Positions 1-64,000 of a DNA stretch of 64,000 bases are shown piece by piece. Below the pieces are notes generated by a model. The model saw nothing but the letters and a program-made list of their open reading frames with translations. It had not been told where the DNA came from and did not search any database. Made by a program: the position numbers and the translations under genes. Positions within the stretch are counted from its first letter, which is position 1. Every line of letters starts with the position of its first letter. The stretch is from an uncultured Chloroflexia bacterium (GTDB lineage Bacteria > Chloroflexota > Anaerolineae > JAAYZQ01), in assembly GCA_963700285.1 (NCBI GenBank), contig CAVOXA010000001.1, forward strand, positions 352,001 to 416,000, written 5' to 3'.

Positions 1-297
1 CGCGAACACGCGCCGCTGGCCATGAAGGGGGCAGGCGTGAGTTGTGTCATAGCGCACAGCTTTGCCCGTATCTTCTATCGCAATGCCATCAACGTCGGCT
101 TGCCGATCCTGGAATCTCCGGAGGCTGTGGACGGTACAGAGCACGGACACCAACTGGAGATCGATCTGGAGGTAGGCAGGATTCACAACCTGAGCACAGG
201 AGAGGTTTATCAGGCTGAAGCCTATCCGCCCTTCATGATGAAGATCATCGCTGCTGGGGGGTTGGTGCCATACACCCAGTTGGGCCTGAGCGCGTAG
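1..297 (+). CDS. leuD: 3-isopropylmalate dehydratase small subunit (5' end outside window)
   Basis: Open frame from base 1 ([35 protein letters not shown]) carries the Leu[10 protein letters not shown] motif; upstream of leuB. Confidence 0.93.
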
Positions 298-305
298 CAT
301 CAAGA

Positions 306-1439
306 ATGTCAACCACCCCAGGAGCAGAATACGTGATCGAACGAGACGAGAAAAATGATCTTGAAGAGTCTGGAGGACCTATCCGTATAGCCGTGCTAGC
401 CGGTGATGGTATCGGCCTCGAGGTGACCGACGAGGCCGAAAAGGTACTGCGCGCCGTTGGAGAGCGCTTTGGACATCAGTTCGAGTTGGTGCCTGGATTG
501 GTGGGCGGCGCTGCCATGGATGAGACTGGGGATCCACTGCCGGAAGAGACGCTAGCTTTGTGCCGGTCTTCCAGGGCGATCCTTTTTGGCGCGGTGGGCG
601 ATCCAAAGTATGACGATCCACAGGCAAACGCGAGACCGGAGCAGGCGCTCCTGGGTCTGCGCAAGGAACTGGGGTTGTTCGCCAACCTGCGCCCGGTGTG
701 GGTGCATCCTGATATGGCTGATTCTTCTCCTCTGAAACCCGAGTTGGTGCAGGGAGTGGACCTCATCGTCGTCCGTGAGCTGACCGGTGGCATCTACTTC
801 GGACAGCCCCGGACAGAGGGCGCTCAGCGGGCGGTGGATACGATGGTCTACACTTACGAGGAGGTTGAGCGCATTGCTCATGTCGCCTTTCGTATCGCCC
901 GGAGACGCCGGCGCAAGGTTACGTCGGTGGATAAGGCCAATGTGCTGGCCTGTTCGCGCCTCTGGCGCTGGACGGTTGATGCTGTAGCACAAGAGTACCC
1001 CGACGTCGTCCTGGAGCATCTGTTGGTAGATGCAACCACGATGCACCTCATCAATCGGCCCCGTGACTTTGACGTAATTGTCACCGGTAATATGTTCGGG
1101 GATATTCTGAGCGACGAAACGTCGGTGCTGGCCGGGTCAATGGGGCTGCTGCCGTCGGCTTCGCTCGGAGAGGGAAGCTCAGGCATGTACGAGCCGATCC
1201 ATGGCTCCGCGCCTGATATTGCCGGAAAGGGCATCGCCAATCCGTTGGCGGCTATCCTTAGCGCGGCCATGCTCCTGCGCCACTCACTGGATCTGGAGGC
1301 AGAAGCAGTTGCGGTAGAAAATGCCGTGAATGTCGTTCTCGCCGCCGGGCATCGCACGGTCGATCTTGCCCGTCCTGGCCAGAGGGCGGCTTCGACCCAG
1401 GAAATGGGTGACCTAGTCAGTGGTGTGCTAGGGGCTTGA
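306..1439 (+). CDS. leuB: 3-isopropylmalate dehydrogenase
   Basis: [48 protein letters not shown] motifs; start codon uncertain. Confidence 0.95.
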
Positions 1440-1449
1440 TGAACAAGCT

Positions 1450-1487
1450 GAGGACGAAGGATACAGGACACAGGATCCTTCGTCCTC
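1450..1487. repeat. Intercistronic perfect 13-bp inverted repeat (hairpin)
   Basis: GAGGACGAAGGAT (1450-1462) / ATCCTTCGTCCTC (1475-1487), 12-nt loop, no U-tract. Confidence 0.7.
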
Positions 1488-1569
1488 TACTTATCACTCC
1501 CTGTCACGTGGTGGCAGGAATGAAAATCTGAATCCAGACGAGCCGAGGCTCACAGGGAAGGAGAAGACG

Positions 1570-2499
1570 ATGGCAGATCACAAAGCAGAGAAGGTTTGGT
1601 TCAATGGAGAATTGGTTCCGTGGGACGAGGCGACAGTCCATGTCACAGCCCACGTGATGCACTATGGATCCAGCGTGTTCGAGGGGATTCGGGCCTATGC
1701 CAGCGAGGATGGCCCGGCAGTCTTTTGCCTGGACGCCCACATACTGCGTTTGTTCAACTCGGCCAAGATCTACCGCATGGAGATCCCGTACACCCCGGAA
1801 GAGATCAAACAGGCGATCCTGGACACCATCCTCGCCAACGGGCACAGCTCGTGCTACATCCGGCCCCTGGTATTCCGCGGGGCTGGATCGCTTGGTGTGA
1901 ATCCACTTGCCAGCCCGGTCGATACTGTCATTCTAACCTTTGAGTGGGGGGCCTATCTAGGTCCCGAAGCCATCGAGCAGGGGGTTGACGTGGGCGTGAG
2001 TTCGTGGCGGCGTATGGCGCCCGGTACCTTTCCCGCTGCAGCCAAGATCGGCGGGCAGTACATCAACTCACAGTTTATCACCATGGAGGCGGTCGGGCAC
2101 GGCTATGTGGAGGGCATCGCGCTGGACGTGAATGGTCTGGTCAGTGAAGGGAGTGGTGAGAACATCTTTGTGGTTTCCAATGGCACCATCGTCACTCCCT
2201 CCTTTGCTTCTTCTATCTTGCAGGGGATCACGCGGACCTGCGTGATCCAACTGTGTCAGGACCTGGGATACCCGCTGCGGGAGGAATCGATCCCCCGTGA
2301 GCTGCTCTACCTGGCCGATGAGGTGTTCTTTAGCGGTACTGCGGCCGAGATCACGCCTGTTCGTTCTATCGATAGAATTGCCATTGGCAGTGGCCGGCGC
2401 GGTCCCATCACTGAACATCTGCAGTCCGAGTTCTTTGGCATCACCCAGGGCAAGATCCCCGACCGTCATGGCTGGCTGACGCCGTGCCGAGCGGTTTAG
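1570..2499 (+). CDS. ilvE: Branched-chain amino acid aminotransferase
   Basis: [20 protein letters not shown] (PLP Lys), [23 protein letters not shown]; GGAG RBS. Confidence 0.95.
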
Positions 2500-2548
2500 A
2501 GGTGTTGTCCCCCAGGATGACTGCCAGTACTTTGGGAATGAGGAGCCT

Positions 2549-4114
2549 ATGACCCTCAAGCTTTATGACACAACCTTGCGCGATGGTAGCCAACGGGAGG
2601 GCATCTCGTTCTCAGTAGAGGACAAGCTCAAGATCGCCCGACAGTTGGACCGGTTGGGCATGAGTTACGTGGAAGGCGGCTGGCCTGGATCAAATCCCAA
2701 GGACATGGCCTTCTTTGAGCGGGCTCCTGATCTGCGCCTGGAACGAGCTGTCGTAACAGCTTTTGGCAGTACACGGCGGGCGGGCACAACGGCTGAGCAG
2801 GATGCCAACATTCAGGCTCTGCTTGCTGCTGGCACGCCTGCCGTGGCGGTGTTTGGCAAGAGCTGGGATCTTCATGTCCATCACGTGCTTGGCACCACGC
2901 TGGAAGAGAACCTACGTATGATCGCCGATAGTGTGCGCTATCTGAAAGCGCAAGGGCGCGAGGTGATCTACGATGCTGAGCATTTCTTCGATGGCTACGA
3001 CGCTGACCCAGCCTACGCGCTGCGGACATTGGCTGCGGCTGCTGAGGCTGGGGCTGACGTGCTGGTGTTGTGTGATACCAACGGCGGCGCGTTGCCCTCG
3101 GTCCTGGCTCATGTTGTCAGCCTGGTACAGCAAGCCACGACTACGCCCTTGGGCATCCATACGCACAATGACAGTGGGATGGGCGTGGCAAACGCCGTCG
3201 TAGCTGTCGAGCGGGGAGTTGTCCATGTACAGGGCACGATCAATGGCTACGGCGAGCGCTGTGGCAATGCTGACCTTTGTGCCATCATTCCAACCTTGAA
3301 GCTCAAGATGGGCCACGATTGTGTCACCGACGAGCAGTTGACCGGTCTGACTGAGACCGCCCGCTACGTCAGCGAGCTGGCAAACTTGAAATTGGATGCG
3401 CACCTGCCCTACGTCGGCCACAGCGCCTTTGCGCACAAGGGGGGAATGCACGTCAATGCCCTGGTAAAGTGCGAGGAGAGTTACCAGCATATCAAACCCG
3501 AACTGGTTGGCAACCAGTCGCGCGTCGTCGTGTCCGAGTTGTCGGGCAAGAGCAACATTGCCTACAAGGTAAGTGAGTTCGGTCTGGAGTTGGCCGGTGA
3601 AACCCAGCTGGCCCAGCCTATTCTGAGCCGTATCAAGGAATTGGAGAGCCAGGGGTTCCAGTTCGAGGGGGCAGAGGGATCCGTGGAGCTGCTCATCAGG
3701 CGGGCCCGGCCGGACTATGTCCCGCCCTTTGAGCTTTTGGATTTTCATGTCCTGGTGCATGGCAGTGAAGGGGCTAGCATGGCGGCTGAGGCGACGGTCA
3801 AGGTGCGGGTGGGCGATGAGGTGATGCACACAGCCGCCGATGGCAACGGCCCAGTCAATGCTCTGAATACCGCTGTCCGGAAAGCGTTGTTGCCTTTTTA
3901 TCCCGGACTGGCTGATGTCCACCTTATGGACTACAAGGTTCGTATCCTGGATAGTGAGGCAGGTACGGCGGCTCAGACCCGGGTACTGATAGACTCGGCC
4001 GAGGGGCACCGTACTTGGAGCACTGTCGGCAGTTCGACAAACATCATAGAGGCCAGTTGGCAGGCACTGGCTGACAGCCTGGAATACGCTTTGTTGAATG
4101 GTGGAAATGTTTGA
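2549..4114 (+). CDS. cimA: Citramalate synthase (DRE-TIM, bacterial CimA type)
   Basis: YDTTLRDGSQ, EGGWPGSNPKD, DAEHFFDG, HTHND, GERCGN, AFAHKGGMH, C-terminal GNGPVNAL regulatory domain. Confidence 0.88.
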   Translation: MTLKLYDTTLRDGSQREGISFSVEDKLKIARQLDRLGMSYVEGGWPGSNPKDMAFFERAPDLRLERAVVTAFGSTRRAGTTAEQDANIQALLAAGTPAVAVFGKSWDLHVHHVLGTTLEENLRMIADSVRYLKAQGREVIYDAEHFFDGYDADPAYALRTLAAAAEAGADVLVLCDTNGGALPSVLAHVVSLVQQATTTPLGIHTHNDSGMGVANAVVAVERGVVHVQGTINGYGERCGNADLCAIIPTLKLKMGHDCVTDEQLTGLTETARYVSELANLKLDAHLPYVGHSAFAHKGGMHVNALVKCEESYQHIKPELVGNQSRVVVSELSGKSNIAYKVSEFGLELAGETQLAQPILSRIKELESQGFQFEGAEGSVELLIRRARPDYVPPFELLDFHVLVHGSEGASMAAEATVKVRVGDEVMHTAADGNGPVNALNTAVRKALLPFYPGLADVHLMDYKVRILDSEAGTAAQTRVLIDSAEGHRTWSTVGSSTNIIEASWQALADSLEYALLNGGNV

Positions 4115-4144
4115 ACTGATGCGACCGTGTCGCTACTTCAGGGA

Positions 4145-4173
4145 TTGACAGGGCGTGGGCTTTGCTGTACAAT
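4145..4173 (+). promoter_or_regulatory. Sigma70-type promoter of the LeuA-like gene
   Basis: TTGACA (4145-4150), 17 nt, TACAAT (4168-4173). Confidence 0.75.
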
Positions 4174-4203
4174 CGTCAATGAAATGCCTCATCAGCGGAG
4201 GGT

Positions 4204-5880
4204 ATGATGGAGAGGGTCAGGATCTTTGATGCGACCTTGTATGGCGGTGGACAGGCGCCCGGTGTGGGTCTCGACATCGAGGAGAAGCTAGAAATCGCAC
4301 GCTTGCTGGAGCAGATGGGCATAGACGTCATCCAGGCAGGCTTTCCCATCTCCTCGCCACGGGCCTTCGAATCGGTGCAGAGACTTGCCCGAGAGATCCA
4401 AGACAGCGTGGTGTGTGCTCTGGCCCGCGCTCGACAGGAGGACATTGACGTTGCCCTTGCCGCCCTCAGGGGTGCGGCACAGCCGCGCATCCAGGTTGGG
4501 CTCGGTGTCTCTGACTCGTACGTCGTGGGCAAGCTTAAAAGCACGCGTGAGGCTGTGCTGTCTATGGGCGTCGACGCTGTCCGCTATGCGCGCCGCTATG
4601 TGGACGATGTACAATACTATGCCGCTGATGCCTGCCGGGCTGACATCGAGTACCTGTACGCTGTGTTGGAGGCCGTAATTGAAGCTGGGGCAGGAACGGT
4701 GAACATTGCAGATGCCATCGGCTTCTACATACCCTCCGAATGGGGTGCACTGATCTGCGGCATCCGAGAAAACGTGCCCAACATTGACAAAGCAATCATT
4801 TCGGTTCATTGCCACAATGACCTGGGCTTGGCTACGGCAAATGCGCTGGAGGCGCTGAACCATGGCGCCCGCCAGGTTGAATGTGCCGTCAATGGCATCG
4901 GAGAACGAACTGGCACGGCTCGCCTGGAGGAGATGGTGGTCGCCCTCAGGGCTCGAGGCTCAGTCCTGGGCCTGGACACCGGCGTCGAGTCGCATTTGAT
5001 CTACCCGCTCAGCCAGTTGGTCAGCCATCTGACAGGTCTTTCCATCCAGCCGACCAAGGCCATCGTGGGCGACAAAGCGTTCGCCTATACTTCGGGTATG
5101 TACCAAGATGGCGTGTTGCGGGGGCGGACCGATGGCGAGATTATCGATCCGGCGGAGATCGGAATTGTGGAAACACGGGATGGGGTTGCCCTGCTGACAG
5201 GGCGCCAAGGGCTGCGCCGCCGGCTGAGTGAGATGGGCTATAGTCTGGACGATGTGCAGTTTGAACAGATCTACAATCGGTTCCGGGCCATGGCCAAGAA
5301 AAAGCCTAACCTGGAGATTCGTGACCTGGAGGCCATCGTCAGTGGTGAGACGGCCCTGTTCCTGGAAGAGACCTATGAGTTGGAGCAGGTCCAGATCACC
5401 TGCGGTACCAATACGCTGCCCGTGGCCGCTGTTTGCCTGCGGGGTCCAGAGGAGGACCCGAGCTGGGCAACAAGCTATGGTAACGGCCCGGTGGATGCCA
5501 CCTTTAGGGCCATCGACCTTCTCGCTGGCGTGCCAAATGACTTGCTAGAGTACTCGGTGCAATCCATGACCGAAGGTGTGGACGCACTGGCCAATGTGGC
5601 GGTTCGGATCCAAGGAGAAATACCTGCCGCTGATTCGCGCCGGGCAGAAAAGCGCGTGTTCCTGGGCCGGGGCGTCGATACAGACATCTTGGTCGCCAGT
5701 GCAAAAGCCTATCTCTTTGCACTCAATCGTTTGCTGGCCGCAAGGCGAGCTACCAGCCGGCGACAGGTCATCACTGACGAGGTGAGACAAGCGCTGGAAG
5801 AGATGGACGCCCGGTATGGCACAGCGCATTCAGGTGACCTGATGGGCTGGAGTGCCCTGAGGGGGGAGGATCTGATCTGA
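4204..5880 (+). CDS. 2-isopropylmalate synthase (LeuA)-like protein with degenerate active site
   Basis: Full LeuA architecture (TIM barrel, linker, regulatory domain with GNGPVDA and DTDILVASAKAY), but DTTLRDGEQ is DATLYGGGQ and IEAGFP is IQAGFP. Confidence 0.85.
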   Translation: MMERVRIFDATLYGGGQAPGVGLDIEEKLEIARLLEQMGIDVIQAGFPISSPRAFESVQRLAREIQDSVVCALARARQEDIDVALAALRGAAQPRIQVGLGVSDSYVVGKLKSTREAVLSMGVDAVRYARRYVDDVQYYAADACRADIEYLYAVLEAVIEAGAGTVNIADAIGFYIPSEWGALICGIRENVPNIDKAIISVHCHNDLGLATANALEALNHGARQVECAVNGIGERTGTARLEEMVVALRARGSVLGLDTGVESHLIYPLSQLVSHLTGLSIQPTKAIVGDKAFAYTSGMYQDGVLRGRTDGEIIDPAEIGIVETRDGVALLTGRQGLRRRLSEMGYSLDDVQFEQIYNRFRAMAKKKPNLEIRDLEAIVSGETALFLEETYELEQVQITCGTNTLPVAAVCLRGPEEDPSWATSYGNGPVDATFRAIDLLAGVPNDLLEYSVQSMTEGVDALANVAVRIQGEIPAADSRRAEKRVFLGRGVDTDILVASAKAYLFALNRLLAARRATSRRQVITDEVRQALEEMDARYGTAHSGDLMGWSALRGEDLI

Positions 5881-5882
5881 AA

Positions 5883-6881
5883 ATGGAAGACTGGATGTTT
5901 GAAGAGGAATGGGAGTGGGATCCTGAGGAGGATGATCGGGTCTTGTACGAAATGGCCGAGGAACTCTCTGACCGTTTGTTCCTAAGCGACAACGACCTGC
6001 TGCCAGATGCTGGTGCCGACTATAACCTGGGCTACCTGGGCCCCGAGGACTGGTGGCCACTCTCGATCCAATTGGTCGAGATGGTAGACCTGGAGGCTAT
6101 CGTCGATCTGATGGAGGCCCTGAATGAGCAATTGGGTCTCCCTGACCTTCCCACGGAGATACTAGAGGCCCCCCTCAATTTTCTGACAAGTGTGCTGGAA
6201 GGCAACCTGCCCCTGGAGCCCTCAGGGCGACGCGTGGGTAGCCGGCGCCTGGTCAAGATCGCCCTGCTCATGACCCGCTTGCTGCGGGAATTTCCGGCCC
6301 CTGCACAGGCAGCGGTCCGCGCTTGGGCTGACGTGCACCGGAAGCTGGCCAATCACTATGACCTGCCCGACTTCCATGAGGAGGACATGGATGAGTTCTT
6401 GCTCGCACCTGATCTGCCCCCGGCAGTTGCGGGATTCAGCTTGATGTTGGCCATGACCTTGATGCGCTGGCCTGAGCGAGCTGAGGGTGTGCCCCTGCCT
6501 TCGGGCTTTCTCGACCCTGACCTGTACGACGAGGTGTATGCCCAGTGGGAGTCGTTGCCCGATAGCCCTACGGTAACAGAAGAAGGGGTGGGAGAGGCCG
6601 AGGCGCTTTTTGCTCAAGGTCAGCTCGCGCATGCTTTGGCTCAGTTGGGTACGGTTGAGGGACTGGATCCCGACGAGGCCGAGGATGGGGATGTGGCCGT
6701 GGCCTATTCTCGCCTGAGCCGGGCGATCCTATGGATGCATGACCAATGTCGCCATTGTCCTGAGCGCGAGGAGATTGCCTGCCGGGCAATTACTGACTGG
6801 CCTGAGCATCCGGTACTCCTCTTGGATGTGGCCAGTGAGATCTCTAATACGGGCCGGATCAAGGGCTGTGTGCGCATGTAG
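5883..6881 (+). CDS. Hypothetical acidic protein with C-terminal Cys/His cluster
   Basis: 332-aa ORF starting 2 nt after the upstream stop, GGAGG RBS; very D/E-rich; HDQCRHC..C..GC near C-terminus. Confidence 0.75.
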   Translation: MEDWMFEEEWEWDPEEDDRVLYEMAEELSDRLFLSDNDLLPDAGADYNLGYLGPEDWWPLSIQLVEMVDLEAIVDLMEALNEQLGLPDLPTEILEAPLNFLTSVLEGNLPLEPSGRRVGSRRLVKIALLMTRLLREFPAPAQAAVRAWADVHRKLANHYDLPDFHEEDMDEFLLAPDLPPAVAGFSLMLAMTLMRWPERAEGVPLPSGFLDPDLYDEVYAQWESLPDSPTVTEEGVGEAEALFAQGQLAHALAQLGTVEGLDPDEAEDGDVAVAYSRLSRAILWMHDQCRHCPEREEIACRAITDWPEHPVLLLDVASEISNTGRIKGCVRM

Positions 6882-7049
6882 GCATTCCCTACAGTCATGC
6901 GCGGCCCTCAACCTCGCACCGCCTTGATGGATCTGTTGCCGCAGTACGCCGACAGCCTTCTCGAATGCCCCTAGTCCTTGGGGATTCCGGGCCTTGATCC
7001 ACAAGATGTCGTATACTCAGGTTCTGATGTTGGCGACACTCTGACGAGG

Positions 7050-7078
7050 TTGACAGGACTACGATCACAGGCTATAAT
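7050..7078 (+). promoter_or_regulatory. Consensus sigma70 promoter
   Basis: TTGACA (7050-7055), 17 nt, TATAAT (7073-7078). Confidence 0.8.
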
Positions 7079-7129
7079 GACTTGCTTTTTGCCTTCTGTC
7101 TTCCGCTCTAGCCGGTCTTCTGTGAGACG

Positions 7130-7775
7130 ATGGATTCTTACGCATTGTTGGTGGTCGGACGCACCCAATCGTTGGCTGAGCATCTGCGCAGGACGCTCGA
7201 CGCGGAGCAATACCGCATCCGCTGGGTGCCCAGTACTGCCCAGGCGCAGGCGCTCGATTTTTGGCCCTCTCTGCTCGATCCTTGACCTGCCGCCTTCGGG
7301 TGGTGCCCGCAGCGTGCCGCGCCTGAAACTTCGCTTTGAGGTTCCCGTGTTGGCTCTGCTTCAGCCCGGTCAATCTGTTCCTGGCCAGGTGGATGCTTTC
7401 TTGCCCCGGCCTTTCACAGTGGACCAATTGGTCGAGGCGATCCAGGCGACCTTGATGGCTTATACGCCCCACGTTGTGCAAGCAAAGGGTATGTCTCTGG
7501 ACACGAGAACGAGACGGCTCCAGGTTGATGGTGTCTTCTACCAGCTTCCTCCCATCGCCTGCCAGATACTTGCTCTGCTCATGGCTCGGGCTGGCAAGGC
7601 CGTGCCGCGTGACGAATTGTTCCACCGTATCTGGCAAACAGACGACGGGGACAATACGCGGGTACTGGATGTGCATATCGCTCATCTCCGCCGTTTGCTC
7701 GAAGTCGATCCCCGCCGTCCAAAACTGATCCTCACGGAACGACGGGTCGGCTACCGCCTTCAACCCCCTGACTGA
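7130..7775 (+). CDS. OmpR-type response regulator (degenerate receiver plus winged helix), one apparent frameshift near 7276
   Basis: ATG 7130 frame MDSYALLVVGRTQSLAEHLRR joins ILDLPP...FLPRPF and wHTH RVLDVHIAHLRRLLE..P..ILTERRVGY in another frame. Confidence 0.75.
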
Positions 7776-7949
7776 CCGGCTGCAAATCTTCGGTCCATAT
7801 GCGCAGCGCCCAAGGGCACGGCAGCCTGGTATCTCTGTTAACCGTCTTGAAGGAACACTCAGATAGAAATGACTGTCGACAAACGGAACCGGTTGGCGCC
7901 AATGGAAAAGATAACGATCGAGCAAATGACCTCCTTTAGGAGATAGTAC

Positions 7950-9014
7950 ATGAGGATAATGATGAAGCATTGGGAAATATGTGTTGTGCTTGGACTGGGC
8001 TTTCTGGTTGCCACAGGGTCTTGGTTGGTGCTGAGCGAGGGGCTGTCAGCGCAACAGCAGGTCAGTGAGCCTGCCCCGCGAGTTCCACCCTTTGGAGGGA
8101 GTGGCAGATCGATGACCGAGGTGCTGGCCAGTCCCGAGCAGATCTACCTGCCTTTGGTTGCAAACCAGATCCCTCCGAATCTGCCCAAGATCGCCTTTGA
8201 GACGGCACGTGATGGCAACTATGAGATATACTTGATGAACCCTGACGGCTCAGAGCAAACCAACCTGACCAGGCATCCGGCCAAGGACGCGGCTCCTGCT
8301 TGGTCGCCCGATGGGCAGCGGCTCGCCTTTGTTTCTGATCGGGATGGGAACGAAGAGATCTATATCATGAACCGCGACGGTTCTGGGATCGTGCGCCTCA
8401 CCCATAACATAGATGCTCTCGATGGCTGGCCTACCTGGTCACCCGATGGGCTAAAGATCGCGTTCCAGTCGGATCGTAGCGGCGGCACGAAGCCCAAGTT
8501 CGACATCTATGTCATGAATGCCGATGGTTCTGGCCAGACAGCTCTTACGACCCACCCTGCCCATGACCGCTGGCCTGCCTGGTCGCCGGATGGTGCCTGG
8601 ATCACATTTACCTCCAATCGCCTTGTCGTAAAGAAGCTCTATCTGATGAGGCCTGATGGCAGCAGGCAGACATTGCTCTCGCAGCTCAATGTTGGTTACG
8701 ACGACCGTTACTCAACCTGGTCTCCAGATGGACGGATCACCTTCGTCTCTAGCCGCGAGGCGCCCAGTGACGGCAGTACGGATGAAGAGATCTATATGAT
8801 GGGGACGAATGGCTCGAACGTGCGGCAGCTCACCGACAACGATGCTGGGGACTGGCTGGCTCGCTGGGCGCCCGACGGCGCGCGGTTCGTATTCTACTCC
8901 GACCGGGATGGTGAATACCACAAGAATATCGTTGTCAAAATCCTATCCAGCTCGGCAGAGATCAGGCTCACTGACAATACGTGGAACGACGAGTACCCGG
9001 TCTGGTCACCGTAG
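7950..9014 (+). CDS. Secreted TolB-like PD40-repeat beta-propeller protein
   Basis: Signal-like N-terminus, IYLPLVA motif, repeated P-W-S-P-D-G..IAF.S.R and IY.MN.DGS units. Confidence 0.9.
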
Positions 9015-9028
9015 TGGGGGGGGCCGAG

Positions 9029-10471
9029 ATGATTGCACTGCCCCAGAAGGGGAAAACTGCCGAGAACGTTCTGTCGGCCATGGCAGATTTGCGCGAGAAC
9101 GATGCGAGGTGGCGGGAAGGTAGGACGTGGAGCCTGGTCTTTCACGCTGGCGACGAGATCGCAGACCTGCTCAAACAAGCCTACACCATGTTCTTCTCGG
9201 AGAATGGTCTGAATCCCATGGCTTTTCCCAGCCTCAAGAGGTTTGAAGCCGAAGTCGTGGCGATGACGGCGGATCTGTTGGGTGGCGACCAGGAGACGGT
9301 GGGGAACATGACTTCGGGGGGGACCGAGAGCATCCTGATGGCGGTCAAGACTGCCCGCGATTGGGCCCGCGCCAAAAAGCCGAGCGCTGCCGAGCCCGAG
9401 ATGATCTTGCCCGCGACTGCCCATCCAGCCTTTGAAAAGGCGGCCCATTACTTTGATGTCAGGCCGGTGCGTATCCCGGTCAGAGCTGACTTTCGAGCCC
9501 ATGTAGCTGCTGCCAAAGCTGCGGTCTCACCCAATACAATCCTGATGGCAGGCTCTGCTCCCTCCTATCCCCAAGGGGTCATCGATCCCATTGCCGAGCT
9601 GGCCCAGATCGCACAGGAACAAGGGATCCTGTTCCACGTGGATGCCTGTGTAGGGGGTTTTATGCTCCCCTTTGTACGAGATCTGGGCTATCCGGTGCCC
9701 GACTTTGATTTTCGCGTGCCCGGCGTCACCTCCATCTCCGTTGACCTGCACAAGTACGCCTATGCGGCCAAAGGATCGTCCCTGATCCTTTACAGGGATC
9801 CGGCCCTCCGCCGCTATCAGTTTTGTGTGCAGACCGATTGGTCTGGCGGCATCTATGCCTCACCCACGATGACGGGTACCCGGCCGGGTGGTGCCATCGC
9901 GGCCGCCTGGGCCATCATGAATCATCTGGGCAAAGCTGGGTACCTGGCGATAGCCGATACCGTCATGCAGGCAACGACAGAACTCAGGGATGGGGTCACG
10001 GCCATCGCTGGCGTAGAAGTCCTGGGCGACCCGGAGATGAGCATTCTGGCCATCGGCTCCGAGCGACTGAATGTCTATGAGATCGGGGACGAACTGACCC
10101 AGCGTGGTTGGCACCTGGACCGGCAGCAGCATCCGCCCAGCCTGCACTTGACTGTGACCTATGCCCACGCTCCCGTGGTCCCTCATTTCCTTCATGATCT
10201 CAACGAGGCGGTGGACCAGGCCAAGAAGCTGAGCAGAAACAGGTTGGCCAATTCCATTCAAGTAGGGTTGGTGCGAACAGCGGTGAGGTTGTTGCCTGAA
10301 AAGCTGGTGAGTGACCTCGCCGGACGCGCGTCGGCCTTGACGGGAACAGAAGGTGGCCAAATTCCTAGCCGCTCGGCGGCCATGTATGGCATGATGGCCT
10401 CTCTACCCAATCAGGGAGATATTGATGAACTGGTCCTTGACCTGTTGGATCAATTGACCCGGCTGGACTGA
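9029..10471 (+). CDS. PLP-dependent enzyme, sphingosine-1-phosphate lyase-like (group II decarboxylase fold)
   Basis: TSGGTESI, HPAFEKAAHYF, HVDACVGG, SVDLHKY (PLP Lys), GTRPGG; C-terminal AMYG. Confidence 0.85.
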   Translation: MIALPQKGKTAENVLSAMADLRENDARWREGRTWSLVFHAGDEIADLLKQAYTMFFSENGLNPMAFPSLKRFEAEVVAMTADLLGGDQETVGNMTSGGTESILMAVKTARDWARAKKPSAAEPEMILPATAHPAFEKAAHYFDVRPVRIPVRADFRAHVAAAKAAVSPNTILMAGSAPSYPQGVIDPIAELAQIAQEQGILFHVDACVGGFMLPFVRDLGYPVPDFDFRVPGVTSISVDLHKYAYAAKGSSLILYRDPALRRYQFCVQTDWSGGIYASPTMTGTRPGGAIAAAWAIMNHLGKAGYLAIADTVMQATTELRDGVTAIAGVEVLGDPEMSILAIGSERLNVYEIGDELTQRGWHLDRQQHPPSLHLTVTYAHAPVVPHFLHDLNEAVDQAKKLSRNRLANSIQVGLVRTAVRLLPEKLVSDLAGRASALTGTEGGQIPSRSAAMYGMMASLPNQGDIDELVLDLLDQLTRLD

Positions 10472-10532
10472 TTGACTTGGCCGCTAGGCTTGATCCCATC
10501 TCGAGTCCGTGCTGCACGGCGAGGGAGTGCCT

Positions 10533-11741
10533 GTGAGAACCATGGTCCTGGACGTCTCGACTTCAAAGATCCTGCTCACCCGGCTCCTGGGGCGTGTCTC
10601 CAGGGGGGCCTACTTTGGACCAACTTCGCCTCTGCGCCTGGTGACCCTGGCGGACCCGCCGCTGCCTGCGCAGGATTGGGTGCGCGTGCAGAACCGGTTG
10701 TGCGGCATCTGTGGCAGCGATCTCCACCAGCTCTTTGTCGATGCGAGCCTGGATGTAGCACCGGTAGCGCTACCCAGCCATCATCGCATCTACCTGGGCC
10801 ACGAGATGGTTGGTGAGATCGTGGAGACCGGCGATGCAGTCGAGGGTTTCGAGATGGGAGATAGGGTGGTACGTTGGGGCCGGGCCGACGACTGTCGGGC
10901 CCGTGGTCGCAAAGAGCTCTGTCCTGCCTGCGCCCGTGGGCATCGCGTGCTGTGCCAGTTCGCCTCCGAGCCGAAGGAACACCGGCCCATCGGCGGCGGC
11001 TTTGGTGATACCTTTATCACACCGGCCAGCACACTCCTGCCTGTCGTGGATGGTCTGACCGACGAACAGGCCATTTTCACGGAACCGGTGGCGGTGGCCA
11101 TCCACGCTGCCTGGCGGCGCCCGCCGGATGCTGGATGACCAGGTGCTGGTCCTGGGCTGCGGCACAATCGGGTTCCTGCTGATCCAGGTACTGCGGATCC
11201 TGCAGCCTGCTTGTGAGATTACGGCCCTGGCCCAGTTCCCATGGCAGGCAGAGATGGCCCAGGACTTGGGTGTGGCGCACGTTTTTCTGGCGAGCGACGA
11301 TGGCTTTGCCGAGGCGGCTCGCCTGACCGGCGCTCAGGTCGTACGAGGGGTGGGCTGGCAACAGGATGCTTTTGGGCGGCTTTGACCTGGTCTTATGATG
11401 TGGTCGGAACGTCCGGTACCCTGAACAATGCGCTGCGCTGGACGCGGGCTGGGGGAACGGTGGTTCTCGTTGGCGTGAACCTCCACCGTATGAAGCTGGA
11501 CGTCACGCCGGTCTGGTACCAGGAGGTGGATCTGATCGGCGCCGTGGGGCACGATGTCGTGACATGGGAAGGCGAGAGCATCTCTACCTTTGAGCTGGCG
11601 ATGCGTTGGCTACAAACAGGAGACGTGCTCTGCGAAAAGTTGCTGACACATCGCTTCTCCCTGGATGCCTACCCGCGGGCTTTTGGCGTTGCGATGGATA
11701 AAGCCAGGTGCCGCTCGATCAAGGTGGCGTTTGAGATGTGA
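10533..11741 (+). CDS. Zinc-dependent alcohol dehydrogenase (MDR family), three apparent single-base insertions
   Basis: CGICGSDLH, GHE, Cys cluster, GCGTIG Rossmann motif, LLTHRFSL; frame breaks near 11135, 11341 and 11393. Confidence 0.82.
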
Positions 11742-11831
11742 GACCAGCCTACAGATACCAGGGATGGAGCCGGTTTAACACAGGTCAATATCTCCAACAC
11801 CCAGTATCCGATCTCTCTGCAGGAGGAGAAC

Positions 11832-13182
11832 ATGGCAACATCAATGCTGGCAGTACCGTCGACCCGGCGCGAGCGCTGGGCCTGGTATCTGTATGATTTT
11901 GGCAATTCGGCCTACGCTTCCGTCGTCCTGTTGGCGGTCTATTCGGCCTACTTTCAGGGGCAGGTCGTCGGCGGGGCTGAGGGCACCCGGCAATGGGGAA
12001 GGGCCGTCTTCTTTGCCATGCTGATCGTGGCCCTGAGTGCGCCGGTATTGGGGGCGATCGCTGACTTTTCCGGGACCAAGAAGCGTTTTCTCCTTTTCTT
12101 CACAGCCATGGCCTGCATCTTTACGGCCAGCCTCTTTTTTGCCAAACCAGGCTATGTGCTGCTCGGTACGGGCTTTTTCATTCTGGCCGAGATTGGCTAT
12201 CGCAGCGCCCAGGTGTTCTACAACGGCCTGCTACCCGAGATCGCGACGCAGGAGGAAGTGGGGCGCGTTTCGGGCTATGGCTGGGCCATCGGTACAGCCG
12301 GCGGCATCGTCTGTCTGCTGCTCATCCTGCCGCTCATCGTGCTATTCGGCGACAAGCTTGCGGATGATACCCTCATCGTCCGCCTGTCGATGGTCATTAC
12401 GGCTGTCTTTTTCGCCGTCTCTGCCGTGCCCATCTTTCTCTGGCTGCAGGAGCGGGCCGAGCCACGAGTGCTGCCCCCTGGCGAGAACTATTTGAGTGTC
12501 GCCTTCAAGCGGTTATGGCAGACCATCAAGAACGTGGGCCATTACAAAGAGTTTGTCAAGTTCATCATCGCCTTTCTGATCTATAATGACGGCATCATCA
12601 TGGCCCTGGACTTTGCGGCCATCATTGGCGCGGTGCTCTTCGGGATGGATCAGCAAATGCTCATTGTTTTTGTCATTGTGGTCCAAATAACGAATGTCAT
12701 CGGTGCCTTTGTTTTTGGGTACCTGGTGGACCGCATCGGGGGTAAGCCATCCCTTATCGCATCGCTCCTGCTGATGATCGTCGTTGTGATCTGGCTGTTC
12801 CTTAACCAGACGCAGATCCGGGTTCTTCCTCATCGGGGCCGTGGCTGGCTTTGCTATGGCCGGGGCGCAGTCGGTCAGCCGGACGATGGTCGCCATGTTT
12901 GCTCCGCCTGGGCAGAGTGCAGAGTTCTATGGCTTTTTTGCTTTTGCCGGACGGACCTCGTCCTTCATCGGTCCTTTGGTCTATGGCACACTCGCCGCCG
13001 AGGCTGCACTCTGGTTCCAGGCTCGAGGCCAGGACGTTGTGCTGGCCGAAGAGTCAGGGCAACGGTTGGCGATCCTCTCCATTGGCGTGTTTATTCTCTT
13101 GGGTTTAATCGTTTTGGGGTTTGTTGACGAGGGAAAGGCACGCAAGGCGGCACTAGCAGATGTTCCAGATCGTACCACATAG
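11832..13182 (+). CDS. MFS transporter (UMF1/Atg22-like), frameshift near 12817
   Basis: AWYLYDFGNSAY, GAIAD, FYNGLLP, FLIYNDG; C-terminus QSVSRT..EFYGF..IGP in ORF 12841-13182. Confidence 0.85.
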
Positions 13183-13200
13183 GAGGCAATACCAAATATC

Positions 13201-14109
13201 ATGGTTTCTCAAATTGACCTGACGAGATGCGGTCCCCGTTTTTCGCGCCTGGCGCTGGGGTTGTGGCGCCTGGCAGATTGGCATATGGATGATGGCCAGC
13301 TTTTGGATCTGATCCATGCCTGCCTGGAGGTAGGGATCACCACCTTTGACCATGCTGACATCTATGGTAACTATGCCTGCGAGGAGCTCTTTGGCCGGGC
13401 TTTGCTCCAGAGTCCCTCCCTGCGGGAAGAAATGCAGATAGTGACCAAGTGTGGCATCATGCTGGTGTCGGACAGGCGACCCAAGCATGGCTTCAAGCAT
13501 TACGATACGAGCCGGGAGCACATCATCGCTTCGGTCGAGAACTCGCTGCGGATGCTGGGGACGGACCGGATCGACCTCCTTTTGATCCATCGTCCCGATC
13601 TGCTCATGGACCCCGACGAGGTCGCCCGGGCGTTCACCGCCTTGAGGGAAGCGGGCAAGGTGCTGTATTTTGGCGTCTCGAACTTTACGCCATCGCAGTT
13701 TGATCTTCTCGCCTCACGGCTCGATTTCCCTTTGGTCACCAACCAGATCGAGCTGTCGGTCCTGAATATGGAGGTGCTGCACGATGGCACGGTCGATCAA
13801 TGCCAGAAATTGGGCGTCTCTCCCATGGCTTGGTCGCCACTGGCTGAGGGGCGTCTCTTTCGGGATGACACAGAGCAAGCCCAGCGGCTGCGCGGGGCGC
13901 TCGCCACGATTGGCGAGCAGTTGGGTGGGGCGTCGATGGATCAGGTCGCGCTGGCCTGGATCCTGCGGCATCCGGCCATGATCGTGCCTGTCCTGGGTAC
14001 GGGTAAGGTCGAAAGAGTGCAGAGTGCTGCCGATGCTGAATCGCTGGTCCTGACCCGCGAGCAGTGGTTCACGATCTGGAGTGCGTCGAAGGGGGTTCCG
14101 GTTCCCTGA
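13201..14109 (+). CDS. Aldo/keto reductase (YdhF-like)
   Basis: GITTFDHADIYG, VTKCG, DLLLIHRPD, GVSNF, NQIE, AWSPL. Confidence 0.92.
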   Translation: MVSQIDLTRCGPRFSRLALGLWRLADWHMDDGQLLDLIHACLEVGITTFDHADIYGNYACEELFGRALLQSPSLREEMQIVTKCGIMLVSDRRPKHGFKHYDTSREHIIASVENSLRMLGTDRIDLLLIHRPDLLMDPDEVARAFTALREAGKVLYFGVSNFTPSQFDLLASRLDFPLVTNQIELSVLNMEVLHDGTVDQCQKLGVSPMAWSPLAEGRLFRDDTEQAQRLRGALATIGEQLGGASMDQVALAWILRHPAMIVPVLGTGKVERVQSAADAESLVLTREQWFTIWSASKGVPVP

Positions 14110-14264
14110 GAAGAAACACGGCGCGAGTTTCTGAGAAGAGCGGATGGGCAGGATTGGCGGATTCGGGCATCGCTGGGTACAGTGAGGCATTTTTGGGTCG
14201 CCCTTTGTCGCGGCGGCCGTATGGTGATTCTGGACATTGAGCAAAGAGAGGTGGAGGGTATCGC

Positions 14265-15977
14265 ATGGCGGAAATGACCGGTGGTGAGTTGTTGCTCAAG
14301 TGCCTGAAGGAAGAAGGCGTGACCGTGCTGTTCGGTATTTTGGATGGCAGTTTTAACCCCTTCTTGGCCAAGCTGGACGACTATGGCATGCGTTTTGTCA
14401 ATTCCCGCCATGAGGCGGCGGCGGCGCACATGGCCGAGGCTTGGTCCCGAATCCGGGGAGAGCCAGCTGTTGTCATCAGCGGCATCGGCCCCGGCGCAGC
14501 CAATATGGTTTCGGGCATCATCACCGCTTATGCCGAGGGCAGCCCGCTGGTTGCCATCAGCAGCCAGAGACGGCGCAATATCATCTATCCTGATCGCGGA
14601 GGCGCGTTCCAGAACGTAGACCTGCTGGGCTTGTACGGTCCGGTGACCAAGTGGAGCGCCAGCGTGCGTCAATGGCGCCGCCTGCCCGAGCTGATCCGCC
14701 GAGCCTATCGGGAAGCCACCACCGGCCGTCCGGGTCCGGTCTATCTGGAGATTCCAGAGGACATCATGCGGGCCAGCGGCAACCCTGAGAAAGTGGAGGT
14801 TTGGCCGCGTTCGGGGTACAGGGCGGGCAGGCCCGGCGCGGGCGATCCGGCGTTGGTGGACCGAGCTGCTGATATGCTGGCCGCGGCCGAGCGTCCCCTG
14901 CTGCACGCGGGGGCGGGGGTTTCGTGGGCCGGGGCCTGGGACGAGTTTCTTGCCGTGGCTGACTACCTGGCGGCGGCGATGACCACCAGCCTCAGTGCGC
15001 GCGGTGTCGTTCCCGAAGACCACCCTCGCTACTACCACGCGCTGAACCGGGAGGCGCTGGAAGCCGCCCGTACGGAGGCCGACGTCGTGCTCGTCGTGGG
15101 CGGGCGCCTGGGCGAATTGGATGGTTGGGGACGAGCGCCGTCGTGGGGCGATGCGTCCCAGCAAAAGACCATCCACGTGGACCTGGATCCGGCCTCCATC
15201 GGCCTGAATCGCCCTGTAGACGTGGGTATCGTGGGTGATGCCAAGGATGTCTTGGGCGCTTTGTTGGCGGCCGTGAAGCAGTGTACGGTACCGAAAGATG
15301 AACACGCGGGCTTTGAGAGATACGCGGTGCTCACCCAGGCGTGGCGGGATCAACTCGAGATGGCACTCCAGGCGGGCGAGGGCGAGATCAACCCCGGCCG
15401 GTTGGTGCAGGTTGTTCGGGGCTTTTTCCCGCGCGATGCGATCACAGTCATGGATGGAGGCAATACCAGCCTGTGGAGTGCCAGCTACAATCCCATCCTG
15501 GCGCCACGCAGCTACCTCTATACGGCCAAGTTCGGGCACCTAGGTACTGGGCTGCCCTATGCCATCGGGGCCAAGCTGGCAGCTCCAGACCGGCCGGTCT
15601 ATCTGATCTCCGGGGATGGGGCCATTGGTTTCAATATCCAGGAACTGGAGACGGCGCGACGCTACGGTGCGGCGATCACCGTGGTCGTCGCCTGCGACCG
15701 GGGCTGGGGGATGGAGCGCTCATCGCAGATGTTTGCCCAGATTGATGGCTTGGTAGAGTGCGACCTCTACCCCGAGACGCGCTACGATCGGATTGCCGAG
15801 GCCATTGGTTGCCACGGGGAACTGGTAGAAAAGATCGATGAGCTGCGCCCCGCCCTGGAACGTGCCGCGGCTTCGGGCAAACCAGCCTTGATCCAGGCGA
15901 TGGTCGATCCGATGAACAACCTGGCGCCTCCGGGCATCCTGGTGTTCACTTCGATGGTCTATCGGGCAGAGGATTAG
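14265..15977 (+). CDS. Thiamine-pyrophosphate-dependent enzyme (acetolactate synthase / 2-hydroxyacyl-CoA lyase superfamily)
   Basis: RHEAAAAHMA, GPGAAN, GRPGPVYLEIP, GHLGTGLPYAIG, SGDGAIG. Confidence 0.9.
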   Translation: MAEMTGGELLLKCLKEEGVTVLFGILDGSFNPFLAKLDDYGMRFVNSRHEAAAAHMAEAWSRIRGEPAVVISGIGPGAANMVSGIITAYAEGSPLVAISSQRRRNIIYPDRGGAFQNVDLLGLYGPVTKWSASVRQWRRLPELIRRAYREATTGRPGPVYLEIPEDIMRASGNPEKVEVWPRSGYRAGRPGAGDPALVDRAADMLAAAERPLLHAGAGVSWAGAWDEFLAVADYLAAAMTTSLSARGVVPEDHPRYYHALNREALEAARTEADVVLVVGGRLGELDGWGRAPSWGDASQQKTIHVDLDPASIGLNRPVDVGIVGDAKDVLGALLAAVKQCTVPKDEHAGFERYAVLTQAWRDQLEMALQAGEGEINPGRLVQVVRGFFPRDAITVMDGGNTSLWSASYNPILAPRSYLYTAKFGHLGTGLPYAIGAKLAAPDRPVYLISGDGAIGFNIQELETARRYGAAITVVVACDRGWGMERSSQMFAQIDGLVECDLYPETRYDRIAEAIGCHGELVEKIDELRPALERAAASGKPALIQAMVDPMNNLAPPGILVFTSMVYRAED

Positions 15978-16025
15978 GGGATTGGGGAGCGGGGAAACCA
16001 GGAGTCGGAGGGTCTAGGGGGAGAG

Positions 16026-16858
16026 ATGGAGCTTGGGCTAAGAGACAAGGTAGCGGTTGTCACGGGTGCGGGGCGCAAGGGGGGCATTGGAGCGGCGGTT
16101 GGGCTGGAGCTGGCTCGGAATGGGGCTCACGTGGTCGTGAGTGATATCTGTGCGCCGCCGACGGAACTGCCCCATGCTGGTTGCGGTGAGTGGACGGAGC
16201 TGGTCGCTGTCGCCGAGGAGATCGAGCTCTAGGTGTGAAGGGGCTGCCTGTGCGCGTGGATGTGACCGACGCTGATTCGGTCCAGGCGATGGTGGCGGAG
16301 ACCAGGAAGAGCTTTGGCCGGCTGGACATCTTGGTGAACAACGCGGGTGTGGCCATCGGTCCGGCGCCGGTGGTCCAGATGGCCGAAGAGGCATGGCGGC
16401 GTACCCTGGAGATCAATGCCACGGGCACCTTTCTGTGCAGCCAAGCCATGCTGCCGCTGATGATCGAGGGTAGACAGGGGGGGCGCATCATCAACATGTC
16501 CTCCCTGGCCGCCGAGCGACCCAAGCCCTACGTCTCGGCCTACGCGGCCAGCAAGGCGGCCGTCGTGGCCCTCACCCGCTCGCTGGCCCAGGAAGTAGCC
16601 GAGTTCGGGATCACCGTCAACGCGGTCCTACCTGGTGACGTAGACACGGCGCTGAAGCAGTGGGGTTTGCAGCTCGAGGCACTGGTTACCCAGCAGGACT
16701 ATGACCAGGTTATGGCCGCGGCCGTGGCCAAGGTACCGCTGGGGCGCTTTGCGACGCCGGCGGACGTGGCCTACCTGGTGGCCTACCTGGCGTCGGATCG
16801 GGCCAGTTTCATCACGGGCCAGGCTTACAATCTTACTGGGGGTAGGGAGTTAACATAG
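16026..16858 (+). CDS. SDR oxidoreductase, frameshift near 16228
   Basis: TGAGRKGGIG in ORF 16026-16232; NNAG and YAASK in ORF 16190-16858. Confidence 0.85.
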
Positions 16859-16895
16859 GTTTGGATTATCGCCTGTTGTTCCCCTCTTTTGTGGC

Positions 16896-17651
16896 TCACT
16901 GGGCTACATAGCCGCCGTCCACCACCAGGGCATGCCCGGTCACATACGACGCTGCGTCGCTACACAGCCAAACTACTGCCTCTGCCACCTCTTCTGGTGC
17001 CCCTGGTCGCCCGATCGGTTCCTTGGACACGACTCGTTCTCGCCGCACAGGATCGCCGAGCGTGTTTGCTGTCATGGGAGTGTGGATCAGGCCGGGGCAT
17101 ACCTCATTCACGCGAATCCCTTCTCTTGCATAGTCCAGCGCCCCTGCCTTGGTCAGGCCGCTGACCCCGTGCTTGCTGGCAACATAGGGCGCTTCGCCGG
17201 TCATGCCAACCACCCCCCATATGGAAGACATGTTGACGATGGCCCCGCTGCCTTGCTCGAGCATCTGGATCAACTCGTATTTCATACACAGCCAGACGCC
17301 CTTGAGGTTGATGCCCAGGAGTCGATCCCACTCTTCTTCAGAGACCATGTGCACGCGACCTTCTATCGAAATGCCGGCATTGTTGAACGCCGCATCCAGC
17401 CGGCCGTAGACCTGGGCGGCTCGGTTGACCAGTGCTTCCACCTCAGTTGCCTGGGCCACGTCGGTTCTCACAAAGATGGCTTCTCCGCCCCCGTCCTCGA
17501 TCAGGCGAACCGTCCCTTCACCTCCCGCGACGTTTACATCGGCGATGACGACCTTTGCGCCCTCGGCCGCGAATCTGAGCGCCGTGGCCCGACCTATCCC
17601 TGAGCTGCCGCCTGTTACCAAAGCGACCCTGCCCTCCAATTGACCTGTCAC
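16896..17651 (-). CDS. SDR oxidoreductase
   Basis: TGGSSGIG, NNAG, YVASK, VDGG; probable GTG start at 17651. Confidence 0.9.
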   Translation of the reverse strand: MTGQLEGRVALVTGGSSGIGRATALRFAAEGAKVVIADVNVAGGEGTVRLIEDGGGEAIFVRTDVAQATEVEALVNRAAQVYGRLDAAFNNAGISIEGRVHMVSEEEWDRLLGINLKGVWLCMKYELIQMLEQGSGAIVNMSSIWGVVGMTGEAPYVASKHGVSGLTKAGALDYAREGIRVNEVCPGLIHTPMTANTLGDPVRRERVVSKEPIGRPGAPEEVAEAVVWLCSDAASYVTGHALVVDGGYVAQ

Positions 17652-17857
17652 TTGTAGCCTTCTCCTTTCTATCCTTCTGCACGCCCTCGCCTCTCCGCAA
17701 AGATCGCGGGTTCGCTGGCCACGGCAAGGGCGTTCACGCTGCTCTTTCCATCGTATGGTTTCCCTGGTGGGTTCCATGCATTGTACTCGCGTATGGCGTG
17801 CAATGCAAGTGCCCAATCTTCCAGCTGTTCCGGCCCTGATCACTTGCCGATTTCCCC

Positions 17858-17905
17858 TTGACAAATGAACAGCTATCTGATAGAATATGAACCGGGAGTT
17901 CATAT
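17858..17905 (+). promoter_or_regulatory. Sigma70 promoter overlapped by a palindromic operator (probable TetR autoregulation site)
   Basis: TTGACA (17858-17863), 17 nt, TAGAAT (17881-17886); ATATGAAC-N5-GTTCATAT (17885-17905). Confidence 0.8.
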
Positions 17906-17968
17906 ATGATAGAACTGTCAGAGTGGACGCGTATCCATGCCTACATCCTCCACTTCGAAGAGGAGGGT

Positions 17969-18631
17969 TTGGTAACCCGTACCTTCCGGCGGCTGGACCC
18001 GGGGCGGCAGCAGGTGATCCTCAGCGCCATCGTCGAGGAGGCTGTAGAAAAGGGCCCAACGGCAGTCAGCGTCAAGCGGGTCGCCGCGCGGGCGGGGGTT
18101 TCGGTCGGCGCCTTGTACACCTATTTCCCCGACCGGGACGCCATGCTGGCCTTTGCCGTCCAGGTCTGTGCGCGTTTTGTGGTTGGGGCCTTTGAAGAGT
18201 TCCGGCCCTACCTGGCGGCTCTCCCGCTGCGCGAAGCGCTGGCCATGTACCTAGCCGGCGGCATCGAGTGGAGCCGCTACTACAACGACCTGGTGCGTCT
18301 CTTTGCCCGGGCTGCCTATCACGGCGATCCAGAGTTGGACGAACAACTCGTCCGTCCTGTATCTGACAAGATGCGGGAGATGGTTCATGATATCCTAAGC
18401 CAGGCCGCTGAGCGAGGTGAGATCCGGGAGGATGTGGATCTGGAGGCCGCCACGCGCATCGTCCACACGTTGATGATCGCCGTCGGGGACAGCCAGCTGC
18501 TGCCCTATCTCAACACCTACTTCCAGGTGACGGATGAGGATATGCCACCAGATCGAGCATTGGCGTCATTGATTTCACTCGTCCTGGATGGCATTGGCGG
18601 AGAAGGATCACGGGGGCACTCTGATGGATGA
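17969..18631 (+). CDS. TetR/AcrR family transcriptional regulator
   Basis: HTH SVKRVAARAGVSVGALYTYF; GEIREDVD; TTG start after AGGAGG. Confidence 0.9.
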   Translation: MVTRTFRRLDPGRQQVILSAIVEEAVEKGPTAVSVKRVAARAGVSVGALYTYFPDRDAMLAFAVQVCARFVVGAFEEFRPYLAALPLREALAMYLAGGIEWSRYYNDLVRLFARAAYHGDPELDEQLVRPVSDKMREMVHDILSQAAERGEIREDVDLEAATRIVHTLMIAVGDSQLLPYLNTYFQVTDEDMPPDRALASLISLVLDGIGGEGSRGHSDG

Positions 18632-18676
18632 GACTCTCTCTGCCCAATAGACAGCGTGTGTTCGCGAGGTAGACCT

Positions 18677-19093
18677 ATGCGAGTTCTTGCATATCTTGCG
18701 GCTGTGCTGATGCTCTTGCTTGCTGCTTCTGTCGTGTTCCGGAGGGTACGCCGTGACTACTTGGATCGTGGCAAGCTGACCGGTTGGACTTTGGCCTTGC
18801 AGTTGGCCCTTTTCATCTTCTATGGACTGCTCGTACAATGGGGGCTCATTGAAGTGGGCTAGCTCAGGTGGCATGCTACTGGCCTGTCCCTCATCTTGGG
18901 CCTCGTAAGTGGGGCTGGAGGGATCGCAATCCTGATTGCTGCGCTCGGTGTGTTCGCCTCCTTGCGGCGCATGGTTGGTCGGGAGGTGACTGACTTGAAA
19001 CAGTTGGGCGTGTACTCCTGGACGCGGGATCCCCAAGCGCGAGTCGCGGTGAAAAAGACACTGCATGCCTCATCTGAGAGGAGAATGAAGTGA
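18677..19093 (+). pseudogene. Remnant of a PEMT/ICMT-like membrane methyltransferase
   Basis: Hydrophobic frame interrupted by TAG at 18860-18862, continuing in frame to LKQLGVYSWTRDPQ (like L...GPY..SRNP), then truncated. Confidence 0.55.
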
Positions 19094-19330
19094 GCGTGTG
19101 GGAAGCACTGTTCTGGATCTACCTGGTCAACGCGATCCTGTTGATCAGTCACGAGATAGACTCGGCATATGAGCCTGGGCGGCCTCTTTGCCTTTGGCAT
19201 CCATACCTACTTTCTTCGCTAGGGTCGGGATGAGTTCAAGGCCCCCATGTCACAGTTCATCCTCGTCGCCACCCTCGTCTTGTCGCTAATGCAGGCCGCG
19301 CTGACCGTGGATTTCCTCTTGCAGATCTGA
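19090..19330 (+). pseudogene. Remnant of a small membrane protein (HEIDSAY motif, DUF6713-like)
   Basis: LFWIYLVNAILLISHEIDSAY, then frame change to GLFAFGIHTYFLR*GRDEFK...; apparent internal deletion plus TAG. Confidence 0.5.
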
Positions 19331-19344
19331 AAGGAGAGTCGGAA

Positions 19345-20247
19345 ATGAAACTGACGGGCATCCATTTTCTACTGAGCTACAGGTGTACGGATGAGTGCGA
19401 TCACTGCTTTCTGTGGAGCAGCCCCTGGGCCAAGGGGACGATGACGCTGGCCCAGATCCAGGATGTGCTCCACCAAACCATAGCGGTGGGTACAGTGGAT
19501 ATGGTTTACTTTGAGGGGGGCGAGCCCTTCCTGTTCTATCCGATCATGCTCGCTGGCCTCCGGGAGGCGGCGTCGCTGGGTATCAAACGGGGCATCGTCA
19601 CCAACAACTATTGGGCAACGTCGGTCGAGGATGCCGTCGAATGGCTGCGGCCCGTTGCCGAGATCGGCCTTGACGATCTAAGCCTGTCCAGCGACCTGTT
19701 CCACGGCGAGGCAGTGATGATGCAGTCCGCGCTGAACGCGATGGAGGCTGCGAAACGATTGGGTCTGCCTGACAGCGTGATCACCATCGATGTCCCGGAG
19801 GGGTGCTGCGCCGATACCCAGGATGGCAAGGGAGAGCCCATTGCAGGTGGTCCGGTTCGCTTCAGGGGACGGGCTGTGGCCAGGCTCGCAGAGGGCATGC
19901 CGCGCCAGCCCTGGACTGGGTTCACGCGGTGCCCGGACGAGGATTTCGCCGACCCCGGCCGTGTTCACGTCGACGCTTTTGGCCATGTGCACGTGTGCCA
20001 GGGCTTGGTTATGGGCAACGTCTGGCAACGTCCTTTGGCAGAGATCGTGGCCGGGTATGATCCCGGGGCTCACCCCATCATCGGACCACTGATGGAGGGC
20101 GGGCCCGCTGCTCTCGTGGACCGCTACGACCTCCCTCATGAGGAGGGCTATATTGATGCTTGCCATCTGTGCTACGTGGCTCGGGACGCGCTGCGTGGCC
20201 AGTTTCCGGGAGTCCTGGCTCCCCCCACGGTCTACGGCGAGCTGTGA
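19345..20247 (+). CDS. Radical SAM protein with SPASM-like C-terminus
   Basis: CTDECDHC, GGEP, TN; later Cys residues (RCP, HVCQG, ACHLC). Confidence 0.9.
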   Translation: MKLTGIHFLLSYRCTDECDHCFLWSSPWAKGTMTLAQIQDVLHQTIAVGTVDMVYFEGGEPFLFYPIMLAGLREAASLGIKRGIVTNNYWATSVEDAVEWLRPVAEIGLDDLSLSSDLFHGEAVMMQSALNAMEAAKRLGLPDSVITIDVPEGCCADTQDGKGEPIAGGPVRFRGRAVARLAEGMPRQPWTGFTRCPDEDFADPGRVHVDAFGHVHVCQGLVMGNVWQRPLAEIVAGYDPGAHPIIGPLMEGGPAALVDRYDLPHEEGYIDACHLCYVARDALRGQFPGVLAPPTVYGEL

Positions 20248-20366
20248 GCCATCCAGTGGTCTTGACCTAGATCAGATACCGTGGGGGCGGTTCTCCATAG
20301 CCGCCGGTCTCAGTAGTCAAGGCTTGTCTGTGCAAGGTTGGGAGAGGTGCTGACGGGAGGGAAAAG

Positions 20367-21893
20367 GTGAGCGAAAAACAGGTCATCATCATCGGCGCTG
20401 GGCTGGCAGGTCTGGCTACCGGCTGCTACGCCCAGATGAACGGCTATCAGAGTCGCATCTTTGAGTATCACATCCACCCGGGTGGGGTTGCCGCCGCCTG
20501 GCGGCGCGGGGAGTATCTTTTCGACGGCGGCATCCATTTTGTCATGGGCCACAGGCCCGGCACGGGTCTGCATGATCTGTACCAGCAGTTGGGCATCGTC
20601 CCTGCTGTTGGATTCAAGGATCTGAAGACCTATGGCCGGTTCGTCGATGAGGCTAGCGGGCACACGGTGACGGTAACCAGGGACCTGGATCGCCTGGCCC
20701 GTGATCTGAAGGCCCTTTCCCCTGCTGATGCGGTCATCGTGGATGAGGTGATCGCCGGCGCAAGGGCCTTCCAGGGCGGCGACATGAGCGAGATGGGAAT
20801 GAGCAAACCCCCTGAGCTGACGTCTCCCGTGGACCAGCTCAGGGATCTGTGGGCCATGCGCCGCCTCTTCAAGTACGTGATCGGCAAGTATGGCCAGCCG
20901 GTTGCTACCTATACGCAGGCTGTTCAGGCCCGCTGGCTGCGCGACTGCATCGAGGGCCTGTTCTTGCCGGATGTACCCGTCTATTTTGTATTTATGCTCC
21001 TTGGCCTGCTGGCTGATGGCCAGTTGGGCCTGATCGATGGTAGTTGCGCGGACTTGGTCCGGGCTGTCGAGGAGCGCTACCTCTCGCTGGGCGGGGAGGT
21101 AACCTACAATGCTCGGGTTGAGGAGATCTTGGTGGAGGACGACAAAGCTGTGGGCATCCGCCTGGCCGATGGTGCGCCACAACCTCTAGAACGCCGCGCC
21201 GATGCCGTGGTTTCGGCGGCCGATGGCCACAGCACCATCTTTGAGATGTTGGGCGGGCGCTATGTGAACGACAAGATCAGAAATCGCTACCAGACCTGGT
21301 CCCGGTTCCGGCCGCTCTTGATGGCTAACTATGGCGTCGCCCGGGAGTACCCTGGCGATGCCAGTTTTGTCTCCATCCGGCTTGAGCGGCCCCTCACCAT
21401 TGGCGATCATCAGGTAGACGGACTCATGATCCGGAACTTTTGCTACAGCGAAAAGTTCGCCCCCCAGGGCAAGACGGTGGTCCAGGCGGAGATGGAGACC
21501 GACTGGGACTATTGGAACGATCTGCGCCGGGATGACCGGGTTGGCTACGAGGCTGAGAAGGAACGGCTGGCGGAGGAGATCCTGGAGCGGCTGGAGCCCT
21601 ACTACCCCGGCATCTCTGTGGCGGTGGAGGAGACCGATGTGTCCACACCCTACACCTGGTGGCGCTACACGCTGAACGACAGGGGCTCCTGGGAGGGCTG
21701 GCTGATGACGCCCTCCGCCATCAGGACGCCCGTGGAGCGGACCTTGCCCGGACTGGCCGGCTTCTATATGGCTGGCCAGTGGGTGATGCCTGGGGGCGGG
21801 GTCCCGCCGGTCCTCTACTCCGGGCGCCACGTTGTACAGCTTCTTTGCAAGGAGGATGGCAAGTCTTTTTTGATAGAGCCTCTTGTGCTATGA
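20367..21893 (+). CDS. Phytoene dehydrogenase-like FAD-dependent oxidoreductase
   Basis: IIGAGLAG, PGG, FDGGIH, STPYT..YT, AGQW..PGGG.P. Confidence 0.88.
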   Translation: MSEKQVIIIGAGLAGLATGCYAQMNGYQSRIFEYHIHPGGVAAAWRRGEYLFDGGIHFVMGHRPGTGLHDLYQQLGIVPAVGFKDLKTYGRFVDEASGHTVTVTRDLDRLARDLKALSPADAVIVDEVIAGARAFQGGDMSEMGMSKPPELTSPVDQLRDLWAMRRLFKYVIGKYGQPVATYTQAVQARWLRDCIEGLFLPDVPVYFVFMLLGLLADGQLGLIDGSCADLVRAVEERYLSLGGEVTYNARVEEILVEDDKAVGIRLADGAPQPLERRADAVVSAADGHSTIFEMLGGRYVNDKIRNRYQTWSRFRPLLMANYGVAREYPGDASFVSIRLERPLTIGDHQVDGLMIRNFCYSEKFAPQGKTVVQAEMETDWDYWNDLRRDDRVGYEAEKERLAEEILERLEPYYPGISVAVEETDVSTPYTWWRYTLNDRGSWEGWLMTPSAIRTPVERTLPGLAGFYMAGQWVMPGGGVPPVLYSGRHVVQLLCKEDGKSFLIEPLVL

Positions 21894-21953
21894 TACAGTC
21901 TGCCGGGTAGTCCAGTTCCGGCGGACCAGTTTGTTTGCAGAAAGGTTCATACC

Positions 21954-22754
21954 GTGAGCGAAAGCCAGGCCGGTCATCGTGTCGTACCTTTTCCGCGGAT
22001 GCGCCAGGTCTACGTGGATACCTTGCACCTGGGACACCGCAAGCACACCGTCCACGCTTTGATCGAGGCCGACGTCACCAATGCCCGGCGCGCCATTGCC
22101 GAACACAAGACCCGCACGGAAGAGACCCTATCCTTCACCGCCTTCGTCCTCTCTTGCCTGGGCCAGGCCGTGGACCGAAACCTCTACATGCACGCCTACC
22201 GCAACTGGCGCAACCAATTGGTCCTCTTTGACGAGGTGGACGTGGCGACCATGATCGAGGTCCAGGCCGGCGATGAGCGCTTCCCGCTGGCTCACGTCAT
22301 CCGCGCCGTCAACAAGCGCACCTTCCGCGAGATCCACGACGAGATCCGCGGCCACCAGGCGGCGCGGGAGCGGCAGCCCAATCCGTACGAACGCCTGCTC
22401 CCCCTCTACACCCTGGTACCAGGTCCTATCCGGCGGCTGGTGTGGAAGGCTCTCTTTCGTTGCCCTCACCTGGCCAAGAAGAACGTCGGTACCACCCTCC
22501 TGACCGCCGTTGGCATGTTTGGTGAGGGCGCCGGCTGGGGGATCACCATGCCCCTCTACACCCTGGGCGTCACCCTGGGCAGCATTGTCCAGAGGCCAGT
22601 GCTGGCCGGTGATCAGATCGAGAAGCGCGAGCACCTGTGCATCACCCTGAGCTTTGACCATGACATCGTGGACGGCGCTCCGGCCGCTCGCTTTGCCCAG
22701 CACTTTAAAGAACTGCTTGAGAATGGCTACGGCCTCGGGGTGAGCAACTTGTAA
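21954..22754 (+). CDS. Stand-alone 2-oxoacid dehydrogenase E2-type acyltransferase catalytic domain
   Basis: SFDHDIVDGAPAARF (HxxxDG); no lipoyl or E3-binding domain. Confidence 0.85.
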   Translation: MSESQAGHRVVPFPRMRQVYVDTLHLGHRKHTVHALIEADVTNARRAIAEHKTRTEETLSFTAFVLSCLGQAVDRNLYMHAYRNWRNQLVLFDEVDVATMIEVQAGDERFPLAHVIRAVNKRTFREIHDEIRGHQAARERQPNPYERLLPLYTLVPGPIRRLVWKALFRCPHLAKKNVGTTLLTAVGMFGEGAGWGITMPLYTLGVTLGSIVQRPVLAGDQIEKREHLCITLSFDHDIVDGAPAARFAQHFKELLENGYGLGVSNL

Positions 22755-22775
22755 GACAGGAAGTCACTATCGGCT

Positions 22776-23681
22776 GTGTGCTGGAAAACTGAGTTGGAAT
22801 CGATCGTTCTCAGAGACATAGATGCCCCACGGCGCCTGCTGGTTGCCTTTGCTCACCCCGACGATGAGTCGTTTGGCCCGGCGGGGACAATCGTGCATTA
22901 TGCCAGCCAGGGTGTAGCCGTCCACTATGTCTGCGCCACGCGGGGTGAGGCCGGCGATGTGGCTCCGGAATCGCTCGAGGGATACAACTCTCTGGCTGAA
23001 TTGCGCACCGAGGAGCTGCGCTGCGCGGCGGGCCACCTTGGACTGGCCGCGTTGTACTTTTTAAACTATCACGACTCTGGCATGGAGAATACGCCACATA
23101 ACCAGAACCCGGCCTCCTTGATGCAGGCTCCCCTGGAGGAGGTCGCGGCCAAGATAACCCGGCTGATCCGGCAGATCCAGCCACAGGTGGTTCTAACCCA
23201 CGATCCGACCGGCGGCTACTTTCATCCCGATCACATCAAGATGCACCAGGCCACGACCCTGGCCTTCCATGCGGCCGGCAGTCCTGACCGATTCCCCGAC
23301 CAGCTAGCACCAGGCCTGGCCCCCTACCAGCCGCACAAGCTGTACTATACGGCTTTCCCTCGCCGGCTGGTAAGACTCTTTGTGAAGGTACTGCCCCTGT
23401 TTGGACAGAACCCGGAGGCATTTGGGCGGAACAACGATGTTAATATCAGGCGCATTGCTGAGGTTGACCAGGCCGTGACGACCAGGATCGGGATTCGGTC
23501 CTACTTGGCAGTCAGCCAGAAGGCCGCTCAGTGTCATGCCAGCCAGACCGGCGGCAGCAGCAGCTGGGCGCTCGATCTGATGGGGAGGCTCGTTCGTTTC
23601 GACACGTTTTCGCGCGTGGTCCCGCCCTTTGAGCGTGGCGGGGTAGAGCGCGATCTGTTTGCGGGGGTTGGCGGCGGGTGA
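22776..23681 (+). CDS. PIG-L family deacetylase (MshB/Mca-like)
   Basis: AHPDDE, TRGEAG, GGYFHPDH, HASQ. Confidence 0.9.
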   Translation: MCWKTELESIVLRDIDAPRRLLVAFAHPDDESFGPAGTIVHYASQGVAVHYVCATRGEAGDVAPESLEGYNSLAELRTEELRCAAGHLGLAALYFLNYHDSGMENTPHNQNPASLMQAPLEEVAAKITRLIRQIQPQVVLTHDPTGGYFHPDHIKMHQATTLAFHAAGSPDRFPDQLAPGLAPYQPHKLYYTAFPRRLVRLFVKVLPLFGQNPEAFGRNNDVNIRRIAEVDQAVTTRIGIRSYLAVSQKAAQCHASQTGGSSSWALDLMGRLVRFDTFSRVVPPFERGGVERDLFAGVGGG

Positions 23682-23868
23682 GGATCAATCCAGGTGGCTG
23701 CGGACGGTCCCTGATCGACTGGCAAAAAGCCCGGCGCCTACGCCCGGGCCACCGCCTGACGGCGGTCGTGAACTACTTGGGGCGTCCGGACGCGCTGACC
23801 CTCAAGGGTGATAGCAGGTGGGAGATCGCTCGTGGGTTGGTCCGCACGAGTAATTCGGAGAAACTACC

Positions 23869-25251
23869 ATGATCCAGCGAATCGTACTGTTCGGCGCGTC
23901 CGGTGACCTCACCGCGCGCCTGTTGATGCCGGGCATCGCCCAGGTAGCTGCTGAAGGCCTGCTGCCCGATGGGTTCAGCATTCTGGGCTCGTCGACTAGG
24001 GATTGGACTCCCGAGGATTTCCGCGAGCGGATGGCGGCGGCCCTCGACCGGCATGATTCGGCTCTCGCCCCCGAGGTCATGCGGGAGGTCGTCGACAAAC
24101 TCGACTTTCGCAGCGCCGATATCACCAACCCCGTTGACGTGAGAGCCGTTGTGGGAGACCTCCACGAACCAACGCTTGTCTACCTCGCCTTGCCGACGGG
24201 CCTGCTTGAAAGGGCATTGACTGCCCTGTCCAACGCGACTCTGACGGCAAATGACGCCATCGCCATCGAGAAGCCTTTTGGAACCGACCTGGCATCCGCA
24301 CGGCGGCTAAATGAGATACTCCGGACTGCGCTGCCGGACCCCGCCATCTATCGCATTGACCACATTCTGGCCGACGAGTTGGTCCGGCGTATTCTTGCGC
24401 TCCGCTTTTCGAATCGCGTCTTTGAGCCGCTTCTGTGCGCACAGCACGTCGAACGGGTCGACATTAGCTGGCTCGAAACCCTTGCGCTCGAAGGACGGGC
24501 GTCCTACTATGACCGGGCCGGGGCACTGAAGGATGCAATCCAGAACCACTTTCTTGAAGCCTTCAGTTTCGTGGTCCTGGAGCAGCCGGTGAGCCTCAGC
24601 GACGCTACCTTCGGGGAAAGCCGCGTCGAGGCGCTGCGCGCTGTGGCGACGCCAACGGCTGAGATGATCCGCAAGGGGACCCTTCGCGCGCGCTACACGG
24701 CAGGCACCATCGGAACGCGCGTCGTACCCGCCTACGTTGACGAGCCCGGCGTGGATCCAGCCCGCAACACAGAGACCTATGCGGCCGTCGATCTGGAAAT
24801 GCGAAACCCCCGCTGGGCGGGGACCCGTTTCACGCTGAGACACGGAAAGGCATTGGCCCAGGACACTGCCGAGATCGCGATCTACTTCAGACGAGCGCAT
24901 GACTACCTTGGCAACGCGCTGGTCGATGCTGCGCCCAACATCCTCCGCATCGGGCTGATGGAACCCTACGTCCGCTTGGAGATTGTACTTGACGGTCCTG
25001 AGCTTGTACCCGTCAGCCAGACATTAGAGATGCTCTCGCCCAAACCGCGGCGGACAGCCTACGCGAACCTTGTTGCTGGGATGCTGAGCAACTGCTCGAC
25101 GATGTTCGTTCGCGGCGACGAGGCCGAAGAAGCGTGGCGCATTTTCGACCCCATCGTCAAGGCCTGGGCCAACGATGAGGTACCGCTGCAGACCTATCCC
25201 GCCGGTGGCGAGCCACCCGTGGCCCAGACTGACCCGACACCACCTGGCTAG
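23869..25251 (+). CDS. zwf: Glucose-6-phosphate dehydrogenase-like protein
   Basis: FGASGDL, EKPFG.DL, YRIDH, GR..YYD..GAL.D..QNH, ETYAA; substrate motif altered (RIDHILADE). Confidence 0.8.
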   Translation: MIQRIVLFGASGDLTARLLMPGIAQVAAEGLLPDGFSILGSSTRDWTPEDFRERMAAALDRHDSALAPEVMREVVDKLDFRSADITNPVDVRAVVGDLHEPTLVYLALPTGLLERALTALSNATLTANDAIAIEKPFGTDLASARRLNEILRTALPDPAIYRIDHILADELVRRILALRFSNRVFEPLLCAQHVERVDISWLETLALEGRASYYDRAGALKDAIQNHFLEAFSFVVLEQPVSLSDATFGESRVEALRAVATPTAEMIRKGTLRARYTAGTIGTRVVPAYVDEPGVDPARNTETYAAVDLEMRNPRWAGTRFTLRHGKALAQDTAEIAIYFRRAHDYLGNALVDAAPNILRIGLMEPYVRLEIVLDGPELVPVSQTLEMLSPKPRRTAYANLVAGMLSNCSTMFVRGDEAEEAWRIFDPIVKAWANDEVPLQTYPAGGEPPVAQTDPTPPG

Positions 25252-25276
25252 CCCTTCGGTGGGTGAGTACCCCCGA

Positions 25277-25305
25277 TTGACAGCCCGCCTTCGACAAGGT
25301 ACAAT
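25277..25305 (+). promoter_or_regulatory. Sigma70-type promoter
   Basis: TTGACA (25277-25282), 17 nt, TACAAT (25300-25305). Confidence 0.75.
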
Positions 25306-25354
25306 TATCCCTGAAATACCCTGTCTGTGCAGGTCTGAAAGGACGCCTGATCCG

Positions 25355-26803
25355 ATGCCATACAAATCGGTTTCACTGCTGGACCAAGACACCCTGCAAA
25401 GGATCCAAGGCGAGTCCCTCCGCCTGCTAGAGGATGTGGGCGTCCATGTCGGCGACCCCGAAGCCGTCAAGACCTTGAGAAGAGCAGGCGCAAGGATCGA
25501 TGGGCAATCCGGTGTGGTCCGCCTGCCCAGGGCCATGGTCCTTGAGGCTGTGGACCAGCTTACCGGGTCGTTCAGCCTCTTTGACCTGTGCGGCCTTCCG
25601 CTGCCCCTACCCGGCGACAGGCCCCGGGCCGGATCGCGGGTGAGAATGCCCAATTTTCTGGATTACGGAGCCGTAGAAAATCGCCCGGTGCGCCGCCAGG
25701 ACAGCATCAACCTCTGCCGGCTGACGAGCGCCTTGACCCGCTACGAGTGGTCGGTCGTGATCGACGCTCCCGCTTCTGATGGGCTGCCTGAGATAGACTA
25801 TCCTGAGGTTATGGCCTTGGCCCTGGCCATCATGGGTCACCCGGTGCTGACGGCGCCGACCACGGAAGCCGGTATGCAGATGTGTATCGAGCTGGCTGCT
25901 GCCGCGTCTGCATCGGGCGACCTGGATCAAGGGCCCAATCTCATGGTCTGCGTGAACACGACCAGCCCCCTCCAGATGGCCTACGAGGAATGCCGTGTCC
26001 TGCGTCGCGCCGTAGAGGCTGGGGTGCCCATCGATGTAGAGCCGATGACAGCCGCGGGGGCCACGACGCCCTTTACCCTGGCCGGCACGCTGATGGTCGA
26101 AAATGCCGAAGTACTTTTTATGTTGTGCCTGGCCAACAGTATCAGGCCGGGAGCCAAGGCCATGGAGAGTACCGTGGGCTCGGTCATGAACATGAAGGGC
26201 GCGAACCTCTCCCTGGCCGCCCCAGAGTCGATGCTGCTGGCCAGCGCCGAGGCGGCCATGACCCGCCTGCACGGGCTGCCGGTCATGCGTATGGGCGGCT
26301 ACAGCGATCCCTACTATCTGGACATTCAGGCCGGTATTGAAAAGGCAGCCTTTACCATGATGATCGCCTTGAGTGGTGCGGACCTAGTATTGATGGGTGG
26401 ACCGCTGAGGAATGCCGCCCATCAGAGCTACGAGTCGCTGGTCATCGACCATGACATTTGGGAATTCATCGAGCGCTGTACCACCGAGATCGTGGTGGAC
26501 ACCGAGCGGCTGGCCTATGAGACGGCTGTAGAAGTGGGCATTGGCGGTTCATACTTTGAGGCGGACCACACCCTGGCCTGGCTGCGCAGCGGCGAGCATT
26601 ACTATGGCGGCTCATTTGATCGCAGCGGGCGACCTGGGGAGCAGTACACCATGCTGGCGCGGGCCCACGCGCGCGTGCAAGAGATCCTGAACCAGCCGCT
26701 CACGTACGGCGCACCAGCGGATGCCGTGGAACGTATCAAGCAGTACCTGCGCGACATGGCCGCATCCCGCGCTGTCGCTGCGCCCGATTGGGCGCTGGGT
26801 TAG
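25355..26803 (+). CDS. MttB-superfamily methyltransferase (non-pyrrolysine)
   Basis: RIQGESLRLLEDVGV, NTTSPL, GATTPFTLAGTL..ENAE, DIQAG.E, SYE..VID; no in-frame TAG. Confidence 0.85.
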   Translation: MPYKSVSLLDQDTLQRIQGESLRLLEDVGVHVGDPEAVKTLRRAGARIDGQSGVVRLPRAMVLEAVDQLTGSFSLFDLCGLPLPLPGDRPRAGSRVRMPNFLDYGAVENRPVRRQDSINLCRLTSALTRYEWSVVIDAPASDGLPEIDYPEVMALALAIMGHPVLTAPTTEAGMQMCIELAAAASASGDLDQGPNLMVCVNTTSPLQMAYEECRVLRRAVEAGVPIDVEPMTAAGATTPFTLAGTLMVENAEVLFMLCLANSIRPGAKAMESTVGSVMNMKGANLSLAAPESMLLASAEAAMTRLHGLPVMRMGGYSDPYYLDIQAGIEKAAFTMMIALSGADLVLMGGPLRNAAHQSYESLVIDHDIWEFIERCTTEIVVDTERLAYETAVEVGIGGSYFEADHTLAWLRSGEHYYGGSFDRSGRPGEQYTMLARAHARVQEILNQPLTYGAPADAVERIKQYLRDMAASRAVAAPDWALG

Positions 26804-26816
26804 GAGGAGGGCTCCT

Positions 26817-28193
26817 GTGACAACGCATCCAACCGCACAGCGGATCATCGACGACTATCTGAACCGGACGCCACGATCGTGGGCCCACTGCGAACTTGCC
26901 AGCCGCGTTCTCCCCGGGGGTGACACGCGGCGGTCGGTCTACTTTGAGCCCTATCCCACCTACATGGAGCGGGGCGAAGGCTGTGTCCTCTATGACGCTG
27001 ACGGGAACCGCTACATCGACTTTAGCAACAACTATACGAGCCTCATTCACGGACACGCGCCCCCGGCTGTCGTTGAGGCGGTCCAGGCCCAGGTCGCCGA
27101 GGGGACGCTGTTTGGATCGCCGGCGGCCTGCCAGTACGAGCTGGCGGGCATGCTGTGCGCTCGGATCCCGAGTGTGGAGCGTGTCCGCTTTTGCAATTCG
27201 GGTACCGAGGCGACGATGATGGCTATGCGGCTGGCTCGGGCCTACAGTGGCAAGGACGTGATCCTGAAGATGGATGGCGGCTACCACGGGACGCATGATT
27301 TTGCTGAGGTGAATATCACGCCCTCGGCTGATGCGCAAGGCCCGCCTGTCCTTCGCAAAGAGAGCCAGGGTGTCCCGGATGCTCTCCTGGAGTCGATGAT
27401 GGTCGTGCCTTTCAACGACTTGGACGCCGTTGAGGAAACGCTCAGTGCCTACAACCATCGCATCGCGGCCGTCATTGTGGAGCCGATGATGAATGCCGGC
27501 GGCCTGGTGCCCCCCCGGCTTGGCTTCCTCGCCGGGCTGAGGGAACTGGCCGACAAGTATGGGGTGCTACTTGTCTTTGACGAGGTAGTGACCTTCCGCC
27601 TGAGCCTGGGGGGCTGGCAGTTGCTGGATGGGGTCAGGCCCGACATCACCGCCCTGGGCAAGATCATTGGTGGCGGCTTTCCAGTGGGCGCCATCGGCGG
27701 CCGGACTGAGGTCATGGATCTCTTTAACCCGACGCGCCCCGATGGGCTCAGGCATTCAGGCACCTTTAATGGGAACAGCGTTACCATGGTTGCCGGCATC
27801 GCCACGCTAAAGCACTATGGGCAGAGCGAGATCGACCGCATCAATCGGCTCGGTGATCGACTGCGACAGGGCATCACCGAGGCGTTCGGAGCACAAGGCT
27901 TGCAAGTCAACGTCACGGGCCGCGGCTCGCTGGCCTACATCCACTGGACCGGCGGCGAGATCCACACCGCGGTGGACGCTGCCCGGGCAGCCAGGGATGC
28001 GGGCCAACTGCTGATGCTGCTGCAGTTGGGTTTGCTCAACCAGGGCATCTGGTTGCCCTACCGCGGCGAGCTGGCCATATCTACGCCCATGACCGAGCGG
28101 GAGATCGATCGTGCCACGGAGGCTGTGTATACTGTGCTTGGCCTGCTGATGCCCTACGTTGAGGAAGTGGCGCCTCACCTGTTCCTATCCTGA
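26817..28193 (+). CDS. Class III aminotransferase (GSA aminomutase-like)
   Basis: PGGDTR, GNRYID, NSGTEA, GGYHG, FDEVVT, GKIIGGG, SGTFNGN; GTG after AGGAGG. Confidence 0.9.
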   Translation: MTTHPTAQRIIDDYLNRTPRSWAHCELASRVLPGGDTRRSVYFEPYPTYMERGEGCVLYDADGNRYIDFSNNYTSLIHGHAPPAVVEAVQAQVAEGTLFGSPAACQYELAGMLCARIPSVERVRFCNSGTEATMMAMRLARAYSGKDVILKMDGGYHGTHDFAEVNITPSADAQGPPVLRKESQGVPDALLESMMVVPFNDLDAVEETLSAYNHRIAAVIVEPMMNAGGLVPPRLGFLAGLRELADKYGVLLVFDEVVTFRLSLGGWQLLDGVRPDITALGKIIGGGFPVGAIGGRTEVMDLFNPTRPDGLRHSGTFNGNSVTMVAGIATLKHYGQSEIDRINRLGDRLRQGITEAFGAQGLQVNVTGRGSLAYIHWTGGEIHTAVDAARAARDAGQLLMLLQLGLLNQGIWLPYRGELAISTPMTEREIDRATEAVYTVLGLLMPYVEEVAPHLFLS

Positions 28194-28304
28194 GCGCAGT
28201 CGAAGGGGATCCCAGTCGAGCAGATGGGGATTCCCTTCGTGCTCCTTCGACGACTCAGGACGTGCTCAGGGCATGTCTGTATGCTGCGCTTCGTTCAGCA
28301 TGAC
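28188..28304. repeat. REP-like palindromic element (degenerate)
   Basis: TCCTGAGCGCAGTCGAAGG paired with CCTTCGAC..CTCAGGA, plus a decayed copy ending TTCAGCATGACA, immediately after a stop codon. Confidence 0.6.
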
Positions 28305-28387
28305 AGGACGGTTTTCCAGTAGCAGGGCCATAGTGCTGGCATGTACCCTAAGGGTGTGTGACGACGCTGACTGAAGCAGGGAAAGAT

Positions 28388-29035
28388 ATGCTGGAAATCA
28401 TCGATCTGACAAGAGTACTGGATGAGCATCTGCTCATCTATACACATGGTGACTATTCTGATCCACCTCTTGAGGCGGAAACTTGGTGTACGATTCAGAG
28501 CCAGGGATTCAAGGTCTCGCGTCTGTCGATGGGGACTCAAACCGGCACGCACATTGATGCGCCTTCTCACTTTGCAGAAGGCGGGACAGCGTTGGAGGCG
28601 CTGCCTCTTGATACGCTGATCGGCAGATATCTGTGGGTGGACCTCCACGAAACGATGCAAAAGATAGCATGTGGCTTTCAGCCAACCTATCACGGCGAAA
28701 CGATTCTATTCTTGACCTCGTCTGCCCAAACTGTGACCCGAGTATCCGAGGAGGTTTTGAATACGTTGCTCGAGTTGCCGTGTGCCGTCTGGCTGAGCGT
28801 ATTTGGCGTTGGGGTTACAGGCAGGGGAATGTTCTATTTTCATCAAGCGCTGGCTGAGGCTGGAAAGTACTTGGTTGAGGATGTAGATGAAGGGGCGGCC
28901 ATGCGGGTCAGGCCCGGTGGAGAGCTCATTGCGCTGCCGCTGCGGCTCACAGGGGTGTCTGGGTCGCCGTGCCGTGTGGTCGTCCGGCAGCCAATCATGG
29001 ACGATCCTGCAGCGCGCCAGACCTTCCCGCTCTAG
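28388..29035 (+). CDS. Cyclase / kynurenine formamidase-like metallohydrolase
   Basis: QTGTHIDAPSH, H..L, ALPL..G.SGSP.R. Confidence 0.85.
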   Translation: MLEIIDLTRVLDEHLLIYTHGDYSDPPLEAETWCTIQSQGFKVSRLSMGTQTGTHIDAPSHFAEGGTALEALPLDTLIGRYLWVDLHETMQKIACGFQPTYHGETILFLTSSAQTVTRVSEEVLNTLLELPCAVWLSVFGVGVTGRGMFYFHQALAEAGKYLVEDVDEGAAMRVRPGGELIALPLRLTGVSGSPCRVVVRQPIMDDPAARQTFPL

Positions 29036-29165
29036 CCATTTCGGTCTGCCTTTTGCTGCTGGCCGCCCTCATATCGTCCGCGCCCGATATCCAGAAAAAG
29101 ACAGCCTGGCGTCAGGCGCATTCGAAAGAATGATTGTATGCTAGATGCCAGAGAGGAGGCTTTCA

Positions 29166-29615
29166 ATGAAGACGCTGGTCGTCTATGACTCGGTCTATGG
29201 GAATACAGAGATCATCGCACGGGCTGTCGGTGGTGCGTTTCCCGGTGAGGTGCAGGTGCTGCGCGTAGGTCAGGTGAATGCTGGCGAATTGGAGAGCGTT
29301 GACCTGCTCATCATCGGCTCGCCAACCCACGGAGCCTTGCCAACGGAGGCGGTCCAGGGCCTGGTTGAAAAGCTAGGGGCGCCAACTCGTGAGGGTGCTC
29401 GAGTGGCCACCTTCGATACCCGATTGTCGTGGGGATTCCTCCGGCGCTATGGTTTTGCCGCGGATAGGATGGTGGAGGCGCTCAAGGGCAGGGGCTGGAC
29501 GCTCGCAAGCGAACCGGCTGGCTTTTTCGTCAGGGGCCTCAAAAAGGGGCCGCTCAAGAAGGGCGAGGTCGAGCGTGCTGCCGGCTGGGCACGGGTACTT
29601 GCCAGGAGCAGCTAA
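29166..29615 (+). CDS. Flavodoxin family protein
   Basis: YDSVYGNT, GSPT, FDTR. Confidence 0.9.
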   Translation: MKTLVVYDSVYGNTEIIARAVGGAFPGEVQVLRVGQVNAGELESVDLLIIGSPTHGALPTEAVQGLVEKLGAPTREGARVATFDTRLSWGFLRRYGFAADRMVEALKGRGWTLASEPAGFFVRGLKKGPLKKGEVERAAGWARVLARSS

Positions 29616-29639
29616 GGCAATGGCGCCACAAGGTGCAGC

Positions 29640-30551
29640 GTGATTCCTGTAGTCTCAACAGACAAGCTATCAAAACACTATGGTCCGGTGCATGCGGTTG
29701 ACTCGGTCACCCTGAGGGTTGAGCAGGGAGAGATCTATGGTTTCCTTGGCCTGAACGGTGCGGGCAAGACGACAACGATCCGGGCCCTATTGGGTATGAT
29801 CCGTCCGACTGAAGGCTCGGTCAAGGTGCTTGGTCAAGCGGTTGGGCCGAACGGGCGCGGGCCGTGGCGGCGGGTTGGCCATTTGGTCGAAAGGCCCGCC
29901 GCTTATCCAGAACTAAGCGTGCGGGAGAACCTCGAGATCGCCCGGCGACTGCAGGCGGTGTCAGATAGAAAAGTCACATCCCGGGTCATTGAGCGCCTCA
30001 GCCTTGCCCCTTACGCGGACCGAAAGGCCGGTACGCTCTCGACGGGCAATTTCCAGCGCCTGGGACTGGCGCGCGCATTGCTGCATGAGCCTGAGCTGCT
30101 GATCCTCGACGAACCTGCCAATGGGCTCGACCCGGCGGGTGTGGTTGAGATACGCGATCTCCTGACGGGCCTCGCCCGTGAGCAGGGTGTGACCGTGTTC
30201 ATGTCGAGCCATATCCTTACGGAGGTGGCCCGCCTCGCCACGCGCATCGGCATCATCCACAACGGCCACCTGCTGGAGGAACTTGATGCGGACGAGCTGG
30301 AGGCATCGAGACTGCAGCGTCTGGAAATCCGGGCGCGCAATCTGGACGTTGCTCAAGCCGCGCTGACCCAAGCCGGTTTTTCCGTGAGAGTGATAGAGGG
30401 TACGCTCATCTTGAGCGAAGCGCGCGCCATCCGTGAGCCGGAAGCGGTGGCAACCCTCCTGGTCAAAGCGGGCGCACCCCCGTCGAGATTGGCCGTGGAG
30501 CAAGAGCATCTCGAAGGCCATTTCCTGCGCCTGACGGGCCGAGAACCATGA
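29640..30551 (+). CDS. ABC transporter ATP-binding protein (BcrA/LanF-like)
   Basis: GLNGAGKT, LSTG, ILDEPANGLD, SSH. Confidence 0.93.
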   Translation: MIPVVSTDKLSKHYGPVHAVDSVTLRVEQGEIYGFLGLNGAGKTTTIRALLGMIRPTEGSVKVLGQAVGPNGRGPWRRVGHLVERPAAYPELSVRENLEIARRLQAVSDRKVTSRVIERLSLAPYADRKAGTLSTGNFQRLGLARALLHEPELLILDEPANGLDPAGVVEIRDLLTGLAREQGVTVFMSSHILTEVARLATRIGIIHNGHLLEELDADELEASRLQRLEIRARNLDVAQAALTQAGFSVRVIEGTLILSEARAIREPEAVATLLVKAGAPPSRLAVEQEHLEGHFLRLTGREP

Positions 30552-31339
30552 AAAGCATTCTTGCATCTTTCTGGGCTGAGGGGCTCAAAGTACGCCGCTC
30601 CAAAGTATCCCTGTTGTCGGCCGTGGCATTCTCTATCCTGCCTCTTGTCAGCGGGCTGTTCATGGTGATTCTAAAGGATCCCGAGGCTGCCCGTTCGATG
30701 GGCCTGATCAGCGTGAAATCCCAACTCGTCGCGGGTGCCGCCGACTGGCCTACCCATTTTGAGGTGCTCTTGCAGGGGATGGCCATTGCCGGGGCCATCC
30801 TGTTTGCATTCATCACCGCCTGGGTTTTTGGCCGCGAGTTTTCCGACCATACGGTCAAAGAACTGCTTGCTCTCCCCACCCCGCGGGGGGCCATTGTCGC
30901 TGCCAAGTTTCTTGTGATGGCGCTCTGGATCCTGGGCCTCACCCTCTTGGTCTTTGTGCTTGGGCTGGGTGTGGGAGCGGTCGTTGGGATTCCAGACTGG
31001 TCAGTTGAGTTGGGGTGGTCATCGTTTTGGTCTCTCTTGCTCGTCTCTTTCCTGGGCTTCATGCTCGTGCCTTTTGTTGCTTTCTTTGCTAGCGTAGGAC
31101 GTGGCTACCTGCCTGCGCTGGGCTGGGCCTTTCTCACGTTGGTCCTGGCTCAGATCGTGGGCATCCTGGGTTGGGGTGATTGGTTTCCCTGGTCCGTGCC
31201 GGTGCTGGTCAGCGGCATGGCCGGGCCGGACGGAGCCGGGCAGGTTGGGATACACAGCTACACTCTCATGCTGTTGGCATTCGTGTTTGGCGTCGGAGCA
31301 ACATTTGCCTGGTGGCGGGGCGCAGACCAGGCGCGCTAG
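30548..31339 (+). CDS. ABC-2 permease (BcrB/LanE-like)
   Basis: Multi-TM; REFSDHTVK..L..P..R...AKF; ATGA overlap with the ATPase gene. Confidence 0.88.
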   Translation: MKSILASFWAEGLKVRRSKVSLLSAVAFSILPLVSGLFMVILKDPEAARSMGLISVKSQLVAGAADWPTHFEVLLQGMAIAGAILFAFITAWVFGREFSDHTVKELLALPTPRGAIVAAKFLVMALWILGLTLLVFVLGLGVGAVVGIPDWSVELGWSSFWSLLLVSFLGFMLVPFVAFFASVGRGYLPALGWAFLTLVLAQIVGILGWGDWFPWSVPVLVSGMAGPDGAGQVGIHSYTLMLLAFVFGVGATFAWWRGADQAR

Positions 31340-31508
31340 CCGTAGCTGATCCAGAGCCATCTTTGATGGCTGCGACCCGCTTCACACGACATCTCTTCGA
31401 TGTACGCGGTGCCGCGCCAGCCTGTAGGTCATTGCTGGCGTGGGGACGCGCCGGCGGTACCCAACAAAACCCCCTTCATCGTGTCACGGAAATCCCCACT
31501 TCCGACTG

Positions 31509-31537
31509 TTGCTAGCCGAGAGGAGCTGTGCTACAAT
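31509..31537 (+). promoter_or_regulatory. Sigma70-type promoter, extended -10
   Basis: TTGCTA (31509-31514), 17 nt, TACAAT (31532-31537) preceded by TGn. Confidence 0.6.
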
Positions 31538-31578
31538 CTGACTGCGTTGGCAGAGAGATTCTCCTGGAGGTGTATCGA

Positions 31579-32526
31579 ATGTCTCAGATGCACGATGTAT
31601 TCTATCCGGACAGTACTGGCAAGGACACATTTCTTGGCCTGCCGGCGTGTGATGATCTGGCCCAACTGGAGGCGGCGGTGGCCATCATCGGCGTGCCAAC
31701 CGCCACGCCATACCCTGGCTTTGGCAATTTCTCGGCCACGACAGCGGCTGCCCTTCGAGCCGCGATGTCCTATTATACGCCTCTCAGCGGGCACTATGAT
31801 TTTGAGATTGGCGGCTCATTGCTGGATGGCCAGTTTGGACCAGTTGTCGACGCTGGAGATCTGGCGACGAGTGAGTCGGATTATGCCAGCAATCGGACGA
31901 TCATTACCAACGCCGTCAAGCAGATTTTGCAGGCCGGGGCGGCTCCCATCGTGATCGGGGGCGATGATTCCGTCCCCATTCCAGTTTTCCAAGCCTATGA
32001 GGGTCGAGGCTCCTATACCATTCTGCAGTTCGATGCGCACATTGACTGGCGGGATGAGGTCAACGGTGAGCGATACGGTCTGAGCAGTACCATGCGACGC
32101 GCTTCCGAAATGCCCTGGATCGAGCGCATCATTCAGGTGGGCATGCGCTCAATGGGCAGTGCCCGGAGGGGTGAGGTTGAGGATGCGTTGGCCTGGGGAG
32201 CAAAACTCATCACCGCCCAACAGGTCAATCGTGAGGGTGTCCAACCTGTGCTGGACTTGATCCCAGCCGGCAGCAGCGTCTTGGCGACCTTTGATTGCGA
32301 TGTGCTCGATTCCAGCATCATGCCAGCCGTCATGTCTCCCACACCAGGCGGGCTCACCTATTGGGACGTCGTGGAAATCCTGCACGGCGTGGCGGCCAGG
32401 TCCCACCTCACGGGTTTCAATCTGGTTGAGTTCATGCCCGGCAGGGACAGGGACGGGACATCTGCCCTAACAGCGGCACGCATCATCTTTAATGCCGCTG
32501 CCCTACTTGCCCGCCAATCTGCCTGA
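31579..32526 (+). CDS. Ureohydrolase (agmatinase/arginase family), GGDD variant
   Basis: GGDDSV, DAHID, DCDVLD, TPGG, VE. Confidence 0.88.
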   Translation: MSQMHDVFYPDSTGKDTFLGLPACDDLAQLEAAVAIIGVPTATPYPGFGNFSATTAAALRAAMSYYTPLSGHYDFEIGGSLLDGQFGPVVDAGDLATSESDYASNRTIITNAVKQILQAGAAPIVIGGDDSVPIPVFQAYEGRGSYTILQFDAHIDWRDEVNGERYGLSSTMRRASEMPWIERIIQVGMRSMGSARRGEVEDALAWGAKLITAQQVNREGVQPVLDLIPAGSSVLATFDCDVLDSSIMPAVMSPTPGGLTYWDVVEILHGVAARSHLTGFNLVEFMPGRDRDGTSALTAARIIFNAAALLARQSA

Positions 32527-32664
32527 GCCGTAGATCGCATTTCTTGTTCATAGTGTGCGATTCATCGCGCCCTTGTTTGGCGCCGAAAGCCACACGCTGG
32601 GCATGGCTTGCAGAACTGACCCAGCGAACTGGTGTTCCGCATTAGTAGAGGAGTTGCCGTGAGT

Positions 32665-33210
32665 ATGAAATGCTCAGCATACATTGCCGCCAGCGTTGAT
32701 GGATTCATCGCCCGGCCCGATGGCGACATCGACTGGCTTCATAAGCCCGAGTATGCCACGCCGGATAGGGACGACTTTGGCTACGCTGATTTCATCAAGT
32801 CGGTGGACATCCTGGTCATGGGAAGCGCAAGTTACGAAAAGGTACTGTCCTTCTCCGAATGGCCTTATGACGAGATTCCGGTTATCGTTCTGTCGAGCCG
32901 TGACTTGGTCATTCCAAGCCGCCTACATGGCAAAGTCAGGATAAAGAACTCCGTCCCAGAAGAACTTGTTTCTGGACTGGGGGCTGAAGGAGCCAAGCAC
33001 CTCTATATTGACGGCGGTAGGACAATCCAAAGCTTCATGAAAGCCGGGTTGATCCACGAGATCACGATCACGCAAATACCTATTATTCTCGGCAGCGGCA
33101 TTCCCTTGTTTGGCTCCCTGGGGGTTGAACGATCATTGCTTCACCAGGTTACAAAATCCTTTGGCAACGGCTTTGTTCAAACGACCTATCAGGTGGTCTA
33201 CGCTACCTAG
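32665..33210 (+). CDS. Dihydrofolate reductase / RibD C-terminal family protein
   Basis: IAASVDGFIA, MG..SY, YIDGG, PIILGSGIPLF. Confidence 0.9.
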   Translation: MKCSAYIAASVDGFIARPDGDIDWLHKPEYATPDRDDFGYADFIKSVDILVMGSASYEKVLSFSEWPYDEIPVIVLSSRDLVIPSRLHGKVRIKNSVPEELVSGLGAEGAKHLYIDGGRTIQSFMKAGLIHEITITQIPIILGSGIPLFGSLGVERSLLHQVTKSFGNGFVQTTYQVVYAT

Positions 33211-33347
33211 CGCGTCTGAGCCAGAGAGTACCCAATGATACTCACCAACACGATGCTCTGGGGCTCGCGGCCTTTGGTCTGTGCCAGGTCGGGGTTTGTC
33301 CCACTCTACAGTGACTCGGTTGTTGCCCAATTAGGAGGGTGTGAGAC

Positions 33348-34292
33348 ATGAACCAGGCACCTGACATTGAAGCGGCTCCGCTTCGTTATGCTGGCGTAGC
33401 CACGCTGCTGCAAAGGCCTCTGGTGAGCGATCCTTCGGGCGTGGATATCGCTCTGATTGGCGTTCCCTATGATGGTGCCACCGAAAACCGGCCGGGTGCC
33501 CGGCACGGCCCTCGGGAAATCCGCAACATGTCCAGCTTCACGCGTGCTGTCCATCACGTGACGCGCGTGAATCCTTACGAACTCGGCAACATCGCAGATC
33601 TGGGGGATGTGCCTTTTTCCAATCCATTTGACCTTCAACAATGCTTCACCGACATTACCCACTTCTATCGCAAGGTCTGTGCTGCCAGTGCGGTACCTTT
33701 GAGTGTTGGCGGCGACCACTCTATCACGTTGCCCATTTTACGAGCAGTTGCGGCTGAACGGCCAGTGGGCATGGTCCACATCGATGCCCACACCGATACG
33801 AGCGACCACGAATTCGGGCAAAAGTACACCCACGGCACGCCTTTCCGGCGAGCTATGGAAGAGGGTTTGCTTGACCCCAAGAGGACGATCCAGATCGGCA
33901 TTCGAGGAGCGCAGAACTCGGAGGAAAGCTGGCATAGCTCTGAGGATGCAGGCATTCGCGTCGTGTACATGGAAGAACTCACTTCCCTGGGCGTTGAGGC
34001 CATGCTTGACCAGGTAAGGCATGTGGTCGGTCAGGGACCGACCTACCTCTCCTTCGATATCGACAGCCTTGACCCGGCCTTTGCCCCAGGTACCGGGACA
34101 CCAGAGATAGGTGGCTTGACGCCCATCCAGGCACAGGCGCTAATACGAGGGCTGGCAGGGCTTGAACTGGTCGGTGGCGACGTGGTTGAGGTATCCCCAC
34201 CTTTTGATCCTACCGGGAATACGGCCCTCGTTGGCGCCACCTTGTTGTATGAGATCGTGTGTGTTCTGGCGGACGCTTTCGTCCGAAGGTAG
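33348..34292 (+). CDS. speB: Agmatinase / guanidino-acid hydrolase
   Basis: RPGARHGP, GGDHS, DAHTD, DIDSLDPAFAPGTGTPE; exact substrate uncertain. Confidence 0.85.
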   Translation: MNQAPDIEAAPLRYAGVATLLQRPLVSDPSGVDIALIGVPYDGATENRPGARHGPREIRNMSSFTRAVHHVTRVNPYELGNIADLGDVPFSNPFDLQQCFTDITHFYRKVCAASAVPLSVGGDHSITLPILRAVAAERPVGMVHIDAHTDTSDHEFGQKYTHGTPFRRAMEEGLLDPKRTIQIGIRGAQNSEESWHSSEDAGIRVVYMEELTSLGVEAMLDQVRHVVGQGPTYLSFDIDSLDPAFAPGTGTPEIGGLTPIQAQALIRGLAGLELVGGDVVEVSPPFDPTGNTALVGATLLYEIVCVLADAFVRR

Positions 34293-34452
34293 AGACTGAA
34301 GCAGCAGCGAACGCGCGTGCTCGCGTAAGGCTGATGCCTGGCTTCAGATGGCAGCTGAAAGGAATAATAGGAGGGAACAAGGCTGGCAGGCTTGTCTATG
34401 CTCAGCAGGGACGTGGCGAAGAGTGGACAGAAAGTGTAGCAGAGAGTCTGGG

Positions 34453-35328
34453 ATGAACTGGATACCGGTCATCATCAATCCTTCTGCGGGTCGAAAGACA
34501 GCGATTCTGGCCGAGCTAAACCAGGTCTTTCGGGCCGCCGGTATCCGCTGGTCCGTTGAGATCACCCAGGCAGAAGGTGATGGGATAGTACTTGCCCAGC
34601 AGCTTGTCGAGCAAGGGGCACATACTGTTGCAGTATACGGCGGTGATGGCACGATATGCGAGGTGGCAACGGGCCTTGCTAGCACCCAGGTGGCGCTTGC
34701 TCTTCTTCCTGGCGGCACTGGCAATGTGCTTGCCTACGAGTTCGGGATCCCTCGTGATTTTGTCGCAGCCGCACGTTTGCTTGTTTCCGAGCATGCTCTC
34801 CGTCTTGTAGATCTGGGAGCAATCGGAAACCGCAAATTCCTCTTGAGGGCCGGTGTGGGTTTGGAGGCAACTGCGATAGAACGAACCCCACGCGAGCTAA
34901 AAGATCGCTTTGGCCTATTGGCGTACGGCATTGGCGGTTTGCAGGCACTGATTGAATCTCGCCCGATGAGCTATGTTCTAGAACTGGATGGCAAGATCCA
35001 CGAGACACAGGGTTTGGTCTGCACGGTGGCAAATTCGGGTCACTTGGGATTACCTGGTTTGAGGTTGTCGCCCAAGATCGACATCGCGGACGGTCTGCTC
35101 GACGTAGTCGTCCTCCAGCATGTAGACCTTAAACTCATCGTGCAATTCATATCTGACAATGTTGGCGGCGCTCTTGAGCTGGGGGTACTTCAGCATTGGC
35201 AGGTCGCACATGCCAGCATACGGGTCGACCCTCCCCAGAGCGTTCAGGTTGATGGTGATTACCTGGGTATGACTCCGGTCGAGATACGCTGCCTTCCCCA
35301 TTCTCTCCATGTGGTCGTGCCGAAATAG
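34453..35328 (+). CDS. Diacylglycerol/lipid kinase family protein (YegS/DgkB-like)
   Basis: INPSAG, GGDGT, PGGTGN, QVDGD. Confidence 0.92.
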   Translation: MNWIPVIINPSAGRKTAILAELNQVFRAAGIRWSVEITQAEGDGIVLAQQLVEQGAHTVAVYGGDGTICEVATGLASTQVALALLPGGTGNVLAYEFGIPRDFVAAARLLVSEHALRLVDLGAIGNRKFLLRAGVGLEATAIERTPRELKDRFGLLAYGIGGLQALIESRPMSYVLELDGKIHETQGLVCTVANSGHLGLPGLRLSPKIDIADGLLDVVVLQHVDLKLIVQFISDNVGGALELGVLQHWQVAHASIRVDPPQSVQVDGDYLGMTPVEIRCLPHSLHVVVPK

Positions 35329-35375
35329 GTCCGCTCGCGCACATTCTGAGATTGTGTCCCCGCGTTGGCATGGTG

Positions 35376-35715
35376 CTACGCCGTGCGCGGCTGCAGGCTC
35401 AAGTACAGGCGTCGCAGCTCCAGGAACCCCACGCTTGCCATGGCCAGTCCGGCGAACCATCCCTGATAATCGCTGATCGCCTGGCTAGCCGCGCGCCACT
35501 GGCTGCCAAAGCAATAGCCCAGCCCGCCATAGAGTAGCAGCCAGCTCAGACGGCCGAGCACGTCCCCGGCCAGGTAGCGGCCGAAGGGAAAGTGGCTGCC
35601 GCCCGCGGCCAGGTTGGTGGGCACGTCGAGGCCGGTGAACAGAACCCGTATCATCCAGGACCGTTCCTGCCAACCCTACGGCGACAGCCATCGGCCAGTC
35701 CATAAGCCCCTGCCG
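35376..35715 (-). pseudogene. DedA/VTT-domain membrane protein remnant
   Basis: R.LFTGL..PTNLAAG...F..Y...D..G...W...YGGLGY; N-terminal part fragmented. Confidence 0.55.
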
Positions 35716-35875
35716 GACAAAGGCCCTGGCAGCCGATACCAGCAGGCCTGATCGATGGCGATCAGAAAAAGGTTCGTACCCTCTAGCTGCTCCAGGACTG
35801 CTTGGCTGTCTTCTCTCCCTGTCAGCGCATTGCACAAGGGGGCGGTGAGCCGGTCTACGATCGCCGAGTCTCTGA
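35716..35875 (-). pseudogene. Internal fragment of a MalT-like LuxR/STAND regulator
   Basis: SAIVDRLTAPLCNALTGREDSQAVLEQLEGTNLFLIAIDQACWYR resembles the MalT winged-helix segment (S.L.R....LC.A.TG...L..L...NLF...LD...WYR). Confidence 0.6.
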
Positions 35876-35935
35876 TCCATTTGCTGCAAAACAGCGAATC
35901 ATGGTAGAATGCTGGAAGGCTGAAAGGAGCCACCG

Positions 35936-36661
35936 ATGAGCTCTTTGACCTCCAGGGCGTTCATCTTTGATATGGATGGCACCCTTGTCGACAATATGGC
36001 CTACCATACTCAGGCCTGGCTGGAGTTGTTTGCCGAGCTGGGGATTGAGATGGCACCTGGACGCCTTGCTCGTCTCATGGGCAGCCACACGACCTCGGAA
36101 CTGCTCAGGCACGTGCTTGGCGAGGGCATTTCTGGGAAAGAGATCGCCAGGTACTCGCAGCGCAAAGAGGTTATCTACCGTACAATCTATGGACCTCACC
36201 TCAGCGCAGTCGCCGGGGTCCATCACTTCCTGCGCGAAGCGCAGGCCTTGGGCATCCCGATGGCCGTGGCTACATCGGCTGGCAGACGCAACATCAAATT
36301 CACCCTGGATGGGCTGGGCCTCAAGGCCAGCTTTGACGCCATTGTCGGCGGCGATGACGTTCCTCAGGGAAAGAGCGGGCCGCAGATCTTTTTGACTACT
36401 GCCCAGAGGCTGGACATTGGCCCAGGGCAATGCCTGGTATTCGAGGATTCACAGTCCGGCGTCGAAGCAGCGCATCTCGCAGGGATGCACATTGTGGTCA
36501 TCGCTACAAATCCACAGGCTGAGGAATTCCGTGGCCTGCCCTCCGTCCTCGATGTGGTGAGCAATTTTAGTGGGTTGGATCCTGCCAACCTGGTCACCAC
36601 GATCGGGCACGCCGGAGAGTCAGGGGCCCACAGGCGTGGTGAACGAGCTGTTCCCGACTAG
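35936..36661 (+). CDS. HAD-family phosphatase (beta-phosphoglucomutase-like)
   Basis: FDMDGTL, ATS, GK, FEDS..G. Confidence 0.9.
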   Translation: MSSLTSRAFIFDMDGTLVDNMAYHTQAWLELFAELGIEMAPGRLARLMGSHTTSELLRHVLGEGISGKEIARYSQRKEVIYRTIYGPHLSAVAGVHHFLREAQALGIPMAVATSAGRRNIKFTLDGLGLKASFDAIVGGDDVPQGKSGPQIFLTTAQRLDIGPGQCLVFEDSQSGVEAAHLAGMHIVVIATNPQAEEFRGLPSVLDVVSNFSGLDPANLVTTIGHAGESGAHRRGERAVPD

Positions 36662-36678
36662 AGAGGTGACTGTGCAAG

Positions 36679-37497
36679 ATGGGCAAAAGAGACGCACACA
36701 AACAAGACTTGGCCAGCCTCTTTGACGGCTTTGCAGCGACCGGTGATGCGGGAGACCTGACTGCCTACCTCTTGGCAAGCAGCAACCTGCCAGGCCCCAG
36801 GGGAAACCTGGAGTTGGCCCTGGCCTTCGGTGACGCTGTTGGGGAGCTGGCATGCTGCGATGCGCCGCTAGAGCCCATTTTGGCGCTGTGTGAGGGCATG
36901 ACAGGGATCTCGGCGGCAGAGGCTCCCGCCAACGATCCTCGCGAGTTCCTTCCTTTCTGCGGGGCAGTTGGGCTGGGAGCTATCGGTGCGGCCCGTGCGG
37001 AACGCTTTGATCTGGCATTGGGGGACCTCCGTGAACTGGCCCGCGATCCCCGCTGGCGGATGAGGGAAGCCGTGTGTTTTGGTCTGCAGCGTCTTTTGGC
37101 TGTCCGCAGCAAGGATACCCTGGCAGCCCTTGGGACCTGGGTGGCAGGCGGGCATCCCCTGGAGATGCGTGCCGTGGCGGCGGGCGTCGCTGAGCCCCCT
37201 CTGCTTCGGGACCCAGCGACGGCGATGATGGCCCTGCGACTGCACCAGGACATTATCTCCCATCTGCTGGACATGGAAGACCGCAGATCCGATGCCTTTC
37301 GCGCGCTGAGAAAGGGCTTGGGCTATTCTTTGAGCGTCGTCGTTTGTGCGGTTCCCCAGGAGGGATTCTCTTTCCTGGCCGAGTTGGCCGTGAACGTTGA
37401 TCGGGACGTCCGCTGGATCTTGAGGGAGAACCTGAAGAAGAACCGACTGGTCAAGAACTACCCTGCGGAGGTCAGTACGCTGAGAGCCTCTCTGTAG
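36679..37497 (+). CDS. HEAT-repeat protein (DNA alkylation repair enzyme-like fold)
   Basis: SNLPGPRGNLEL, DPRWRMREAV, LRKGLGYSLS, ENLKKNRL. Confidence 0.7.
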   Translation: MGKRDAHKQDLASLFDGFAATGDAGDLTAYLLASSNLPGPRGNLELALAFGDAVGELACCDAPLEPILALCEGMTGISAAEAPANDPREFLPFCGAVGLGAIGAARAERFDLALGDLRELARDPRWRMREAVCFGLQRLLAVRSKDTLAALGTWVAGGHPLEMRAVAAGVAEPPLLRDPATAMMALRLHQDIISHLLDMEDRRSDAFRALRKGLGYSLSVVVCAVPQEGFSFLAELAVNVDRDVRWILRENLKKNRLVKNYPAEVSTLRASL

Positions 37498-37551
37498 ACG
37501 TGCGCGAAACGCCTTTGGGGCCTCTAGACAGGTGGAGACAAGGAGTCTGAA

Positions 37552-38466
37552 ATGCAAGAACAGAAACAAAAGCAGGTCGATCTTTTGGGCCCGGTACTGT
37601 TGATCGCCGTGGGCATTGTCCTTTTACTGAACGTGTTCGGGATCCTGGAATGGAGCGTGTGGTGGACAATCATCCAACTCTGGCCGGTATTCCTCATTGC
37701 GCTGGGTCTGGAGATTCTCATCGGTCGCCGCTCGATCTGGGGTTCTCTTCTGGTTGTGATACTGGTCATTGGTATCGCGGCAGGTGCTCTGTGGCTCAGC
37801 CGGGCTGATGTTATGGGAGAACACGCGACGGCTGGTCAAGAGATCAGCCAACCCTTGGAGGGCGTGTCCGAGGCGAGGGTAGTGGTCGAGCCTGGTGTGG
37901 GGGTGCTACGCATTCAGGTCTTACCCGAAGCGGCGAACTTGATCGAGGGCAGCCTCCAATTGGCCAATGGCGAGAAACTGGACCAGGTTTATTCTCGCGA
38001 CGGTGACCGGGCGACTCTTGAGCTGCGGACCACTCAGCACGGATGGAGCCCTTTCCCTGGCAGCTTTGGCCTGCAGCGGGCCTGGGATCTGGGGTTGAGC
38101 TCCGCGCCCCTGCTCCAGTTGAACACCAGTCTGGGGTTGGGAGAAGCCAGGCTGGATCTAACCGGCCTGGCACTCGGTGAGCTTCAAACGGACATGGGCG
38201 TCGGGTTCACAACGGTCACGCTGCCATCCCAGGGTCGCTTTCAGGCCAGCGTTGATGGGGCCGTCGGGATGACAACAGTCGTCATCCCCGATGGTCTGGA
38301 GGCCCGAATCCTTGCCGACAGCGGGATTGCGGTACGCGTGATGCCCGATGGCTACCAGCGTGATGGTGACGTCTATACCTCACCTGGCTATGACAGCGCC
38401 AAGGCTCGGGTAGACCTGACCGTGAGCCAGGCCATTGGTCTGCTTGAGGTACAGGCTCGAGACTAG
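37552..38466 (+). CDS. LiaF/DUF5668-type membrane protein with extracellular beta-rich domain
   Basis: LI..G...LL..FG, WPV.LI..G TM segments; C-terminal G.G...LDL repeats. Confidence 0.78.
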   Translation: MQEQKQKQVDLLGPVLLIAVGIVLLLNVFGILEWSVWWTIIQLWPVFLIALGLEILIGRRSIWGSLLVVILVIGIAAGALWLSRADVMGEHATAGQEISQPLEGVSEARVVVEPGVGVLRIQVLPEAANLIEGSLQLANGEKLDQVYSRDGDRATLELRTTQHGWSPFPGSFGLQRAWDLGLSSAPLLQLNTSLGLGEARLDLTGLALGELQTDMGVGFTTVTLPSQGRFQASVDGAVGMTTVVIPDGLEARILADSGIAVRVMPDGYQRDGDVYTSPGYDSAKARVDLTVSQAIGLLEVQARD

Positions 38467-38516
38467 GAATCGTCGGTAGCCTGGGCTGTGGAGGGCAACA
38501 TCAAAAGGGAGAACTG

Positions 38517-39458
38517 GTGAGTGACAAGCTGTATTTGACTCTCAGGCGAGCCCTCATGCGCTTCTTTGTGCGGCGCTACTATGATGCGTCCTACCATCCG
38601 CTGGGATTGCAGGCTGACGGCCTCGGTGGCTATCTGGAAGAGCATCGCCTGGACGGTGTTCCCTGGATCGCGGCCCAGGAGGCGGTCTGCCAATCCACCA
38701 GCCTGCAGATGATCGCTGCCCAGCACGGCATAGTCCAACCCCGGCGGTACTTTGACTTTCTCATGGGCTTTACCTACGGCGCGAGCCAGATCCCGGGTGG
38801 CCTGGGATTCTATCCAGGTACGGATCCCGAACCTGGCTTTGTCATCGCCGCGCCCTACTTGGGCCTGGAGCGCCGCTTCTATGTCACCGACGATGCCGGG
38901 CTTTATCTCGATGCCCTGCGATACTACCTCTCGCAAGGATACCCGGTCCGCGTCGGATGGGACATGGCTGTTCTGTATGATGGCCTGGAGGCAGCGATTC
39001 CCCATAGCGACGTACTGGTAGGATACGACACAGGCGGCTTCTACTACTATGAGACGGTCTGGGCTCACAATGGCCACTCGCTCATCGGCGGTGCGCGGTA
39101 CGGCCCGCCACAGGGTGCTGACGTCATCGACAGACTGGCCAGCCAGATCGAGGTGCGAGGTACCAAGGTCGATGCCACGGAGATACAGCCTGGCCTGAAG
39201 ACAGCCATCTATGTGCGCCAGGAGAATGCCACTTACCTGCGGGAAGCGTTTCCGGGCGAGGCTGATCTGGAGAAAGCTGCCACGCTATTTGACCAGGCTT
39301 CGGATACCTATAGGGTATTGTTGGCAATCCTGGAAGATGGCATCGTGGACAGGGTGGAGGCGCGCCAGGTAGCCGGCCGTCTGCGCGCGGTTGCCGCTGC
39401 TGAGCGGGCCGCTGGAGAGATTCTACTGGCCCAGAGCCAGTGCTCGCAGTCTGCCTGA
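38517..39458 (+). CDS. Hypothetical protein, possible papain-like (BtrH/C39-like) domain
   Basis: Q.AVC.STS, GYPVRV..D..LY, PHS.VLVGYD...YYYE. Confidence 0.55.
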   Translation: MSDKLYLTLRRALMRFFVRRYYDASYHPLGLQADGLGGYLEEHRLDGVPWIAAQEAVCQSTSLQMIAAQHGIVQPRRYFDFLMGFTYGASQIPGGLGFYPGTDPEPGFVIAAPYLGLERRFYVTDDAGLYLDALRYYLSQGYPVRVGWDMAVLYDGLEAAIPHSDVLVGYDTGGFYYYETVWAHNGHSLIGGARYGPPQGADVIDRLASQIEVRGTKVDATEIQPGLKTAIYVRQENATYLREAFPGEADLEKAATLFDQASDTYRVLLAILEDGIVDRVEARQVAGRLRAVAAAERAAGEILLAQSQCSQSA

Positions 39459-39584
39459 CAACTGCAGACCTTGCTTAGGGTGGTTGGAACTCATTGGTCA
39501 GGCTTTCGTCCTTGTCTGGCGGAAAGCGTCCAGCGACCTGGAGAATACTGTTTCGACACTGTAGCTTTCATCAAGGAGGGAACC

Positions 39585-40232
39585 ATGACCAAACGCCTCG
39601 TACTCGTTGCTGGCAACATCGCCTCGGGCAAGACCTCGCTGACGGAGCGTCTGGGCTCGCGGCTGGGCTGGCGCACGGCCTTTGAGTCGGTGGTCGACAA
39701 TCCCTACCTGGCCGAATTCTACGCCGACATGGCCCAGTGGTCCTTCCACCTGCAGGTCTTTTTCCTGGGCCACCGGGCGGAGCAACACCTGGAACTGGCC
39801 AGCGGTCCGGAGTCGGCCATTGCCGACCGCAGCATCTACGAGGATGCTCACATCTTTGCCCGGGCCCTTTACCATCTGGGCAACCTGAGCGAACGTGACT
39901 TCCATGCCTATCGGGTCGTTTTCGAGCAGGTGGTCACTGGCTTGCCCCGACCTGATCTGTTGCTCTACCTCCATTGTCCGGTCCCTGTCCTTCTGGCGCG
40001 TATTGGGCGACGGGGGCGGGCCATCGAAACCGGTATCACAGGCGAATACTTGTCGCTGCTGGAAACCTTCTACGATGAGTGGCTGCTATCTTTTGACCTC
40101 TGTCCGGTGATCACCATTCGTACGGATGACCTGGACTTTGTCCACAGGTCCGGGCACCTGGATATCGTCGTGCAGCGAATCCAGGACCGGCTGGCGGGCA
40201 AGGAGGAGGTCGTCTTTCCCCCGCTCCAGTAA
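39585..40232 (+). CDS. Deoxynucleoside kinase
   Basis: GNIASGKT, NPYL..FY, DRSIYED..IF, RI..RGR..E. Confidence 0.92.
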   Translation: MTKRLVLVAGNIASGKTSLTERLGSRLGWRTAFESVVDNPYLAEFYADMAQWSFHLQVFFLGHRAEQHLELASGPESAIADRSIYEDAHIFARALYHLGNLSERDFHAYRVVFEQVVTGLPRPDLLLYLHCPVPVLLARIGRRGRAIETGITGEYLSLLETFYDEWLLSFDLCPVITIRTDDLDFVHRSGHLDIVVQRIQDRLAGKEEVVFPPLQ

Positions 40233-40366
40233 TCGCCAAGGCGAACGGCAGGTGACTTTGCTAGCCAGCTCAATCAATACCACCTAGCCCGCCGGCGCCT
40301 TGACGAGGATGGCGCAAACCACGATGGATGACAGGCTTGAGTCTCACAGTGGGCGCCTGCTATGGA

Positions 40367-42811
40367 TCATGATTCTGAGGATTCAGACGATCTTCGTTCT
40401 TGAATGGGCGCCAGCAGGACCGGGCGGTGGGTCTGTTGCACGACGCGGTCGGCTACGCTGCCCACCAGCAGGCCCTCCACCCCCCCCTGCCCATGGGTGG
40501 AGAGCATGATCACGTCGACGTCCTCCTCCTCGGCCACTCGGATGATCTTCTCTGCCGGTCGCGACCCGGCGACCAGCACGTGAGTCTCGATCCCCTCTGC
40601 ACGCAGGGCGGTCGCAATTTCCTCCAGGTACTGGTAGGCTTCGGCCTCGGCCTCGGCCCTCAACCGCTCGATCTCCTCTGCCATGACGCCGAACCGCTCC
40701 GGTCTGGGTACCTCCGGCACCCGTAGCAGCAGGACGACGCTGCCATACATGGTCGATGCTCGCACCATGGGTAGGACACGCTCAGCGAACTCGGAACCGT
40801 CCAGCGCAACCAGCAGCTTGCCGAACCTTGGTACGGGCGGCGGTCCACCTGGCGCTGGATGGATGATCAGGACCGGCCTGGTCAAGAGTTGGACCAGGCG
40901 GGTCGCGACGCTGCCCAGCATCCAGCGCTGCAATCCGGACCGGCCGTGGGTGCTGATGACAGACATGTCGATGGCCTGTTCCTCCATGAACTGGTTGACC
41001 GATTCGGCCACCGGCCCGCGCAGGACAGAATAGGTCACATCGATGCCTTTGGCACGCATCCGCTTGGCGACGCCCTGCAGATAGGTTTCCAGCTTCCGCC
41101 GCCTGCCGTTCAGCTCCTTCGAATCTGCGCTGGGGCGGCCCCACAGCCGAAAGCCGGACCGCTTCGGGCGCACAGAGACCAGGGTCAGACGGGCGTCAAA
41201 TGCCTGGCAGAGCGACTCTGCTGCTGGAAGCGCCTGTTCCGCATAGTCCGAACCATCGAGAGTCACCAGGACGTGTTGCGGTGTCCCCCGTGCTCGCTGC
41301 CAGAGGCGGCTAGGGGGAGCAATAGCACCCTCCTCCTGGGAAGAAAAAGTAGCCGGCAGGCTGACCGTACCTGCCCCGTCAGCAGCCTCAGCAGCAAAGG
41401 CTTGTCCAAAGCCAAAGCCGCCCAGCATGGCCACTTCCAGCTCGCCCAGCCGTTCTGCCAGAGAACTGGGAGCGCCGAGCCGCCCGCGAACGTAGGTAAA
41501 GGCCCCAAAGAGAATGGGGATAAAGACAAAGTAGGTCCAGGCGCCCTCAACGAATCGCTCCCGAAAGATGACAACCGTGGCGGCTGTGGTGATGCTTGCT
41601 GCCAGCACCGTGCCAACCAGCATAGCCATGTATGATGCCGAGAAACCTTGGCGCAGTTCCCGTGCCAGGCGCTTGGAGGCCGCCCAACCGGTCATGCTCA
41701 GGAGGACGAACACGCCTGCGGCATAGATGGCCAGGTAGGTCTCCTCGTTGGTGCCCGCCAGCAAAAAGATGAGCGTCACCAGACCCACCTCCAGCCACAC
41801 CGGCTTGTCGGCCACGCCAAAGCGATTCTGTTGGCCCAGGGAAGCGGGGATATAGTTCCGATTTTTCAGGCCGAGCGCCAGATTCTGCAATCCCTGGGCG
41901 CTGGCTGCGGAAGCCGATCCCAGGACCAACACACTGACCAGCGTGCCCAGGTAGGGCAGCGGCGCCGGCAAGAGCTGGTCCATCGTCTGGGTGAAGACCG
42001 AAACGTGCGGGTCGGTGGGATCCGAGAGGTTGGCGATGGCCGGTCCGACGATCAACATGGTCACCGCCGTGGTGCCCATGATGATCAGCAGGCTGCCGAA
42101 AGCCTTGTTGCTGCGCTGGCGGGGTTGTCCCCCGTAGGCGGCCACCAGGTTGGCAAAGACCTCGATGCCGGTCATTACGGCCAGCATGCGGGTAAAGCCC
42201 CCAAAGGTAAAGTGAAGGTAGTCGCCCGTGAATGCCTGCAGATTGAGGGTGGGCAGATGTAGGCCATACCGCCAGATGGTGGCGCCGATCATGGCCCACA
42301 GCAGGATCAGGACACCCGCTGTGGCCGGACCAAAGACATAGGCCGAGGTTTTGGGCCCGCGGTTGACCAGATAGCCGATAGCGATGCTCAGCAAAATGGC
42401 GACCAGGGTCCGGTACTGGATGCCCAAGATCGAGTCGTTCAGCATGGGGAGGCGGTCGGCGAGGAACGTGACCAGGGCGGCCATGCTCACCAGGAAGGTC
42501 AGGGTATACTCCACAAAGGTGATCGCCGCGTTGACCTTGGCCGCCCAGCCCCCGAACTCTTCCTCGCTCAGACCGGTTCCACCGCTGCCGTCGGTCACCC
42601 ATAACATCACCAGCCGGTACATGGCCGACACCATGGCGATGGTAAAGACTACCAGCCAGATGGTGGCCCCGAACGTAACCGCAGCCACCCCACCGACGAC
42701 GATCAGCCTGAGGAAAGGTCCAAAGACGTACAGGGGCGAGGTTGCCGGATCGCCTCCCGCGGCCAGTGCGCCTTCGACAGAATTGGATAGTTTGTGCGAG
42801 ACGTGCGCCAT
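40367..42811 (-). CDS. KUP/KimA-like APC transporter fused to two universal stress protein domains
   Basis: GDPATSPLY, EYTLT..VS, TGIE..AN, YAAGVF; two USP domains (LDGS..AE; STHG.SG...LGSVA). Confidence 0.82.
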   Translation of the reverse strand: MAHVSHKLSNSVEGALAAGGDPATSPLYVFGPFLRLIVVGGVAAVTFGATIWLVVFTIAMVSAMYRLVMLWVTDGSGGTGLSEEEFGGWAAKVNAAITFVEYTLTFLVSMAALVTFLADRLPMLNDSILGIQYRTLVAILLSIAIGYLVNRGPKTSAYVFGPATAGVLILLWAMIGATIWRYGLHLPTLNLQAFTGDYLHFTFGGFTRMLAVMTGIEVFANLVAAYGGQPRQRSNKAFGSLLIIMGTTAVTMLIVGPAIANLSDPTDPHVSVFTQTMDQLLPAPLPYLGTLVSVLVLGSASAASAQGLQNLALGLKNRNYIPASLGQQNRFGVADKPVWLEVGLVTLIFLLAGTNEETYLAIYAAGVFVLLSMTGWAASKRLARELRQGFSASYMAMLVGTVLAASITTAATVVIFRERFVEGAWTYFVFIPILFGAFTYVRGRLGAPSSLAERLGELEVAMLGGFGFGQAFAAEAADGAGTVSLPATFSSQEEGAIAPPSRLWQRARGTPQHVLVTLDGSDYAEQALPAAESLCQAFDARLTLVSVRPKRSGFRLWGRPSADSKELNGRRRKLETYLQGVAKRMRAKGIDVTYSVLRGPVAESVNQFMEEQAIDMSVISTHGRSGLQRWMLGSVATRLVQLLTRPVLIIHPAPGGPPPVPRFGKLLVALDGSEFAERVLPMVRASTMYGSVVLLLRVPEVPRPERFGVMAEEIERLRAEAEAEAYQYLEEIATALRAEGIETHVLVAGSRPAEKIIRVAEEEDVDVIMLSTHGQGGVEGLLVGSVADRVVQQTHRPVLLAPIQERRSSESSES

Positions 42812-43003
42812 GCTAGGCTTGTCCCTCCCAGATCATGTGATAACTTGGATGCGGTACCGAGATCTGCTTGCCCTCGCTCCCCAGCCCCCAACCGCCCCAG
42901 GAGCGGGAAGCCACGTCGGCGGAAATACGCTGCCGGTAAAGCTTGGTGCGGATGAATGGCAGGCGATCTGTTTCGCTTGACACTAGGCTGTTCCCAGGGG
43001 GAG

Positions 43004-43032
43004 ATTATACCATAGCGAGGAACGAACAACAA
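43004..43032 (-). promoter_or_regulatory. Promoter of the transporter-USP gene
   Basis: Minus strand TTGTTG, 17 nt, TATAAT preceded by TGG. Confidence 0.55.
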
Positions 43033-43145
43033 CACGTCGCTTCCGCAGGAAACGCCACGTGCGTTGAGAGCACGCGACGGGACAGTGAAACAGTGGAACT
43101 GGAACCCGCCAGGGATGAGGCGCAGTGCACCCCACCCCTGGCTGT

Positions 43146-44210
43146 TTAGGTGATCACAAAGCCCATGTCCCCCACTGCCGAGCCGGCCGGGGCTTTGCCC
43201 TTGAACTGGCTCATATACAGGGTATAGTAGAATCCCTCCTTGGCCATCAGCTCATCGTGCGAGGCCATCTCCACTATCTCGCCACCGTTGACTACCATGA
43301 TCCGGTGCGAGTCGCGGATGGTAAGATCACGACCAGAATCATGAGGATCTGCAGGACCGCGCGTACGAGTTGGCCAACTGCTGACTCGCAGAACAGGGCC
43401 ACGGCCTCCGCGTCGTTGGTTACCCTGCTCAGGATCTCGCCCACAGGCATCCTGTGGAAAAAGCCCATCGACAGCGACTGCATATGGGAGAATAGATGGA
43501 TCTGGAGCTTGCTGAGTGCCTTGGTCGCCTGGCCGATGACAAAAGGCATGGCCATTAGGCCGAGCAGGGCTACCACGCGGATGAGGATCCCCCCGATGAA
43601 CTTGCCCCGGGCCTCTCCACCGGCCATGTACTCCAGCAACTGCTGCAGGGTCGCGCCGCTATTGTCCTTTGTCTCCTCCTTTGCACCTATTGGCTTTTTG
43701 CCTGCTGTAGCTGTTGCTGTCGTCATGCTGGCACCTCCTCCAGACCCACTCCAGCCGTGACGGCACCGCCAAGCTGGGATTCATAGATCTCCTGGTAAAG
43801 TGGGCTGCTCTGTAGCAACTCTTTGTGGGTGCCCATGGCCACGATTTCCCCGTTCTGCAGGAGTACGATGTTGTCTAGTTCGATCACGGCGCTGATCCGC
43901 TGGGCGACGTACAGTGTCGTACTGCCGTGCGTAAACTTGGGGATCTCTGCCTGGCCGCGACCCTCGGTAGAGGCGTCCAGGGCACTCGTACTGTCGTCTA
44001 GGATCAGGATCTTGGGTTCTGGCATCAGGGCTCGGTTGATCGACAGGCGCTGGCGCTGGCCACCGGTGCATCCCACTTCTCTGGAAGATTGTTGACAAAA
44101 CCCCACGTGTCAGCCGTCTTGGCCGCACTAAACATGACCCCATCCTCCGCCTCGGGATTCCCAAACTCTAGGTTGAAGCGCAGGTCACCCTTACCCTGAC
44201 ACCCTGTCAT
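43146..44210 (-). pseudogene. Collapsed remnants of two multidrug-type ABC exporter genes
   Basis: GGQRQRLSINRAL..PKILILDDSTSALD, FF...PVGEILSRVTND and terminal IRDSHRIMVVNGGEIVE..HDELM..GFY fragments, all within about 1.06 kb. Confidence 0.8.
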
Positions 44211-44776
44211 TACCGTGAACTTTTCGCCCCCTTGTCGGTGAAGCGCTGCACGCGTTTGATAACAAAGGTTCCCCTCAACCTGCCTTCAGGCCACGAGTAG
44301 GTGACAATGGTACCCGCCAGTTTGTCGTGGAAGCCCTGGCGCCGGTTGTCGAACAGGATCCACAGAAAGCCCAGAAAAAAGATGGCCGAGACCCAGTAGC
44401 CAACCTGCCGCACCAGGGCATCGCCCACCCTCAGTCGCTTGCCGTCCGTGCGCATGACGCGCACGCCCAGTATCCGCTTGCCAGGCGTCTGGCCTGCTAG
44501 CAGCCAGAAACCGACGTCGTACAGGATGGAGACCAGGAGATAGATCCCCAGGGTTGACAACAGAATAGCCAAGACCGCGTCGATCATCGCATCTTGACTC
44601 AAGCTCTCAAGCCACTGGTTCACCCGAAAAAGACTGAGAAAATACTGGATCACCAGGAGGATGACGAACGCGATGCCAAAGGCGATGATGCGGTCGAGGG
44701 CAAAGGCGGCTGAGCGCGAAAAGAAACCGGCGTAGCGGCCCAGGATAGCGGGCGGGGGCGTCTTCTCAGTTGGCAT
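44210..44776 (-). CDS. RDD family membrane protein
   Basis: YAGFFSR..A..LD, GQTPGK..LG.RV, QGFHDKLAGT. Confidence 0.9.
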   Translation of the reverse strand: MPTEKTPPPAILGRYAGFFSRSAAFALDRIIAFGIAFVILLVIQYFLSLFRVNQWLESLSQDAMIDAVLAILLSTLGIYLLVSILYDVGFWLLAGQTPGKRILGVRVMRTDGKRLRVGDALVRQVGYWVSAIFFLGFLWILFDNRRQGFHDKLAGTIVTYSWPEGRLRGTFVIKRVQRFTDKGAKSSR

Positions 44777-45392
44777 CAGGCGCCTCTCCTTCCACCCTGG
44801 CCGTAGGCACATACATCGTTTGGGGCTGTCCTTCCACGGGCGAAGGGGGCAAGTCGCGGCGGGGTTTCCGCCTCAGTAGCCAGCGCAACAGTGCCTCGCC
44901 GGCATCGTCAGCCGTAAGGGTCACGGACCGCGCGTTGTCCATGACGCTCGTGACCATGCCCACTCCCTGCTGGCCGATCAGATCCTGCACAAACTCGTGC
45001 ATCTCGGGGTTCTCGGCAATCTCGTCCATGACCTCGAGAGCGAGGGTACCCAATGCCCCAGTTGTGAGTGCCCGGCCTTGTTGTTCTTCCAGCTCTCCCT
45101 CTCTGACGATGCGGGCAGCCTCTTTGCGCCATTGTCCGAGTTGCGCCGCAATGGGCCTGCGGATAGGTTGGGAAAGGCGACCGGCGCCCCATCGATTGGA
45201 CGCAGAAGCAAAACGATCTGCCAACCTGTCTTGCATGTCCTGCAGACGCCATGCAGCCTCGTCGCCGCCCAGGGCCAGGAGGCCTACGAGAAAGCGCAGC
45301 GCGAGATCGACACTATCCCGATTATGATCGGTGTTCAGATCAGTTTGTGCAAGCAAAGGTCCCTGATCTGTGCCCTGGAATTCGTCGTTCAT
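44766..45392 (-). CDS. Hypothetical protein (possibly internally deleted)
   Basis: 208-aa ORF with GGAG RBS, overlapping the RDD start. Confidence 0.6.
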   Translation of the reverse strand: MNDEFQGTDQGPLLAQTDLNTDHNRDSVDLALRFLVGLLALGGDEAAWRLQDMQDRLADRFASASNRWGAGRLSQPIRRPIAAQLGQWRKEAARIVREGELEEQQGRALTTGALGTLALEVMDEIAENPEMHEFVQDLIGQQGVGMVTSVMDNARSVTLTADDAGEALLRWLLRRKPRRDLPPSPVEGQPQTMYVPTARVEGEAPDAN

Positions 45393-45715
45393 GATCTACT
45401 CCGTGCCGAGAGGTGATGTCACGGGTGATCAGACCAGGCTTTGTAGTGCCCTCAGTCGATCCTGTGGCTGAGTAGGGCTACCAGGTCGCCGCCGACACGC
45501 GGATGGTAGAGTCTGGTATGGATCAGGGACGGAGAAGGATGGTTGCTTCAGTCGCCATTGCAAGCATAGCCTGTCCCGAAATCACATACCATGGAAAGTA
45601 TGGATTCTATAATACCTTAGACTTACCCAGCGTGCATCTGCTATCGGCATAGTGTTCCGCCTCTGGGCCCATCAAGTGGGGGGAACGTTAATACACATCA
45701 CCAATTTGGGCGCAA

Positions 45716-45744
45716 TTGACAATTAGCTTTCCCTGTTGTATAAT
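45716..45744 (+). promoter_or_regulatory. Perfect consensus sigma70 promoter
   Basis: TTGACA (45716-45721), 17 nt, TATAAT (45739-45744). Confidence 0.85.
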
Positions 45745-45899
45745 CCTCCGCGATACTTCCTTGTTCTGTCGCACGTGATTGCATCGACACCCGCTCGATC
45801 TCGGACCTCTGTACGACAAACTCGGAGATTTCGAACCACACGGCCATAGAACACGTCTAGGGCCTATGGGTTCGGTATAAAACGCAGAAGAAAGGGAAA

Positions 45900-46406
45900 A
45901 TGATTATGGCAACGATTGAAAATCTCCAGGATGCCTTTGCCGGCGAAAGCCAGGCCAATCGAAAGTATCTGGCTTTTGCCAAGAAAGCAGATGCTGATGG
46001 TTACCCCCAGGTCGCCAAGCTCTTTCGCGCGGCGGCCGGGGCGGAGACCGTCCACGCCATGGCCCACCTGCGGGCCATGGGCGGCATCAAGGACACTGCT
46101 GAGAACCTGCAGGCGGCCGCCGGGGGCGAAGGTTTTGAATTCCAGGAGATGTATCCGCCCTATCTGGCCCAGGCAGAAGAAGAGGGCGACAAGAAGGCAG
46201 CGGTCTCCTTCAAATATGCTTTGGCCGTCGAGGAGATCCACTACAACCTATACGTCGAGGCCCTGGCTGCTGTGAAGGCCGGCCTGGATCTGTCAGAGGA
46301 GCGGATCTTTGTCTGTGACGTCTGCGGCAACACGGTCTATGGCGAAGCGCCGGACAAGTGCCCCATCTGTGGAGCGCGACACAATCGCTTCTTCGAAGTA
46401 GAATAG
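45900..46406 (+). CDS. rbr: Rubrerythrin
   Basis: AFAGESQA..KY, AE..HA, E..E...MY, E..H, C-terminal CDVCG...CPIC. Confidence 0.93.
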   Translation: MIMATIENLQDAFAGESQANRKYLAFAKKADADGYPQVAKLFRAAAGAETVHAMAHLRAMGGIKDTAENLQAAAGGEGFEFQEMYPPYLAQAEEEGDKKAAVSFKYALAVEEIHYNLYVEALAAVKAGLDLSEERIFVCDVCGNTVYGEAPDKCPICGARHNRFFEVE

Positions 46407-46425
46407 GGCCCGACCGCCAGGAAAC

Positions 46426-46467
46426 AAAGGGCGCTGCCTGTTTGGGACAGGCGGCGCTCTTTTGCTT
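46426..46467. terminator. Intrinsic, probably bidirectional terminator
   Basis: AAAGGGCGCTGCCTGT-TTGGG-ACAGGCGGCGCTCTTTT between convergent genes. Confidence 0.75.
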
Positions 46468-46562
46468 GCCTGAAACATACGGGGGCGAGTCTCCCCGCTG
46501 AGTCGTCCCTGGAACGTCGGACGACAGCATGCTGTCGTTTCTAGAAGCCATCGTCCAGAGCC

Positions 46563-47795
46563 TCAGCTTGCAGGCTCCCCCTGCCTCTTACCCGGGGCCA
46601 TCCATCCCAGCACCAGATAGCCCAACCCTGCTGCCAGGCCGGCGACCAGGCCTCCATACCAAATGGCCATCGGCCCGATCTGGTCGTTGAGGAATCCCCC
46701 GATGACCGGGCCAAGGCCGATGCCCACCCGCCAGGTGAGGCCGTAGAAGCCCATATATCGCCCCCGCATGTCGGGCGGTGACAAGTTAGCCGCCAGCGTC
46801 GTGCCGGTCGGTATCATGAGCATTTCGCCGGTGGTAATCACGGCCATGCTCAGCAGAAAATGCACGAATCCGGTACCCAGCGCGATGCTTCCCACCCCCA
46901 GAGCATAAAACATCGACCCCACGGCCATGACTGGCAGGGGAGGGAACTGTTTGGTACGCTTGGTGACGGTATACTGGAACAGAACCACCATGACCGCGTT
47001 GGTCGCCATCACAAATCCGTACTGGCTCTCCATCACACCGTACTGCTCCTTGCCATAGACCGGAAGTAGCACAAATACGAGGGCTGAGGGCACGATGGCC
47101 AGCGTCGTGACGGCACAGAAAGCCAGGAATCGCCCGTCGCGCAATAGGCGGCCATAGCCCCCGTTGGTCTCGCCCTCACCCTGTTCCACCTGCGGCGAGG
47201 GTAGCGTCTCGGTGGCAAGGAACAGGATGAGCAGGCCAAATGCGGCCGACGCCGCAGCCGCGGCATAGAAGGCCCAGTCATAGGAAACGGCGGCCAGGAA
47301 TCCTCCAACCGCTGGACCAATGGCAATCCCCACGTTGTTGCTCATGCGGATCAGGGCGTAGGCGCCCGATCTCTGCTCGGGCGGCAGTAGGTCGGCCACC
47401 ATTGCGTCGCTTCCAACACGGAACAGGGGGTTGAGCGCTCCGTTGGCCACCATCAGGGCGGCCCAAGCTGGCAGGCTGCTGGCCTGGCTCATGGCCACAT
47501 AGATGCCGGTGCTGGCGAACAAGCTGAGGACCATTACGCCCTTGCGACCGAGGCGATCGGCCACAGGGCCAGCGATCAGGGTCGCGACCAACGCAGAGGC
47601 CGAGTTCAGCGCCAGCAACAGGCCGATCGTCGTCAGGGGAATATCCAAACGCTGCCGGACAATGATCGTAAGGAATGGCCAGACCATACTGCCGCCGACT
47701 GCGCTGATGAGCATGCCGGCGAATAGCAGCCAGAACTGGCGGGGGTATTCAGCGATGAGGCGCCGGATGCTGTTCAGGCTGCGGGATACGGCCAC
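46563..47795 (-). CDS. MFS transporter
   Basis: Motif A G.VADRLGRK, N.G.AIGP..GG, RGRY.G. Confidence 0.92.
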   Translation of the reverse strand: MAVSRSLNSIRRLIAEYPRQFWLLFAGMLISAVGGSMVWPFLTIIVRQRLDIPLTTIGLLLALNSASALVATLIAGPVADRLGRKGVMVLSLFASTGIYVAMSQASSLPAWAALMVANGALNPLFRVGSDAMVADLLPPEQRSGAYALIRMSNNVGIAIGPAVGGFLAAVSYDWAFYAAAAASAAFGLLILFLATETLPSPQVEQGEGETNGGYGRLLRDGRFLAFCAVTTLAIVPSALVFVLLPVYGKEQYGVMESQYGFVMATNAVMVVLFQYTVTKRTKQFPPLPVMAVGSMFYALGVGSIALGTGFVHFLLSMAVITTGEMLMIPTGTTLAANLSPPDMRGRYMGFYGLTWRVGIGLGPVIGGFLNDQIGPMAIWYGGLVAGLAAGLGYLVLGWMAPGKRQGEPAS

Positions 47796-47854
47796 TTGGT
47801 CTCCGGTTCGCTAGGACCAGGGTGAAAGTAGCTCTGATCCTCTGGGGGTTGAGT

Positions 47855-49333
<1,479 letters not shown>

Positions 49334-49384
49334 TCCTTCTCTGTATAGGTGATTCTTCTCTGGCCCTGATGATGGCCGGGCGCC

Positions 49385-49413
49385 ATTCTATCATAGGCAT
49401 CGTGCCCCGTCAA
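49385..49413 (-). promoter_or_regulatory. Sigma70-type promoter of the GH13/MFS pair
   Basis: Minus strand TTGACG, 17 nt, TAGAAT. Confidence 0.7.
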
Positions 49414-49501
49414 AGGCTGTACCGGGCCATACGCCGCCTTTGTTGAGGTCGGGGCGCAACTGGATGGGAGCATTGCCTACCCCCGAGGGGCCTGGGCCCC
49501 T

Positions 49502-50566
49502 TCACCCCTGGCGCCAGCGTTCTAGAATGACATAATGGCTGCGGAAAGCGATCATTCCCAGGGGCGGCAGTTCGGTGGGTGAAAACCAGCGGGCAGTGGC
49601 TGCGTCATCGCCGGGCTTCAGGGTCCCGCTTGTTGCCTGTGCCTTATAGATCAGGTTGATCCCGGGTCCGCGGAAATCTTGCGTGTAGTGAGTTGCTTCC
49701 AATAGCTCGAGGCTGGCCACGATTAAGCCTGTCTCTTCTGTACACTCCCGGATGGCCGCGGCCTCGGGCGCCTCGTCCCATTCGACAAAGCCAGCGGGCA
49801 GGCACCATTGGCCCAAGCCTGGCTCGATGGCCCGCTGGACAAGCACTACCTGCCCGCCGCGTTCCACCAATACCGAGACCCCGACTTTCGGATCGCGAAA
49901 ATGGACAAAGCCACAGACCGGGCACACAGGCCGTTGCCGGCCAAAAGCCAGGTGTTTTTCCAATGGATGGGCGCAATGGGGGCAACAGCGCAGCGGCGCT
50001 CCCGGCTGCCAGCGGTCAAGGGTCTGGCTTCGCCAGGCATGGATGGCGCGTGCGTGGCCGCCGCCACACAAGGGTGCTGGCAACTGCTCCGGTGCATAGA
50101 AGCCGGCGGCAGAGATCTCTGGGCTCGTGCCGCCCCTGCGCAGCCTGCCGCCTACGACTTGGGCTTCATAGACTACCAGCAGGCCGTTGCCCCGCGGGTC
50201 ATCGTCAAAGTAGTAGACATCGACCAGGCGACCCACCTGAACCTGGAGGCCGCTTTCCTCGGCTGCCTCGCGCGCAGCGGCGACGGGCGGAGGCTCATCG
50301 GCCTCACAGTAGCCGGCGGGCAGGTTCCAGCTTCCGGGGAAGGCCTTGCTCTCCGGCGAGCGTTGTACCAGGAGCAACGCGCCTTCGTGTTCGACCAGTA
50401 CACCGGCGCCGACCTTGAGCTGTTGGTAGGCGATATGGCCACATGCCGGGCAGACCGGCCGCAGCCGGCCATCGAGTTGCTGCTCTATCAGCTTGGTACC
50501 ACACTGGCTACAGTACAATCCCAGTCTCCCAGATACCTGCCCGCAGGGATGCTGGCTATCTGCCAC
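49502..50566 (-). CDS. Tandem zinc-ribbon Nudix hydrolase (two Zn-ribbon plus Nudix units)
   Basis: CSQC..CPAC with G.....E.......REAAEE.G; CPHC..CPVC with G.....E.......RECTEE.G. Confidence 0.88.
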   Translation of the reverse strand: MADSQHPCGQVSGRLGLYCSQCGTKLIEQQLDGRLRPVCPACGHIAYQQLKVGAGVLVEHEGALLLVQRSPESKAFPGSWNLPAGYCEADEPPPVAAAREAAEESGLQVQVGRLVDVYYFDDDPRGNGLLVVYEAQVVGGRLRRGGTSPEISAAGFYAPEQLPAPLCGGGHARAIHAWRSQTLDRWQPGAPLRCCPHCAHPLEKHLAFGRQRPVCPVCGFVHFRDPKVGVSVLVERGGQVVLVQRAIEPGLGQWCLPAGFVEWDEAPEAAAIRECTEETGLIVASLELLEATHYTQDFRGPGINLIYKAQATSGTLKPGDDAATARWFSPTELPPLGMIAFRSHYVILERWRQG

Positions 50567-50828
50567 ATCTGTTTCCCTCGCGACCGAGGTGCAGGGGATT
50601 GTACCACAGGTCCTTGCAGAACCCAAGCAATGAGTCCCATGTACCAACTCAGGTTTATGGGAGGCGGGCCGTGCGCTACCGATGCCTGCTAGCCTCGGAC
50701 CACGGTCCAGCACTCCAGAGCATTTCACCTCCTGAGCCTGGTACGAGTGAATTGGCCAGCTTCTTCCAGATTCGCTGGCATAGGGTCAACTCACGGCGTG
50801 TCTCTACTGGCCATTCACCTTTTGAGGC

Positions 50829-51974
50829 TCACGGCAGATCCCGGCAGTTCCCGCTGCCGGCCTGGATCGAGTGGTCCGGATTGGCGACGAGGATGCACAT
50901 CTGTGATGCGTTTGCGGGGCGGTCCGCTACACCATACTCTGTGAAGGGGCTCGTGCCGCCATAGACGATCCAGGGGCCGCTGCCAGGGACGCCGGCTTCC
51001 CCCTGAGGCACCGTGTCAAAAAAGAAGTGCACGTGCTGTCCCGGAAGCTGCGGCTCGAATCCCAAAGTCTCAAAGTCTACCACATAGCCTTCGCCCTGTA
51101 TGGAAATGCTGTTGATGCGCGCGGATTCGGGTTGCAGGGCAATTTCAAAACTCCACATCCAGACTACATTGCTGCCGTTGTAGGGGTTGATGTCGATGGT
51201 GACGGTGTGCAGGCCGTTGGTAATCTGCGCGCCTCCTGGCCAGTGAGCATCGTACTCAGCCAGGGATAGTACGTCGCAGTCTGGCTCGCCCCCGCCAAAT
51301 ACGCAATAGCCGGCGTTGTTTTCGGTCCTTTCGTGAACCGGGTTGCCGTTTGGGTCGAGGATGGTAAAGGTGACATTTTCGATGCCGTCGCCGTCGTTCG
51401 TGCCGACATTGGCATCGAACACCTCGGCCTGAAAGACGATCCGGTCACGGTAGACCATGGGCTCTGTGGCTTCGCCCGGCGAATAGCCCGGCAGGGTGAC
51501 ATTGCGCCCGTCCTTCACCGGGTGGTTGTTGCGGATATTCGGTACGTCACCGCCGCCTCCGTCCACTGGCAGGACTGCGATCAAGACCGGTGTTGGGCTA
51601 GGTGGCGGGGGTGGTGGGGTGTCAGAAGGATCCGGTGGCGGTGCTTCTGTCGCGGCTGGCTGCTGTACGTCCGTGACTGCCGGAACAGGGGTCAGGGTCG
51701 GTGATGGGGATGTATCCTTCGGCGCGGCTGCCGCCAGTGTGGGTGTGTCCTCGGGTGGTGGTGCTTCTGCCGGCGCGGCTGCCGTTAGGGTGGGTATGGG
51801 TTCGGGCGGTGGTACGGCTGCGGTCAGTGTGGCCGCGACTGCCAGGTCTTCGGCCACGCGCGTGGCGACGCGATCTGCTTCTGGCTCATCCGCCGGGGAT
51901 GATCCACCGCAGGCTACCACCAAGAGCCCGGTCAGAATCAGGCTGAAAACCAGGAACGATCTGTGCTTTGTCAT
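50829..51974 (-). CDS. Lipoprotein with Pro/Thr/Ala linker and two Cys-containing extracellular domains
   Basis: Lipobox LVVAC; long P/T/A tract; YCVFGGGEPDC; HVHFFF...MC.LVANPDHS..GNC; AGGAG RBS overlapping the upstream stop. Confidence 0.85.
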   Translation of the reverse strand: MTKHRSFLVFSLILTGLLVVACGGSSPADEPEADRVATRVAEDLAVAATLTAAVPPPEPIPTLTAAAPAEAPPPEDTPTLAAAAPKDTSPSPTLTPVPAVTDVQQPAATEAPPPDPSDTPPPPPPSPTPVLIAVLPVDGGGGDVPNIRNNHPVKDGRNVTLPGYSPGEATEPMVYRDRIVFQAEVFDANVGTNDGDGIENVTFTILDPNGNPVHERTENNAGYCVFGGGEPDCDVLSLAEYDAHWPGGAQITNGLHTVTIDINPYNGSNVVWMWSFEIALQPESARINSISIQGEGYVVDFETLGFEPQLPGQHVHFFFDTVPQGEAGVPGSGPWIVYGGTSPFTEYGVADRPANASQMCILVANPDHSIQAGSGNCRDLP

Positions 51975-51976
51975 GT

Positions 51977-53530
51977 TCACTCTCCTGCCAATGCCAGTAG
52001 CGCTTCTTCTACGTACCTATCCAGAGGTACGCACGAATCGGCAATGATCGCCGATCTGAGGATCTCGTCTTCGGGCGCCCGTCCTTCCTGGTCAATGCAG
52101 CCAGCGAAGGACTCGCGCGCGTGTTCGTATGCCGTCCGGCTGCCCGCCACATCCCCCCGCTTGCGCTGTATCTCGGCCTGTTGGGTGTAGGCTGCGCCCA
52201 ATGCCTGGTAGGCTTGGGCCAATATCCGGTATTGCTCTGCTTCGGCCAGGGGGTCCAGGACAGGGACGATCTCGCTGATGGCCAGGTCAAAGAACTGGTT
52301 GGCTTGTACGTCTTCTTGGAGCCAGAAAAAGGTCTCGCCCTGCAGGCGGTAGGCGCTGGCCAGTGCAAGACGGGCTATGATCTCAATGAGTGGCTCGTGG
52401 GATAGCTGGGCCAACTCCAGCCCCCTCTGATAGCTGGCGATTACCGCATCCATGCGCCCGCTTAACGCTTGCACCTCCTCCACCCGGAGGGGACTCTGGG
52501 GAGCGTGCAGCAGCTTCTCGATCCTGCGGAATTCCACCCCGGCCAAAACGATCTGAGCCCGGGCATAGTTAGGATCGATCTCCAGTGCTTTCTCCAGGGC
52601 CTCTTCGGCTTCATCAGGACGGTCCAGGAACAGTGCAGATCGCCCGATCCAGAAAAAGAGGATCTCTTTGCCCTCTCCTTGTTCCCTCCAGTTTGGCAAA
52701 CCTGTCTCCGCTTGCCGAAAGATGGACAGTGCGCTCTCTGACCGTCCCAGAAGATCTTCTCGGAGCCCCAGGAGCAACTGGAACAGAGCGCTGGCGCGCG
52801 TTGCCACCTGGCTGCCCAGCGCCTCCTTGGCCAGCGTATCGGCGCTATTGAAGTGCGCTGGGATCCGGACCGGATCGCCCAATTGGTAGCGGCCGATGGT
52901 CACGTTGGCCTCGCCCCGGACGCGGGGTCTCACATAGAACTCTAGCACCAATTCCGCCGGGCTCTGAGGGGGAGTCAGATGGCCATAGATGACGACGTCC
53001 GCGTCGATCTCACTGGCCAGTTCGCTGGCTGCTTCAGCCCTGGCCTCCGGCGTCTTGCCAGACATCATGCCCAGCTTCACGCGCTTTTCCAGCAACGACA
53101 TGCTGTCGTGCCAGATCTCCACGCCGCTCTCCGCCCGCTGGTCGTTGGCCGCCGTCAGCTCATCATAGATCCATTTGCTGAAAAGTTCGCCATCTTCTGA
53201 GCGACGCATCTGACCATCTGCGCCTATTTCTCCGATCTCGGTCACGGCCACGTTAAAGCGGGCGTCCATCCTGGCAGGTCCAGCAAAGTTTAGGGCAACA
53301 AAGACCAGGGCACCAACCACCACGGCCAGCAAGCCCAACAGCGGTACCGTTGGGATCTTTAGGGTGCCGATCTTGATGATGTTCTTGCCGATGACAACGT
53401 CCCGGGCCCCCTCGCCGACGTAGGCCGCGATCACATCCCGGCGTTTGTCGCGTTGAAGAATATCTCCCAGGGTCCGCCGCAGCCAGCCCTGCCCCTTGAC
53501 CTTGTCAGAGCCCGATGCATCGTCGCTCAT
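51977..53530 (-). CDS. Single-pass membrane protein: short N-terminal motif, TM helix, alpha/beta domain (CsgG/TolB-N-like), TPR array
   Basis: TM LLGLLAVVVGALVFVALNF; RFNVAV..ADVVIYG; TPR AEEALEKALEIDPNYARA and LAQAYQALGAAY. Confidence 0.8.
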   Translation of the reverse strand: MSDDASGSDKVKGQGWLRRTLGDILQRDKRRDVIAAYVGEGARDVVIGKNIIKIGTLKIPTVPLLGLLAVVVGALVFVALNFAGPARMDARFNVAVTEIGEIGADGQMRRSEDGELFSKWIYDELTAANDQRAESGVEIWHDSMSLLEKRVKLGMMSGKTPEARAEAASELASEIDADVVIYGHLTPPQSPAELVLEFYVRPRVRGEANVTIGRYQLGDPVRIPAHFNSADTLAKEALGSQVATRASALFQLLLGLREDLLGRSESALSIFRQAETGLPNWREQGEGKEILFFWIGRSALFLDRPDEAEEALEKALEIDPNYARAQIVLAGVEFRRIEKLLHAPQSPLRVEEVQALSGRMDAVIASYQRGLELAQLSHEPLIEIIARLALASAYRLQGETFFWLQEDVQANQFFDLAISEIVPVLDPLAEAEQYRILAQAYQALGAAYTQQAEIQRKRGDVAGSRTAYEHARESFAGCIDQEGRAPEDEILRSAIIADSCVPLDRYVEEALLALAGE

Positions 53531-53593
53531 GGTACCAGCCGGCTCGTTTGGCCAGCAAGGAGTCTGTTCATTCTCCGCCCTGTTGCCATGGAC

Positions 53594-55219
53594 CTATCCT
53601 CTTGCTCCAAAGCGATTCTTTGCCCACTCCACTGCTTCGTCTCCGGCCTCTCCCATCGCTCTGCCTACGGCCGGAGCGGCGAATAGCCGCCGGATGGCCT
53701 CGGTGAGTTGGGGCACGTTGTCAAGAAGCCAGTCACCCACCTGTACGATGGTATTGGCGCTGGGCTTGCTGCCGTCTCCCGCTTTGACCAGTTCTCCCCG
53801 CAGCAGCTTTAACTGGAACTCGGCCATCATGGTCACCTGGGGATCAAGCTCCGTTCCGAGCCGCCGAAAGGAGGCTTCTGTTTGGGCAAACTGTTTTTCG
53901 ATACTCTGGCCATCGTCGGCGCTGGGCTTGCCCAGAATGATGGTGATCTCCTTGCCAATTGTCGTCTGCTGGGCGCCTGCTCCCGCAAAACCAATGATCA
54001 CATCCCCTGCGCTCTGGACCGAGATGCCCTCCCACCAGGGCTGCTCTCTTTCGTCTGCCACCTGATTCTCCTCCCTGGCTGCCATTTGCCATAGGATGCC
54101 ATCTGTGGAGCGCATGAACAGCACAGGCGTTCCCCACTCGTGTTCGTTCCCCTGCCGGTAGATGGCTTTGCGCGCTTCCGCCAGGGCGGCGTCGACCGGA
54201 TAACCATCTGCCAGAGCCAGGTAAAACTCGTGGGCCAGGATCTTGGCAGCGCCGTCCGTGATCGGAGACTGCATGGCAACCACCGCGGGGATCCCCTTTT
54301 GCACCAGCGTCTGTGCTGTTCCAGCGAATGGACCGCTATGGGAACCGCGTGCTCCTTCACAAGCGTTCAGGACGGCCAGCCGCAGTGAGGGCTCGTCGTG
54401 CAGCAGGGTTCCCAGCACCTGGCTGCTGACCAGATGACTGGCCCCGGCGCCATCCTCCAGGACGAGCAGACCATCCTGGGTCTGCTCGTCAAAGGCGCCG
54501 TGGCCCATAAAGTGAAAAATGTGGTACTTGCCCTGGCGCAACTGCTTCTGTAGTTCAGCCAGTGTCGCTGTGTCCAGCCGGTGCAACAGGACCTGCCCTT
54601 GGGCTTTCAGGTCCGCCAGGGCTTTGTTGAGTTTGGCCCACTCCTCTTCAACGTCCAGCGGAGGCTGATCTTTGGGCGCCGAGATCATGACCAGCACGTG
54701 GAGCGGCGGCTCTGTGGCCATTGGCTCCTGGCGCTGGAGTACATCCAGGTAGCGCACGACCGGGCTTTGAGTGGACAAGCTCAGGAATTGGTTGTGAGCG
54801 GGATCGTAGAAAAGTTCCCAGGGCAGCTTGGCCAGCTCTGGTACGTCCGTCAGCAGCAAACGGATGCGCAATCCATCCGCGCCCTGCCGGGCAGTCTCAT
54901 CCTGGCTTCTTCGCAGAAAGCTCAGGACCTCGCCATGGAACACGGCCTCAAAAAGGTACTTCCCCAAGGCACGGGGATCCAGGGGGATGGCCGGCTGGGG
55001 AGCAGGCACGGGCGTTGCTGGGACCAGTCTTCTGTGATCAGATACCGGCTGTCGTGGTTCCGACCCTGAGGCTCGAAGCACCTTCTGTTCGGAAAGAGAA
55101 ATGCGGCTGCTTGCTCCACCCTGTACCGGCGAGTCGATGACGAGCGAGCGGTAACTACCCTCCCAGGGCTCGATGCGAAGGTCAAAGTTCAGATAAATTG
55201 GCGGCTCTGTAGACAGCAT
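53594..55219 (-). CDS. CHAT (caspase-like) protease with C-terminal motif and helical domain
   Basis: LPWE, HIFHFMGHG (His), VLNACEG (Cys), AVVAMQ, FY..L..G, W..PVL; extra C-terminal region of about 165 aa. Confidence 0.9.
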   Translation of the reverse strand: MLSTEPPIYLNFDLRIEPWEGSYRSLVIDSPVQGGASSRISLSEQKVLRASGSEPRQPVSDHRRLVPATPVPAPQPAIPLDPRALGKYLFEAVFHGEVLSFLRRSQDETARQGADGLRIRLLLTDVPELAKLPWELFYDPAHNQFLSLSTQSPVVRYLDVLQRQEPMATEPPLHVLVMISAPKDQPPLDVEEEWAKLNKALADLKAQGQVLLHRLDTATLAELQKQLRQGKYHIFHFMGHGAFDEQTQDGLLVLEDGAGASHLVSSQVLGTLLHDEPSLRLAVLNACEGARGSHSGPFAGTAQTLVQKGIPAVVAMQSPITDGAAKILAHEFYLALADGYPVDAALAEARKAIYRQGNEHEWGTPVLFMRSTDGILWQMAAREENQVADEREQPWWEGISVQSAGDVIIGFAGAGAQQTTIGKEITIILGKPSADDGQSIEKQFAQTEASFRRLGTELDPQVTMMAEFQLKLLRGELVKAGDGSKPSANTIVQVGDWLLDNVPQLTEAIRRLFAAPAVGRAMGEAGDEAVEWAKNRFGARG

Positions 55220-55292
55220 GCTTGCTCCCTTGGTCAGCAGATCGGTGGGGTGGGCCCCTGCCTCCAGGGCGTGGCTGCGATTCAGGACGATG

Positions 55293-55378
55293 ATTCTATG
55301 GCCTGCCCCGATTTACGCCAACATCATACATTAATATGGGCTATTTGTCAAATTAAAATGATATTAAATCGAAAACTG
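55293..55378 (-). promoter_or_regulatory. Tandem sigma70 promoters with AT-rich UP-like tract driving the CHAT operon
   Basis: Minus strand TTGACA (55351-55346), 17 nt, TATGAT (55328-55323); TTGGCG (55321-55316), 17 nt, TAGAAT (55298-55293); AT-rich 55352-55378. Confidence 0.75.
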
Positions 55379-55431
55379 ATGGCTGGGGCACTGGGGGACA
55401 ACGGGAACGGATTCAGCTAGGAAGGGAAGAG

Positions 55432-56352
55432 CTATGGTAATCCTGAACCAAGGACCGGCGCCGAGATCCGGCCCAACGCCGTAGGTAGGTTGGCCAGGTC
55501 ATCCAGGACTTGACCCAGGGGATGCCGCGCCACGACACGGGCGCACCAGTCTGGGGTGTAAGGTGTCCGTAGTAGGAAGAAGGGGATGCCCATCATCAGG
55601 GGCATCGCCCCCGGCAGGGAAAAGGTATCGGCGACCACCGCCAACTGCGGCCGGCCGGAATCGTCGTCAGCCGCTGCCTGGACCAGGGCCCGATAGTAGG
55701 CCGGACGGCGCAGGTCCACGGCGTGCACCTCGTCCACCGGCCAGACCTGGATCTCGCCCAGTTCCGGATGACGGAAGCGGTGCGGCCAATTGGGGGCCAT
55801 TTCGTACTGGCGCGTGTCGCCCAGCACGGCCACCTCCTCTGCCAGCCCCAGCGTATCCAGGTGTCGGCGCACCTTGTCGCCCAGCGAGTTGGTGAGGACG
55901 ACCGGTGTGCGGCGGGGATCTCTGCTCAATGCGGCCAGCACCTGCCGCGCGGCCGGCCGGAAGCGCGGCGCGAGTTCCGCCGTGTGTCGGTGAAAGAGAT
56001 AGTTGGTGCAATCCACCACGGGGTCGTACTCGGCCTGCGGGTAAGCCGCGGCGACGGCCCGGGCATAGGCCCGGTTCTCACGCAGCAGGGTCTGCAGCGT
56101 CGTCGTATTGAGGATAAAGGCGCCCTCGTCGCAGTAGGAGGCCACCAGGCCGTTGACCTCCCAGAAGTAGCGCTGCGGCGCGCGTAGCAGGCGCTCCTGC
56201 GTCGCCTGGTACTCGTCAGCCAGGGCCCCTCGTGGTACCCGGAGGAACTCGTCCGCCAGTGTATCCAGCGACCTGGTCGCCAGTTCCGCGACCTGCGTCT
56301 CCTCGGCGGTCAGCGTGCCGTCGAAATCGATGATGACTTTGAGGTGGGCCAT
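55432..56352 (-). CDS. HAD-superfamily-like protein
   Basis: IIDFDGTL (motif I), VLTNS (motif II), VVADT (motif IV-like); ATG 4 nt after the upstream stop. Confidence 0.75.
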   Translation of the reverse strand: MAHLKVIIDFDGTLTAEETQVAELATRSLDTLADEFLRVPRGALADEYQATQERLLRAPQRYFWEVNGLVASYCDEGAFILNTTTLQTLLRENRAYARAVAAAYPQAEYDPVVDCTNYLFHRHTAELAPRFRPAARQVLAALSRDPRRTPVVLTNSLGDKVRRHLDTLGLAEEVAVLGDTRQYEMAPNWPHRFRHPELGEIQVWPVDEVHAVDLRRPAYYRALVQAAADDDSGRPQLAVVADTFSLPGAMPLMMGIPFFLLRTPYTPDWCARVVARHPLGQVLDDLANLPTALGRISAPVLGSGLP

Positions 56353-56356
56353 GGCG

Positions 56357-58913
56357 CTACGCGGACGTCTCCTCGGCCAACCGGGCGCGCACCTGGACCA
56401 GGACCTCGCCCCACGGTTCTGCCAGTGGATGTCTGATTTCCCGCACAAAGGCAACAGCCTGCTCGAGGAGGGGCAGCGCTTCAGCGAAAGCTCCCTGTTG
56501 GGCCAGCCAGGTGCCGAGGGCCCAGTTGATGTTTGTCTGGCCCACGCGGTCGCCCACTTGCTGGTAGAGCGTCAGGGAGGCACCATACGTTTCGAGCGCT
56601 TCCTGTACCTCTCCCTGCGCCAGGTAGAGACTCCCCAGGGCCTGCAGGGTGTTGGCCTCGCCCAGGCGGTCGCCGACGGCGCGGAAGAGTTGGAGGGCCT
56701 GTTGGTAGCTGTCCAGGGCGTCGTCGTTCGTCGCGGAACTGCTGGACGTCGCCGATGGCCTGCAGGGTGTTGGCCTCGCCCAGGCGGTCGCCGACGGCGC
56801 GGAAGAGTTGGAGGGCCTGTTGGTAGCTGTCCAGGGCGTCGTCGCGTTCGTCGCGGAACTGCTGGACGTCGCCGATGGCCTTCAGGGTGTTGGCCTCAGC
56901 CCCGGCGTCTCCAGCGCGCCGGGCGGCGGCGGACGCGCGCCGCAGGCGGTCCACGCCCTCCTCGGGCCAATCGAGGAGCATGTACAGGTTGTGCAGGGAG
57001 CCCACCAGCCGGGCGGCCTGGGCGGCGCTTTCGCCTTCCTGGGTTAGCCCCCAATCGGCGAAGGCGTGCAGGTTGGGCAGCTCGGTCAGCGCCATGGCCA
57101 GGCTAAATCCCGACGCATGGCTCAGCGGTATCTCACCCAGTTTTTCTATCACCTGCGCATAGTGGGCAACAGCAGCGGGCCCGTAACATTCCCAGGCATC
57201 GGCCGGCAGGCGGCGCTCGGCGTAGGCCCGGGCCGGGCCAGGCAGGCGCACCCGGCTGTCTCCCGCTGCCTCCACTAGGCTGGCCGCCCGGAGCCGGGCC
57301 ACCAGGGACACCGCCGCTGGCCCCAGAACCGCGCGGACCGCTGCCTCGTCTGCCCCGCCGGGAAAGAGGGCCAGCAGGGCAAAAACCTCCGCCGCCTCCG
57401 GGTCGGTCTTTGCCAGATGACTATGCGATAGGGAGAGGGAAACGTCGACGCTGTCCAGCTTGTCGCGCGCCTCGGGCGGCAGGCCGGGCTCGGCCAAAAG
57501 CTGCTCCCTTTCCGCTTCCAGGCGCCGACGCAGCTCGGCCAGAGAATAGCCGGCCAGCAGGGGCGCGGCCAGTACCAGGGCCAACGGCCAGCCGTCGAGG
57601 AAGTTGAGCACCGCAACCAGGTCGTCCTGCTCCCCCCCAAGGTCCCATCCCGCCAGATCAGCCTCCCGCAGAAAGAGCAGGCGGGACTCGTCGGGGGCCA
57701 GGCGGCCGAGGTCTTGGTACCTGGCCGGCGGGCGACGGCCCAGGCGCTCGCGGCTGGTCAAGAGCAGGTGGCAGCCCCTGGACCCACTCAGCGCGGAACC
57801 GCCGGCCTGGCACAGGGCGCTGAGCAGATCGCGCAAGCTCCGCTGGCTGTGGCGCGCGGCCTGGTCCAGATCATCCACGATGAGCAATCGCTCGCCGCTG
57901 GCCAGGGCCGCAGCCAGGTCGACATTGGAGGCCGCCGCCTTGGGATGGAGCCCGGCCGCCTCGGCCATCCGGGCCCGGACCAGGCTCAGGTCGGAAACAC
58001 CACGCAGATCGACCCAGCCGATGCCCGCCGGATAGTTGCCCCGGGCAGCCAGCCACCGGCCGGCCTCGCGGGCCAGCTCTGTCTTGCCCATGCCGCCCAT
58101 CCCCATCAGTACCGTCAGGCGGTTTCCCAGCACGTTGCCCACCAGCTTGTGCAGTTCCCGCTGGCGGCCGGTAAAGGTCTCCGGCCGGACGCCTAGAAGG
58201 TGGGGCGATGGGGGTGGAATGCAGCGGGCCACGTCTCCGGCCGGCAAGCCCGGCGGAAAGAGGGGGGCGCTGTGCTTGCCCCCGTCCTCGGGCGCGGGCA
58301 GCAGGCGGAACTTGAGCGCTTCCCGCCCGGCCAGGCCCGCGCGGGCCAGGTCAGGCTGGGTGCGAACGGCGGTCTGGCCCAGGCCAAAGGCGGCGGCCAC
58401 GCTCTGGCCAGCCAGCAGCGCGGCATAGAAGGCGCGGGCAAAGGCTGCTGCCGCCAGATCGACTACCGGCTCGTCCTCGTCCACAGCCACCACGTGGGGC
58501 ACGCCCGCGGCCAGCAACGCCGCGGCCAATCCCGCCGAATGGCAGGCGCTGAGAAAGGCCAGCTCAAAGGCCAGTTCTCCACCAGGACAGACCAACGCCG
58601 CCAGTTGGCCGCCCGGCAGGGGGTGCAGGCCGCCGCGCCCGTCCTCAAAAGCCAGGGCCTCCGGGTGGCCGTGGCCCGTATAGTGTAGGACGCTGTAGCG
58701 GCGGTGCAGCAGCGCGCGCTGCAGCCGGTCCGTCTCGGCCCACTCGACATAGAGGTCGACGGCCCGGCCTGGCTCGCGCAGCCAGCGCTCCAGGCCGTCC
58801 AGCTCGCCGGCCACATCCAAAAGGTCCACTGGCCTGCCCTGCAAGTCCACCAGTGGCGCGGAAACCAGGGCCAGGATGGCCGGGGGAATGGCTGCCGGGG
58901 GGGGCATGGTCAT
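56357..58913 (-). CDS. CHAT-NB-ARC(STAND)-TPR protein, 2-nt deletion frameshift near 56724
   Basis: VLHYTGHG and FLSACHS dyad; FTGRQREL, GMGGMGKT, LIVDDLD, LTSR, GWPLAL; TPRs continue in frame into ORF 56357-56557 after the frameshift. Confidence 0.88.
56625..56897 (-). repeat. Near-identical 120-bp (40-aa) tandem TPR repeats
   Basis: EANTL.AIGDVQQFRDERDDALDSYQQALQLFRAVGDRLG twice plus the start of a third; one copy is 118 bp. Confidence 0.88.
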
Positions 58914-59716
58914 GTTTCTACAGCCTCCAATCGGTGCTGCACCTCCCGCGCCCGGGATTCCAGGTTGTCATCGGCCAGGCCACCGAGGAGGGGCAGGGCC
59001 TCTGCCAGCCGTTGCCTGGCGGCCTGGGGCCGGTAGGTCGCCTGGTACAGCGCCGCCAGTTCCACCAGCAGGTCGGCTCGGGCGCGTTGCTCCATACGGC
59101 CATCGCCCAGGCTGCGATAGTCGGCCAACAGGCTCTCCAGCACGCGGATCTGCTCTTCGGCCTGGGTCCGGGCTGGCGCCTCGACCGGGCCGGCGCCGTA
59201 GGCCCACTGCGGCGAAAAATCAAAGCTTCCGCTGCGCCAGGCCCAAAAGTCCGGCGCGCCCTGGGCCAGGCGGATCAGGGCGGCGTTGGACAGCCAGAAG
59301 ACCAGGGCACAGGGCAGATCTCGATAGTTTTCCCGGGCCAAGTTGAGTTGGCTCAACAGGGGGGGCTGGTTCACACCGGGTGACAGGACCTCTTCCAGAC
59401 CGCAGACGTGGATACAGGCCGGCCTCTTGCCAGCCTCCGCAATCCGGCAGACGGTTTTTAGGCCGGCCAGCAGGCCCGCCGCCGGCGGCACGACCTCCAA
59501 CCGCCGTGACCGGTAGCCCTGCCGGGCCAGCCGCTCCTCCATGAGGGCGATCAGGTCATCGCGCAGGGCTGGCTGGTCGCAGCAGGCGAAAAAGAGGGCA
59601 AACCCCTGGGCCAGCTCGATGGCCCGCTGCAGGTGCCCCATCGTTTCCAGGTTCTCAGCGCTCGGGGCTCCTGCAGCCTCAATCGGCGTCCGGGAGTCCG
59701 AGATTGCTTCGTTCAT
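58910..59716 (-). CDS. Degenerate ATPase-like partner protein (APDFW.WR motif) with short helical C-terminus
   Basis: FALFFACC, IHVCGLE, LN..RE, LVFWL, APDFWAWRS; no Walker A; overlaps both neighbours. Confidence 0.75.
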   Translation of the reverse strand: MNEAISDSRTPIEAAGAPSAENLETMGHLQRAIELAQGFALFFACCDQPALRDDLIALMEERLARQGYRSRRLEVVPPAAGLLAGLKTVCRIAEAGKRPACIHVCGLEEVLSPGVNQPPLLSQLNLARENYRDLPCALVFWLSNAALIRLAQGAPDFWAWRSGSFDFSPQWAYGAGPVEAPARTQAEEQIRVLESLLADYRSLGDGRMEQRARADLLVELAALYQATYRPQAARQRLAEALPLLGGLADDNLESRAREVQHRLEAVET

Positions 59717-61046
59717 CTTGCAGAGCCCTCTGGAACTTGGGTAGTTTGGTCACGGCCGGGTGGACGTCGTGCCAGGGCGGCGCACCGTTGACGTACTCTA
59801 GCACGCTCAGGTTATAGAGCATGAGCTGGTGGGCCTCGTCGTTCTGCACTGTTTTGAGCAGGTGCACCCTGGCCAACAGCGGGAAATGGCCCTCCGGGAC
59901 CATCCGGCTGTACTCGGCCACCAGCCGGGACTCGGCCCGCTGGACCACTCCCAGCGTGATGGGCCGCGGCCAGACGTCGCGCGGGGCGTAGGTGCAGGCA
60001 TAGCGGACCAGCAGCATCAGGTCCCGCGGGTGCCCTCCGCTGGCGCGGCAGAGGTCCTCCGCCGCCCCGGAATCGAAAAGCTTGCGCAGATCCATGCGCG
60101 AGGCCAGGATCTCCCGCAGATATCCCAGCCCCGGCGGGTACTCGCTGCCGTCCCGGTTTCTGACTTTGAGCATGGGCAGCACCTGGTAGTCGGGAAAGAT
60201 GGAGGTGACCGCCGTGGCCCGATCGGAGTACATGACCGAGATGGGTACCGTATAGACCAGGTGGCAGTGCAGGGCGCGCAATTGCTCGCCATGTTCTACG
60301 TACAGGGCGTGGTGGGTCGTGCGGCCATCGCCCAGGTCGCGGAACACGATGCGGTCCAGGTTGTCCACGAGCAGGACCAGGCCCCGTTGGCCCGCCTTGC
60401 GGATGCGGGCGTGGGCGGCGTCCAGCAGGTGGTTGAGGTTGGCGATGAGCTGCGAGATCTGGGGGTCCAACTTGCGGCGGATCTCGGTTTTGACGGCCCG
60501 GCCCGTCTTGATCTGGCCCGACACGCGGGCCATGAGGCGGGCGACGAGGGGCATCGACTCTGGCAGGCCGATGCCCAGTTGCGCCTCGGCCTCCAGCTCG
60601 CGGCCGATCTCGCGCCGCTGCTCCTCGCTGTAAAGCGTCTCGGCGAACCAGTCGGCCACGCTCTGGAGCAGGTCCTCGGGCAGACGGATGCCCTGGCCCT
60701 GCAGGTCGCCCGTGACCCGCCGGGCGATGCTCAGCAGCAGGTCGGTGTATTCCAGGTCGTTCAGGTCGAGGTCGTCGTCGGCCTGGAAGTAGAGGACGAC
60801 AAAGCCGGCCTCCACCAGCCGGGCCTGCAGGCGCAGCAACTCGGTGGACTTGCCCGAGCCCCGGTGCCCGGTAAAGAGTTGGGCCACGTGCACGTCGGAC
60901 CAGGTAATGGCGTTGAACATCTGGGACACCACGTCCTCGTCGCCGCGCACCGGGGTGCAATCGACGTAGCGCGGATCGCCGGGTGGGAGGGGCTGCACCG
61001 GATTCGACAGGTTGTAGGCATCGGTAATCGTGTGGGCTATTTTCAT
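59679..61046 (-). CDS. P-loop ATPase (KAP/ORC1/STAND-like)
   Basis: Walker A GHRGSGKS, Walker B LLVDNLDR, SGGHPRDL, C-terminal WHDVHP. Confidence 0.88.
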   Translation of the reverse strand: MKIAHTITDAYNLSNPVQPLPPGDPRYVDCTPVRGDEDVVSQMFNAITWSDVHVAQLFTGHRGSGKSTELLRLQARLVEAGFVVLYFQADDDLDLNDLEYTDLLLSIARRVTGDLQGQGIRLPEDLLQSVADWFAETLYSEEQRREIGRELEAEAQLGIGLPESMPLVARLMARVSGQIKTGRAVKTEIRRKLDPQISQLIANLNHLLDAAHARIRKAGQRGLVLLVDNLDRIVFRDLGDGRTTHHALYVEHGEQLRALHCHLVYTVPISVMYSDRATAVTSIFPDYQVLPMLKVRNRDGSEYPPGLGYLREILASRMDLRKLFDSGAAEDLCRASGGHPRDLMLLVRYACTYAPRDVWPRPITLGVVQRAESRLVAEYSRMVPEGHFPLLARVHLLKTVQNDEAHQLMLYNLSVLEYVNGAPPWHDVHPAVTKLPKFQRALQDERSNLGLPDAD

Positions 61047-61094
61047 CAGGGCACCTCCTCAGCTCAGCCAGCTCGGTGGACGCCAGGCAGGCCC

Positions 61095-61123
61095 ATTGTA
61101 CCACATCGTCATGGCTCTGGCAA
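61095..61123 (-). promoter_or_regulatory. Sigma70-type promoter of the ATPase operon
   Basis: Minus strand TTGCCA, 17 nt, TACAAT preceded by TGG. Confidence 0.7.
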
Positions 61124-61252
61124 CCCTACCGGTTCGACCCTCCGGGCAATTGCATGTGACTGGAGACAGGCTCCCTATCGCTCATGCCCCCGTTCCGGGG
61201 GAGGTCTTTCTACCCGATGCGGCTTCTCGACTACAGATCCGCCCAAATCATC

Positions 61253-62028
61253 CTACAGCCGCCTTACGACCCAGATCTGCTCGCCGCTGTGTTCATCCAG
61301 AGGACGCCGGTCGAACCAGCCATAGACCGCCTCGACCTCGAAGCCGCAGCGGGCTAGCAGGTGTTCCATCTCCCGCGGCCAAATATAGCATAGGGTGAAG
61401 TTGCGGTAGCGTGTGGTCACGACAAAGCCTTCGCTGTCCAGTTGCTCGTAGCGGTATTGCACGTGGATGCGCTGTTGGTGGATGTCGTAGAGGTGGCTCG
61501 CCCAGACGGCCACGCGGGTACCGCCGGTCGCATCGCTGACTTCCTGCAAGTAGCTGAGCCCTTGTTTGGTCGTGGTCGTGTGCTCGGCTATCATTCTCAG
61601 GTCGGGGACGAACAGATTCAAGGCCAGCCGGCCACCAGGGTCCAGATGCTCGCCGATGTTCGTGAGGGCCTGGATCTGATCGTCGGGGTTGAGCAGGTGA
61701 AGGAACGACCGGGCGGGAATGATGGCCAGGCCAAAGCGTTCGTCCAGGCAAAAGCTGCGCATGTCGGCTTGCACCCAGCGTACCGGCAGATCGCCCAACT
61801 CCCGGCTTTTTCCCGGCCCTTGTCCAGCATCCGCACCGAACTGTCTACCCCAACAACCGGTATCCCAGCCTGGGCGATGGGCAGCGTGACGCGGCCGGTG
61901 CCGCATGCCAGTTCCAGCACCGGTGGCTGTACAGCCCTGGCCTCCTCGAGATAGAAATCCAGGTCCATCGTCGTGGTTCCATATTGCAGGTCATAAACAT
62001 CAGCAAATGTGTCGTACTCTGTCGCCAC
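61253..62028 (-). CDS. Class I SAM-dependent methyltransferase, frameshift near 61805
   Basis: VLELACGTGR and GVD.S..ML in ORF 61618-62028; ADMR.F, HL.PGG.L and GF.V..VYG.FD in ORF 61253-61906. Confidence 0.85.
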
Positions 62029-62138
62029 GTCTCTCCTCCGAGGATCTGCTACCAGCGTCCGTCTGCCAGCTAGCAGCCTTCAGCTTCCATCTGCTGAATC
62101 TCATGGGCTGATTGCTGATAGCCAGCAGCTAGCCGCCC

Positions 62139-63320
62139 TCAGCCTGCCATGGCCAGAGCCACACAGCCCACCGCGTTCTCTACGAGTTCGTCCAGCGATA
62201 TCCGTTCTTCCACCGTGTGGACTACCGTATCCACCCCGGGCCCAAACCCGAGAACGGTGGTGCCGGCAGCAGCAAAGTGGCCGCCGTCGGTGGCAAAGCG
62301 CCAGACGTCCACCTCTATTTCGTGGCCCAGTGCTGTCGTCAGTGTCTCCTGTGCGGCAGCCAGCCAGGGATGGTCGGCATCTGTGGTAAAGGAGGGAAAG
62401 GTGTCGGGAAAGGTCATCTGAAAGCCGGTATAGGTGGTCAATTCCTTGGTGGCGACCTCAACCCGACCCTGGCAACCGGACTCTAGGCTGCGAGCGAGCG
62501 GTGACTCCAATTTACCCAGGATTTCCGCAGGCCCTTCACCGGGGATATTGCGCCAGTCAAGCACGAGGCGGATCTCACCAGGGGTTACGTTGGCGCTTCC
62601 TGGTTCACTGACCACGCGCGTTGGAGCCACCGTCGATGCGCCATAGTCCGGGTCCGAGGCCATGTGCAGGGATCGGAGTTTGTCCACAAAGTGCATCATC
62701 GAAAAATGTGGATTGATGCCCAGGTCCGGCATGGAGGCGTGCACCGACCGTCCCTCAAAGTGGGCCAGCAGCTCTATCCTGCCCCGGTGCCCGCGGCGCA
62801 GGTGGTTGCCGCTCGCCTCGCCGACGATCGCCCTGTCCACAGGCAGGGTTCGGGCCAGGTGTCGCGCTCCCAGACCGCCCACCTCTTCCTGGACGACCGC
62901 GCTCACGTACACGTCGCCCGGTGGGCTGGCGCCCAGCTTCTTGATCAGACCCCCGGCGTAGACCATGGCCGCCAGTGCGCCCTGCATATCGGCCGCGCCC
63001 CGGCCCCACAGCTCGCCGTCGTGGATCTCACCGCCGAGCGGTGGGTAAGGCCACCGGGCCGGGTCGCCAGTTTCCACCTGGTCCATGTGCGCGTTGAACA
63101 TCAACGACGGCCCCCCGCCGCCAGGGATTCGGCCGATGACATTGCCTGCCTCGTCCACCCAGACCTCGTCGTAATCCAGGAGCCTCATTTCGGCTTCTAC
63201 CAGCGCAGCCACTTTGCCTTCCTGGCCAGACAGGCTTGGTGTCTGGATCAGTTTCTGAGCAAAGGACACCAGGCCCTGGCGATTCGCTTCTGCTAGTTTC
63301 CAGATTTCGCTTCCCTTCAT
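62139..63320 (-). CDS. M20 family metallopeptidase/deacylase
   Basis: NAHMD, GRGAADM, VQEE, GE, HAS, TDG, HT..E; ATG at 63320. Confidence 0.9.
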   Translation of the reverse strand: MKGSEIWKLAEANRQGLVSFAQKLIQTPSLSGQEGKVAALVEAEMRLLDYDEVWVDEAGNVIGRIPGGGGPSLMFNAHMDQVETGDPARWPYPPLGGEIHDGELWGRGAADMQGALAAMVYAGGLIKKLGASPPGDVYVSAVVQEEVGGLGARHLARTLPVDRAIVGEASGNHLRRGHRGRIELLAHFEGRSVHASMPDLGINPHFSMMHFVDKLRSLHMASDPDYGASTVAPTRVVSEPGSANVTPGEIRLVLDWRNIPGEGPAEILGKLESPLARSLESGCQGRVEVATKELTTYTGFQMTFPDTFPSFTTDADHPWLAAAQETLTTALGHEIEVDVWRFATDGGHFAAAGTTVLGFGPGVDTVVHTVEERISLDELVENAVGCVALAMAG

Positions 63321-64000
63321 TCCTGTTCCTCCAGAGTATATGAGTTGTTGTGATTGCTCGACTTCAAGTCTGTTCCCCGTAGCTGCATCCACCGCTGTCG
63401 GAGTACCAATATCAAGAAGCGGGGTAGCGCCAACTGGCGCCGCCAGCGCCACGGCTCGCGGATCAAGCGGTAGAGCCATTCCAACCCCAGCCGGCGTATC
63501 CAGACGGGCGCTCTCTTGGTGACGCCGGCCACAAAATCAAAGCTGCCCCCTACGCCGATCATAACCGGCACGCCCAATCGATCGCGGTTGCGGGCAATCC
63601 ACTTTTCCTCGGCCGGGACGCCATAGGCCACGAAGAGCAGATCCGGCGTCGTGGCGCGTACCTGAGCAATGACCTCATCCTCGTCCTCGCCGCGCGGGGT
63701 GCCGGCAAAGGTACCGGCCACGTCCAAGCCTGGATTGGCCGCCGCCAGCCGTTCGGCGACGGCTTTGGCAACACCCGGCGCCGCCCCCAGGAAAAATGGC
63801 CGGTAACCCCAGTGGGCGCAGTGGGCTGAAAGCCGGTGGATGCCGTCGGAGCCGGTCACCCGCTCCCCCAGGGAATGGCCGAGCAAGTGGGCGGCCAGAA
63901 CCAATCCCACGGCATCGGCCACGACCAGGTCGGCCCTGTTGAGCATCTGGCGGAATGCCGGATCGTCGTGGGCCGCGACCAGCATCTCTGTGTTGAGCGT
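63317..64000 (-). CDS. WecB/TagA/CpsF glycosyltransferase (5' end outside window)
   Basis: ERVTGSD, FFLGA.PG, G.P.EEKWI, GVGGSFD, RAP....LGLEWLYRL..EP.R. Confidence 0.9.
   Translation of the reverse strand, partial: TLNTEMLVAAHDDPAFRQMLNRADLVVADAVGLVLAAHLLGHSLGERVTGSDGIHRLSAHCAHWGYRPFFLGAAPGVAKAVAERLAAANPGLDVAGTFAGTPRGEDEDEVIAQVRATTPDLLFVAYGVPAEEKWIARNRDRLGVPVMIGVGGSFDFVAGVTKRAPVWIRRLGLEWLYRLIREPWRWRRQLALPRFLILVLRQRWMQLRGTDLKSSNHNNSYTLEEQE

Follow-up and report, generated by a model that had tools for sequence, protein, structure and literature searches.

To our knowledge, every case of amyloid signalling yet described in bacteria begins with a sensor in the cytosol. In the BASS1-10 pairs, as set out in the available part of Dyrka et al. 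(10.1101/2020.01.06.895854), a motif of ~25 residues, rich in G, N, Q, V and I and poor in P, L and K (section 9 of that paper), is common to the N-terminus of a receptor and an adjacently encoded protein; the effectors include CHAT proteins, and all-in-one fusions exist. For Bab/Agp (BASS11), the accessible portion of 10.1101/2024.11.07.622273 describes a receptor that contains TPRs, is not an NLR and bears an amyloid motif at its N-terminus, and BASS11 is reported there with CHAT and EAD7 too. In EAD-coupled systems and EACC2-caspase proteins, neighbouring genes carry copies of one coupling module that resemble each other more within a locus, and caspase-TM-extracellular architectures are known as well (Kaur et al. 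2020, PMC7159879; 2021, PMC8195603; both as partly available), and membrane-tied CHAT and TPR domains take part in signalling in DdvA (PMC11506125) and HetF (PMC9457339), according to the portions of those papers at hand.

Here we describe an operon in which a similar motif is common to a CHAT protein and a predicted single-pass membrane receptor. On balance, we lean towards regarding it as a two-component transmembrane signalling device, in which the motif, predicted to form templated beta-stacks like those of BASS, would couple a CHAT protease in the cytoplasm to a receptor at the cell surface.

The operon and its parts

The window, that is, the whole stretch of DNA analysed, comprises 64,000 nt (CAVOXA010000001.1, positions 352,001-416,000; assembly GCA_963700285.1), and the operon occupies 50829..55378 on its minus strand. 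Read 5' to 3' on that strand, the genes encode the CHAT protein, the receptor and a lipoprotein, with the following features:

55323..55351, minus: predicted sigma70-like promoter match TTGACA-17-TATGAT, 11/12 consensus, 5' of the operon
53594..55219, minus: CHAT protein, 541 aa (N-terminal alpha/beta extension, CHAT, shared motif, TCAD2-like helical domain)
54140..54961, minus: CHAT domain (PF12770), residues 87-360, with His240 at 54502-54500 and Cys287 at 54361-54359
53936..54004, minus: partner-side motif, residues 406-428, low confidence and without secondary structure in the monomer model
53606..53914, minus: helical bundle, residues 436-538, TCAD2-like by profile match, the motif's constant companion
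51977..53530, minus: receptor, 517 aa, single-pass
53459..53491, minus: conserved Trp/Arg-rich helix, residues 14-24, N-terminal to the receptor motif
53369..53437, minus: receptor-side motif, residues 32-54, pLDDT <50 over residues 21-45 in the monomer model
53285..53350, minus: predicted transmembrane helix, residues 61-82, N-terminus inside
52883..53257, minus: predicted extracellular alpha/beta domain, residues 92-216
51986..52837, minus: predicted extracellular TPR superhelix, residues 232-515, with near-invariant Cys478/Cys500
50829..51980, minus: lipoprotein, 383 aa, with a 4-nt overlap with the receptor stop codon

The CHAT domain was identified with an E-value of 5e-33 (115 bits, against a cut-off of 24), and its His/Cys dyad is intact, as the preliminary description had it, with His240 in HFMGHG and Cys287 in LNACEG. 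The protein contains no hydrophobic segment, and its motif is not terminal, being followed by the 103-residue helical domain. The best matches of this CHAT are those of all-in-one CHAT-TM-TPR proteins (61-63% identity); none of the PADLOC models names the system, and they detect generic CHAT similarity only. A second cluster, CHAT-STAND-TPR, is located 1.3 kb upstream. The operon had also been credited with promoters of its own. The 11/12 match upstream of the CHAT gene stands; three promoter-type sites were counted, versus 1.1+/-1.2 in shuffled sequence, so that TTGACA-17-TATGAT should be read as a consensus match only. Three metatranscriptome runs yielded contigs of 151-263 nt with ~99% identity to parts of the CHAT and receptor genes, and such contigs cannot show transcription.

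The receptor has one hydrophobic segment (about residues 61-82), in line with the single TM helix first proposed, and no NTPase domain. Its N-terminus is predicted to be cytoplasmic: the N-side of the TM helix is more basic in all 33 of 33 receptors, and CHAT, nSTAND1 and EAD domains occupy the equivalent place in homologues. The motif had been thought to make up essentially the whole cytoplasmic part, which is incorrect, since the Trp/Arg-rich helix precedes it, possibly as an anchor at the membrane surface. The receptor family is centred on Anaerolineae and combines a TM helix with predicted extracellular alpha/beta and TPR domains, usually with a lipoprotein gene following, and its cytoplasmic part has been repeatedly exchanged (CHAT, nSTAND1, EAD or bare motif). 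Fold searches with the receptor produced TPR matches only, the best being LGN and Pins TPR (Z 19.6) and Rap/PlcR (Z 16-17). Locus scans with the single receptor protein as query returned nothing in metagenomes or genomes, the only genome of the same genus that was searched gave no hit for the system, and a search with the motif and TM region returned three proteins. Two candidates were discarded as chance matches: P0189, an Ig-repeat surface protein with 20 profile matches, and L143. The lipoprotein, rightly counted as an operon member from the start, is a recurring third gene in family loci; it contains an N-terminal hydrophobic segment with the lipobox VVAC, a Pro/Thr/Ala-rich stalk and C-terminal domains with weak Ig-like leads.

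The shared motif, its pairing and its co-variation

The coordinates and peptides of the shared 23-residue motif proved exact, and its two copies are identical at 11 of 23 positions without gaps (BLASTP, E=0.005 for the pair), the sole alignment with E <5. We trained an HMM of the motif alone on 52 copies from other loci and ran it against all 64,085 six-frame ORFs of the genome (7 Mb). The best score went to the receptor (40.6 bits, E 5e-10) and the next to the CHAT protein (16.5 bits, E 0.018), and the third match reached only E 0.92, so that this profile picks out just these two genes. The CHAT-side copy is a weak variant that also occurs in P0079 and P0087, scores equally low being found in 5 of 59 relatives, and the identity of the window pair (0.48) is under the between-locus mean (0.51).

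The composition of the motif (I 3.5x, N 3.1x, V 2.3x, G 1.6x and Q 1.4x; P 0.01x and L 0.08x) follows that of BASS motifs for seven of eight residues, whereas Lys, in which BASS motifs are poor, is enriched 2.2x. On both sides, one Asp and two Gly residues are conserved in 100% and a Lys in 96-100% of sequences, while the flanks diverge; both copies are unstructured in monomer models. One receptor subgroup (P0014, P0016, P0017, L031 and L032) contains a tandem second half-motif. In many receptor copies the last four residues are IQIG or VQIG, which resembles the RHIM core as a word only, and related Gly-rich linkers are present in other Chloroflexota proteins. A Pfam search with both motif regions returned no family at E<=1, and hence neither RHIM nor PP (which we take to be PF12721 and PF17046, respectively). 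Exact core words of the motif were absent from the compared portion of the BASS sets in the PMC8086366 supplement; by eye, the motif is similar to C03 and C09, two clusters from part 1 of 241.

Pairing was counted in loci found via the receptor only (95 after 97% de-replication, with 27 dropped for <500 nt of upstream DNA). An adjacent motif partner was present for 20 of 22 motif-only receptors, one partner (L113) being scored by eye, versus 0 of 38 CHAT-fused, nSTAND1-fused, EAD/other or helical-tail receptors; the corresponding counts were 16/18 versus 0/29 at 70% and 13/15 versus 0/18 at 50% de-replication. The motif is thus conserved and paired in homologous loci. Reciprocally, a motif receptor lies directly downstream in 10 of 15 genome loci found via the partner. 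No partner is visible for the motif receptors of L049 and L060 (downstream DNA missing), and no receptor within about 4-5 kb of the partners in L137 and L139. CHAT-fused receptors account for 24 of 70 homologues and carry the motif in none; direct fusion of CHAT to the receptor thus goes with loss of the motif. In the tree of ectodomains, receptors of the motif state alternate with fused ones, with 14 changes of the motif label, at least 8 of them forced by starred branches, and distinct motif types are matched inside their own loci (L119/L088 and L126).

The copies also co-vary within loci, as had been put up for checking: motif identity is 0.58 within and 0.51 between loci (29 pairs; p<=1e-4 by permutation, even when grouped into as few as 11 clusters), and flanking controls have no within-locus excess. 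Recent gene conversion found no support as the source, third-position identity showing no excess (0.55 versus 0.53, p 0.22). Moreover, a one-residue deletion is found on two separate branches, in both genes each time. A phylogenetically independent single-position test (3, 2, 2, 1, 1 and 4 pairs; p 0.25-1) was under-powered and used six traits chosen by eye, for one of which, Gly at motif position 13, partners agree in only 16 of 25 cases.

The pairing, substitution and co-variation data would fit a finite homotypic contact equally well. The motifs could form a beta-sheet or beta-roll dock of two to four chains, a constitutive tether that replaces the all-in-one linker and signals by conformation without polymerisation, and the position of the motif, 6 residues from the TM helix, may leave little room for long fibrils. 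We nevertheless consider this reading unlikely, in that the composition and the NLR/partner context are the same as those of motifs shown to be amyloid, in-register stacking demands near-identical sequence in both partners, as seen, and the tandem half-motif is what solenoid layers would have. A complex prediction with three copies each of CHAT 390-541 and receptor 12-60 scored 0.09 against a mark of 0.32, in a job unlike the calibration and without folded controls, and we weigh it on neither side.

The partner module and the probable output

CHAT had been proposed as the partner of the receptor motif. In the window the partner does include CHAT; across loci, however, the constant partner is the motif plus the TCAD2-like helical domain, with CHAT on 9 of 29 pairs and absent from 20, and the module is often free-standing or fused to EAD7. 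Elsewhere it carries EAD7, EAD1, EAD8 or a C14 caspase, or ends in no more than its helical domain, and EAD1/7/8 are found on receptors and partners alike. The helical domain of the window had no Pfam TCAD2 (PF19971) match at the cut-off; it matched an alignment led by a TCAD2 member in profile-profile comparison (probability 92%, E 6.7e-7), and TCAD2 ranked third among its atlas hits. Fold searches with it gave generic helical bundles (best Z 7.4), with no specific relative and no match to a known pore-former; neither the Bell-like ORF of L126 nor the helical family had a match in PDB sequence searches, and no partner relative appeared among 151 pattern matches in viral contigs. Related motifs were also detected on the N-termini of STAND/TPR proteins adjoining standalone motif+helix genes (L174-L178 and L183), with only 4-16 bits on the motif HMM (the L177 score, from an out-of-frame translation, is void). 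The initial comparison with NLR systems was apt, the motif family occurring in NLR/partner pairs, the classic BASS context.

In the amyloid-type reading that we favour, the extracellular alpha/beta-TPR domain would bind a ligand and cluster, with the lipoprotein as co-receptor or ligand presenter. Clustering would bring the juxtamembrane motifs, which are disordered, into register as a short beta-stack. This seed would recruit the corresponding motif of the motif+TCAD2-like protein encoded next door and convert it. Stacking would then activate the partner's cargo, which in the window is CHAT, switched on through induced proximity, and at other loci EAD7/EAD1/EAD8 adaptors, a C14 caspase or the helical domain by itself. 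The output, the least supported step, is probably a defence or death response.

Alternatively, the coupling may be real and the output regulatory, with CHAT cleaving a specific regulator (cf. HetF/PatU3, and the role suggested for DdvA) and the free-standing motif+helix proteins serving as adaptors or decoys, not as killers. The 20 pairs lacking CHAT and the helical domain without a pore-former match would suit this reading, as would an ECF sigma gene downstream at one locus (L048, by eye), the resemblance of the window CHAT region to the HetF model (97.8 bits, far below the cut-off of 1200) and the non-lethal Imd amyloid signalling described in the available part of PMC13506858. We regard it as rather improbable in view of fusion partners typical of conflict systems (EAD1/7/8, nSTAND1, NB-ARC and C14 caspase), the patchy distribution, with the same-genus genome giving no hit, and the second CHAT cluster nearby. 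Finally, a relic Gly/Val/Ile-rich linker, duplicated once between neighbours or occasionally copied without interaction, would agree with the short, compositionally biased segment, the related Chloroflexota linkers and the co-inheritance of neighbouring genes, but is very improbable given the near-invariant residues between diverging flanks, the within-locus excess in protein and not at the synonymous level, the absence of the motif from fused forms and the motif types matched per locus.

If the amyloid-type reading is true, it would show that bacteria, like animals, can answer an outside cue (predator, phage adsorption or non-kin contact along a filament) with templated assembly and caspase-like proteolysis, and amyloid-type bacterial immune signalling would extend to membrane receptors that sense the cell exterior. 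Nature supplies controls within the family (fusions of the all-in-one kind, split pairs whose motif variants match, pairs with and without the protease); therefore, the replacement of a covalent link by amyloid coupling, partner specificity and the role of the TCAD2-like domain are directly testable.

Comparison with known systems

As far as the available parts of the cited sources go, the BASS1-10 receptor is an NLR (STAND NTPase plus repeats), whereas the window receptor is a single-pass membrane protein; in sister loci with a related motif, the receptor does have the NLR layout. BASS and HRAM motifs end the effector (in BASS after a Bell or other effector domain), while the window partner motif precedes a folded TCAD2-like bundle. 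All-in-one fusions without the motif are a BASS trait that the window family matches, and the word "transmembrane" does not occur in the text of 10.1101/2020.01.06.895854. Independence from NLRs, first stressed as new, has a precedent in the non-NLR Bab/Agp, and the new part is the membrane receptor. Agp is a cytosolic TPR-GreA/B-PIN protein that senses phage inside the cell and Bab a Bell-domain executioner, and both are set apart from the window system by description, not by motif sequence.

EADs are folded and mostly helical; here, a disordered, beta-prone 23-residue motif takes that role, and EADs serve as alternative tails and cargo. The window ectodomain/lipoprotein family was not found in the accessible portions of PMC7159879 and PMC8195603. 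In DdvA, TPR-CHAT is on the outer side and an anti-sigma domain on the inner side, whereas the window CHAT is cytoplasmic and separate; unlike the window system, neither DdvA nor HetF, as covered by the portions at hand, has a shared motif. The literature searched yielded no paper on a transmembrane receptor of bacteria whose amyloid-type motif is paired with that of a partner, and subscription papers, figures and bioRxiv supplements may hold the motif. We classify the system as putative BASS-type signalling with a new motif family and a membrane receptor.

The closest working analogy is provided by Drosophila PGRP-LC/Imd and the shrimp SRB2/Imd cRHIM (PMC10268257 and PMC13506858, as partly available), where the cytoplasmic amyloid motif of a TM receptor seeds a caspase-bringing partner. 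The trait of cRHIM receptors, a cytoplasmic motif on a single-pass receptor that is common to the recruited partner, is seen in the predicted topology here, by analogy only: the animal system has no detectable homology and uses an Imd-FADD-DREDD adaptor chain, whereas motif and protease are in one polypeptide here. It is conceivable, if somewhat short of probable, that the family is an Anaerolineae counterpart of PGRP-LC/Imd and death-receptor signalling, in which surface receptors would nucleate amyloid across the membrane through a new motif family common to membrane-anchored NLRs, and one TCAD2-like adaptor would lead to interchangeable outputs (CHAT, C14 caspase and EAD networks), the bare adaptor possibly being a membrane-damaging executioner.

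The operon and its shared motif

The operon comprises three co-oriented genes, the first two of which share a 23-residue motif:

55219-53594, minus strand: CHAT protein, 541 aa (first gene)
53530-51977, minus strand: receptor, 517 aa (second gene)
51980-50829, minus strand: lipoprotein, 383 aa (third gene)

The motif peptides given in the preliminary description (CHAT residues 406-428, nt 54004-53936; receptor residues 32-54, nt 53437-53369) proved exact on rechecking, and the reported identity of 11/23 was borne out (BLASTP E 0.005). The CHAT domain scores above its Pfam cut-off and keeps His240/Cys287, the dyad previously described as intact, and the lone TM helix of the receptor was recovered as a single hydrophobic helix (residues 61-82). 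In the structural model, the receptor has a helix at 14-24, a disordered stretch at 21-45, and an ectodomain consisting of an alpha/beta domain (92-216) followed by a TPR superhelix (232-515). When a motif HMM from which the window sequences had been left out was run on the 64,085 ORFs of the genome, the CHAT and receptor genes were the top two, and a genome search with the partner-side profile had just two matches, the receptor motif and the C-terminus of the CHAT protein. The motif similarity is real and limited to this gene pair. The CHAT-side copy belongs to a divergent subtype that also occurs in P0079 and P0087; its position 6 is aromatic, as in its receptor clade.

Directly downstream of the operon (49502-50728, minus strand) lies one ORF with a tandem zinc-ribbon/Nudix duplication. 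A second conflict-type cluster, 1.3 kb upstream (56481-61046, minus strand), contains a single CHAT+STAND+TPR gene (the STAND part with weak NB-ARC/nSTAND1 matches); an unknown ORF and a STAND-like ATPase lie ahead of it. The frame of this gene changes at ~56720 within near-identical TPR repeats, the other frame running to about 56350, which may reflect an assembly error or slippage.

Receptor family and its motif partner

Ectodomain relatives were detected in 48 of 301 genomes of the class (E<=0.001; many weaker ones TPR-only), in 70 database proteins and in 104 confirmed metagenome loci, of which 80 were kept. The segment N-terminal of the TM helix varies among the bare motif, CHAT (fused in 24 of the 70 database relatives), nSTAND1, EAD7 or EAD1, a small helical domain and a GDVVGRD-type repeat. 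Since every recognised alternative tail is a cytoplasmic type of domain, the N-side of the TM helix is more basic in all 33 motif receptors, and the TPR part has two almost invariant Cys, an N-in/ectodomain-out topology is well supported as a prediction, in line with the cytoplasmic N-terminus proposed earlier. A lipobox gene follows the receptor in 59 of 100 distinct loci, versus 7 of 335 control ORFs (strict pattern). On the ectodomain tree (99 rows, FastTree, unrooted), the motif label requires 14 changes and the CHAT-fused label 8, at least 8 and at least 5 of these on starred branches. The smallest supported clade that reaches past the five rows closest to the window receptor contains 10 fused receptors alongside 8 with the motif.

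Nine receptors (P0026, P0031, P0033, P0035, P0045, P0057, L039, L056, L059) carry an unnamed 70-aa helical tail with the word ERE-AK-x-GG-x-AP-L and no Pfam match, a candidate new EAD-like adaptor. Tails of L031, L032, P0014, P0016 and P0017 contain a second half-motif in tandem (two AIGK words), an arrangement that recalls two-layer pseudo-repeats.

Pairing was counted in loci found via the receptor only (95 after 97% de-replication; 27 dropped for short upstream DNA). An adjacent motif partner accompanies 20 of 22 motif receptors and none of the CHAT-fused (0/10), nSTAND1-fused (0/18), EAD/other (0/7) or helical-tail (0/3) receptors, with five class labels and two partners assigned by eye and Fisher values overstated because the loci include kin. 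Both partnerless motif receptors lie in loci where downstream DNA is absent. In the reverse search, a receptor lay directly behind the partner in 10 of 15 genome loci (two duplicating loci already collected); the other five were a contig edge, a broken receptor remnant, two orphans and a chance match (L143), which was rejected. The motif is conserved and paired in homologous loci, as the idea in the preliminary description requires. GDVVGRD-type receptors have an adjacent, TCAD2-like partner gene in 3 of 7 assessable loci; these tails (L012, L014, L016, L037, L041, L044, L050, L058, L070) are a candidate second motif family.

In L048 (2541-4955, plus strand) the partner is positioned downstream rather than upstream, 3' of the lipoprotein, and is followed by an apparent ECF sigma/anti-sigma pair, judged by eye. 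Orphan motif+helix genes, one of them with CHAT, occur in L137 and L139; in an Actinomycetes-labelled record of the set L137, L139 and L142, a broken receptor remnant adjoins a CHAT-motif-helix gene.

What stays constant in the partner is a short Trp helix followed by the motif and a helical bundle of ~105 residues. The bundle resembles TCAD2-type sequences in a profile comparison (92%, E 6.7e-7), is below Pfam detection and gave no specific structural relative in fold searches. The partner carries CHAT in 9 of 29 pairs. A cargo scan of 62 of 150 representative proteins, picked mostly by length (E<=0.001), found CHAT in 17, EAD7 in 12, EAD1 in 2, EAD8 in 1 and a C14 caspase in 1. Named partner-gene records come mostly from Anaerolineae and other Chloroflexota. 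The window CHAT best matches that of all-in-one CHAT-TM-TPR proteins (61-63%), and since none of 24 such fusions has the motif, the motif is present when receptor and cargo are split and absent when they form a single chain.

Matching of motif copies and the proposed mechanism

The motif co-varies within loci: across 29 pairs, identity is 0.58 within loci versus 0.51 between them, with a permutation p<=1e-4 at all de-replication levels down to 11 loci, and neither flanking controls nor third codon positions show an excess. A single ancient duplication followed by independent drift would leave no excess within loci, and recent copying would show up as synonymous identity; selection for matching is therefore the simplest reading of these sequences, with old conversion as a possible alternative source. 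A one-residue motif deletion affects both genes on each of two branches. Partners agree on Gly at position 5 in 22 of 25 cases, but for Gly at position 13 the figure is no more than 16 of 25, and contrasts were too few for the independent-pairs test of positions to attain significance. Four internally matched loci (L119, L088, L093, L126) have quite different motif types. The first three combine CHAT, a longer Gly-rich repeat and true TCAD2 with a receptor tail bearing a matching IG-x-x-x-Q-(I/V)-G-Q type motif. L126 (789-2555, plus strand) encodes a 150-aa helical ORF, Bell-like by eye and without Pfam, NCBIfam or PDB support for that label, whose C-terminal Q-x-G-Q-V-F-G motif recurs at the N-terminus of a distant receptor-family member.

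The most likely mechanism, which we hold with slightly better than even confidence, builds on the observed anatomy, pairing, substitution and co-variation. A presumed ligand would cluster the TPR ectodomains, the lipoprotein assisting; clustering would align the juxtamembrane motifs into a beta-stack, which would template the partner motif and thereby activate the cargo by proximity, with a putative downstream outcome. Finite, non-amyloid docking of the motifs would also call for paired copies and is a less probable account. A regulatory instead of lethal output, with partners as adaptors or decoys, is more doubtful still. Homotypic coupling, common to both of these alternatives, is itself highly probable. 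That the shared motif is a relic linker is very unlikely. 

Related motifs and comparison with known systems

More distant standalone motif+helix genes also exist (partner profile matches in 25/401 class and 3/401 phylum genomes). In each of six loci (L174-L178, L183) such a gene adjoins a Walker-A/TPR (STAND) protein that matches NB-ARC or AAA weakly and has a related motif at its N-terminus (motif HMM 4-16 bits, modest). These proteins also seem to have a hydrophobic stretch, a linker rich in Pro and, at the C-terminus, PAN or Ig-like domains, and look like NLRs anchored in the membrane. It was in such an NLR/partner setting that BASS motifs were defined (Dyrka et al., 10.1101/2020.01.06.895854). 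L184 (1774-5091, plus strand) encodes a DUF4062 protein that has the partner-type helical domain and a longer duplicated segment in common with the N-terminus of the adjacent nSTAND3 gene.

The motif matches neither the Pfam RHIM nor PP model, and an exact-word comparison of its core words with the sequences listed for the BASS sets on deposit gave no match; visually, it is reminiscent of clusters C03 and C09 among those listed. Its composition agrees with BASS except for Lys. Because the receptor is no NLR and the effector continues beyond the motif, the operon appears to fall outside the named BASS families on present tests. The likeness to BASS lies in the way of working; in layout, PGRP-LC/Imd and SRB2/Imd are closer. 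The literature already has on record NLR independence and CHAT or EAD7 motif partners for BASS and BASS11 (10.1101/2024.11.07.622273), the motif's presence in split and absence from one-chain forms for BASS, and caspase-TM-extracellular proteins (Kaur et al., PMC7159879, PMC8195603). Literature searches, covering text passages of the papers, turned up no transmembrane receptor from bacteria in which an amyloid-type motif is paired with a partner. The system is real and conserved, and what it adds to BASS and BASS11, within the literature searched, is a membrane receptor with a paired motif, NLR independence itself being already known.
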